Source: Lama guanicoe (lineage: Eukaryota). Taken from it: 64,000 bases of DNA. The position numbers and the translations under genes are program-made. The notes under the pieces are model-generated. The model was not told the origin of the DNA. It did not search any database and saw only the letters and a program-made list of their open reading frames with translations. Where the stretch lies: contig MU053588.1 of the NCBI GenBank assembly GCA_013239625.1, positions 3,252,799-3,316,798 of the forward strand, in the 5' to 3' direction. How positions within the stretch are numbered: position 1 is the first letter of the stretch; each line of letters opens with the position of its first letter. This document shows, piece by piece, positions 1 to 64,000 of the stretch.

Positions 1-1039
1 CTCACACTACCGGTGAGCCTCCCAGCAAGAAAGAAATGTCAGTTGTCCAACGGGATTCACTGAACATAAAAGATTCACATTATCCATAAGAGTCACATTG
101 TCTGCTGTCCATAGAAGATTTGCCTTGATAGTGAGGGAAATTTCACTGTCTACAAGGAGTTCACACTGGAAAGGAAAGTTACACTATTACTTATGCTATT
201 ATATTATGACATACTATCTAATACTATCATATTATTACTACTATTTTAATATCATTTTAAAAGAGAGTTTGCATTTGCATGAGTGGGCCCTAAGATGAGG
301 GAAATTTTACAGGGCAGTTTATACTGTGCACGTTGGGTGGCTGATGGGTCTGAGGAAAGTTTATACTCATCAGAGAGTTCCAGCTGCCCACTTAGGTAGG
401 GCCTTGGAGAAAGGTTCCTGCTGTTCCATAATGGGTTCACAGCAGCCACAGAAAGTTCCCCAAGCATGGAGATATTCACTGTCCATGTTAACTTTGTCGT
501 GGATATGAAAGAGATTATACTGTCCATGGGGAGGCACATGCTGGGTGAAAGTTTGCGTTGCCCATGGGAGCTTACGTTGCGTTGAGGGAAGATTTCCATT
601 GATTGGGATAATGTTTCATGTTCCACAGTTTACAACAGGTGTGAGGGAGTATTAGACTCAGTGGGCAGACCTGTACTATCCACGAATCAATTCATCCTGC
701 CTAGGGAACACTCTGCTGTAGTAAAAGGGGGTCTCTACTGTCTGTTCAGAGTTGTCTCTGGCTGTGATGTGTTTTTAATGTCCACAGAGGGATTCCCACT
801 GCTTATTCAAGTTACACTGTGCATAAAGGAGACCAGTCTGTGGGAGCTCACACTGTCCAAGGCCTATATCACCTGTCATTGAGGAAAGGTGTGCACAGGG
901 AGCTGTACCCTGCCCCTGGAAGAATTACATAAAATGTAGTTAACTTAGTTACACAGTTCATTGAAATTACACTGTCATGTGGAGTTGGGGGGGGCAGGGG
1001 TGGTGCAGTGAGGTTGCAGGAAGCAGAATAAAACAAGCT

Positions 1040-1278
1040 TAGCCAGGCTGCTCAGGGTCAAACCCAGCTGGGCTTCTTCCCAGTTGTGTGACCTTGGGCA
1101 AGTCACTTAAACCCCCTGTGCCTCAATTTCTACATCTGTAAGAGGATAATATTGTTTAACCCTATGGCATAGGCTTGTTATGAAGATATAATTAGTTAAG
1201 ATGTGCAAAGCATATAGGTCAGTGTCTCTAGCCGGACAGAGCCTCAAAAATGTTAACTCTTGTTGTGATTATTATTAT
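1040..1278 (+). mobile_element. MIR SINE
   Basis: tgtgtgaccttgggcaagtcacttaa...cctcaatttc..catctgtaa MIR core. Confidence 0.75.
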
Positions 1279-1477
1279 TCAGAAGTTTATCACTACCTGA
1301 AGAGTTTATGCTGTCACAATCTTACTGGTAACCTTGTCCATAGTTTGTATGTATTGTGGTGGTGCTAGTGGTGATGATTTTTAGAAGGATTCTAGGGTTC
1401 AGCATATCTGTGGGGCACTTATCAATCTGTCAGGAGGCATTATGGTCCAGTGCTTGATGTCTCAGCTGTGACTATTC

Positions 1478-1606
1478 TTTTGTTTGTTTTTGTTTTGGGG
1501 GGAGGTAATTAGGTTTATTTATTTATTTATTTAATAGAGGTAATGAACCCAGGACCTCGTTCGTGCTAGGCAAGCACTCTACCACTGAGCTATACCTTGA
1601 CCTCCC
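1478..1606 (-). mobile_element. tRNA-derived SINE (camelid Vic-1-like) inside a MIR
   Basis: Reverse complement carries GTATAGCTCAGTGGTAGAG...CCTGGGTTCA head and an AAAT-rich tail. Confidence 0.85.
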
Positions 1607-1896
1607 CAGCTGTCATGATTTTTAGCTGTGTAACTTTGGGCCTGTAACCACTCTCAGTCTCACTCTCCTCACCTGAAAAATGGGGATCATTAGAATATGT
1701 ACCTCATAAAGTTAAGGTGAGGATGAAATGAGATGCCTTGCGTATCATAAGTGCTCAATAAATAGGAGTGTTGATTTTTATGTGACCCATCCTGCACTGG
1801 ACTCTAGGAAACCTCTATCATTTAAGAATTCACCATTTCTTGGCCTTTATTTGGGGCGTATTGTCAGTGATGGTTTACACTGCCCTTCAGAGAGTC

Positions 1897-1922
1897 GTGT
1901 GTGTGTGTGTGTGTGTGTGTGT
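1897..1922. repeat. (GT)n microsatellite
   Basis: About 13 GT units. Confidence 0.95.
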
Positions 1923-2102
1923 TGAATGGGGTTGAATACTTTTCATTTTGGTGAAGTGGGGTTAATATAATTGTATGAAAGTTATAGAAGCCCAGAGGGT
2001 TATTTTTTTTTAATGTTAATAGTCTTTAAACTTTATTGAATCTTTTTTATAACTCTGCTACCAGTTAAAGTTCAGACACAGGTAATAGAAATCTAAACAA
2101 CA

Positions 2103-2700
2103 CCATCGACAAATGACTGGATAAAGAAGCTGTGGTATATTTATACAATGGAATACTACCCAGCCATAAAAAAGATAAAATAACACCATTTGCAGCCACA
2201 TGGATGGACCTAGAGATTGTCATTCTAAGTGAAATAAGCCAGAAAGAGAAAGAAAAATACCATATGATACCACTCATATGTGGAATCTAAAAAAAGAAAA
2301 GAAGAGGACACTAATGAACTCATCTACAAAACAGAAACAGACTCGCAGACGTAGTACACAATCTTATGGTTACCAGGAAAAAGGGGATAGTAAAGGATAA
2401 ATTTGGGAATTTGAGATTGGCAAATGTTAGCCACTATATATAAAAATAGATCAAAAAATTTCTTCTGTATAGCACAGGGAAAAATTCTTCTATATAGCAC
2501 ATATATTCAATATGCTTCAATAACCTTTAATGAAAAAGAATATGAAAACAAATATATGTAAGACTGGGAGAATGTGCTGTATACCAGAAATTGACACATT
2601 GTAAGTGATTGTACTTCAAGTTAGATGGATAGATAGATAGATAAATAAATAAATAAATAAAATTAATGATCACTAAAAAAAAAAGGAAAGGAAAAAAAAG
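2103..2700 (+). mobile_element. 5'-truncated L1 (ORF2 end, 3' UTR, A-rich tail)
   Basis: TGGATAAAGAAG.TGTGGTA..TATACAATGGAATACTAC L1 motif; TSD AGAAATC(T/C)AAACAACA at 2087 and 2701. Confidence 0.9.
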
Positions 2701-2994
2701 AGAAATCCAAACAACAATGGCTTAAACAAAATAGAGATGTATTTTCCTCTTACATCTGAAGAGAGTGAGTCACCTCGTCTTTTCAGTCACACTTAGTTCC
2801 TCTACCTCAGTGGCTGCTGGAGCTCTTGACATTGGTTCCAAGTTCCAAGCAGGGATATGGGATGTAAGGGGTTGATATTTTGATCTTTTTCCTTTCAGGA
2901 GCTTTTGTGCAAGCCTCACTCAATCCGTGATTTACATCTTTTTGGCCAGGTGTGTTCTTTGGCCACCTCTATTTGAGCCCAGAGTGTTTATTAT

Positions 2995-3915
2995 TCTATT
3001 TTTTTTATTTTTTGTTTTTTAATTTTTAATTTTTAATTGAAGTATAGTTGATTTACAATGTTGTGTTAGTTTCTGGTGTACAGAAAAGTATTTGTATATA
3101 TAAAATTCATTTTTACATTCTTTTCCATTATAGTTTGTTACAACATATTGAGTATAGTTCCCTGTGCTTTACAGTAGGACCCTGTTGTTTATCTGTTCTG
3201 TACGTAGTAGTTTGTATCTGCCAATCCCAAACTCCTAATTTATCCCTCCACCTGCCTCTCCCCACTGGTAACCATGTTTGTTTTCTATGTCTGTGAGTCT
3301 GTTTCTGTTTTGTAAATAAGTTCATTTGTGTCATTTTAAAATTTTTTTATTTATGAAAAAATCTTAATTATTATTTTTAAAGGAGGTATTGGGGATTGAA
3401 CCCAGGACCTCATGCATGCTAAGTATGTGCTCTGTCACTGAGCTATACCCACCCCTCGTGTCATTTTTTTAGATTCCATGTGTAAGTAATACCATATAAT
3501 GTTTGTATTTCTCTGTCTGACTTACTTCACTTAGTATGATAATGTCTAGGTCCAACCATGTTGCTGCAAATGGCATTATTTCATTCTCTTTTATGGCTGA
3601 ATAATAGTCCATTATGTGTGGGTGTGTGTTTATATATACCCCACATTTTCTTTATCCATTTGTCTGTTGATGGGCATTTAGGTTGCTTCCATGTCTTGGC
3701 TATTGTAAACAGTGCTGCTGTGAACATTGGGGTGCGTGTATGTTTTTGAATTAGACTTTTCTCCAGATATATGCCCAGGAGTGGGATTGTTGGATCATAT
3801 GGCAACTCTACTTTTAGTTTTTTCATTTAAGTAAACCTCCGTACTATTTTCCATAGTGGCGGTACCAATTTACATTCCCAGAAACAATATAAGAGGTTTC
3901 CCTTTTCTCCACACC
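2995..3915 (-). mobile_element. 5'-truncated L1
   Basis: ORF 3581..3826(-) ELPYDPTIPLLGIY...PMFTAALFTIAKTWKQPKCPS is the L1 ORF2 C-terminus; poly-T near 3000. Confidence 0.92.
3338..3457 (-). mobile_element. Vic-1-like SINE nested in L1
   Basis: tRNA-like A/B boxes; TSD GTGTCATTTT at 3328 and 3458. Confidence 0.88.
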
Positions 3916-4772
3916 TGAGTCCAGAGGGTTTAAATGGAACAGGGAGTTTTTTCCCTGTCTATGGGAAAGGGCTACGTTATCCATGACTTAATAAAGCTGA
4001 TGGTGATTTTGGGGTTTATTGCACCCACTGGTTGAGTCTATACTATTCATAGAGTGGTCCACCCAGGCAGGTGGCACTGTCCATGTGGGGGCACAATGCC
4101 CATAGGTTATACTGCATGATGCCATTGCTGGCTATGCAGCTCTACTTCACATGGAGTCACACTGCTTAGTGAGGTGACCCTGTTTATTTGCTTCTCTACA
4201 CCATGCATGTGAGGTTTACCCTGGTTGTGGGAATTGACCCTGCTGCTGGAGGAGTTCACACAATTTAAACAAGTTATGTCACCTCTATGGTAGAGCACAC
4301 TAATGAGGGGACAAGCCATGTGATGGGGGTACAGATTGTTTATTTGCCTTCTCACCATCTATATGGGGCTCACACTGTTATTAGAATTACAGTGCCTATA
4401 CGGGGTTACACCATTTACATGGGTTGACCTGCTGTATACAGCCCACATGGTTTATGGAGGTTGTACTGTCTGTATGGGGTTCAGATCATTTATGAGGGTT
4501 ACCTTATCTGTATGAGGTTTTTGAGGGTCATGCTGCCTATTTTGGGGCCCACACTGGTTTTGAGCATCACACTGTTTGAGGTTTATACTGTCCATACAAG
4601 AGTTACACTGGGTATAGGGTTTACAACAATTATGGATATTGCACTGTCTGACTGTGGGGTTATGCCAGCTGTATGTGGACTCAGTTCACTTCAGCAGATA
4701 CATATTACCAGCCTACTCTATGACAGACTCTGTTCTAGGCACTGGTGATAGAGCAGTGAAGAATGCAGATTA

Positions 4773-4901
4773 GGGGGAAGGGTATAGCTCAAGTAGTAGA
4801 ATACGTGCTTAGCATGCAGGAGGTCCTGGGTTCAATCCCCAGCACCTCCTCTAAAAATAAGTAAATAAACCTAATTACCTACCCCCCTCAAAAAACAATA
4901 A
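4773..4901 (+). mobile_element. Vic-1-like SINE nested in L2
   Basis: GGGTATAGCTCAAGTAGTAGA...GGTTCAATCCCCAG; TSD AAGAATGCAGAT at 4759 and 4902. Confidence 0.9.
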
Positions 4902-5119
4902 AAGAATGCAGATCAAGTAAATCCCTGTCTTTGTGGAGATGGCATTCAGTAGGACAAGTACACTTTTTATGGAAGTTTCCCTCTTTATGGGATTCACATC
5001 AGGATTCATACTTTAGGGGGTTACACTGGCATCAATCCAGGAGGGTTTCTCTGTGTGTTTGGGGCTTCCTTTATTGGTATTACATTGGGCATAAGGGGGT
5101 TCGCTGTCCAAAGATTGAG

Positions 5120-6215
5120 CTTATTCCTTCATTATTGATTGTCATGCTCTGGGGATACTATAGGCAACAAAACAGGCAAAACCCCCTACCTTCTTAGAGG
5201 TGACATTATGGAGGAGGGATTCAGATGACAAGCAAATACATTATGGAAACACATGTCATATGATCAGTGCTATAGAGAAAAATAGTGCATAAAAGGGACA
5301 AAGGAATCTCGGAATGTGGCTGAAATTTAAAATATAGTGGTCAGGCAGGGTCTTCCTGGGAAGGTGGTTTTTGAGTAAAAACCTGAAGGGCATGAGGGAC
5401 GAACTATGCAGACCTCTGGGGGAAAAGCCTTCCAGGCAGATGGAATAACATGGGCAAAATCCCCGAGGGAGGAATATGCCTGGCGTATTCAAGAAATAGC
5501 GGAGAGACTGGAGTGTAGTTGGAGAAGACACGAAGGAGAAAGGTGGGAAGTGAGGTCGGGAAGGGCCTTGCAAGCAAGGAGTGGTAAAAGCCAGGAGTTG
5601 GCTTCTACTCCCGGTGAGCAGAGGGGCTGCTGGAGGGTTTAAGGCAGCAAAGGGATGCCCATCTGATTTACTAGAATCCTTCTGGCTGCAGGTAGAGCAC
5701 AGACTGTAGAGGCCAGTGGCAGCAGGAAGACCAGTGAACAGACCCCAGACCAGGGTGGGCATGACGAAGAGTAGCTGATTCTGAAATAGCTGAAGGTAGA
5801 GCTGATGGGAGTTTCTCTCAGATTGGATGTTGGAAGAGAGAAAGGAGTCGAGGATGACTCCAAGCTGTTCAGCCTGAGCAACCAGCAACATGGAGTTGCA
5901 GTTTCTTGAGATGGGGAAGATGAGGGTGGGGAACAGTCTGGAGGAGCTCAGGAAGACCGTTTGGACTTCGCAAACTTAAGAAATCTAAGTGGAGACGCCG
6001 GTGGAAGCAATTCGATGTGCAAGATTGGAGTTCAGGGGAGAGTTCTGAGTTGCAGATAGAAATTTGGGTGCAGTCAGCATAGAGATGGTATGTGAAACCG
6101 TGGGCCTGGCGGAGGTCATCAAGGGAAGGGGTGTGGGTGGAGAAGAGGACCTGGGACTGAGCCCTGGGGCTGCTCTACATTTCAAGTCAGGGAGATGACA
6201 GAGGATGATACTATA
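5120..6215 (-). mobile_element. L2 LINE fragment
   Basis: Typical reverse L2 3' region (tttgagtaaaacctgaagg, ggagttcaggggagagttctgagttgcagatagaaatttggg); boundaries approximate. Confidence 0.7.
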
Positions 6216-6877
6216 AGGTGGTGACATTTTCCATTTGGCAATGGCCACACTGCTTAGATGGCTATGCTATCCATATAAAGTGGATCATACTAAGGGAACT
6301 ACAATATTCATAGAGTCATAGTGGTTCATTATTGCTCAGATGGGTGATGGGGGGTTGTGATTATGATTTTTATCATCCACACAGTTTCCTTCCCAGGAAT
6401 GAACTCTGTGAAGAGTTGTGACTTCTGTGGGGACAGGTTCAGTCCATGCCTTTGCCTGACAACAATAGGAGAAATGTTATCTGTGTCAGGACAGTAAACT
6501 GGAACAAGAACTTCTGCGTCCCTGGGAATGGGGGTGTCCTCACTGTCCAGACAGAGTTGCTCTCTCCATGCAGTTCTACACTATTCATCCCAGGCAAATC
6601 CTAGGTCTGTGAGAGGCTGTGATTTTCACCAGACCCAGGGGCATTTGTGGGGACTTTCCATAGTGAACTGGGGAAAGGTGGGGGGGGGTCCTTGTTCATT
6701 GCAGTTGACATGGCCTTGGTTAGATGGTATGTCTTCAAGGAATGACCAGTGGTGATAAATAGTTTCCATCACAAGTTCTAACATCTTGGTGTTTCACACA
6801 GCAATGGTGGGGTTCACCATCCTTGGGGGTGGCTTTCAGTGTTCACAAGGCGATTGAACTATCCAAGACACTGGCAT

Positions 6878-6970
6878 GGGGTAGGGTATAGCTCAGTGAT
6901 AGAACATGTGCTTGGCATGCATGAGGTCCTGAGCTCAATACCCAGTGCCTCTGTTAAGGGGAAAAAAAAG
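6878..6970 (+). mobile_element. Short Vic-1-like SINE
   Basis: tRNA-like head plus A tail; 15-bp TSD TTGAACTATCCAAGA at 6854 and 6971. Confidence 0.88.
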
Positions 6971-7494
6971 TTGAACTATCCAAGATGGTCCACATTTCTA
7001 TGGTGGAGTCACACCCTGAGGGTTTATAATATCCATGAACAGGTCATTTTTACCAGAGACTCCCATTCTCTGTGGATGGTTGAGACTCTCCCATGAGGCA
7101 TGCCCACCATCCATGCTTCTGTTTCATAGAATCAATGGGATTGACTTATCCAAGTGTGGGATTGATTTATCCAACTGGGTCAAGGTAGGATTATGCCATT
7201 AACAGGCAATTTCACTGTCAATTCTATGTTCTACTGTTGGAGTCTCTAGGGTGAGGGTGCTTACATCATCCACAGGGTATATCGTTCACTCTGCTAATAA
7301 TTATTACCAGTATTTATTGTGTACTTACATCAAATCTCTGATTTCTCACAATGGCCTAATCATGTAGGGCCTATTGGTAATCCCTGTTTTACAGATGAGG
7401 AAACTGAAGCTCAAAGAGGTAAGTTTACTTGCTCTTTGTCACATACAAGAAATAGCAGAGTTAGGGTTGCAACCCCTGTGGGGCTCACTGAGGC

Positions 7495-7975
7495 TGTTAC
7501 TGAGTCCAAACTCATTCTGCTCACCAAACAATGGGCCAGTAAATTGGGAGACAAGGTATTGGGGCAAGGAAGAAGAACTTTATTCAGAAAGCCAGCAGAC
7601 AGAGAAGATGGTGGACTAATGTCCTAGAGAACCATCTTCCCTGAGTTTGAATTCAGGCTTCTTTTATACTAAAAGGGAAGAGGGTAAAGTCCTGTTTCCG
7701 GCCAGATTCTGAAGGGGATGTGTTAATTTCTTCCTTTTGCACGCATTTACTGGTGGGCCTGGTCTGGATGCGTCCTGTGAGCTAAACAAAGGTACTTTAG
7801 CTTAATGTTCATTACCTGGCAGGCAAGGTTCCCAGAGATGGGCCATTTCATATAATCTAAGCTGCATGTATAATATAGGCAACATTCCTTTAGCGATTAA
7901 CAAGCAATAGAATACAAAGTTTAAAGTAAAAGAAACAGATCTACTGTAGATTCAGATTTGTTTTTCTCTATTACA
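7495..7975 (-). mobile_element. Solo LTR (ERV1/MER41-like), about 480 bp
   Basis: TG...CA termini, imperfect 4-bp TSD aggc/aagc, minus-strand TATA-like (cttttatac) and AATAAA (tttatt near 7579); family assignment from memory. Confidence 0.65.
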
Positions 7976-8049
7976 AAGCTGTTACAGACCTATTATCTTT
8001 TAAACTTTTCATCATTTTTTTCTGAGTTGGGGCAGAAAAGGAGGTAGTA

Positions 8050-8290
8050 AAATACAGAGGTTAAGGGTGGTGATTTTGAGTCAGCTAGATATATTGGGTT
8101 GGAATCCTGACTCCAACACTTTCAGAGCCTCACTTTCTTAATCTGTAAGTGGGGCTAACAATAGTAATTCCCTTCTTTGGGGTTTTGTGAGGGTTGAATA
8201 AGATGCCCTGACAATGCTTGGCCCAGTGCCTGGCACATCATGAGCGTTTGTAATTCGGGAGCTGTTATAATAACAATGATGATGATTATT
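8050..8290 (+). mobile_element. MIR SINE
   Basis: gggttggaatcctgactc...atctgtaagtggggctaacaatag...cccagtgcctggcacat. Confidence 0.7.
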
Positions 8291-9886
8291 ATTGCTGGAC
8301 CACACTGCTCCCAGAGGGTTACAATATCCATGGGGGAGCTTCACTGTCCGTAGGCAAGGTTACATAATTCCCCAGGGGTTGATGTTTCCCCAGAGGCCTT
8401 GGTTTCCCTGTGGAAGAGGCCGGAGACTTCTGAGGCACTGGGTGAGGGACAGCTCTAACACAGCTAGGAACCCAGCAACGGGAGCTAGCCTTGAAGCCCT
8501 AAGAACTCAGAGCCTGACCCTTCAGGCCTTCCCTCTCAGTGACCAGTTCCTCTCACCTTATCTACTCTGTCTTAGGCTCTTGGAGCATCACCTGCAGCAC
8601 TCCCCCTCCACCTTCCCACCCCGGCCCCGCCCCATTCCTCTTCTTTGGTACCTCAGTCTTATTTGAGACTGTTTCCAGGCTTAGCCTGTGGATATAGCTT
8701 CTGTTTGCCCTCTACCCCGCTGTTGCTGGCTCCTACTGGCCATCTGATCATTGCTGATTTCCTGTTTCCCGAATTCTCAGGCTCCATCCATTCCTCGCAG
8801 CTGTAGAGAACAGACTTAACACTGCCCTACGCGCTGGCCTTCATCCTTAAGCCCTGCCTTCCTCTCTCCTGGCAACCCCCCAGTGCCCCTTGGGAGCACA
8901 TTTGTTCAGACTTTGGTCACCCCCACGCATCCTGACTCCACCTCCGGAACCCCCTGCCCTGGAGGTGGAGGTGGGGGTACCTCCGGAGGCGCCACCGTGT
9001 CCCTAGGACAGCTGCAATCTGGGGATGGGGGTGCTCCCGAGTGCATTCTCTCTGGTCACTTCCTCCCCAGCTGGGATTGGGGCTATATGAAAGGACAAGA
9101 CCCCATCCCAGGAGGAGCGGAGGGCACAGCCGCCTCCCCATTTCCGATACTGGGAAATGCTTCCCACTCATTCCACCCCACCCCTGGACAGCTGCCCCCA
9201 TTCAGGCTCAGGGTTGGGGGTACCAGGTAAGGCCAGGCTGGGAAATGTGGTCTTGATCATCCTCCAAGGTCTTGACCTGGCCCCTCAGCAGAAAAGATTC
9301 CGCCTCCTCCCAAAAGGTCCATACGTCCTCCTTAGAAATGTTTCTGACACTCATCAGAAGGTACCCCCCCCCAAATCCTTTTACAGGCTTCCAAAGAAAG
9401 TCTGGACTCCCGCAATGGGCGGGAGAGGAGGAGGGGCGGCACGTCGCGGGTCCTGAGGACTTAAGTTATCCGCAGATTTGCAGCCTCAGAGAAGGGTCAT
9501 GACCCCTAGGACCCCATCCCACCTCTGCCCCCTCCTTCCTCCGCCCCCTACTCCCCACCCCGTCGCGTGGCCCCTTTAAGCCTAGAGCCGGCCAGTCCTC
9601 AGTGGCTGAGAGCCGGCGAGTGTGTGTGTGTGAGTGTGCGGGGAGGGGGCGGGCGCAGTGTCTCCATGGCGACGCGGCGGTGACGTCGCCGGCCGGGGGG
9701 CGTGGGCGTCCCGGCCCCGGAGTGCGATATTAACCCGGGAGGCGGCGGCGGGGAGGGGAGAGGCTCTGAGAGGCGAGGCCGGGTGAATCGGCGAGGGCGG
9801 CCCGACGGGCGCGGGACGGGACGGGGCAGCGCGGGCGCCGGGAGCTGCGGCCCGGAGTCGGGGCGCCTCGCCCGGGGCCCCCCAGC

Positions 9887-16336
<6,450 letters not shown>

Positions 16337-17179
16337 GGGCTGTGGACAGGGGACCCCGTTCCCCCCACCCCCCATGCTTCTTTTGCTGCCTTAACCCCCC
16401 CATGCCCTGGAGGTGAGGGCAGCTTTCTAGTCTCTTCCCTGCCTCCTCCCTTTTCCCTCCCCCATGTTTTGTATAAAACTTTTAATTTCTTTTTTTTTAA
16501 TGGTGTGGGTGGGTGGGTGCCCAGGGCTGGGGGCTGTCCCCTTTCTCCGTGGGTTACTAAGCTCCGGGCAAAGTGGTGGTGGGGGGAGGGAGGGGGAGGG
16601 GAAGGGGGCCACCTCCATTCTGGGGAATTTATATTTGAACTGAGGTTCTGGCCTCAAAGCCCAGGAACTTTTTTATTACAATCGTTTAGGAAGTAAAGCC
16701 TTGTCTCCCTCCCTGTTCTCTGCCTCCTATACCTCTCTCCACCCCCAGCCATCCTCAGCCCCAGTCCTGCCTTCCCTGCCCCTCCAGGGGCCATGAGTGC
16801 CTGGATTTCTCATACCCCACAGGGTTGCAGCAGAGGAGGGAGGGACATTTTATGATGAACCAAAAATTCCATTTTGGGGGGGGTGGGGGGCAGAGGAGGG
16901 TGAGGGGTGCCGCCCATAGGCCACAAATCTCTACAAGTGCCTGCTATCCCTCTCCTCCCCACCCCAGCACCGGTCCAAACTCTTCACCCCCAGCTGCTCC
17001 TAGGACTAGCCCTCAGGCAGGCGGGTGGGGAGGGGGTGCCCTGAAACCAAACTGGAAGCCCCCTCTGCCTCTCAGCTGGGGCCCCTGGGGTGGGGGTCTA
17101 TGGTCAAGCCTTATTCTGTATTGGGGATGGAGGGTGGTGGGGAGGGAATTTGGGGGCTGTTGGAGAATGTATTCAAAAC

Positions 17180-17185
17180 AATAAA
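17180..17185 (+). terminator. ERF: ERF polyadenylation signal AATAAA
   Basis: AATAAA about 850 nt after the ERF stop, with UGUA elements upstream. Confidence 0.8.
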
Positions 17186-19689
17186 ACTTTGGACCTTTGG
17201 ATGCAGTGACCTGTCCTGGGTGCTGGTTGCAGCCACCACAGGGCCACAGCCTTTGCTTGGTTCTTAAGGACAGGGGCCTGGACTGGACCCCACCCCCCCA
17301 ACCGTGGATCTATTGCCAGAGGGCCTAACCCCATCTAAATGGGTTAAATCTAGGCCTGGGAAATGAATTCCTGACTTTGGGGGGCACTTAACTCCCCATT
17401 CCTGGTGATGAAGGTCCTAGGCATACTCTGGCCCTCTTGACTGCTCTCATCTTAAATGGGGGATCAGCTCATCCTTGGATGCACTTAGGACTAAAACACC
17501 ACAGCATTGCCCTTGCTCTTCGGCCTTAAAATGCCTTTCCTCTCTGAATTCCTATCCATACCTCCAGGCTGTGGTGGAGGACTGGAGTTCCTTTGCATTA
17601 CCTCTAGCGTCCTCCCACACATCACTCTCCTTAAGGGCCCTTCTGAGTTAATCTGGGAGCCTTTTGGCAACAGGCCTGCAATACCTCTTGAATGTAGAAC
17701 CTTGCAAAGTACCTTAGTGATCTTCTATCAAACCATGGGAACACACTCCACCAGCAAGGTGGGGGCAAGTGGCTGACTTACATGACTTGCCCAAGGCCTT
17801 AGGTCCAGCCAGGACTATAAATGAGGTCTGTCTATGAAGCCTATGTTCTTCCAACAACTAAGTTTTCCTAAAGCCAGGATGATTGGATCAAGACCAGGAC
17901 CTCAAGGTCATAGGATCCAAAAGGTGAGGCCATAGATCTAGAAGCCCAAGTTAGAGAACTTGAATCAGAGATGAAAGAATAAGGAGGAGGAATCCAAGCT
18001 GGAGGTGCCCTTAGAGACAGCACGATCCCTTTGGTGCAGGTGAGGTGCCTGAGGCCCAGAGAGGGGAAGGGGATTCCCCAAGGCCACACAGCTGCTAAGA
18101 GATGGAGTGGGAACTGAGGGCTCAGGGCCTGTTGGACTGGCTTCACTGAAACTCACCCTGAGGGGGAAGGAACTGGCAACTCCTACTCACTCACTTCATC
18201 CTCATTTCATGCTGCCCAGGGTGGGTGGTCCCAAATGATGCCTGTTGGCAGTGAAGAGAGGATCCAGGGCTGGGGTACTGGCAGAAAACAGGCTCCGGTG
18301 GCAGCCTGCGGGCAACTGCTCCCTCTCCTGGGTGATGTAAGTCACTCCCTGGGGTGGGGGCCACTGGGCTATTTCTGGAAGTTGGGATGAGGCATGTCTC
18401 CTGGCAACACAGATGCAGCTGAGTTGGTGGTGGTGGTGTGATGGAGAAAGCCGGATGTCATCACTTCGTGAAGGAGGGAAGACCCTGATTAGTAGTCTCA
18501 GCCCCTGATTCTAGAGCCTTCAAAGCACCTCTAAGCCAGGTCAAATATGGATTCAAAAGTGCTCAGCTCCAGAACTGCTTTCAGGTCAGACCACAGCCCA
18601 GCCAGACTTACTGCGGCAAATTCTGGCTAAGTAGATGTCACAGATGGCATTTGGTCTTGAAAACTCCAGCGGCTTCTCTAATCTTTAATGACCCATCCAA
18701 ATCTATTCAGTATTTGCAAGACCATACCCTTGCTCTTTCCCACATCCTCTGGGGATCTCTGATTCCAAGTAGAAAGTCCAAATCTCATGACACTTCAGTT
18801 AATGCATCCCATCGGAGACCCTCTTCATACCTATAACCCCTAGCATCCCTACAGACTCCCAAAGCTCCTTCCTGACGCTTTTCAAGCATCCCTCACCTCT
18901 TCAGGTCCCTCAGAGATCCCCTCAGTCACCAGTAGTTTCTCGGTCTCCCACAGACCTTTTATAGGCACCCCAAGTCTTCTCTGACTTCACTGGTTCCCAG
19001 TAAGACCACTTCATCTAGTCATGGACTCCCCTGAGCACCCACTTACAACCCGCTCTAACACCCCTCAACGACGTTCTCAGCTCGTATAGGCATTCAGGTA
19101 ACTTTCCCTCAGACTGACGCCTCAGACTCCCACGGACCCCAATCCCCTCTGGCGGTTGCCCACGCGCAGCCCCCTGCGCATGTCCCACGGGTTCTGGCCG
19201 TTAAATAACTGCCGCAGTCCGACCCTGCTCGCCAGCCCTTGTAGGTCTTCTTGGTCCAGTTTAGGATTCCCCAGGCTTTGGGGCTTGATTCAGATTTTTG
19301 CTTTTGGACTCCGAGCCGCCGTCAGGGGGCAGCGGGCACTGTTTGGCTGAGAAGTTACTACAACTCCCAGAAGCACCCGCTCTAGGCTGTGCGTGATACA
19401 GCCTCATTCATTGAGAATGGAAGTGTGCCTGCGCTGTGCCTTCTGGTTAATGTAGTTCGAGAAGGCTTTAGCGCTACTGTCAGCCCGGCTCCATGGAGTC
19501 TGTGTAGGCTGGGAATTGCGGTCAGCTACAGACCGAGTGGCCCAGACTTTTTTCAGGCTTCAGAAAGGGCAGAACAGTGAGTGTGATCACAGGGTCTGAT
19601 TAAAGTGAAGTCTAGAGACTCCATTTCCCATCATTCCACAAAGTAGGAGGAGCTGCGAGCGATTTCATTCCAGTTCCAAGTATTTCCGG

Positions 19690-19737
19690 AACGGACGGAC
19701 GGACGGACGGACACGCACGCACGCACGCGCGCGCACG
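19690..19737. repeat. Compound microsatellite (GGAC)n-(GCAC)n-(GC)n
   Basis: acggacggacggacggacggacacgcacgcacgcacgcgcgcgcacg. Confidence 0.9.
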
Positions 19738-21153
19738 AACTCTGTTTCCCAGCGCGCTTTGAGGCTCCCGTCCTTCCGGGTATTAATCGGTAAATGGGGA
19801 GACATAATGCGTGCACAAAAACCTGAGGCTACTTCTAGCAGCCGGCTTTCTTTTTGGCCTTCCAGGATCCTGTAGTTTAGAAAGCGTAAGAACGTAAAAG
19901 CCTTCCAGGATCCTGAATAGGGGTTCAAGACAGTCCTGAGAAACCGCCGGAAACTTTGTTTCCCAAATCGTTTGCGGGGTTTTTTCTCCTGGATTTGTGG
20001 ACACTTGGAGCTTAGAGTGTTTGGACTCCATTTTCCAGCAGCCCCTGATCGACTTCGGCTCTTTTCTTGGGACCTGGGGGCGGGACAAGAAGCACTGAAA
20101 CATTCTTCAGTCTCCCCTAGGCGACTACCGTCTTTCACCTTTCGCTCACACTCTCCCGAAGGTACCCATTAGACTACACTTCCCGGCAAGCCTCTGCAGC
20201 CTCCTCTCACAAAGGGTCAGGATCCGGTCTGGACTAGTCCCCAGCATGCTTCAGGATCCTTAGTAGACCCCTCTCCCTCAGTCAGTGGGAAGGCTGCCTT
20301 GAACTCCATTTCCCAGAAGACAAAAGGGCTTGCTGTAATATCTGCTCTGAGGCCTTGGTGCTGACTACATTTCCCAGTAAGAACTACAGCCTAGCGTACA
20401 ACGGAGGGGGACTGCTATACCTACTCCATTTCCTAGCCTATCTCCGGAACTGCGGTATCCACTTGGGGCTTAGGAAATCACATAGGACTCCATTTCCCGG
20501 CGTGCTTTGGGAGTCGCTTTACACCTGCAATGCGGTGAGGGCGTGGCGGCGACTCCATTTCCCGGCTTGCCTCACGGCCCGATATCTGCGGGTCTATCAG
20601 TGTGGACTCAATTTCCCAGAGTGCACCTGGCGCCGGTCGGCATACAACCAGTAGCCTAAGTGAGAGACTGGACTCCGTGTCCCAGAATGCGTCAGGCCTA
20701 CACTGCTCATTGATGGAGTGGCTGAGAGTTTATTTCTGAGGTACACCGAGGAACGACCGGTTGCCGCAACAGAGTGAGTGTGAGACTGTAACTCTGCTTC
20801 CTAAAGTGCTTCAGAGTCCGTGGTCTGCACAGTCGGCCAACTTACTCCCAGTACTCTATTTCCCGACGTGCAGCGCGACCTAGCATCCTGTCTACTCTGA
20901 GGTATTTGCGGACTCCATTTCCCGGCGTGCCAAGCGGCTCTCTGAGAGGGCAGAGAGCGGCTACGGCGGCACGAAGGGAAGGCGGACTGCATCTCCCAGC
21001 GTGCCTCGCGGCGGGCGCTGGGCCGGAGCCGGAGCCCGAGCGGCGCGGCCTGGAAGAGGCCGGAGCCCGGGGGAGGCGGCGGCAGCGGCGGCGGCAGCGG
21101 CGGGGGCAGCCTGGGCAGCCCGAGCCCCGCGGCCTGGGCCTGCGCTCGGCGCC

Positions 21154-29955
<8,802 letters not shown>

Positions 29956-30543
29956 AGGCCCCACCGACTACCCTTCCATCTGGGAGCCCCAAGTAGGGGC
30001 TGGGAATGGGGTAGGGGGGCCATAGCCCAACAAGCTCCTGCCCTGACAGGCTGGGCCCCTAGATAGAGGGCAGAGGTAAATGAGTCCCCATCCCCACCTC
30101 CAGTCCCTCCCTCACCAGCCTTAACCCTGTGGTGGGCTTTTTAAGAGGATTTTAACTGGTGGGGAGGGTAGAGAAGGAAGGACAAGGGGTTGGGGGCATG
30201 AGGACCTCCTACCCCCTCGCCTCCCCTCCCACACCTCCACCTTCTCCAACCCCCCTCCCCTCTTGTGTCCCTTGTAAATAGAACCAGACCAGCCCCTCTT
30301 CTCCTCTTCCCTTCCCTGGCCCCCGGATGTAAATAGATTGTTATAATTTTTTTCTTAAAGAAAATGTCGATTCACACCGTCCAACCTGGTCCCTTCCCCT
30401 CCTACAGCTGTGTCCCCCCTCTCCTGTCCTCTGCCCCTAAGGCCTCCTCCCTCCTCACCCAACCCTGGAGGGCAGGGGCAGTGGGGGAGCTCCTGATGTC
30501 TTAGTTTTCACAGTAAGGTTTGCCTGTGTACAGACCTCCGTTC

Positions 30544-30549
30544 AATAAA
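30544..30549 (+). terminator. GSK3A: GSK3A polyadenylation signal AATAAA
   Basis: AATAAA about 590 nt after the stop, preceded by UGUA. Confidence 0.85.
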
Positions 30550-32730
30550 TTATTGGCATGAAAACCTGCTTCCTGTCTGGCCACCTGTTTTCAGAGAGGT
30601 GAGGGAGGTGCCTGGGGACCTGTCCTGGGACAGGAGTGGGCTGATCTCCTGATAAGGGAGCAGGGTAGAGTGACCCTGGCTCAGGTGCTCAAGCTTCCTG
30701 CGTTTCAGCTCCTCCTCATGTGTCACGATGAGCTGGGTCTGGCTTATCCACTCAAGGGCCTGGGAGGACCCTGCCCCCACGGACCCAGCACAGATCATCT
30801 GCTTCCACTTAGGGAGGGAAGCACTGTCGTTCCTTGGTGACTGGTGAGAATTGGCCATTAGATAGGTCAAGGCCACAGAGTGTAAAGTCAAGGTTTGGAC
30901 AAGAGGGTCCCTGTCTGAGCCTGAGCTATTGGCCGCTTTAGGGGGACACAGGATGATGGGGGGCCACTCAGGCCGGAACAATCTGGGTGTAGACTCTTGG
31001 TGGACATGGATGGGGCAGAACTGCTGTCCCCAAACCCTAACAGGTCCTCCCACCGCCATGACTTCTGCCAGGTCTGGCTCTATCCTCTCCCTCCTGGACC
31101 AACTCCAGCTTCCCCCTTGTCCCACCCCAATGCCAGGGAGCCCTAATTCCCACTTGTGAGCCTCTCCTGTCACTGCCCCAGCTTCTTAGACGAGCTTTCA
31201 AGGCCTTCCCAGGTCTAGGTCTCCCTCCTTACCTGCCTCATCGCCTCTCTGCCCAGCCTCCCTCCCAGGCAGCCCAGCTGCAGCCATGTTCTGCTGCACC
31301 TGTCTGAGCACCTTGGTCTACAGAACCCTGGGAGGAGCCTGTCTGACGGACCTGCCATAAATCATCTGCTTCTAGTTAGAGAGGGAAAGATTGTTACCCC
31401 AGGTAACCTTTGAAAAGGTTGGGGATTCCCTCTTGCTCCCAAGAACTTTGATCTTTCCAGGCCCCATTAAACCCCAGCTGCTCTGTGACAAGTGATTCGC
31501 TTTTCTTCCAGTCACAGTGACTCCTCTGAGCCCGACTCCTGCACTCGTTTCAGGTCACAATCACTCAACAGCACTGATTACAGATACGGGCTGAAAAGAC
31601 CACCTGGATGCCAATCTCTGCTGACGCCTCCGCCTAGCTATGAGAACTTGGGCAAGTTTCTGTCCCTGTTTTCTTATTTGGGGTGACACTGAGATCACCT
31701 CACAGGCCTGCTGGGATCATAATACATGTATAGTAGTGCTAACTGCGGTGCCTGCCACGGCTAGGCAGTCAAATGTTTGCTGTTATTGTGGCTGTCAATA
31801 ACTGGACTATCTCCAAGTATACCAAGAACTCCCCTCTTCGCAGTGTTGCCTGCCTGGAATATTTTCTTCCTCTTCCACTAGCAGATTTCTACTTTTTCTT
31901 CAAGGATTACCGCCTCTAGGAAGTCTGACTCCTGATCTACCACAGAGGTTTGGTCTCTGCTGTGGGATCCTACTGTCCCTGGACATCCCCATTGCAGCCC
32001 TGAGGATCTTTGGGGCTGAGATCTGTCTGCCCTGACCAGTGTTACCCAGCACATGGGAAGGTGGCCTTAGGACACCCAGGCTGAATAAATCAACAAGACA
32101 CTCAAAGAGCAAGGCCATTTGTACTTGTGTATGCTCCTCTGACCACGCTGGGTGGCTCTTGGGGGAGCCCATGTCTGACTCATTCCTGGGTCTCCAGTAT
32201 CACCCAGTCTGCAACAGAGTACCAGGGTACCTACAGATTTCCCTCCATGTTGTCAAAAGTGAGATTAAGGAAGCCCAGAGAAGTCAAGTGCCTTCTTCCA
32301 TCAGGCAGAGCCAAATCCTTGGAGCCCTGAGTCCAGGGAAGGCTAGGGCTGGGGGGATAAGCAGAGGACCCGCAGAGGTATGTGACAGTACCCAGCATAG
32401 ACCTGGCACATGGTTGGGGCTCAGGAAAGGTTACCTGATGTTGCTGGGCACCAGGGTGATGCAGAGCAAAGAGCCTCGGAGAACCCCGATTTGCAATGCA
32501 GTGGGGTGACCTGGGATAGATCATATCATGTCTCAGAGCTCCAGTGTCCCCTCAGGCAGAGGAAGATGACAACTGATGGGGTCGTCCTGAGGAGTCAGTA
32601 AGAGGCCAGGGTGGATGCTGGCACCTGATGGGCACCAGAGGGGCTTGCCAGAGGGTGGTCCCCTTTCTCCCCAGGAGTGCCCACACTTGCTTTTGCAACC
32701 AAACTCTTTTGCTGTTGCTTTTCAGCTCTA

Positions 32731-34752
32731 TCACACGAAGGCCGTGTCCAATTGCAACAGTCCGCTTGCTTCACTGGCCCCCAGTGCCGCCTGGCACAGC
32801 TGCAGTGTGTCCACAAGTGCCAGTGGCTGGGACGTCTCAATGATGGCAATGGTCTCCCCGAGCTCTGTGCACATGATCGTCTGCTGAGGCTCGGGGGGCG
32901 GGGGCTGGGCGGGAGGAGGTGATCTGGGAGGCTGCAGCGTCACTGTCCGTGCTTGGGCATGGACCCGCTGATGCAGTCGCAGGCCCGCCATGGCACGGAA
33001 CCAGCGGCCGCAGGTCCCGCAATAGTAGGGGCTCTTGTTGTAGAGACCGGTGATGGGGAGGCGGGGTGCACGGGCAAAGGCGACTGGCCGCAGGTGCAGC
33101 CTCCGGTGCTGCTGCAGGTTAGAGCTTTGTGTAAAGCGCTTGCCACAGTCCAGGCATTGGTAAGGACGCACGCCTGTGTGGGTCAGTTGGTGCCGGCTGA
33201 GGTTGGCCAGAGAAGCAAAAGTCTTGCCACAGGAGTGGCATTGGAAGGGCCTCTCGCCTGTGTGCGTCCGCAGGTGGTTACGCACGTGGACCAGCTTCTT
33301 GAAGCCCTTGCCGCAAACACCACAGCGGTGCCGCCGCTCGGGAGGCCCGTGGACTGCGCGCCGGTGACGGGAGAGCCGGGAGGCTGAGGCAAATGACTTG
33401 GAGCACTGTGGGCAGGGCAGCTGGGCAGGTGGGGTTGGGGGCGGTGGTGGGGGCGTGGGCTCTGCTGGAGCCGGGGAGGCTGCCACCACCGCTGTGGGGG
33501 GTGCCCCACTCTTGCCAGCATGAGTACGCCGGTGATAAAGGAACTTGGTCATGTTGCTGAACGTTTTGCCACAGCGGCAGCGATGCAACGGGTTGGCGGT
33601 GTGGGCCCGCCGGTGGGCCACCAATGTGAGTTCTGTGCCGAAGCCACGGCCACAGTCAACACAGAGGTAGCGGGCTTCACCGCGGTGCAGCCGCAGGTGC
33701 TGCTCCAGTGAGGCTGCTTTCTTGAAGACCTTGGAACAGGCCGTACATTCATGTGTGCCACCGACATGGGCCCGCCCGTGAGCCAGCAGCCGGTTTGCTG
33801 AGCTGAAGCTGCGCTGGCACTGGCTGCAGTGGAAGGGGTGAGCCACCGATGCTGGGCCATGGGATGCCCGTCGGTGTCGCCTGCGTGCCGCTGGTGAAGT
33901 CCAGTGTTGTGGACAATCCCCACAAGTCTGGACCTGGCTGGCTGTGGACTTCTCACTTCCCACAGCATCATCACCAACCTCTGCTGCTGCCTCTTCCTCA
34001 TCTTCTGTCTCTTCATCCTCATCTTCTTCATCCTCATCTTCCTCCTCCTCCTCCTCTAGCCCGTTGCGCTCTTCTTTCTCTAGGGAGTCAAAGTGGGTGC
34101 CTTGATGCTCCAAGAACTCCTCAGGGGTGGTACAGAGGGTAGAGCACTCGGGACACTCATAGGGCTCCATCTTGATTTCGGGTGGAGCAGGGGGTGGAGG
34201 TGGTGGTGTTAGGGGAGGCAGAGGAGGTGGCACTGGAGGTTTAACTGCTGTAGCAGAAAGGTGCTGGGCCTTGCGATGAGCCACCCACAGCTCAGGCGAG
34301 GGGAACAGCTCCTGGCAGTCTCCACACTGGTACTGGATCTGGCTTGCAGACTCCCGGAGGTGGGCGTCCTGGTGGGCCAGGAGTTCACTGGGGGAGATGA
34401 TGAGCTGGCTGCACTCACCGCACTGGAAAGGCCCATCCTCAGTGCCTGGCACTAGCTCTGGCTCCAGGCTAGTGTCCTGGGTGGTCAGCGCCTCCTCCTC
34501 TGTGACAGTGGGCACGTGCTGCTCCTGGTGTGAGAGGACTTCCTCCAGTGTGTTGTAGAGGCTGCCACACTCAGAGCACATGAACTGGAAGAAGAGGGAT
34601 GAGGCAAGGGCCTCTCCGGGTGTCATCTCGGTCACCTCTGTTGACATCTCTGTCTTCTCCCCTAACATCGGTGTTGACATCTCCATTGCCCCTGGTGACA
34701 TCTGTGTTGGCATCTCAGCCACCTCAGCCACCTCAGCCACCACTTCTGCCAT
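32731..34752 (-). CDS. ZNF526: Zinc finger protein 526 (C2H2, single coding exon, 673 aa)
   Basis: 673-aa ORF MAEVVAEVAE...LLQLDTAFV with many CxxC-x12-HxxxH fingers, HTGERPF linker, acidic and Pro tracts; lies between GSK3A and DEDD2 as in human. Confidence 0.96.
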   Translation of the reverse strand: MAEVVAEVAEVAEMPTQMSPGAMEMSTPMLGEKTEMSTEVTEMTPGEALASSLFFQFMCSECGSLYNTLEEVLSHQEQHVPTVTEEEALTTQDTSLEPELVPGTEDGPFQCGECSQLIISPSELLAHQDAHLRESASQIQYQCGDCQELFPSPELWVAHRKAQHLSATAVKPPVPPPLPPLTPPPPPPAPPEIKMEPYECPECSTLCTTPEEFLEHQGTHFDSLEKEERNGLEEEEEEDEDEEDEDEETEDEEEAAAEVGDDAVGSEKSTASQVQTCGDCPQHWTSPAARRRHRRASHGPASVAHPFHCSQCQRSFSSANRLLAHGRAHVGGTHECTACSKVFKKAASLEQHLRLHRGEARYLCVDCGRGFGTELTLVAHRRAHTANPLHRCRCGKTFSNMTKFLYHRRTHAGKSGAPPTAVVAASPAPAEPTPPPPPPTPPAQLPCPQCSKSFASASRLSRHRRAVHGPPERRHRCGVCGKGFKKLVHVRNHLRTHTGERPFQCHSCGKTFASLANLSRHQLTHTGVRPYQCLDCGKRFTQSSNLQQHRRLHLRPVAFARAPRLPITGLYNKSPYYCGTCGRWFRAMAGLRLHQRVHAQARTVTLQPPRSPPPAQPPPPEPQQTIMCTELGETIAIIETSQPLALVDTLQLCQAALGASEASGLLQLDTAFV

Positions 34753-34859
34753 TGTGTGGAAGGCAGTGCCTGGAGAAAGAAGGGAGACCTAGTGAGACAC
34801 TAGAAACTCAAGGGGAGAGGGGATGTCTCAGGAGTCCTCTTGCCCATCCAGTCACTCAC

Positions 34860-34960
34860 CAGCCTCTACCAACCAGAAAGTCTGGAGCCAGCGTTTGTAC
34901 CTCGGTCTTCAATGAACCTGTGACTCTGTAGTTGACCTGCATCCCATGGTGGCCAGGCAT
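34860..34960 (-). other. ZNF526: Predicted ZNF526 non-coding 5' UTR exon
   Basis: Minus-strand tctcctgcag| acceptor at 34961 and G|GTGAGT donor at 34859; next acceptor tctttctccag| leads into 34769, 17 nt before the ATG. Confidence 0.7.
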
Positions 34961-36649
34961 CTGCAGGAGAGACAGCCCTCCTCAGTCTGGCCTCTGATGC
35001 CACCTTCCTTACCCAAAGGGCCAGGTACACCCTTTCCAAGAACATAATGTGTCTTTGTGGGCCTCTTGGCCTTTGCCTGTGCAGTTTCCTCTCTGTGCAG
35101 CAGCTTTCCTTCATCAACATATACACAGACATGCAGCAAAACAAAGTGTTTCAGAGCACAGGCTCTGGAACCAGACTGCCCTTGGCTTGACTTTGAGTCC
35201 CACCATTTACTTCACCTCTCTGAGACTGTTTTCTCATCTGTGAAAGGGAGCTAAAAGTAGTACTAACTGCAAAGTCCCTGGTACCTGATAAACATTAGGT
35301 AGAATCATTACTTCTAATTCTGCAGAAATGTTGCCTTTGGACCCCAAGGCTTTGACACTGTGATTCCATCTGCCAAGAAAGTTCCCTCTTCTGGTCTAGC
35401 AAACTCCTATCCAATATTTCCTTTGTGAAACCTTTTAAAATAACATAATTACACCCACGGGGTGGTGACCACTCCCTCCTCCTCGGGGTTCCTATGGTAT
35501 CCTGTGCCACCTCTATCATAGCAAATATCATGAACATGGGATAGAGTCTCTGTGCTCCCCACCAGATTCAGCCTGCAGGCAGGGCAGGTCTGATTTGTTG
35601 TAGGGGTTGTTGTCAGCAATAAAACCACTGACCAAGGAGAAGGATTTTAACCTTTGAACTTCCTCTGTGTGCCCCATCTCCCCCTCTACATGTGTGAGCT
35701 CAACCCACCCCAGGCCCCTTCACATAGCAGAGGCTCAGAGTCCCTACAGCAAATGTCCCCCATTCAGGCCTAGAAGTAACTTTCCAAATATAACCTCTAC
35801 CATCTCCATCTCTTCAACTCATCTGTTAAGTGTTAGAGGGCAGGTGGAGTTCAGCTTACAGCCCTGCACACAAAAGTTGCTTGTGTTAAGGTCCCAGAGG
35901 GCAGGGATTTTAGTCTGTTCACCACAAACGGCACTCAGATAGTGAATGAATAATGCTCCCTCGAGGAAGTGTGGCCCCCAGAGTTTAACTGTCCCTTGTC
36001 ACTTCTCCCACCAGAGCAGCCCTATTAGACTGTGAATTCCCACAGTAACCAGGCCCAGCAAAGGGCCCTGTTATCACCTGGTGTCTAATAACTGCTCCTT
36101 GAGTAAATGATTCACTAAAAGCCCAAGAGCTAAACTTTCCAACTCCCTCACTAATTTTTGAGTTGCCAGGGCCCTGGCACACAACCACCATTCAACAACG
36201 GACCTTCTTGGAAGCAGTCAATCAGGGGCCTGAGAGTTCAACTTTTCATTGTGTACAGCCCCACTCCAGAGAATTCCCTTCCTGCGAGGCCCAGTGCCTG
36301 GTGCATGACTTATACATAGCAGACACCCAGGGAATGTCTAGAAGGTGGCCTGAGAGACCTGAAATTTGGACTTTCCTAGTCTACATTCCCCTCTTCCCAA
36401 TCTTGGATTATGAACTGCTTGGGTGGGTTTTTCTTATACAGTAGATTAATAAGTCCTTCCAGGAAAGAGCCCACCAGGGGCCTGGAAGTTCAACTTTCCC
36501 GAGACACATCCCTTTTCTCTGACCAGACTCGTCAACAACTCCGCAGCCTGAAAGTTCTCTGAAAGAGGTGGAGGGCCAAGGAGCTCAAGCGTAGGCTCCT
36601 GCACACCACAGGGGCTCAATCAACGCTCCAGGGCACATAGGAAGGAGCG

Positions 36650-37100
36650 TTCCCCTTCCACTCCGCGCCGCTCCCGCCCTCGCGCAGGCCCCAAAGCTCC
36701 TCGACCCCCGATGTCCCCTTCTTTCTCACTCCGCCTTCTCCATACGCCCAGCACTCTCTTCACCGGCCAGCCCCGCGGCGCCCTCACCCGTCTCTCTCTT
36801 CTCCTGCAGCCCCCGCCGCTCCTGACACAGACCCTCTTGCTCCAGGCGTGCGGGACCCCTCACTATCCACGCCTCCCATTGGGCGGCGCCCTTACCCGTG
36901 ACGGCCAATCAGAGCCGAAAGCAGAGGGCACGCGCTCTTGCGCCTGCGTGTGGACGCTCAGGCGGGGCTCGGCGAGTTTCTCCACACCCGCAATCGTGCC
37001 CTGTGGGCGGGGCTCGGGGCTCGGGGCTCGGAGAAGCGCCTGCGCAGTTCTCTCGGGCTGCTCTGCCGGAAGTCTGCAAGTTAAGTGCAGAACATCATCG
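36650..37100 (-). promoter_or_regulatory. ZNF526: ZNF526 CpG-island promoter/first exon
   Basis: CpG-rich; CCAAT, NRF1-like GCGCCTGCGCA, ETS CCGGAAGT; candidate minus-strand donors GTAAGG (36895) and GTGAGG (36787). Confidence 0.75.
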
Positions 37101-38379
37101 GAAAGCGAGGGGCCATGGAGTGGCCCAGGTGACGGGAGACCTTGACAGAGGTGTCATTTCATAACTGAAGAGACTGAGCATCTCCGAGAGCACAGCTTGG
37201 AGTCAAACACACCTGGGGTGCTTCCCCTCTCTGGGCTTCACTTTTACTCCTATGTAACATGGGCTTGAATCACATCCACCTCAAAGGCTGTTGAAGGGAT
37301 TGGATGAAATCAAACACATAAAAGTACTTAGCAGAAAACCTGTTACGCCGTGGATGCTCACCATAACCCACTAATATGGACATAGTCCTTAACAGTTTGT
37401 AAAATTGCTTTCCCTTCCCTCCCACTCTTCAGTTGATTTAATGATATTTATTGGCCACCTGCTGTGTTTCCGGCCCAGGACTGGGTTTCAGTAGGTGACA
37501 ATTGCCATCAGGGAGAGAGGAAAGGACTCTTTCGAGGTCACTGCTGCAGCCCAAGCAGAGCTAGTGTTGAGTCAGTGCCAACCTCCCCAGGGGTAATTCC
37601 GAGGGTGGGAACAGGTCCATGGGAACCTGTCTCAAGGCACGTGCAGGCTCTGACCTTGAGTCACCTAAGTCGGGGGAGGGGTAGCCGCCACGCCCAGGGC
37701 CCCCGCCACGGAGTAGGAGGAGGGTGGGGGACGCTCGGGCATGCAGCCTCCACGCCAACTCTCTTGAGAGAGACCCACTCTTACCAGAGAGAAACTCGTA
37801 GTTGCAGGTTAGAAAGAGGGTATTGGGAGTCCCTGTAACCTTGGAGGGCAGAGACTGGAAGAGGTTATGGAGGGGAGGGCGTTGGAGTTCCTGGGGGGTT
37901 GTCTCACTGTAATGGGGGAGTCGTGATGGACGCCATCAGGGGGTGCACAGTCGAGATGGAGGGGTCTACTGCAATCAGGAAGCATATATTAGTTCATAAT
38001 ATGAAATGGGGGAATCCTGGTCTTGATAGGGGAAGGAATTTATAGATGGAGGATTTCTGCTGGATATGGCGGTATTCCAGTCAGGATCATGAAATGGCAC
38101 AACTGGGATGTAGCCAATATGAATAAAAGGGCAGTCTATTGGAGTAGAGTCCAAATCCCGATCGTAAGGGGCCAGGGCGCTTCTGGGAGCCAGGAAAAGT
38201 CATGATTGTGGTCCTTTGCCGTAGGCAAGTGGGAACAGTGGTAATGTGGGCGTCTAGGTCGTGACTGTGAGGGGACTGTAGTCCATGACATGAGTAGTTT
38301 CAAAAGATCGTGACATGAGGCAACAAGAACTCTGTGGACAGAAGCAATCTCGCGAAGTGGTACAAGATCCAGCCCAAAC

Positions 38380-39240
38380 GAGGATCCGCTCTCGCTCTGC
38401 GCAGGCTCAGCGCAGGCTCAGCACAGGCCAGCCAGACGCTACGGTTGGGGGCGGGCCCGGAAGGAGGGGCTTGGGAGCCTCACTCTGCGCTTGCGCCTAA
38501 GGGGCGTGGCGAGGTCGCACCTGCGCGAGTAGGGGGAAGGAGGAGGGGCGAGGTGACGCAGGCGTAATAATAGAGAAGGTGCCAGAAAGATTCAAAACAA
38601 GTGTCTGCAGCCGTCGCCCAGGAGTCGTTAGACGCTGGAATTCGGTGAGGATCTAGAGAGGCTTAAGGACGACTGGCGGCAGGTAAACTGGACCACCTAG
38701 GTGCTGGGGAAAGGGCGGTACCTCCCTCACAGGTCTCGGGGCTCGGGTTTGGACAGCACCACCTGTGTGGAGCAGAGGGCTGCTTTGGTCGGTCCCACTG
38801 TAGGGGCAGAGGGTCACTTTCAGACCACATCACTTGGGTGGAGCAGTGAGGCTGATCTGACAGTACCACTGGACGGAGCCCAGGGGCATGTTCGGACAGC
38901 GCTACCCAGAGCCAAAGGCAGTTGCGGGGGTGCCCCGCGTTGGGCCCCTAGGCTGTTTCGTACCGAATTACTTCGTCGGATCCGGAAGGTTGTTCGGAAC
39001 ATACCACCTGGGGAGGGGCGTTCGGACTCGGGCAGCCCAAGCGGAGTCGGGCGTCTCGACCTGTTACTAGGGGACCTCGGGCGATACCATTTTTTGTGGG
39101 AGAAAGGGGGGGGCTAAAACGGCTGGGACGTGAGTTTGGCCCTGCCCGGCGGGACGCGGCAGAAGAGACTCACTGGAGGGGATGAGGTGTGGGCCCCGGT
39201 GTCGCTGACCAATGCCTCCTCCCTGCTGTGTGGGTTCTAG
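38380..39240 (+). promoter_or_regulatory. DEDD2: DEDD2 CpG-island promoter, predicted non-coding first exon (donor near 38645) and intron 1
   Basis: CpG-rich, GC boxes, NRF1-like motifs, TGACGCA; TCG|GTGAGG donor; ttctag acceptor at 39240. Confidence 0.75.
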
Positions 39241-39281
39241 GCCCTAGTTCTGATCTTGTTCCGCACGCCCCTCCCTTGGAT

Positions 39282-39609
39282 ATGGCGCTGTCCGGGCCGA
39301 CCCCAGCCCCCAGCTGGGAGGAGGATGAGTGCTTGGACTACTACGGAATGCTGTCGCTTCACCGTATGTTCGAGGTGGTGGGCGGGCAACTGACCGAGTG
39401 CGAGCTGGAGCTGCTGGCCTTCCTGCTGGACGAGGTCCCCGGCGCCGCCGGCGGCCTGGCGCGTGCCCGCAGCGGCCTGGAGCTGCTGCTGGAGCTGGAG
39501 CGCCGCGGGCAGTGCGACGAGAGCAACCTGCGGCTGCTGGGGCAACTCCTGCGAGTGCTGGCTCGTCATGACTTGCTGCCACACCTGGCGCGTAAGCGGC
39601 GTCGGCCAG
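39282..39609 (+). CDS. DEDD2: DEDD2 first coding exon (DED)
   Basis: ATG 39282; CAG|GTATGG donor. Confidence 0.96.
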
Positions 39610-42600
39610 GTATGGTTGAATGGGAGGGTGCAAGACTTTTGGTGGGGAGAGGGCCTTGCTTTCACTGGTCCCGCATGGTGCCTCTGTGGAGGGTGCCATT
39701 ATCAGACAGTATATGTCCCATCTCACTCTTCTCTCCCATTAGGGTATCAATGAGAAACAAGAGGGAGGTGACATGGCATTGGGAGGGGTGAGCTTGGGAA
39801 GTTTGGCCACATGAATAGTGATGTTTGTGACTACTCTTTATGGAGGGCTTATTTCATGCCGGGCACAGTGTTAAGTCCTTCTTCATATATACTGTCACCT
39901 TATATTCTCTTGGTAATCCTAAGAGGAAGTTCTGTCATTGTCCCCACTGTACAAGGAAACACAGCAGGTTCAGAGAAGTTAAGCAGCTTGCCTGAATATA
40001 AGGACTGAATCCTATGTGTAGAGGAATGGGGAACCGGGAAAAGGAGATACAAAGGGGCTGGACTGACAAAGTTTTTTCTATGAGGCTTACATTTAGTGGG
40101 GGAATCAGACATTGAGACAGGTGAAAGATTTGTTTTTAGGTGTGGTTATAGAAAAACTGAAATAAAGTCATGGAACAAAGTCAGAGAGAGTAGGGAGTGG
40201 AGTGCTTCAGAGTGAAGGGAGGCCTTCTTAAGACTTGATAACCAGTTAAGACCTTTCCAAGAAGGTGATATTTTAACTGAGACTGCACTGCCTCTGCAGT
40301 GCATAGATCTAAGAGGAGAAAATTCCAGACAGAAAGAAGGGCAAGCTTTCAAACCCAGAGGCAGGAAGGAGTTTGGCGTTATCAGAGACAAGTGTGGTAG
40401 GAGCAGAGATCGAAATAAGTGCAAAGAGGTAGGTGAGAAGCCCTGTCACACAGGGGCTTACAGCTAGAAAGTGGTAGCTAGGATTCAGACCTTGCTGGTT
40501 TGTGTCCAAAATTGATGCCCTTAATCCTTGTGAGGGAAGTACTCCTAGAGGACAGCAGTCCTGAGAAGGTGAGGAGCTGGGAGGGTTTAAGACACAGGAG
40601 CCCCATGTGTGCACAGGCCTTAAGCTATTGAGCCCTTGGCTAGGTTACTGGAAGTGCTGTGGCTGGTTGGGTGAAAAGGTTTGTGAGTTTACCTGCAGAG
40701 GGTAAGCGCATGGGGTTTGGATAACAGGAGGAGGGCAGTCCTAGGGCAGAACTGAGATAATGTTTGGAAAAATAGCCTGGAGGTCAGGCTCTGAAGGAGA
40801 TTTGGGGAGCCTGCAGAGGCCTGCTTACTCATTGGGGTCTCAGGGAGAGCCAAGGACAGTTGACCGGAGGGCAGTGGGCAGCATTGCAGGGATCCTGACA
40901 TTAACTCAGCTTACAATGTAACCCTGACAGTTTGAGCTGCTGTAGACATAGATTGGGTGGCCCCAGGAGGTGATGAGTCTTATCCCGGGAAGTACTGAGC
41001 AGCTACTGGGCATGAGGTGTTTAAGAGGGAGTGGGTATCTGGGCTTTGACTTCTAGGGAACTCAGGTACCCTGTGGGGGCAGGTGCTTCTCTCAGAGGGT
41101 GGAAATTAGAGCCTGGAGGCTGTGAATACTTCTTTGCTTTCTTTCCCCCAGTGTCTCCAGAACGCTACAACTATGGCACATCCAGCTCTTCAAAGAGGAC
41201 GGAGGGCAGCTGCCGCCGCCGTCGGCGATCAAGCAGTTCTTCAAATGCCCGGCAGGGTCAGTGGGAGACAGGTGAGCCCAGCCCTGTGCACATGACAGCA
41301 GTGTCCCTCTCTTCCTTCTGAACCCCATCCTGGCCCATCAAGGAAGGGGCCTGTTGGGTGATTTTGTCTCAGTTTTGTTTTGTGTGTGTGTGTTTATTAT
41401 TGCTGCAAAAGCACGTGTCCAGAAACAACATATAGACTTGTTTCTCACCGTTTAATATTTCATCTAAATGGCATTATATAATGGGTATCATTCTTCACGT
41501 GGCTTTGTTGAACATGTTTCTGAGATTTATTCACGTTCAGTATCTCTAATTAGTTTCGTCTAATCGCCATGCCAATTAATTTATCCAGTCTCCTCTCCCC
41601 TAGTTTTTTAATCATTCAAATATGATTTCAAACATACAGAGAAGTTGAAAGATTAGAATAGTGAATATGCTCGTATCTTCCATCAAATTCAGTCATGTTA
41701 ACATTTTGATAGTTTTGCTTTATGTGTATCTGTGTAATTCTGGGTTTTTTGTTGAACTGTTTGAAAGTAAATTATAGACATCAGAACACTTTACCCCTAA
41801 ATTACCAAGCATCTCCTGAGAATAAGGAGATTGTCTGAATTTACTTCAAGACCATTGTCATACCTAAGAAAGGATATAAATGCTAATTCTTTGATATCTT
41901 AATGGTCCATTTTCAGATCTCCTCGAAATTGTCTGCTCTTTCAGGATCCACTCATAGTTGTATTGCTGTGCATTTAGTTAGTAGTCTCCTTAACCTCTTA
42001 TCATAGAACTGACTCCGCCACCTCCAGTACCTTTTTCTTTATTACCCCATGACATTGATCTGTTGATCCTACCAGGCCACTTGTTTTGTACAACGTCCTG
42101 ATTATTTCCAGATATGTCTGATAATTTCCTGATGGTGTCATTTAACTTCTCCTCCTGTCCAGTATGTTTTGAAGCAATTGGGTTTGAAGAGTTGGTTAGA
42201 TTCAGGTTACATGTTTTTGGCAGGTGTGCTCCTTGGTTGATGCCATGGGCTTCACATTGGAGCACATCAGGAGGCACGTAAGGAATGGTTTTCCTGTTGT
42301 GAGCAAGTTTGGTCACTTGGTTATGGTGGTGTCTGCCATATTTAACCTTTGTATAGAGCCAGTTTCCCCTCTGCAGTTAGTAAATGATCTATAGGATGAC
42401 ATGTGGGCATGTTCTGTTCCCCAGCAGCATTCCCAGTGGGTTTAGCATCCATTGGTGATCCTGCCTGAACCAGTTATTACATTGGTATTTGCAAAATGGT
42501 GATTTTTCTAATTTATTTTTTTCGAATTTTTCTCTATGTCTGTTAGTTGGCATTCTTTCAAGAGGAGTTTTATTCTTCTCTCTCTCTCCTTCCCTCCCTC

Positions 42601-45600
42601 TCTTTATTTAGTGGAGAGAGGGGTATCACTGTGGACTCATGTATTCTTTTTTATTTACTGTGTTATAATCAATTAATCATTCTTTCTGATACTCAAATTG
42701 GTTAGCTTCTCTGTCTTTTTGATGTGTCTCCATCATTCTTTGGGTGCTTCCTGCTTTGTAGGACTACAAAATGTCCTGTCCCTTCCCCAGCCCTGGAATC
42801 AACTGTTTCCAGAAGCCTGGTTTCTTTTAGAACCAGTGGTATTTGGAGACTGAGATCTAGGTGCTGAGTATGCACATTGTTTCTAGATGCTTTTAGTGAG
42901 CAGAGGTAGAAGCTGCTTTTTAAAAAAAGTTCATGTTAGTATTTTCAATTCAAAATTAATTTTACAAAGACTTTTTTTTAGTCTTACACTGAAAATCTTT
43001 GTTCTTGACAACATTGGGATATGGACTTATTTGTTTTATTTCACAAAAGTAATAAAACAGCTTCAAAATTACAATGTCGGTACCACTGCTGACTGTATCT
43101 ACTGAATGAAACATAAGGTTCTTTGGTGGTTCTAATTCAGAGTATCTCCTTTTGAGAATTTACCATCAGAATGTTTTTCCTAGTTGCTGGAAATCTTTTC
43201 TTTTCTTCTCGTTACCAGTTATATAAACAGATTAATTTGTTTCTATTTGTGTTCAATTTTACAGTTTTTTTGTCTCGTGTTCTGAGTATGCAAAACAGTT
43301 ACATGATCCTGAATCAAAACTAAAGTATGTAAAAACGATGTTCTTAAAAGTATCATTTCCAGTCTTGTCTCCCTCCCCTACAATAGGTAATCAGTTTCGT
43401 TCATTTCTAATAAATCCTTGCTGTTTCATCTTGCAAAAAAAGCAAATATGTGTATATCTTTGTTTCCCCTCCTTTTTTAATACAAAACATAGCAAACAGT
43501 AGGTACTTGCTTTGCACCTTGCTTTATTTCACTAAGCAGTCTATCCTAGAAATTACTGTGTATCCTTTTTGTCAGACATTTACTTTGTTTTTGAGTTTAC
43601 ATGGTTATAAACTATAAAGGACGCTCCAGTGACGTTGTCCTGCCTGTTTCCTGGTATGAGTGTTCAGGGTTTCTCTAGGGTCACACCTGGGAGAGGGACT
43701 GACAGGTCGGGGGTTGTGCTCATCTGTGCTTCTAAATGATGCTACTAGGTGGATGTACTTACTTCTCATCTTATGGACAGGGCGATCAAGGCCCAGGAAG
43801 CATAGAGTCTCACCCACGGTCTCACAGCATGGAGTCCAGCCTTGAGCTCTTCCTTGGGCATCCATGTTGGTGCTCCACCTGTCATCCTGGTCCTCAACCC
43901 ATCCCACCTTTCTCTCCTCAGGTTCTCCCCCAACTAAGCGGCAGCGGCGGAGTCGAGGCCGTCCCAGTAGTGGTGCCAGACGGCGGCGGAGAGGGGGTCC
44001 AGTCAACCCCCAGCAGCAGCAGGAGTCAGCCAGGCCCACCTCAGAAGGCAAAGTGACTTGTGGTAGGTGTCTCTGTGTGCCCTGGGAAATGCATGGGCAA
44101 TGCCCATGGCAGGCTGTAGAGCCGGAGGGTGGGAGAACCAGGCCCCTGTCTGGGGTGTGACACCTAATGGGTGGGCAGTGACTCTCTGTATCTGTTAAGC
44201 ACAGTGGAATCCGTGTTCTTTTTATTGTCATTTTGTTCACATCCTGCCTGTAGTTGAAGTATTATGTTGTGTGCCGCATCCTCCAGGAAGCCTTCCTTGA
44301 CAACCCCCTGCCCTCAGTTTCATTTATGGGTAGAAGAACCAGTCAAGGGCTGAGCAGCTGGACATGGCATGCCTTGGAGCAGATAGGAGTTGGATTTTAT
44401 TCTGTGTGTCAATTACTGTGCAAGGGTTTCAGGCAGGGGAGTGAGGTGATCTGACACCTGTTTTTAAGGGATCTCTCACTCCATCTCATAAATCAGTTAA
44501 TAAATGAGTTACAGTTTGCAGAGTGCTTAGAATGGTGCCAGGCATGTAGAACAGGTGCACTTGAAGGAAATTCAACAAATTGGAAGCAGGGAAATGAGTG
44601 AAGAGGCTGCTTAGTCCAATAAAGAGGAGGCAGAGGTCTGGCCTGGGGTAGTGGCATTGGAGAAAGGGTAAGAACGAGGTGGACTAAGGGAAACTAAGGA
44701 AACATTTTGGATATAGGTGACTTGACCTGCAGATAAGTTGATTTGGGCAGGCTGGGGGACTCTGCAGTGCAGACTCATGCAGACCTTGCCTTTGAGAAAT
44801 TCCCCCTGGTCCTGAGGGGAGGACACAGGCATGGGTGGGCTCTGTCATACACATACACCTCCCCACATCCCTCTGGTACCCTCTTCTCTGAGATAGGCAA
44901 GCCGCAGTTTCACAGAAACTATCAACTGGTGAGATGCTCAGACTGGGGTGGGGGTGGGGGTAGAATTACAGATGGGAAGATGGACGTGGCAGCGGCAGCA
45001 GCAGCAGCAGCTCTGGTTCCCAGGAGACCTCAGCCTAGGGGTGCTTCCTCTACCATCTACAGAGCCTTCAGCCCACAAAGCAAGCATGCCTGCCCCTTCC
45101 CAGTGCCCATTATGCCCCCATCCCCAGGCTCTGATCCTCACATCCACTCCATAAATGTAGATGCAGATATCTGTGCTGGGTGCTGTCAGGAGGAACAGAC
45201 CAATAGAGCCAGCCTGTGTGCTCAGACAGCCCCTACTTGAGGGGGTGGCTGTCTGGTCATGATTCTCACCCGAGTCAGACTATAATTACCAGAGCCGCCC
45301 ACTGGCTAGGTGGCTCAGGGAGTCAGTCCTTCCCTGGGGAGCAGACCAAGCTGAGGCTGGAGAGAGGTCTTGCTAGTGGAAGCTTTAGGTCTCTTCTTGG
45401 AGGGTGGGGAGGTTGTTAACCTGGGTGTGGCTGGCTCTTGATGCAGGATGGGTGAGCAGGTCTGACTGCTGACTCACTAGGCAGGGTGGGGCTAGAGTGA
45501 GGCTCTCCCCAGTAGAGCCCTGCTTTTCCCCTCGTAAGTAGATATGGCTTAGTCCCGGGGGGTGGAAGGAGGCCCTTCCAGACCTGAGTAAGGAAGGGGC

Positions 45601-48600
45601 CTGCCATTGTTGCTCCTTTTCACCTGTAGCAGTTCTAGGGATTGACCCCAGTCAGCTGCCCACCACTGGATAGAACCAGACTAAACTCCTCTGAGGACCC
45701 AAGAGTGTGAAGAAGGGGCCATGGGGGGTCCTGGGCTCAGACACAGGACCTCTGAGTTTCCATGTCCCTCTCAGGGCCATCCACTGAGCACTGTGCTGGG
45801 TGTGCTTCTCACCTGACCTTAAATTCTCAAGACCACCCTTGAGATAGGGATGATGTCCCCCGTTGTGCAGAGTGGCGGGACTGGGCTGAAACTCGGGTTT
45901 GTTCACTTGGTTATTCTATGTATGTTTATAGAGCTTACTAAGTGCTGACCTCCCACAGCAGGAATTGGAGGCCCTTGTCCTCAGGGAGCTTGTGTTGGAG
46001 GAGAAAGTTAAGAGAAAGAGAAACTTCAGATGTCAGCAGTGAAGAGACAGGACGAGGGGTAGAGAATGATGGAAAATGCAGTTCCAGGTGTATTTTCAAG
46101 ATAGATTGGTCTAGGAAGCCCTCTCAGAAGAGAGGAGGAGAGGGAGGAGTCTGTGGATGGCTGGGGAGGAGTGGTTCAGATAGAGGGGACAGCAGGAATG
46201 AAGGCCTGAGTGGGAACATGCCAATTGTTGGTGATAGGATTGCAAGGAAGCTGGCAGGGCTGGAGCGGTGGCAGTGGGGGAGGCTGTCAGGAGGAGAGGC
46301 CAGGAGAGATGACCAGGGGCCCATCCTGCAAAGCCTGTGAGCCACGGGTCAGGGCTTTGGATTTTTTAAATGATGGAAATCAGTCAGAGGATTTGGATGA
46401 CAGGCTGAGTTTTTTTCCCCTTGATGTTTGCTATGGAGAAGAAACAGAAGCAGACAGACTACCATAATGATCCCTAGCTCCCTGTCACCCAACTTCAACA
46501 GTTGTAAAGTTGTGGCTGATCTCATTTCATCAGCCATATGTTTTGGAGTCAGTTCCAGGTGTCCTATTATTTCATCTGTAGATTTTTCACTGTGTATCTT
46601 TAGAAGATAAGAATTCTTAAAAAAAAAATTACACCCCAAAAATTAAGAAAAGCTTCTTACCTTCAACATTCTGCTCAGTGCTTAAATTTCCCATTCTAAA
46701 ATAATAAATATTGGTTCTCTGAGTCTCTCCTGTAGGATTCCCCCACAACCTCTGATTTCTCTCCCCCACTCCCTTTGCACTGCGTTTGTTGAGAGTAGTT
46801 GTCCTGTAGTATTTCCCAAAAACCGGATTTTGCCAATTGCATTCTGTGGTAGGGTTGACTGAACGTGTTCCCCTGTCGTCTGTATTTCCTGAAAATCAGT
46901 AGTTGGGCCTGGAGAGGCTTGGTCAGATTCTGGTATGATATTTTGTTTTTTTCAAGCTAACTTCCTAGGTAGTATTGTGCTCTTCCTTCAGTAAACAGGC
47001 AGAAGCAGCAGCCTCTCCTCATTGCCTCCATCCCTTAGTTCAGTAGAGGTTTAAAACTTTACATTGACATCATGACTCTGGCTGGGCCTTGGGAAAGAGA
47101 CTGGCGCAGGGGAGGGGTTTGGCTGTTGTCCAGAGGAAGGTGATGCAGCCTGGTGTGGCAGTCTCTCCTTTAGAGCTCGCTGGCTGTTTCTCTTTGCCTG
47201 GCATGGGAGCACAGGTCCTCTATATCCCCAGCCCTTCCTACTAATAACTCCCAGAGGGGAGACCTGAGAGAGATTCATTCCTGACCTCCAGCCACTCCCA
47301 GCACCAGGTCTGGCACACAAGGCTGCTCATCTGCTCACCTGGGTCTGTCCCTCATAGGTGTGTCCTCCCATTTCCCTCTGCAGCCCGCTGTGTCCCAGAA
47401 GAGACTGCTGAGGCATGGGGTAGAGGGACAAGAGGGTTCTGGGGTCCACCTGACTGCAGGAAACAGGAGCAGCTCTACTCTCTAGGAAGGCATGGCTCCA
47501 CCCTCTGCCATGGGGGCAAGGAACATTTCCCCACAAGTGGAGAGGGACTGTTGACAAACGCTTGGTGTTCCTGGATGGAGGAAACCATTTGGCTGGGCCT
47601 CAGCCCAGGTCATATGGGTGCTGGGTACTGCGACCTCACTATCATGCCTGGGCCAGTCCATTGACTTCTTTCCATGTCTACTGCTTCCATCCTGAACCAG
47701 CCGCCTTCAGTCTTTTCCTGTCTGCTACCCTGGCTCTGTTGCTGACCACCCTGCTGCTTCTGTAGAGCAACTGGAGTTGTCTCGGTGTCATGAGGCCACT
47801 TCCTTCCTGCTGCACTCAGAGGCTCATTATGGGCCAGGCGCCAGCTGCAGCCCTTTACCTGCATCCAGCCGTGTAATCCTAACAGTGACTGCCTGAGAGC
47901 AGTTGCTTGGGGTGAGGTTATTTTATGGAGGAGGCCACTGAGGTGCAGAGAGGTGTGGTCTGCTTGGGAGGCCCAGACTCCCTGCCCTGGCCTGCCAGGG
48001 TGTGGTCAGCCCCACCCTTCCAGTTGTGTCCTTGTGCCCTTCTCCACCGTGGTCTGGCCCCCAGCTTGTGAGCACCTCAAGTTCATTTTCTGCCTCTGGA
48101 CTTGCACACACTCCACACTCTTCTGGGAATGCTACTCTTCTCACTGTTGTCCTATCTTGACTGACTTGTCCTCCTTCACATTTCGCTTCCAATGTCATTT
48201 CCTGGAGAGATCCTCTCTGATCGTTTAGATCTAAATTACAACTCACTCTTTATGATTTTCTCACCTGACCCTTGGGATGTCTTCTAATTACAGACTTCTG
48301 TGTGTGGTTGTATGAGAAGCAGCAAACAGGATAAGGGTAGTTAAGAGCTTGGGCTCAGGGGCCAGGCATCTCAGTTGGAATTCCAGCTCTGTGATTTCCT
48401 GCCTGTGGACAGGTAACTCATCTCTTGTGCCTTAGTTTCCGCATCTGCAAAAAGGGGATTATAGCACTGCCTCATAAGGTTGCAGGTATAATCAAAAAGG
48501 TCAGTAGATGTGAAATGTGCATAGGTAGTGCAGTAAGTACTGTACAAGTGTTGCCTGTCATTAAGTTATTTTGGCGAATAGTGAGGAGAGATGGTGTATG

Positions 48601-51600
48601 ATGTCCGTGATTCAGATCCAGGGATGGAGCAGTGGCTTGGATAATGCACATCTTCCCTTTTCCTAAGTGGTGCTTCCCTGTCCTCCCCTTTTGTGTGCTG
48701 TTGTTTTGTGTTCCAGACCAGAGTTGGACCATTTCTTCAGCTGTAAATGGAATAATGAAAGTGCTGTGAGGACTCGGGGGTTAAGTTAGGGAAAGCACCT
48801 GGGTGGGGTGTGGCCCACACGAAGTTCCCCTTGACTGGGCTTACATGTCTCCCAGTCCGGCTTGCAGCAGGGCGCTCATGTCTCCCCAGCATTCCTGGCA
48901 CTTAGTAAATATCGGGTGAATGAAGAATGAATGGGACACGCATGAATCCACCCTGGCCCTGTCCTTCCACCCCCACCATGGTTGGTGGGCTCCGGGTGAA
49001 TATACAGTCTCCACTGCAGGTCTGGTAGCAGTCTGTGCTGAGGAGGAAGGCAGTCTGGGAGGAGACTCACCTGGGTGGGCTGGGAGTGCCGTGAGCTGGG
49101 CCTTGGTGGGTGAGTGGGCATTCTGGGCAGAGGAGGTGGACAGGTGGTTTTGTGAGTAAGTAAGGCTTATACTGGGAGCACTTCCCTTGTGGCCGGAGGG
49201 CAGGGTATGTAGCTGGGATTGAAGGAGGAGATGAGGGAGGAGGTTGGCTCGGGACCCAGATGAGAGAGCGCAAGGCCTAGGCAGGGGCCGTGGGGGTAGA
49301 GTGGTGAGTGTTGAAATCACAGTTCCTATTTCTGGGTGCCTTCTGTGTCTAGGCCCTGTGTCATGTACTTCACAAGTTGTCTAATCCTCATGACCCCATC
49401 GTGCAGCAGGGACCTCTTGTTTGTCTGTTTATGTTTTTCAGATGGGGAAACTGAGGCTCAGAGAGGTGAGGTCACATGCCCAAGGCCCCACAGCTAGAGA
49501 GTGGCAGAGCTGGGACTCGCCTCAAGGTCTGTCGGACTCCGCCACCTGGCTCTGTGCCTCTGCCACTGAGCAGCCCCGTGTGGCCTTGGACAGGTGCTGC
49601 TTCTCCCAGTCCCCTGCTCCCTGGCCCATGCCTGTTGAGGACATGGTTAGACACTCATAGGAGTCAAGGTCAACCCAGAGGTCTTACATAGTCCTTAGGA
49701 TGGAGGGAGCCAGGCCTGAGTGCCGTGGGAAGTCCTTGGGCCAAGGCCAGGAAGGTTTCCCTGGGACTTAAGCAGAGAGGGTGAGGTTCTGCTAAAGGCA
49801 GAAAGAGGAAGGGTTTGGGGTTTGGGGTGGGAGGAGGAAGTGGTCGATGCTGAGAAGTCGCCTGGGGAAGCAGAGACCTGCCTTACACTTTCTGCTCTGC
49901 TGCTGACATGGTCTGTGAAAGGTGAAGGGAGTCCAGGGCATGATACTTCCCCTTCCAAAGCTTCAGTTACTTCATCTGTCAAGTGGGTTGAATGTGGCCC
50001 CAGCCCCATAGAGCTGATCCTGCTGAATCTCCAAGGGTAAAGCTTTTGGCACATCAGAGCTGTTGGCTACTGTTCATGGAGTACCCATTGGTCACCATTT
50101 GTAGTGCTAGCCAGTTCCTTTCTATCTATTGTTCTCTCTTTAATCATCTGAACAGCTGTTCCCAGTAGGGGTTGTCCCCTGGTTTAGATAGGAACCTGGG
50201 CTCAGAGAAGTGCTGGCTTGTCCCAGGTCACACAGCCAGTGCCTGAAGGGTCCTGGGTTGGAATCGGTTCCATAGACCTAAAGCTGCTCTCTAGGGCATG
50301 GGAGAATCAGTGACCTTTGGCAGACACTGCCACTGCCTGGCCACGTGAACTTAGGCAAATCACTTCACTTCCCTTTGCGTCCATTTTTTCATCTCTAAAT
50401 TGGGGTGATAATAGGGCCTGCCTCACAGGGTTGTTTGTGGATTAAATGAATTCATGTCAATCTACTGCTTATAGTCATTTCTAGCTTATAGCTGATCCTC
50501 AGGACAGCCTATGTTGTGAGTGGAGAGGAGGTTCTGTTAGCCCGGTTCACAGGTGGGAATTCAGTAATCCCACAGGGAGGTAATATGCCTGAGGTCACAT
50601 TTACGTGGATGCCTTGGAAGTTCCAAGTCCTATCCCCTGCACACAGCTGCCGCCTCATTTGGGTGGATGTGGGCAGGGTGTGACAGAAACTCAAACTCAG
50701 ACTGGCTTAAGCAAGAAGGAAGTTGATGATAGCTGAAAATCCAGATGCTTCAGGCATATGCAGTGAACTCAAGGGTCTTTTCGTCTCTAACCTTAGCCTT
50801 GTGTAGGTTTCATTCTCTCACCTCCTGGTGGCAAAATGGCCCCCAGCAGCTCTGGGCTTACAGCCCACCTTTTTGGCAGCCCCTGTGGAAAGAGAGCTCC
50901 TGCTTCTGGTAGAGCCAGCCCATTTCCAGTCTTGAATCTCCTGGGCCTGGTGCTTGCTTGATGGGTGGGGGGCTGGGGAGGTGGTTGGCCCTACATGAAT
51001 GTCACTGTTTGAGGGTGGGAGATGGGTGAGTGAGGCTGGTTACCGAAAAGCAAGTCCCATCTCTCATGCATTGGTTCTTTGACAAATGTCTATCAAGTAC
51101 CTCCTTTGTACCATGGGGCTATACAAGTGAACAAAACAGACAAAAATTCCTTTCTTCAGGGAGCTCACACTGGGAGGAGACAGATGATAAGCCTGACAGT
51201 AAAGGAAAGCTTAGAGTAGATTAGGCAATAAGGTCCTTGGGAAGAAATGGAGCAAAGTGTGGGGAACTGGGAATTCTGGGCACTGGGTAGGATAGTCTCA
51301 TTGGGAAGGTGGCATTTGAGCAAAGACCTGAAGGAAGTTAGAGAGGAGACTGGGGACAGAACATCCCTGGCTGAAGGGTAGGTAGGGCCGGGTGGAACCT
51401 GCCTGGTGATGAGGGGACCAAGCAGCAAGGAGTGGTGAGGCTGGAGTGGGCCATGTGGGGGGAAGAGAAGGTCACTAGGTTAGGAGGTAACAGGCCAGAC
51501 CACAGGAGGGAAACCGAGCGCGGGTGTCATCCGTACTTGGGTGTGGTTACCGGAAGGGGGAAGGATGTGGGGCTGGTGCAGTACAACCCACGGTGGGGGT

Positions 51601-52120
51601 CAGCAGGAGGAGGCCTGAGGGAGAGAGTAAGGGTGGCAGTCCCCCTTTCCCTCCTCCAGTCCCCCTCTTTCCCCTGTGCAGTGTCTTGGGTGTCAGCCCC
51701 TCCCTGACCAGTCCGTCCTTCTCTGCAGACATCCGGCTGAGGGTGCGAGCGGAGTACTGCGAACATGGGCCAGCCTTGGAGCAGGGTGTGGCATCCCGGC
51801 GGCCCCAGGCGCTGGCACGGCAGCTGGACGTGTTTGGGCAGGCCACTGCGGTCCTGCGCTCACGGGACCTGGGCTCTGTGGTCTGTGACATCAAGTTCTC
51901 GGAGCTCTCCTACCTGGACGCCTTCTGGGGTGACTACCTGAGTGGTGCCCTGCTGCAGGCCCTGCGGGGCGTGTTCCTGACTGAGGCTCTGCGTGAGGCC
52001 GTGGGCCGGGAGGCTGTCCGACTGCTGGTCAGTGTGGACGAGGCCGACTACGAGGCTGGCCGGCGCCGCCTACTGCTGATGGAGGAGGAGGGGGGACGGC
52101 GCCCAACTGAGGCCTCCTGA
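39282..52120 (+). CDS. DEDD2: Death effector domain-containing protein 2; join(39282-39609,41152-41271,43922-44062,51729-52120), 981 nt, 326 aa
   Basis: MALSGPTPAPSWEEDECLDYYGMLSLHRMFEVVGGQL...RHDLL (DED with RxDL motif), basic NLS-like RKRRR/KRQRR segments, C-terminal DIRLRVRAEYC...LLVSVDEADYE; GT-AG introns, phases consistent. Confidence 0.97.
41152..41271 (+). CDS. DEDD2: DEDD2 coding exon 2
   Basis: VSPERYNYGTSSSSKRTEGSCRRRR...WET. Confidence 0.95.
41380..43620 (-). mobile_element. Old L1M fragments in a DEDD2 intron
   Basis: Long AT/T-rich block with L1M 3'-end-like motifs; boundaries approximate. Confidence 0.55.
43922..44062 (+). CDS. DEDD2: DEDD2 coding exon 3
   Basis: SPPTKRQRRSRGRPSSGARRRRR...GKVTC. 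Confidence 0.95.
51729..52120 (+). CDS. DEDD2: DEDD2 last coding exon
   Basis: DIRLRVRAEYCEHG...RRPTEAS*. Confidence 0.96.
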
Positions 52121-52890
52121 TCCTGGATCTGGCAGGACTGACCCCACCTCCTAGCTTCTGGGCTACCTTCTCCTCTGGAGGATGATGACCATATCTACCC
52201 CTAAATGCCTGTCACTCCAGCAGCTCTGAGGACTGCGACAGACAGCCAGGCCCCTTGACATCCTGGCCCCTTGACAGGCCCTCCCACAGGATGTGGGTGC
52301 TGAGGCCTAAACCACTTCCAGCTGAGTTTCCTTCCCAACTCTCCCCCTCCACCCCCAGGTGTGTTCCCTCAGCTTCAGGAAGCTGGGGGCTCAGGCATGC
52401 TGATCCAAAAGGAAGAGAAGCATGGCCACACATTCACCAAAGGCCCCTTGCACATGTTTCCCTGACCCAGGGCTGTGTGTGCAGCCCCTCTGAAACGTCC
52501 CCTGGGCTCCTGCCCTGGCCTGCTCCACTTACTTTGGCCTAAGGGCTTTTCTCTCAGGATCTCTGATTATACCGCCCCCAACCCTGGGCTTCAGCCGCAG
52601 CAGTGGGCACGGAGCTGGAGTGCACCCAGGGCATGCTCACCTTGCCCACACATCTCTACAGCCAGCCAGGACTCTGCCCAGCTTCCACACACAGACCTGG
52701 CTCTCCACCTTCTCCTGGAGGCTGGACAGACTTGTACACAGATCTGCACCCAGAATGTCACACATGTGTTGTGGCAGCAGCAGACCAAATGAGCTGTGTC
52801 CCAGGGGCCAGGACCAGACACCAACTTTCTTCTTAGAAATGGAAGGCAGAGGCTTGGGGCTGATGGGAAAGGCCTTTTACAAATGGCTCC

Positions 52891-52896
52891 AATAAA
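52891..52896 (+). terminator. DEDD2: DEDD2 polyadenylation signal AATAAA
   Basis: AATAAA about 770 nt after the stop. Confidence 0.8.
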
Positions 52897-53969
52897 ACTG
52901 CCCTGGATGGGGCATAGGTGGGCATCAGGGCTCCCTAGGACTCTTTCTTTATGGGCTGGAGGGAGGAGTTGATGAGAGCACTACCAATCCTGGAGTTCTG
53001 GCCCAGTATTGGGCTGGAAGGTGGGCAGGATGCTGGATCATCTGCTGCCTATTGCCACAGCCTTTCCCTTCTCTTGGCCTGTTTCCTTATCTGTCTAAGG
53101 AGGAAACAATGACTTGGAGTCATAAACTCTCCCACCTTCATTTGCACATGCTTTGCTCCTGTATGTCCTTGGGAGTGCTGGTATTTTAAACTAGTTCAGT
53201 AAGTTGGGCCAGCTCTCTCTCAGGCTGACAGAACCCAAAGGTTTGGAAACCAAATGGATCAGCAGGCAGTGCTCTCTGCCTAGGACCCCTCTCCAGATGG
53301 CTTCCCTCCCCTGACACTTAGGCAGTCACCTTGTCTTAAATCTGACACTCTTGTTCCTCCTGAGGCCGAATGCTTCCTGCTGCCCTGTGGCTACAGCTGA
53401 GGTTGTGGCTTCTTACTCTTTCCCCACAGCTTGTTTAAGGGCTTAGGAACTCAAGTTTCTTACACAATACCTGGGGTGTTCCTTCCTGGGGGAGAAGGAG
53501 AGCCAGGGTGGGGGTGGAGTGGGCAGGGATTCCCAACCGCTAGCTTTTCCTGGGGGAGAGAATCACACACCTGGGAACCGGTTGTGGACCTCTGATCTGT
53601 GTTGATAAAAAGGGATATAGTGGTTAAGTCTAGGAGCTGAGTCCTGCCCAGGAGTCAAGATCTGGTCCAGTTATTAGTTGCTGTGTGATCTTAAGACTAT
53701 TTCCACTTACCATTTCTGGGAGGAAGCTAAGGTCTGCAGGGCACCTAGACAAGATCTATTTAAATGGGCTCAGAGGGGAAATGAGTTGCCTAAGGAATAG
53801 AGCAGCACTGAGATGGAGAGCAGCTTTCCCCTAGTGGAGGCTGTCAGGTTGAGGAGGGAGGTGATGGCTTCCACTACCTTTCAACTTACCTCCCGTTAGG
53901 GGAACTCTCCTTGGCTTGGGCGAGAGTAGGCTTTCTTTTCACCACCTTCCAAGATTGGAGGCCCTCCTC

Positions 53970-54500
53970 CTCTGCTTGGGGCTTCCCGCGCTTGGGGCTT
54001 CCCGCGCTTGGGGCTGGGAGCTGCTGCTTGTCTCCTCCTCCCCTGGGCTGAATTCCGGCATCCGCCTCTGCCGCTGGCCTTGGGCCTGCCTGTTCCCCTT
54101 ACCCCCAATTTACGAATGGTGGACCCCGCCACTTTAGTGGACAGCATTTCGGAACCTGGCCCTTCCCCAACCTCCATTCTGTTCCTTGCTGAAGCCCCGC
54201 CCCCTACTTCAGCCACGCCCGAGTAGACCATCCCACCCGCGGGCCCCACCTCATTCTTTAGGCCTTTCGCGCGCTGTATTTTCAGCTGGGGGCGCGGTTG
54301 GGGGCCCGGGGCGCGGGGGGGCGTCCTTCGTAGCGAGTGCCTGCCGGAAATAAGCCTAATCTCGAGGCCGCCGGAGTCTGCGCAGGCGCAGTATGTACCA
54401 GGAGTTGATGTTGGCGGGAACTTTGAGGCGATGTCTCGCGCTTTCCAGAGCCTTCCTAAGCGTCTGCGGAGAGCCCGCGCTGGGTGTCTGACAGAGTGCT
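53970..54500. promoter_or_regulatory. CpG island with promoter motifs downstream of DEDD2
   Basis: CpG-rich; GC boxes, ETS CCGGAAAT (54344), NRF1-like TGCGCAGGCGCA (54379-54390). Confidence 0.7.
53974..54015. repeat. 16-bp tandem repeat GCTTGGGGCTTCCCGC x2.6
   Basis: Exact copies at 53974 and 53990, partial copy at 54006. Confidence 0.9.
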
Positions 54501-55239
54501 GAGGCCCAGAAGTGGGTCAGACCCAGGCCACGAGGACAACCCAGGGAGATCAAAGAGCTTCAGAAGTGGAGAAATATTCTATGGGGCGGGACAGGGACAG
54601 GCTGCAGCCAAGGGAAATAGGGGCCTGTGGGAGCTCAGAGAAAGGCGGAAAATGGTTTCACAGAGAAGAGGAGCCTGGAGCTGGCTCCTGACGGATGGAT
54701 AGGAGTTCAACAGAATGACAGAGAGAGGCCATTCTTGTCAGAGAACCGCCCTCGAGGAGGCCTTAGGGAACATTCCTGAACAGGATGTAGAGAGACAGAT
54801 GGACAGAGATAAAGGTAAGTGGCAATGTAGAATCAGCCACACCCTCATTCAGTCATCAGTCCTCTGCTACCACACTGACCGACACACAGGGACCCTGACA
54901 ATGACAATATAAGGTGGTAATATGAGGCAAGCCCAGTATGCCTGGGACACAGCAGGACACGTTCCACAAGCCCTCCCAAGTGCCAGGCCCTGGGCTGGCT
55001 GGCCTTTACTGGGGACCATAAGAGGATGCTAGCCTGGGTGCTTGCACTGGACAGCTACTGTTCTGCTAAGGGAGCCAGACTGGGACACTGTAGGTCACAG
55101 TCCAGAGTGGTCAGTGACTGAAAAGACATCAGAGGCTGGAGGAGCCCACATGACCCTGAGTGAAGAGACCCAGGAAGGCTTCATGGATTGGGAAACTCCC
55201 TGTTCATTTTATTAAAAATTACCACCACCACCACCAAGA

Positions 55240-56510
55240 TACTTTTTAATTGTGAACTATTAACATTCAGAAAAGTGCATAAAACACAAATGCAGTTAAT
55301 AAGCTGTTGTAAAACACTTGTGCCTTCCATAATGAGACAGACATTACCAGCACCCCAGAAGTCTCCCCACTCCCTCTCTGTCATGCACTCCCTCCTGATC
55401 ATAAGCAAGCCCTCTCTCCCCCTAGTAGGAACACTGTCCTGGCTTTTACAGTAATGGTTCCTTGCTTTTCTTCTGCTTTTTCTAGTTTTATGTCACTCAG
55501 TGATTTTATCTCTTTTTGAACTTGATACAAATGGAATCATACAATATGTTTTCTGTTGTGTCTGTTTTCTTTTGTTCAGCATTGTGTTTGTGAGATTCTT
55601 CCACATTGTGTTTATTTGTAGCTGACTCATTTTTATTGCTGTATAGTGTTCATTGTATGAATACCTCATAGGTAGCTCATGCATTACACTGTTGATGGAC
55701 ATTGGGTTGTCAGCAGCTTGGAGTTGTAATAAATAATGTTGTTGTGAACACTCCTAAGCATTTTTTTAAAAAAACAAATGCTTGCATTTCTGTTGGGATA
55801 TACCCAGAAGGAGAATTGCTGGACATGGGCAAGAATGTTCAGGTTTGGTGGATATCGCCTAGTTTCCTAAGGCTGCTGTAACAAATTATCATAAACCTGG
55901 TGGGTTAACACAACAGAAATGTATTCTCTCACAGTTCTGGGGGCCAGAAATCTAAAATTAGTTTCACTGGGCCCAAGCCTAGGTTTTTCGCAGCCCCACT
56001 CTAGGCGAGAATCTGTTCCTTGCTTCTTCCAGCTTCTGGTGGCTGCTAGCATCCCTTGGTTTGTGGCTACATCACTCCAGTTTCTACCTCTGTGGTTCAC
56101 ATTGTCTTCTCTTCTGTCAGTGTCAAATATCCCTTTGCCTCTCTCTTACAAGGAATCATGTGATTGCATTTAGGGGTCACCCAGATAATCCAGGATAGTC
56201 TCCTCATCTCAAAATCTTTACTTTAATCACATCTGCAAAGTCCTTTTTGCCACATAAAATAGCGTTTACAGATTCCAGGGATTAAGCCATGGACATCTTT
56301 TGGGGGACATTTTTCAGCCTACTACACTGACAAACCACTTTTCTAAGGTGTTTATAAGAGTTTATTCTCCCACTCGCACTGAATGAGCGTTTTCTTTGCC
56401 TCACGTCCTTGCCAGTATCTGGTATTGTCAGATGCTTTTAATTTTGCCAAGCTGATAGACATGTGGTAGTATATCATTGTGGTTTATCTTTCTTCTCCCT
56501 GGTGGTTAAT
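55240..56510 (-). mobile_element. Old L1M 3' fragment interrupted by an MLT1 LTR
   Basis: aatggaatcatacaatatg...ttcagcattgtgtttgtgagattcttccac...gatggacattgggttg L1M motifs. Confidence 0.7.
55858..56325 (-). mobile_element. MLT1 (MaLR) solo LTR
   Basis: tagtttcctaaggctgctgtaacaaa...acagaaatgtattctctcacagttctgg...ttaatcacatctgcaaagtcc...cagcctactaca. Confidence 0.8.
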
Positions 56511-56731
56511 TTCTGCTCATTCTTGAAGGAAGAGTGAGAAGTCTTTGGCTGGATAGAATGGTCAAGGGTATTCCAGACAGGTGGAATAGCACGTATGAAG
56601 GCCTTAGGAAACACTTGTTTAAACTGAGTAAGAGGTTTTTGTTGTTGTTGTTTGGGTTTTTTTTTTAAGCATTAGGTTATTAAATGTAAAGAGTATACAG
56701 AGAGATAAATGGAACAAGTCAAGGGTAAATA

Positions 56732-57011
56732 AGATGGTCCAATATGAGTCTCTGGATGGGCAGGGAAGGGAAAGGAGCCAGCAAGGGTCTGGCCAACTGG
56801 CAGAAAACAGAGATCAAGGGAGTGGAGCTGTGTCTATGAGTTGATGTTACAGGTGTGATGGCAGGGGAGGCCTGCCAGGCCTGGAAGGCAGGTGCTGGGA
56901 TCAGAGCAGGATACTGGATTTCAAACATGGAAGACAGTACTGGGTTGTAGTTAAAATCAGGATTTTTAATTTGGGACCCAGAGAGTCCCATGTTACAATC
57001 CTGGCTCTGCC
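56732..57011 (+). repeat. Inverted repeat, left arm
   Basis: Reverse complement of 57726-58004; 3 mismatches over 56732-56988. Confidence 0.97.
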
Positions 57012-57185
57012 ACTTCATTAAATGTGTCACTCAGGGAATTGACTTCACCTTCCTGAGTGTGTATCCTCATCTTTGAAATGAGGATACTAATACCAACTCT
57101 GCAGGTTTTTGTGAAGGGTAAATATGTAAGCCGTCTGGCACAGTGTCTGGCATGTGGTACAAGTGCTCAGTAAGTATTCACTATG
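56930..57185 (+). mobile_element. MIR whose 5' part lies in the left inverted-repeat arm
   Basis: aatcctggctctgccactt...cctcatctttgaaatgaggatactaatacc...cacagtgtctggcatgtgg...gtgctcagtaagtatt. Confidence 0.7.
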
Positions 57186-57725
57186 TGAGCTGCACTTGCG
57201 GGTAATGACTAAGTCCAAGGTGTGGTCATGGGAGTGGGTGGCTAGAGTGGGATGAAGGTCACCAAGGATAAGGTGGAAAGAGACCAAGAGGCTAGATAAT
57301 TGGAAGGATGGATCATCATGGAGGTTAAGTATCCCAGCAGGACAGCAGGGACTAGGGTGGAGAGGAAGTCTGTGGGGATGTGCTAGAATCTTCAGGAATG
57401 AGGGAAAGTGACCAAGGAGTCAACAGATATCACTGAAGTGGTGGAAGAGAGGGTGGCAGAACATGAGGACCTAAGACTCTAGGGAGCCCAGTTTTGTGAA
57501 GCCAGACTAGAGTCGGTGTCTGCCTCATCTGAGTTCCCACTCCCCCTTGTATGTTCCTTTGAGATGTCCCCAGTGATCACATCCCTCACTAAGCCAGAGC
57601 ATGTTAAGAGAGGGACTGGATCTGACCCATCCTCTAGTAGCTAGAAGTATGCATTGGTAAGTGATTGTTGAATGATTTGGGGGGATGAGGGAAGGAGAAA
57701 AGTCATGGGTGACATTTAGTAAAGG

Positions 57726-58004
57726 GGCAGAGCAGGATTCTAACACAGGACTCTCTGGATCCCAAATTAAAAATCCTGATTTTAACTACAACCCAGTACT
57801 GTCTTCCATGTTTGAAATCCAGTATCCTGCTCTGATCCCAGCACCTGCCTTCCAGGCCTGGCAGGCCTCCCCTGCCATCACACCTGTAACATCAACTCAT
57901 AGACACAGCTCCACTCCCTTGATCTCTGTTTTCTGCCACTTGGCCAGACCCTTGCTGGCTCCTTTCCCTTCCCTGCCCATCCAGAGCCTCATATTGGACC
58001 ATCT
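57726..58004 (-). repeat. Inverted repeat, right arm
   Basis: Reverse complement of 56732-57011; ORF track shows nearly the same peptide on opposite strands. Confidence 0.97.
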
Positions 58005-59789
58005 GATCTCTCTGGCCAGCTCTCTAATAGTCAGAGTCCCAGCAGGAAACAGAGGGCACCACAGCTGTGATTTTGAAGAGAACTTAATGAAGGGAGTATT
58101 TGTAGAGGGTGTGGGTCAGGTTGAGGGAACGAACAAGGGAGGTGAAGGCAGCAGGAAGTTGTGACTACAGGTCTACTGGGGTCGGGAAAGGAAATGGTAT
58201 TACTGGAGCCTGTGAGACCACGAAACATACCTGAGAGGTGTCGGTGTCATAGAGGGTACGACCACCGTCACAACCACAGTACTGATGCACAGCTGGAGCA
58301 GGAGACACTTTCTTCCCCTACTCTCTAAGGTCCTGCTGGTGCTTCCCATGGAGGACCCAGTTAGAAGTCAGAGGGCAAGGGAGCCCGGACCGATGCTGTC
58401 TGTATGGGCAGAGAAGAGTGGAGGTGGACCTGGAAGGGCAAAGGGAAAATGACCAGCACGCTCTTTGCCATACACCCTGACCTCTGCCCCATCTATCAAC
58501 ACATCTCTAACCTTGGTTCGCATGGTTAAGATTGACTCAGAGAAGAATGGCGGGGAAGTGGTGCATATAGGTACAACTCCAACTTCTTAGCCTCTTCTCT
58601 CAGTCACCACTCTCCTGTGAGTATCCCCCAACCCTAACCTTTCATTCTCAACAAATGAAATTAAGGCTGATCAGTCATGATTTCCTTTAGCTTCCTATTC
58701 AGACCTACAGGTATTCACACCCAGATCTACTTCACTTCTCCAGGCTCTGTTTTAGTCCAACCTCTCTACCCAGGCATCATCCATCCTATTATGACTCCCA
58801 CAATATTACTCCATCATTCTTCCTTCTCTTTCAACAGTCCTTCCTTCTCTCTCCTTCTTCTTAGTCTATAAATATATGCAAATTTCTACCACCTTAAAAA
58901 CCAATGAAAACCTTCTACCTCCCTTTACTCTGTGCTCTCTCTACTGCCTGTCCTTTGTTTTCCTCCTCATCCCATCCAAAATTCTTTTGTTTTGCCCTAG
59001 GTTTTTTTTTTTTAATTGAGAATTTACTTTTTAGAGAGGAGAGCCAGGGGCACCAGCGTCTCCATGCCTTGGAAGCCAGGCATACTCCTGACCTCCCAGC
59101 CTCTAGCTGCCCAGAGGCTGGGGAATCACAAGGTGATATGGTCAGGGCCAAAATTCTTGAAGGAACAAGTATCAGGGTTGTTTGGCTGCAAGCAACAGAG
59201 ACTGACTTGCTAACTTAAGCAAGCAAGGAATTTATTAGAAGGAAATGAAGGTGACATACATGGTAGAAGGAAAGACTGAAGAACCAGTCTTTGGAAAGGA
59301 CTGGAACCAGGGCAGTGTCAGGGATGGAGATAGTAGGAAGGAATGGCAGTTTCCTTGGGGCCCTGGTGGCTGCAGGAATCAGCTCCAACCAGGTTCAGGC
59401 GTCCTGTCACATACGCTCACAATTTAAATTTCAGGGAGAGCTTCTGATTGGTGCAGTTTGTCATGTGGCCTCCCCTTGGCCTGTGGACAGTCTCATGGAC
59501 TCGTATGCAGTAGGCCATGGGTGGTTACTCAGAGAAAAATCAGGAGCTGTCACAGACGATGGGGAAATGGATGCTGGGCAGGCAGAAATAACAGATGTCC
59601 AGGACACAGAGCACTCCTCCTCGCCAGCCCCAGCCTTCATCTCTAATTTGAGTCTCAACTCACTGAAACCATTTGCACCGAGCTTGTTAATGACCTTCTC
59701 TTGCTAAATCCAAGGACATGTTTCAGTCTGTATCTGCAGTTTTTAATTCCACTGACCAGTGCCTCTCTTTTGAAAATCTTCCCTCCCTT

Positions 59790-60230
59790 GGCTTCTGCAT
59801 AACAAATCAACCCAAGACTTAGCATCTCAAAATAATGAACATTTATTATTTCAGTTTCTGCAGGTCAGAAATCCATGAACGGCCTAGCTGAGGAGTTGTG
59901 GTCTCTCCTGAAGGCTTGGGTTGTGTGGGGGTGGGCAGATAGCATGACCTAGTTTCCCCTGGGGTGAGTGATCCAACAGAGAGAGACAGAGAAGAAGGGA
60001 AGGACAGAGAGGAGAGGAGGGGAAAAGAGAAACATGCACGCATGCATGGAAGCTGTGGTCTTTTTTTATAACTTAGTATCAGAAGTGACATCGCATCATT
60101 CTGCCATGTTCTGTTTATTAAAAGTGAGTCACTAGGTCCAGCTCATGCTCATGGGGAGGGGATCACACAAGCTCATGACTACTAGAAGGCGGGGGTTACT
60201 GGGGGCCTCTTAGAGGATGCCTGCCACAGC
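59790..60230 (-). mobile_element. MaLR/MLT-like LTR relic
   Basis: gcataacaaatcaacccaagacttag...catttattatttcagtttctg..ggtcagaaatcc. Confidence 0.55.
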
Positions 60231-60496
60231 TTCCATGACATAGCACGCTCATGGTCCTCCTTCCTCCTTGACAGCTTCTCTGGTCCATGTAGGGACTCCT
60301 CTTCCTCTGCCCACCTTTGAAATATGGCTCTTCCCCTGGGCTCCTTCCTTGGCCCACAGCTCTCCTCATTCTAGGTATTCTTCCTGAGAGATGTCATCCA
60401 CCTTCATGACTACAGCTATCACCTGTATGCTGATGATGCCCAAATCTTCAGTGCAGACCTGTACCCATGATACTGCACATAAATATACCTAATATT

Positions 60497-60637
60497 GGGA
60501 GGGAGGGTATAGCTCAGTGGTAGAGGTGGTGCTTAGCATGCACGAGGTTCTAGGTTCAATCCCCAGTCCCTCCATTAAAGAAATAAATAAGTAAATAAAC
60601 AAACCTAACTGCCTCCCTCCCAAAACAAACAAAAAAG
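60497..60637 (+). mobile_element. Vic-1-like SINE
   Basis: GGGAGGGTATAGCTCAGTGGTAGAG...GGTTCAATCCCCAG, AAAT tail, CCTAATATT flanking both sides. Confidence 0.9.
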
Positions 60638-61727
60638 TAATATCCTAATATTGACTGCAGAACCAACATAGAGTCTTGGACCCAGGGCATGTCTCACTGG
60701 TGCTACATACTTAAGAAGTTCGAAAAAGAACTTAATTGAATAAGTTCTGTGCCACCTCCTGTTTTTCCCCAGCTTGGTGAGTGGGACCTCCATCCACTCA
60801 GGCATCCAAGTGAGAAATATGGCCATCGTCTTTGACACCACTCTCTCCCTCACCCTCATATCCAAATATAAAGCCTTGCTGATTCGATTTACCTCAAGGT
60901 TTTTCAAACCTGTGGCCTCCTCTGTGTCCCTGATACCAATGTTGTAATACCAGCTTTTAGCACCTCTTGCCTAAGCTATTGCAACAACTTCTTGATTTTT
61001 CTTGTTTCTGTTCTTGCCTCCTTTCAAAGATGCAAAGCTGCCCTTGATGGAACTCCCATGGCCTCTGAGATCAAAGGATGCTTAATGACCGGGCCCCATC
61101 CGGCCTCTCCAGCAGCATCTTTCTCTCACAGCTTGTGCTTGAGCAACCCCACTGCCTGCCTGCACACAGCCTGCTCTTCCTCATATGCCTGCTTTTGTTC
61201 ATCCTGTTCTCTCTGAATTTACTGCCCCTTCCAATTTCAGGAGAATGACTTCTCTAAGACGCAAGAGAATTTCTCCTGGCTGGTTTTGTGTCCTGGCATA
61301 CCATGGGTTCTTGAGAGCAGGAATTGTATCCTCTCCCGCTTTGCATCCCCAGCACCTTCCATGGAAGTCGTACTTATATAGGTACCCCAGCTTGTGTATT
61401 GAATGAATGAATGTATAAACTGGAGATTTATAGTAGCGCTGGATATGGGAACTGGTTCTTGAAGTCCAAGAGGTTAGCCAGGGGGAGAAGGGTGGGAAGG
61501 ACACTCTAGTTATGGGGAACTGCATGTGCCAAGGCCAGGAGATAAGAGATGGCAGATTGAAAGAAGTGTGGTGGTCTGAGTATAGGGTGCATAGTGGGCA
61601 GGGACTGGATGGGTAGGGGAGCTAGATATTGCAAAGGGCATGAGAAGCTGGCTAAGAGATTTGGCTTTTGTCTTGTTAGCAATGGGGAATTTGAAGCAGG
61701 GAGTGATTTCATCAGACTCATGTTGGT

Positions 61728-61842
61728 CTTTCTTTCTTTTTTTTTTTAAATAATATTATTTTTTAAGTGGAGGTAACTGGGGATTGAACCCAGGACCTTG
61801 TACATGCTAAGCATGCACCCTACTGTGAACTATACCCTCCCC
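61728..61842 (-). mobile_element. Vic-1-like SINE
   Basis: Reverse-complement tRNA-like head and poly-T. Confidence 0.85.
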
Positions 61843-62689
61843 ACCAATCATAAGAGCCATATTGTAGAAGGACCACCCCAGTGGCCAGACTGGAAACTGG
61901 GAGGCCAGGTAGGAAGCAGGTGCATTGGGCAGAGCAGGAGATGTGGAGGCCTGAACCAGGACCGTGGGGGCAGGGGATAAAAGAGGAGATGGGTTTGAAA
62001 AATATCAGGTTGAATTCTATGAAATCGCTCTCTTGTAAGAAAAAGCCAGTTGATGATTGGCAATTCTCCTATGGTTCATCTTAGTGTTAAAAGGTAAATG
62101 ATAAAAGGGTCAATGAACTGGATGGGATTTTGAATCTGACTTGGATGTGAACGTGAGGAAGAGGCTGTCAGGCTGGGGGCCATTTTTCTCGACTTGATTG
62201 CCGATCGGATGCAGATGCTACTTTGGGGAGAGGAAACCCAGGTGTGTGTGTTGGGGAGGCATGATGGGGAAGAGGCATGTTCAGGTTGGACTTGTTGATT
62301 CCAAGGTGCCTTTGGGACCTCCAGGAGGTAGCTGAATATCTGATCTGAAGCTCAGGAGAGAGGGATAGCTAGAGACAAAGTTGGGAGTTATCAGCAGAGA
62401 GAAGATAGTTGTGGGAGGGATGATTCTCTCTGGGAGAGCAGCCGAGATAGTAGAACCAACGGAGTGAGATTCCTAAGATGTGCAGAGGACTTTCAAAAGA
62501 TGGTTGTGGCCATGTGCTGCAGATAAAGCAACTTCAATAGAATTGAAAAGTACCTGTTGGATTTAGCAAGGAGGAGGCCCTCAGTGACGGGGGGAACATT
62601 GATGGAAGTGTCCTGGGCTGGGCTCTGGAGGGGCAGACTAGGCCTCACCTCCGGACTGGCCCTTCATCCTCAGTAATGCATGGCTCCAG

Positions 62690-62703
62690 CCACCAGGGGG
62701 CAG
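62690..62703 (+). promoter_or_regulatory. Candidate CTCF site
   Basis: CCACCAGGGGGCAG matches the CTCF core consensus CCASYAGRKGGCRS. Confidence 0.55.
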
Positions 62704-63264
62704 TAGCTACATGGAATCCAGGTCGGAGGGATCTGCTGGGGCCAATAAGCTTGCGGAGAGATGTGGGCTGTGGGCAGGGATTGGGCGGTTGGCTGCAGAG
62801 GCTGCTGCCTAGTGGGGAGAAACATCCCAACAGTGAAGGGAGCAGGAAAGAAGTTTTGAAAGTGCAGGGGAGGGAATCCCTTTCCCTGGGGTGGCTGCGG
62901 GCAGGTTAGCAATTCTCAGTCCTGTCTTGCAATTTCCCTCTTGTGGGCCCTTGGGGGTGCAGGTGGGGTTTATTCAACATGGTGCTCCCAGTGGTCATGG
63001 CGTTTGTATTTTGGACCTAGATTTTCTCTACTCTCATTTCTTGATAGTCTTACTTTGCATTGTGTGGAGAACTTTTTTCAGTTCTCACCTGCTTCCATGT
63101 AGACGTCCTTCGGTGGAAATGCTTTACCCCCACCCCATCCTTAAGGTCTCATCTCAGGCATCACTTCCTCCTGGATGTCCTCCTTCACTGCCCCATCCAC
63201 CTCGTCTTCTACAGAGGACAGTTTTCCCTATCTTGATCCTTAACATTCTGGCTTATAATTGCTT

Positions 63265-63630
63265 GTTTATTTATTTATTTTGGTCAGCTTTATTGCAGTA
63301 CAACTTAAATACAATAACACTCACTAGTTTTAAGTGTACAGTTTAATGGGTCGTCACACACACACGGTCACGTAAGTACCACCACAGTCATGATGCAGAA
63401 CATTTCCATTACCCTCCAAAGTTCCCTTCTACCCCTTTGCTACAGTCCCTCCTCCCAATCTCAGCTGCTTTCAACCACTGTTCTGCTTTTCTGTCACTAT
63501 AAGTTGGCTCTGTCTAGAATTTCATATAAATGGAATCCTACAGTAGTAGTCTCCTGTGACAAGCTTCGTTCACTTTACTTTTGGGGTTCATCTGTGTTGC
63601 TGTGTATATCAGTAACTGTGTGTTCATTGT
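63265..63630 (-). mobile_element. L1M 3' end fragment
   Basis: cagctttattgcagtacaactta...taagtgtacagtttaatg...tagaatttcatataaatggaatc. Confidence 0.7.
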
Positions 63631-64000
63631 ATTTCCCTCCCCCTCCTCCCCGAGATGAGAGTCTCTGTGAGGGTCACCTTTGTGCCTTCAGCTCACAACA
63701 CAGTACGAGCACACAGTAGCACTCAGTGAATGTTTCTTAAAAGAACTGAATCGTATGCTCTGGGAGAGCCAGCCTAAGACAGCTTCTGAACTTTGGATGT
63801 GCATTATGCAGGGAAGGCCCATCTGCAAGATGCCTGTGACCTTCACATAGCCCTCCAGCTGTTCCTCCATTTGCTCTGGCCGTTTCCAGTTAGCAGGCCC
63901 TTCCTCCTCTGCCCCTTTCTAAGCCTCTTCCCTCTACCTGGTCCTTGATTCCCCACTCCTTCCCACCTTTCTGGCCTTAGAAAGTCTCCATACCACTGAG

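Follow-up and report, generated by a model that had tools for sequence, protein, structure and literature searches.

We show here that the DNA directly upstream of GSK3A in Lama guanicoe holds a long, same-strand array of copies of one composite M4/SBS element, and we consider it highly probable that this array is orthologous with the multi-site Ronin (THAP11)/ZNF143/HCF-1 platform published for the mouse Gsk3a promoter. Both the array and its multivalent reading are already known from the mouse gene (Dejosez et al., 2023), and no other description of the array was found among openly licensed PMC papers and bioRxiv preprints. What we did not find in print, and regard as modest additions, are its period, the uniform orientation of its copies, the absence of a helical phase, the erased spacers, the retention of CpG and an apparent copy-by-copy orthology.

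The window, that is, the whole 64-kb stretch of contig MU053588.1 that was analysed, carries ERF, the array and GSK3A in this order on its + strand. ERF was recognised by its ETS exon (14119-14445), whose best structure match is ERF itself (PDB 7jsa, E = 3.4e-41), and its last coding exon extends from 15017 to 16336; from its stop codon to the GSK3A ATG at 21154 there are about 4.8 kb, and the two genes lie on the same strand. The array ends 150 nt upstream of this ATG. A later exon of the downstream gene, coding for kinase sequence, matched structures of both GSK3 alpha and GSK3 beta (E = 2e-34). The glycine-rich N-terminus is specific to the alpha form, and for this reason we take the gene to be GSK3A, a dosage-sensitive kinase. 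Beyond it follow a C2H2 zinc-finger gene on the - strand and then a death-effector-domain gene, presumably ZNF526 and DEDD2, respectively. No 7SL-derived SINE is present in the window, as would suit a mammal outside the rodents and primates, and Rfam and ARAGORN found in it only two tRNA-Ala-like elements, neither of them inside the array, and no gene of the snRNA type that could account for Staf sites. Two stop-to-stop frames, at 20238-20654 (+) and 19665-20168 (-), were considered as coding sequence and rejected, having no Pfam match.

An earlier note on this DNA, made from the letters alone, had described about 14 motif copies and proposed a comparison with dinucleotide-shuffled sequence. 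The core matches proved to be far more numerous than in such shuffles. With at most one mismatch to the 12-nt core, the stretch 19300-21010 contains 10 matches on the + strand and none on the - strand, against a shuffle mean of 0.009 (0 of 1000 shuffles reached 10); with at most two mismatches it contains 14 and none, respectively, against a mean of 0.10 (0 of 1000 had as many). In the whole 64 kb, all 10 matches with at most one mismatch fall in 19618-20912. A weight matrix derived from the 11 strong copies detected 14 + strand sites of at least 19 bits, all within 19618-20986, and three of them (19618, 19739 and 20025) are independent of the building of the matrix. Outside the array no site of at least 19 bits was found on either strand of the 64 kb, the best being 17.2 bits at 9251 on the - strand.

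The 14 positions listed in the earlier note all exist, each being the base that precedes an ACTNNA...TCCC core, and they comprise 11 strong copies (at most two mismatches to ACTCCATTTCCC), one moderate copy (20790) and two decayed relics (20232 and 20726). The interval given there stands, but it is incomplete, as the array reaches about 800 bp further upstream with four more + strand copies (cores at 19357, 19618, 19739 and 20025) and two inverted relics (19456 and 19522; Table 1). This distal part, from 19357 to 20025, is irregular and broken up by microsatellites.

Table 1. Copies and relics of the composite element upstream of GSK3A and the neighbouring coding exons (positions in the window; bits are weight-matrix scores)
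Feature	Position	Strand	Remarks
ERF, upstream neighbour	14119..16336	+	ETS-domain exon and last coding exon
Whole array	19355..21004	+	composite M4/SBS element: 18 copies or relics on the + strand and 2 inverted relics
Distal copy, canonical ACTACA	19355..19375	+	strict M4 match; core start 19357
Inverted relic	19438..19458	-	15.8 bits; core position 19456
Inverted relic, SBS-like core	19504..19524	-	14.4 bits; core position 19522
Copy with perfect 12-nt core, outside the interval of the earlier note	19616..19636	+	21.7 bits; core 19618
Copy directly 3' of (ACGG)n/(CACG)n microsatellites	19737..19757	+	19.5 bits; core 19739
Copy	20023..20043	+	20.4 bits; core 20025, TCC instead of CCC
Main periodic block (interval of the earlier note)	20171..21004	+	14 sites, period about 62 bp
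Copy, canonical ACTACA	20171..20191	+	22.7 bits
Decayed relic, apparently with 1 base lost inside the core	20231..20251	+	frameshifted; M4 5/10, below 8 bits
Copy	20301..20321	+	24.3 bits
Copy, canonical ACTACA	20362..20382	+	22.2 bits
Copy, CCT replacing CCC	20421..20441	+	20.3 bits; core 20423
Copy	20485..20505	+	31.0 bits
Copy	20550..20570	+	27.9 bits; SBS match 16/17
Copy	20604..20624	+	28.5 bits
Copy	20670..20690	+	24.7 bits
Decayed relic	20725..20745	+	M4 6/10, SBS 9/17, below 8 bits
Moderate copy	20789..20809	+	13.2 bits; 4 mismatches to ACTCCATTTCCC; CCT at 20791
Copy	20851..20871	+	24.8 bits
Copy	20910..20930	+	31.0 bits
Proximal copy	20984..21004	+	26.1 bits; core start 168 nt before the ATG
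GSK3A exon 1, coding part	21154..21436	+	glycine-rich N-terminus; within CpG island, GC 0.81

We take the unit of the array to be a composite SBS2/RBM element, since its copies match both the M4 and the SBS consensus at most positions on average, including a 3' half that was not used to find them. The M4 consensus (ACTAYRNNNCCCR), the consensus of the Staf/ZNF143 site SBS (YWCCCRNMATSCMYYRCR) and the two-half model of the element are those of Trung et al. (2016). Scored over 17 copies, with the frameshifted relic at 20233 left out, the M4 match averages 8.8/10 and the SBS match 13.5/17, the latter against a background of 6.7 (sd 2.0), which substantiates the likeness to ZNF143/THAP11 motifs that had been pointed out from the letters. 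The SBS 3' half (MATSCMYYRCR), which played no role in the detection of copies, is matched in register at a mean of 7.8/11 against a background of 4.5 (sd 1.6). High information content marks positions -1 to +19 (GACTCCATTTCCCRGCGTGC); beyond them it declines toward background, leaving a weaker, significant tail out to +31 that is equalled in 3 of 2000 controls. At a fixed offset, three bases past the upstream core, CCC followed by A or G is present in 13 of the 18 copies, the exceptions being 20025 (TCC), 20423 and 20791 (both CCT) and the relics 20233 and 20727. Core position 4 is C in 12 of the 18 copies, A in four, T in one and G in one, in line with the remark of the earlier note that most copies are non-canonical, of the ACTCCA type. 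Only three of the 18 show the strict, full M4 pattern, and these are the only three such sites in the window; the usual miss is the C in place of A at position 4 of the upstream core ACTAYR. That one or a few copies per promoter are the norm, as had also been stated, agrees with the finding of Trung et al. (2016) that most M4-bearing promoters have a single copy.

The mouse orthologue is the subject of the study by Dejosez et al. (2023; PMC10329844), who reported 11 Ronin/THAP11 motifs in the Gsk3a promoter and a multivalent hub contacting 15 promoters; the multivalent platform imagined in the earlier note is what these authors had published for the mouse. In Table S1B of that paper, the peak chr7:26019677-26026870, with the genes 'Erf,Gsk3a', has a score of 3100, 11 RBMs and 15 interactions. 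The score of 3100 is common to two unrelated peaks in the same paper and is probably a ceiling value, and the ChIA-PET peak is about 7.2 kb wide, so that the number of bound copies lies beyond its resolution. Moreover, Ronin puncta were described at the Gsk3a locus. The sequences given in the text of Fig S4A, ten 15-mers and a lower-case one of 14 nt, are mostly of the GACTCCATTTCCCRG kind; among the ten 15-mers, core position 4 is C in five, T in three and A in two, and the mouse copies counted as RBMs show the same M4 misses as the array described here. With regard to the gene itself, the earlier note had suggested that the platform could set GSK3A dosage, but the published data do not support a simple activating role. 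In Table S3A of the mouse study the Gsk3a counts rise from 3337, 3269 and 3598 in controls to 4874, 4782 and 4762 when Ronin is knocked out (log2 0.48, about 1.4-fold). Similarly, a preprint by Dong et al. (2024; bioRxiv 10.1101/2024.05.13.594008) places ZNF143 on the human GSK3A promoter, classes GSK3A as an 'up gene' after ZNF143 depletion, and attributes such a response to competition, where sites overlap, with activators that are stronger.

The assignment of the array to the mouse hub relies on the ERF-GSK3A synteny and on copy-specific variants that appear colinear by eye. Seven such variants follow one another in the same order, from proximal to distal, in the mouse list and in the window, namely ATCTCCC at 20986, CTCTA at 20853, ACTCRA at 20606, CCTA at 20423, ACTACATTT at 20364, AACT at 20303 and ACTACA without TTT at 20173, in a comparison that was made by eye and post hoc and that assumes the motif list of Fig S4A to be in positional order. 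If this order holds, the copies would be orthologous one to one and the array would be older than the split of the two lineages, which may be a deep one; on these grounds the array is probably old and orthologous with that of the mouse. The many RBMs within one promoter peak that mark a Ronin hub have their counterpart here in 14 sites of at least 19 bits within 1.4 kb.

The same mouse data help in judging which protein reads the array. It could be argued that the ACTCCA copies are read mainly by a factor other than THAP11, either ZNF143/ZNF76 alone or one that recognises the TCCCRRNR half, for instance Ikaros or NF-kB p50, and that the array is not a THAP11/HCF-1 platform. The preponderance of C over A at position 4 (12 and 4 of the 18 copies), the presence of strict M4 in three copies only, and the report by Trung et al. 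(2016) that THAP11/HCF-1 requires the upstream core RRACTAYR and that Ikaros and p50 bind to the downstream half are all compatible with such a reader. We nevertheless think it unlikely, considering that the mouse array, with the same non-A variants, is still a top-score Ronin peak with Ronin puncta (PMC10329844) and that the SBS half is well kept, so that one would expect at the minimum ZNF143, which belongs to the same complex.

The copies of the main block follow one another at distances, start to start, of 60, 70, 61, 59, 64, 65, 54, 66, 55, 64, 62, 59 and 74 bp (mean 62.5, sd 5.6), and the spacing of 54-74 bp with a mean of about 62.5 that had been given in the earlier note is reproduced exactly. 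A period of 61.8 bp fits best (R = 0.93), and the coefficient of variation is 0.089 against a mean of 0.62 for random placement, none of 100000 random placements being as even. Tandem Repeats Finder reported zero repeats within the array, and pairwise local alignment of the 13 spacers gave a mean of 10.86, against 10.8-11.7 in six control sets of neighbouring DNA. BLAST of the array against its own genome returned the self match only, and the spacers are therefore single-copy. The earlier statement that the spacers are unrelated holds for pairwise homology and for detectable repeats, but it needs qualification, as a faint in-register similarity persists upstream of the copies: over the 40 nt upstream of each copy the mean column information is 0.212 against 0.141 bits, and 2 of 2000 jittered controls reach 0.212. 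Inspected by eye, this signal amounts to a loosely kept TGAG(R)G located about 10-17 nt upstream of the core, which may be what remains of the ancestral unit or else a second, weak site. The old tandem amplification suggested in the earlier note fits the single orientation of the copies, their 61.8-bp period and the erased spacers.

A genome-wide search for similar arrays, also proposed in the earlier note, yielded one further array with unique spacers, although the spacing of that array is irregular. In the 2.05 Gb of the genome, pairs of perfect cores separated by 35-65 nt are confined to two places, the GSK3A promoter and a PPP1R12-family promoter. The latter has 11 + strand copies that face the gene over 1.3 kb, separated by unique spacers with distances of 17-328 bp, and it contains more canonical ACTACA copies than the GSK3A array. 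The best structure match of its gene is MYPT1 (E = 4.5e-8), and from the N-terminal sequence we take it to be, probably, PPP1R12C. Mouse Ppp1r12c is likewise a top-score Ronin peak, with 5 RBMs and 11 interactions (PMC10329844). A triple ATTTCCC pattern was found at 93 places in the same genome, against 7 in the control; nearly all were true satellites, and the only unique-spacer arrays among them were again those of GSK3A and the PPP1R12-family promoter. The genome also contains, elsewhere, a minisatellite built from 30-bp repeats of the motif itself, possibly an array of this kind at an early stage. In metagenome contigs the two-copy pattern was present at 49 loci, none of which aligned to 19000-21600 (blastn, E 1e-5). 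The metagenome loci richest in copies range from 30 to 46% G+C and possibly represent repeats belonging to other organisms.

The orientation of motif pairs is informative as to how the array arose. Canonical direct pairs were found at 4 places at start-to-start distances of 14-38 nt, 17 at 39-69 nt, 4 at 70-100 nt, 3 at 101-131 nt and 1 at 132-162 nt; these counts are lower bounds and include the minisatellite (first four bins) and one duplicated locus (first bin), and the reversed-pattern control gave 0 in every bin. For pairs of the same gap, 17 direct places stand against 8 convergent and 11 divergent loci, with no excess of direct pairs. A single orientation as a general rule of the motif was accordingly rejected, direct pairs being no commoner than inverted ones. 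Since the motif has no general preference for direct pairs, the uniform orientation at GSK3A is better explained by the amplification of one unit than by independent gains. A further property of the region is its CpG content. The observed/expected ratio of CpG is 0.55-0.94 across 19300-21010, at a GC content of 0.53-0.60, and 0.21 in 17400-19299; because CpG has been retained over the array and not upstream of it, we infer that the whole 1.7 kb has long been free of germline methylation.

These observations also have to be weighed against the view that the array is a decayed minisatellite without collective function, in which only the one to three copies nearest the TSS work, as an ordinary ZNF143/THAP11 element, and all others are neutral remains. 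A minisatellite is recognised by units that are alike over their full length, and this likeness is absent here, whereas the period of about 62 bp and the single orientation do fit a former tandem repeat, as do the decay of the units at 20232 and 20726, the weakness of the one at 20790, the irregular and microsatellite-interrupted distal part (19357-20025) and the existence of the young 30-bp minisatellite of the same motif elsewhere in the genome. Neutral leftovers are nonetheless quite improbable, as the spacers have lost their similarity and 14 copies still score at least 19 bits, which requires selection on the motif in most units; the copy-specific variants appear, by eye, colinear with those of the mouse; and CpG has been kept over the entire 1.7 kb. 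It is very unlikely that the array serves as a barrier between ERF and GSK3A, that is, as a line of firmly bound proteins that would halt read-through coming from ERF or insulate the two tandem genes from each other: although both genes are read from one strand, the GSK3A ATG lies about 4.8 kb beyond the ERF stop codon and every site faces downstream, the PPP1R12-family array and the published hub data (PMC10329844) can be explained without a barrier. Lastly, the rotational phasing of the earlier note, here understood as sites on one helix face that would support a straight protein filament or phase-based nucleosome exclusion, can hardly be credited, for the mean of 62.5 bp is near six turns but the sd of the spacing is 5.6 bp, the Rayleigh R is 0.09 at 10.5 bp (p about 0.89; the best p for periods of 10.0-11.0 bp, about 0.04, is uncorrected for the seven periods tried), and the computed site angles spread over 0-325 degrees, pointing all round the helix.

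For the reading that we favour, a multi-site Ronin (THAP11)/ZNF143/HCF-1 platform, the following course of events can be proposed. An ancient tandem amplification would have multiplied a stretch of about 62 bp with a single M4+SBS composite in it; selection would then have retained the binding element of about 21-27 nt in most units and left the spacers to drift to randomness, and small indels would have blurred the period to 54-74 bp. By an estimate from general mammalian indel rates, a drift of a few bases per spacer suffices for the observed scatter. Selection on the motif in most units is indicated by the fact that the spacers have no pairwise similarity left, yet 14 copies score at least 19 bits. 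Each copy may dock ZNF143 through its TTCCCRG...TGC part and/or THAP11 with HCF-1 through its ACTNNA part, and about 15 usable sites within 1.4 kb, all of them facing the TSS, would confer a very high valency, which in turn might keep the 1.7-kb upstream region open and unmethylated. Because the footprint of ZNF143 is 27-29 bp and the sites are 54-74 bp apart, we infer that all sites could be occupied jointly and that no nucleosome would fit between occupied neighbours. The region may act, as in the mouse, as a hub contacting many neighbouring housekeeping promoters; the role of ZNF143 in looping is disputed in recent work. The effect on GSK3A itself would be a mild damping and not an activation. 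By analogy with mouse and human, binding and contacts of this type presumably occur in Lama guanicoe as well, with many copies occupied at once.

It is conceivable, though we hold it to be rather doubtful, that the copy number and the phase-free spacing of about 62 bp have themselves been selected, the array being a valency ruler that seeds the assembly of THAP11, HCF-1 and ZNF143, mainly for the benefit of neighbouring promoters or for buffering of the factor pool, with a damping of GSK3A, and with ACTCCA kept for cooperative, dose-sensitive binding. If so, the excess of motif pairs at 39-69 bp (17 places against 4, 4, 3 and 1) would reflect the same spacing rule. Regardless of this ruler, an array of this size, with one orientation, a regular period and copies that apparently correspond one by one between distant mammals, argues for a high number of sites being maintained by selection and being no oddity of the mouse. 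The GSK3A promoter is a showcase for the gathering of housekeeping promoters by THAP11 through many sites, and the geometry found here, in which sites follow one another at about 62 bp, without helical phase and too close for a nucleosome to fit between occupied ones, limits the models that can be drawn of it.

Among known systems, the mouse Gsk3a Ronin hub (PMC10329844) is the closest, sharing with the array the Erf-Gsk3a locus, the type of motif, including its ACTCCA and ACTCTA variants, and the many copies, which number 11 there and 14 strong plus 4 weaker copies or relics here, under counting criteria that differ. The 62-bp period, the absent helical phase and the erased spacers are features of the present array that go unmentioned in the main text of that paper, where the words 'spacing' and 'tandem' have no occurrence. 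The units are like the composite M4/SBS2 element, in which ACTAYRNNNCCCR is fused with YWCCCRNMATSCMYYRCR, in that the two halves recur with an equal offset and lie near the promoter; however, that element is typically single in a promoter (Trung et al., 2016), whereas the GSK3A array is multi-copy and mostly has C and not A at position 4. The PPP1R12-family array resembles it in its same-strand, gene-facing copies and unique spacers, and in having a mouse counterpart that is a multi-RBM Ronin anchor, and departs from it in its irregular spacing and its larger share of ACTACA. With homotypic clusters of weak transcription factor sites the array has in common that many sub-consensus sites for one factor lie in one regulatory region. 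Such clusters are usually irregular and of mixed orientation, whereas the GSK3A array is periodic and unidirectional.

In a pattern search of the guanaco's own assembly, direct pairs of the canonical motif were counted by start-to-start distance. The 39-69-nt bin was the fullest, with at least 17 places, the remaining bins holding at least 4 (14-38 nt), 4 (70-100 nt), 3 (101-131 nt) and 1 (132-162 nt); these are lower bounds that include a 30-bp minisatellite in the first four bins and one duplicated locus in the first. A reversed-pattern control gave zero direct pairs in every bin. The 39-69-nt excess, in counts pooled over all TSS positions, could represent a spacing rule, or it could simply reflect promoter-proximal clustering plus steric exclusion. 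Two further direct motif pairs lie on the contig of the window itself, at 0.7-0.8 Mb from the window (see table). The minisatellite carries the motif in every unit and may show, at a young stage, how motif arrays with unique spacers begin.

Within the GSK3A array, many copies are preceded, in register and at about 10-17 nt, by a loosely defined, purine-rich element resembling TGAG(R)G (window 20130-20986), and the left-flank information of the copies was 0.212 versus 0.141 bits, a value reached by 2 of 2000 controls. Microsatellites and a short direct repeat also occur among the distal copies; one copy of the repeat, GCCTTCCAGGATCCTG, read on the minus strand, looks like a decayed inverted ACTACA element. 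With regard to transcription, 52-55% of the words sampled from window 19300-21500 were present in four RNA-seq runs, and exon 1 together with the likely 5' UTR makes up only about one-fifth of this interval. Such word content might mean that the array is transcribed, or might stem from carried-over DNA.

Elsewhere in the window, a lone good motif copy lies upstream of a GC-rich region that is interrupted by an assembly gap and is taken to be the putative ERF 5' end. The two tRNA-Ala(AGC)-like elements are probably SINE heads, and no 7SL-derived element was found in the whole 64 kb.

Features in the window and at related loci of the Lama guanicoe assembly (G000); bits are scores on a weight matrix from 11 strong GSK3A copies
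Feature	Position	Strand	Remarks
tRNA-Ala(AGC)-like element	window 3380-3453	-	
Lone motif copy	window 9231-9251	-	17.2 bits
Assembly gap	window 10792-10828		run of 37 N
(ACGG)n and (CACG)n microsatellites	window 19691-19737		immediately 5' of copy 19739
Direct repeat GCCTTCCAGGATCCTG	window 19857-19916		2 copies 44 bp apart, between array copies
tRNA-Ala(AGC)-like element	window 60502-60574	+	
Direct motif pair	G000:C1236:4008313-4008410		0.7-0.8 Mb away
Direct motif pair	G000:C1236:4097946-4098015		0.7-0.8 Mb away
Minisatellite, 9 units of 30 bp	L082 2356-2597 (G000:C6178:12943842-12944091)	-	ACTACATTTCCCAG-type motif
M4/SBS array, 11 copies	L002 (G000:C3322:2276480-2279558), sites 247-1568	one strand	upstream of PPP1R12-family gene, ATG at 1747

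After GSK3A, the promoter of a PPP1R12-family gene, which we take from its N-terminal sequence to be probably PPP1R12C, provides the second array with unique spacers in this genome. Successive copies among its five proximal ones lie about 44, 63, 70 and 67 bp apart, all but the first distance being read by eye. Dejosez et al. (2023; PMC10329844) place a Ronin (THAP11) anchor with five Ronin-binding motifs at mouse Ppp1r12c.

What the first reader, a model, noticed from the sequence alone, without database searches (positions are those of the whole stretch)
56732..58004. Near-perfect 257-bp inverted repeat with decaying inner edges around a 0.7-kb spacer
Seen: 56732-56988 is the reverse complement of 57748-58004 with 3 mismatches (about 99%). 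Homology then decays inward (CCCATGTTACAATCCTGGCTCTGCCACTTCATTAAATG vs CCTGTGTTAGAATCCTG-CTCTGCCCCTTTACTAAATG) and stops abruptly outward. The arms include the 5' part of an ancient MIR, so they are not a young transposon pair. Inference: a nearly identical core with diverged edges is the pattern expected from an old inverted duplication homogenised by arm-to-arm gene conversion. It could drive recurrent inversion of the spacer and, if transcribed, form a long dsRNA stem (ADAR or Dicer substrate).
Basis: partly seen in the sequence, partly recalled or inferred. Interest (0 to 1): 0.72.

Follow-up and report, generated by a model that had tools for sequence, protein, structure and literature searches.

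The report
Old inverted repeat, recently homogenised arms
Two short mirror-image DNA stretches in non-coding camelid DNA look tens of millions of years old at their inner edges yet are 99% identical in the middle, most likely because one arm has been copied onto the other; this is a very small example of a known process, with no function shown.

Summary
The repeat is real: 257-bp arms with 3 mismatches, in camelid non-coding DNA about 4 kb past DEDD2. Identity falls inward in steps: 99%, then 82%, then a gapped zone ending near 57053/57690. The inner match far exceeds the background between MIR-like copies (0 of 171 pairs reach it), so both arms descend from one copy. Spurious ORFs from unnamed sources, inferred to be other mammals, map to this locus. 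They contain the right arm with both of its junctions and differ from the core by at least 9.5%. Both arms share 8 of 9 changes on which two outgroup ORFs agree, and both diverged independently at the inner edge (3 right, 2 left). So an old inverted duplicate had its core copied arm to arm recently. The left arm was not seen in any other species, so repeated conversion (0.55) cannot be separated from one recent long fold-back copy seeded at an old, shorter duplicate (0.27). Spacer inversion, transcription and editing were not testable. It works like a miniature FLNA-EMD repeat: a new member of a known kind.

The parts
56732..56988 (+). Left arm, homogenised core
   Evidence: private change at 56749 (two outgroup ORFs read the right-arm allele)
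57748..58004 (-). Right arm, homogenised core; lies in its ancestral outer context
   Evidence: P0015 and P0016 read from the arm straight into the right flank; private change at 57939
56989..57025 (+). Left inner zone 1 (28 of 34 aligned bases match the right); MIR-like 5' part
   Evidence: left-derived changes at 56996 and 57018 read off P0017
57714..57747 (-). Right inner zone 1
   Evidence: right-derived changes at 57746, 57733-57734 (1-nt deletion) and 57725
57026..57053 (+). Left inner zone 2, gapped and older homology
   Evidence: 1-2 of 250 shuffles, anchor chosen after looking
57690..57713 (-). Right inner zone 2; the gapped form also occurs in P0017 and P0013
56965..57189 (+). MIR-like SINE whose body continues only from the left arm (family name recalled; no Dfam library)
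   Evidence: Profile built from 23 other copies in the window, repeat region masked: E 2.6e-13; the right piece alone gave no match
57054..57689 (.). Unique spacer (636 nt); would invert on a crossover between the arms
   Evidence: No second copy; P0010, P0013 and P0017 map to it
57180..57419 (-). Decayed LINE-endonuclease-like reading frame in the spacer (L2 by recall)
   Evidence: ESM Atlas: Exo_endo_phos_2 clusters at 0.91 with only 128 and 124 of 256 shared features, a lead; no Pfam match
58023..58460 (+). LTR-like insertion (MLT1 by recall) starting 18 nt outside the right arm; its start is shared with P0015 and P0016
   Evidence: Edges read by eye
56698..56717 (+). Possible remnant of an older outer end of the left arm (17 of 21 columns match the reverse complement of 57994-58014); unproven
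   Evidence: 48-80 of 2000 controls in narrow windows, up to 763 of 2000 in wide ones
53900..54500 (+). CpG island 2.2 kb upstream, with a splice-donor consensus at 54815; a transcript from here could carry the repeat in an intron (inference)
   Evidence: GC 0.63, CpG obs/exp 0.69

Best explanation
An ancient small inverted duplication (at least about 320 bp per arm, cutting through a MIR-like SINE) arose before or around the time camelids split from other placental lineages, probably together with an inversion of the 0.7-kb spacer. Since then the arms have been copied onto each other more than once, by fold-back template switching during replication or ectopic gene conversion during break repair, last within roughly the past few million years. 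The stepwise inner decay and sharp outer edge fit copying that is primed at the inner end and runs outward, so the priming stretch is never overwritten and erodes. SHOWN: the repeat, three identity zones, common descent of the inner zones, independent change on both arms at the inner edge, the right arm with both junctions in other species, core changes shared by both arms. INFERRED: that the outgroup ORFs are mammalian orthologues, that the outer 200 bp of the left arm is old, repeated copying, the fold-back mechanism, the original inversion, all dates. It is most likely a neutral by-product with no function.
For: Core 3 of 257 vs inner 6 of 34 mismatches, Fisher p=1e-4. Inner pair scores 37; 0 of 171 pairs among 19 other MIR-like copies reach it (max 16), and either arm against those 19 reaches at most 23. 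P0017 scores 99.6 on the arm-to-far-spacer template and -72.5 on the arm-to-MIR-body template. Of 7 inner differences P0017 polarises 5: 3 arose on the right arm, 2 on the left. The core differs from P0015, P0016 and P0017 by at least 24 of 253, 11 of 113 and 12 of 128 nt. Of 9 core events on which two outgroup ORFs agree against the window, 8 are in both arms (picked by hand). At 7% expected divergence, 3 or fewer differences in 257 has probability 1e-5. The SINE body continues only from the left arm, which marks the right inner junction as the derived one, and that junction is already in P0017.
Against: The left arm's outer junction was not found in any other species: the search built to catch it returned 1 protein among 875 candidates, and that was right-type. 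Outer-edge decay, expected if the whole arm were old, is not significant. The 3 mismatches lie near the edges, but a 179-nt perfect run has probability 0.11 under uniform placement, so more than one conversion round is not shown. The outgroups are unnamed and seen only as amino acids; if they form one clade, some 'camelid-derived' changes have the opposite polarity. The LINE collinearity behind the original inversion rests on recall and one Atlas lead; the test of the downstream piece gave no hit. The inner zone is only 34 aligned bases (corrected divergence 0.20, 95% interval 0.07-0.46).
Confidence: 0.55

Rival explanations
1. Only a short inverted duplicate (the MIR-like 5' part, about 100-120 bp) is old. 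One recent long fold-back template switch, primed in that old homology, copied about 257 bp of the right arm onto the left side and created the sharp outer edge. Arm-to-arm copying occurred, but once.
For: The right arm is in ancestral context in all three outgroup ORFs that overlap it; the left outer junction was seen nowhere else; the outer edge is sharp; human inverted duplications have a median length of 284 bp and mostly show microhomology (10.1101/2024.04.18.590093). All results fit this reading too.
Against: If the SINE inserted into a LINE whose pieces flank it, the outer arm sequence was attached to the complete left SINE from the start (LINE identity: lead only). A weak trace of an older outer end lies at 56698-56717 (not significant in wider windows).
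Confidence: 0.27
2. A wholly recent inverted duplication. The inner decay is either family-level likeness of two independent MIR insertions or error-prone synthesis at the junction of the new copy.
For: Size matches the commonest human inversion class; MIR-like copies are dense here (23 others in 64 kb), so an inverted pair nearby is not rare.
Against: Inner similarity is beyond all 171 background pairs; changes fall on both arms, not only on a new copy; P0017 shares left-type bases while carrying the right-type junction.
Confidence: 0.07
3. The arms are kept complementary by selection because they form a long intronic RNA stem (editing, splicing or silencing of the transcript from the CpG island at 53900-54500).
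For: The transcript would fold into a nearly perfect stem of over 250 bp (whole 1341-nt region -814.9 kcal/mol, no shuffle control); a CpG island and donor site lie 2 kb upstream.
Against: The arm has drifted from outgroups about as fast as its flank (9.5% vs 8.9-11.5% visible changes). Exact matching of 1-2-nt deletions on both arms is what copying gives; compensatory selection would tolerate G-U pairs and bulges. No Rfam family matches the region.
Confidence: 0.06
4. Assembly artefact: a fold-back chimera or gap-filling error duplicated the right arm onto the left.
For: The assembly has a gap (37 N at 10792-10828); no reads could be examined.
Against: Each arm has its own derived base relative to outgroup ORFs (56749 left, 57939 right); a third mismatch at 56977; the inner zones differ at 6 of 34; the left arm runs in register into a SINE body.
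Confidence: 0.05

Closest known systems
FLNA-EMD inverted repeats / HsInv0389 (Caceres et al. 2007, seen only as cited in PMC3961182, passages; details of the repeats recalled)
   Same: Old inverted pair in a placental mammal whose arms stay more alike than their age allows; spacer open to inversion.
   Different: Those arms are kilobases long, X-linked and flank genes, with recurrent inversion shown across mammals. Here 257 bp, non-coding; recurrence and conservation of both arms not shown.
Actively maintained intergenic inverted repeats of Caenorhabditis (PMC1803023; part 1 of 4 read)
   Same: Arms of 124-160 bp with spacers of 126-414 bp, more alike within than between species; similar scale.
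   Different: Those lie between duplicated gene pairs that extend the homology, and both arms were seen in three species. Here there are no genes in the arms and only one arm was seen outside the window.
Template-switch homogenisation of inverted repeats (PMC8604942; part 1 of 7 read)
   Same: One arm templates the other; arm homogenisation and spacer inversion are the two outcomes.
   Different: Cases there have arms of 7-16 bp and spacers up to 70 bp; this one is more than ten times larger.
Small human inverted duplications (10.1101/2024.04.18.590093; passages)
   Same: Median 284 bp, close to this arm length.
   Different: Those are young polymorphisms; this pair has old, independently diverged inner edges.
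Inversions with breakpoint inverted duplications from staggered breaks (PMC1885836; passages)
   Same: Formerly single-copy sequence duplicated in inverted orientation at inversion ends; median 321 bp.
   Different: Described in Drosophila, where duplicates decay (about 88% identity); here the core is 99% and the original inversion is inferred, not shown.
Human homology-mediated polymorphic inversions (PMC6748972; passages)
   Same: Arms over 90% identical; arm-to-spacer ratio is high, which there correlates with inversion frequency.
   Different: The 24 cases have repeats of 654 bp to 24.2 kb; no polymorphism data exist here.

Membership tests
Concertedly evolving inverted repeat (FLNA-EMD / Caenorhabditis type) | Two near-identical arms in inverted orientation around a unique spacer | tested here: met
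   254 of 257 identical; spacer single-copy in the window
Concertedly evolving inverted repeat (FLNA-EMD / Caenorhabditis type) | Arms closer to each other than to orthologues | tested here: met
   1.2% vs at least 9.4-9.7% visible changes against three outgroup ORFs
Concertedly evolving inverted repeat (FLNA-EMD / Caenorhabditis type) | Duplication older than the core identity implies | tested here: met
   Inner zone 6 of 34 vs core 3 of 257; changes on both arms; above the MIR background. Shown for the inner, SINE-derived part only.
Concertedly evolving inverted repeat (FLNA-EMD / Caenorhabditis type) | Both arms present, and homogenised separately, in other species | tested here: inconclusive
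   Right arm with both junctions seen; left outer junction not seen; no orthologous DNA obtained
Recurrent homology-mediated polymorphic inversion | Flanking inverted repeats over 90% identical | tested here: met
Recurrent homology-mediated polymorphic inversion | Repeat length within the reported range (654 bp to 24.2 kb) | tested here: not met
   257 bp vs PMC6748972; that range reflects ascertainment as well as biology
Recurrent homology-mediated polymorphic inversion | Both orientations segregate or differ between lineages | not testable with these tools
   No reads available; no outgroup ORF spans an outer flank, a whole arm and an inner junction
Young single-event inverted duplication (replicative) | Length of a few hundred bp, close to its source | tested here: met
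Young single-event inverted duplication (replicative) | Uniformly low divergence along the whole duplicate | tested here: not met
   Fisher p=1e-4
Inversion with breakpoint duplication (staggered breaks) | Spacer inverted relative to the ancestral state | tested here: inconclusive
   SINE body only on the left; endonuclease-like piece on the minus strand (lead); downstream LINE piece not confirmed
Inverted pair of independent transposon copies (inverted-SINE dsRNA type) | Arms are two separate insertions of one family | tested here: not met
   About 200 of 257 nt have no other match in the window; inner match above family background
Inverted pair of independent transposon copies (inverted-SINE dsRNA type) | Both arms in one transcript and edited | not testable with these tools
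   No RNA run could be laid on the region
DNA transposon or MITE with long terminal inverted repeats | Target-site duplication and an element boundary at the outer ends | tested here: not met
   No direct repeat at the outer edges (read); P0015 and P0016 cross the right edge without a break; a SINE runs through the inner edge

The most novel reading that the evidence does not exclude
A 257-bp inverted repeat inherited from an early placental ancestor has been kept nearly perfect independently in several mammalian lineages by repeated inner-primed fold-back copying, leaving dated strata at the inner edge and flipping a 0.7-kb intronic segment downstream of the DEDD2/POU2F2 CpG island. It would be a miniature autosomal FLNA-EMD system, well below the arm length usually associated with recurrent inversion, and would point to an uncatalogued class of sub-kilobase self-maintaining repeats that look young but are old.
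Probability: 0.2. Interest if true: 0.65.

Novelty: new member of a known kind. Interest (0 to 1): 0.4.

Why it matters
Arm-to-arm homogenisation is well described for kilobase-scale palindromes and for repeats of about 10 bp. A mammalian case of 257 bp with dated inner strata and a one-sided decay would give a compact natural test of conversion versus fold-back template switching and of the minimum homology for recurrent inversion. It also warns that a 99% identical inverted duplicate need not be young. If only one recent copying event occurred, it is an ordinary structural variant. No function is shown.

Tried and rejected
Own genome: none held. Sequencing runs with the library word PACBIO: none was listed, no RNA holder listed; this is no evidence either way, and no reads could be laid on the region. 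DEDD2 last exon against metagenome and prokaryote contigs: 0 of 597 and 0 of 600 pattern hits confirmed. A 20-nt arm motif in metagenome contigs: 0 matches. Earlier scan findings: none in 3 look-ups. Fetching a LINE ORF2 reference to test collinearity failed: 0 of 47 candidates, no Pfam family for the spacer frame, 3 chance-level PDB matches, 0 papers, no Atlas hit for the downstream piece, no other copies in the window for 27 of 29 tiles, the 2 with matches being the SINE. P0011 and P0012 were dropped as repeat-driven chance hits. Decay beyond the outer edge: a 9-nt match reached 31 of 5000 shuffles at 40 nt but 261 of 5000 at 100 nt; with the LTR-like piece left out, 970 of 4000, or 264 of 4000 with 6 arm bases added; rejected as unproven. 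Absence of CpG in the arms: neighbouring DNA is also depleted (obs/exp 0.07-0.17), so not treated as a signal. The long ORFs across the arms (56719-57030 minus, 57676-58164 plus) have no Pfam family above cut-off (for the right one) and the outgroup ORFs shift frame across the arm, so a coding role is rejected. Human inversion tables: no entry recognised at the orthologous place in supplements of PMC12229492 (3 files, gene-focused tables), PMC10150506 (4 chr19 rows of Table S1) and PMC6467913 (3 files); the human coordinates were recalled, some files may be cut or not held, and the bioRxiv supplement of the 1,019-genome study was not seen, so this is weak. Literature on this locus: 0 papers with POU2F2+DEDD2+inversion, 2 unrelated with POU2F2+DEDD2+promoter (listing only).

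Full report
OBSERVATION. The repeat is as described. Window 56732-56988 and the reverse complement of 57748-58004 differ at 3 of 257 positions (56749, 56797, 56977), with a perfect run of 179 nt. It is the only near-identical pair among the 17 self-BLAST pairs of the window and the only one above 90% among 12 inverted pairs. Inward, 56989-57025 aligns with 57747-57714 at 28 matches, 6 mismatches and 3 gap columns. A gapped extension reaches 57053/57690 (1-2 of 250 shuffles, anchor chosen after looking). Outward the match stops (37 of 250 shuffles do as well).

SETTING. The window is camelid: its ZNF526 protein matches Vicugna pacos ZNF526 at 672 of 673 residues. Ets, kinase, DED and TRADD-like domains and the translations fit the gene order ERF, GSK3A, ZNF526, DEDD2 (these three other names, and POU2F2 as the next gene, are recalled). 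The repeat lies 3.8 kb past the DEDD2 poly(A) signal at 52891 and 2.2 kb past a CpG island at 53900-54500 with a splice-donor consensus at 54815. An intronic position is therefore plausible but not shown.

ANATOMY. A profile iterated from SINE-like copies elsewhere in the window (23 copies, repeat region masked, seeded with the left copy) matches 56965-57189 at E 2.6e-13. I call it MIR from recall of the consensus. Its body continues only from the left arm; the right piece alone gave no match. About 200 nt of each arm have no other copy in the window. The spacer frame 57180-57419 (minus) resembles retrotransposon endonuclease clusters in the ESM Atlas at 0.91, with low shared-feature counts; this is a lead only. 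From recall, the arm and the DNA beyond an LTR-like insertion at about 58023-58460 look like later parts of the same LINE on the plus strand, which would mean the spacer was inverted when the duplicate arose. I could not test this: every attempt to get a reference failed.

THE INNER EDGES ARE OLD COPIES OF ONE SEQUENCE. The inner pair scores 37. None of 171 pairs among the 19 other copies that cover this part reaches it (maximum 16), and either arm against those 19 scores at most 23 (4 of the 23 copies were too short here and left out; the inner pair's end point was chosen from its own alignment, which favours it slightly). Core and inner zone differ in divergence (3 of 257 vs 6 of 34, Fisher p=1e-4). 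Corrected divergence is 0.012 (0.002-0.035) for the core and 0.20 (0.07-0.46) for the inner zone. At a recalled rate near 2e-9 per site per year that is about 3 (0.5-9) and 50 (18-115) million years.

OUTGROUP EVIDENCE. No orthologous DNA could be obtained. The protein collections, however, hold spurious ORFs from unnamed ENA and Logan contigs that map to this locus: P0010 and P0013, P0015 and P0016 (2 of 20 candidates) and P0017 (1 of 875 candidates). That they come from other mammals is my inference from their collinearity with non-coding DNA and their distance; P0015 differs from P0016, and P0013 from P0017, so at least two distinct sources are involved. P0015 and P0016 read from the arm straight into the right flank and the LTR-like piece: the right outer junction is ancestral. 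P0017 reads from the middle of the arm through the inner zones into the far end of the spacer; a frameshift-aware alignment scores 99.6 on the right-type template and -72.5 on the left-type one. So the right inner junction, including the gapped zone 2, is also shared with a distant species. P0017 polarises 5 of the 7 inner differences: 3 arose on the right arm (57746, a deletion at 57733-57734, 57725) and 2 on the left (56996, 57018); 2 are silent in that frame. P0017 is about equally far from both inner zones (4 visible substitutions each, plus the right-arm deletion; read). Both arms have thus been mutating separately at the inner edge for about as long as the lineages have been apart.

THE CORE HAS BEEN COPIED. 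Minimum visible substitutions in the core are 24 of 253 nt (P0015), 11 of 113 (P0016) and 12 of 128 (P0017); about 67% of changes are visible at this level, so true distance is near 14%. From the event lists I picked by hand the core events on which two outgroup ORFs agree against the window: deletions at 57774-57778, 57830 and 57924, substitutions at 57889, 57904, 57906, 57939, 57964 and 57980. Two further shared positions (57763, 57871) were dropped because the two ORFs imply different bases. Eight of the 9 are in both arms; 57939 is private to the right arm, and 56749 is private to the left. If both arms had drifted apart even 7%, 3 or fewer differences in 257 would have probability 1e-5. 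A caveat: if the outgroups form one clade some polarities reverse, but the contrast of 1.2% against about 14% remains.

WHAT IS NOT SETTLED. The left outer junction was not seen outside the window. One search was designed to catch it: a simulation at 12% substitution without indels recovered 20 of 20 for each of the three window rows of the profile. But it depends on an ORF having been called there, and it did not return P0010, the representative of its own first row, so the blank is weak. Traces of older homology outside the outer edge were not significant in wider windows. The edge-biased placement of the 3 mismatches is within chance (0.11). Hence repeated conversion of two old arms (0.55) and one recent long copy seeded at an old shorter duplicate (0.27) both stand; together, arm-to-arm copying after an old duplication is about 0.8. 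A wholly recent duplicate (0.07), selection for an RNA stem (0.06) and an artefact (0.05) are minor.

MECHANISM (inferred). Ectopic conversion with homology needed on both sides should erode both edges. Here the inner edge decays in steps and the outer edge is sharp. Fold-back template switching fits better: the nascent strand enters the second arm, pairs with the first arm at the inner end and copies outward. The priming stretch is never overwritten, so it erodes and the start point creeps outward. Template switching is reported to give both arm homogenisation and spacer inversion, though for much shorter arms (PMC8604942, part 1 of 7). Mammalian conversion tracts of a few hundred bp could also cover the core in one event (PMC3961182, passages). 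A crossover between the arms would invert 0.7 kb, but the arms are shorter than the 654-bp minimum among 24 human homology-mediated inversions (PMC6748972, passages). If transcribed, the region folds into a long stem, yet the arm drifts about as fast as its flank (9.5% vs 8.9-11.5%) and matches no Rfam family.

COMPARISON. It works like the FLNA-EMD repeats (seen only as cited in PMC3961182) and the maintained Caenorhabditis repeats (PMC1803023, part 1 of 4). Membership is likely but lacks the defining test of both arms in other species. Its size is that of common human inverted duplications (median 284 bp; bioRxiv 2024.04.18.590093, passages) and of Drosophila breakpoint duplications (median 321 bp; PMC1885836, passages). 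It is not a transposon with terminal repeats and not a pair of independent insertions. Two searches for this locus found nothing relevant; the library lacks most subscription papers. Other searches were seen as listings only.

VERDICT. Real, old at its inner edge, recently copied in its core, probably neutral. New member of a known kind; interest 0.40. The boldest reading not excluded, a placental-wide self-maintaining mini-repeat with recurrent inversion, has probability about 0.2 and would merit 0.65.

Noticed in passing
window 2103-2674 and 2983-3673: A second, older inverted pair about 300 nt apart: two LINE-1-like 3' ends (label recalled) at 74% and 67% identity, one interrupted by a SINE at about 3363-3455. 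Not homogenised; a natural contrast to the finding.
   Followed up: partly
window 1474-1606, 3363-3455, 4768-4907, 6878-6971, 60494-60636, 61738-61849: Six copies of a tRNA-derived SINE, 74-84% alike in the listed pairs; the copy at 60503-60574 passes the Rfam tRNA threshold. Camelid SINE by recall.
   Followed up: no
window 53977-54014: Exact short tandem duplication (a 16-nt unit twice) inside the CpG island.
   Followed up: no
window 53900-54820: CpG island only about 1 kb past the DEDD2 poly(A) signal, with a strong splice donor at 54815; probably the far upstream promoter of POU2F2 (recalled, not checked).
   Followed up: partly
window 30759-30820 and 31327-31387: Direct repeat of about 60 nt at 79% identity, 570 nt apart, between GSK3A and ZNF526; origin unknown.
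   Followed up: no
window 56625-56731: The left outer flank reads on the minus strand like an A-rich tail after a short unique stretch; it may be a retro-insertion that set the outer limit of the left arm. No homologue found.
   Followed up: partly
window 10792-10828: Assembly gap of 37 N in the GC-rich region upstream of ERF.
   Followed up: no
P0010, P0013, P0015, P0016, P0017: The protein collections hold spurious ORFs called on non-coding host DNA; these can stand in for orthologous non-coding sequence when no genome is held.
   Followed up: yes
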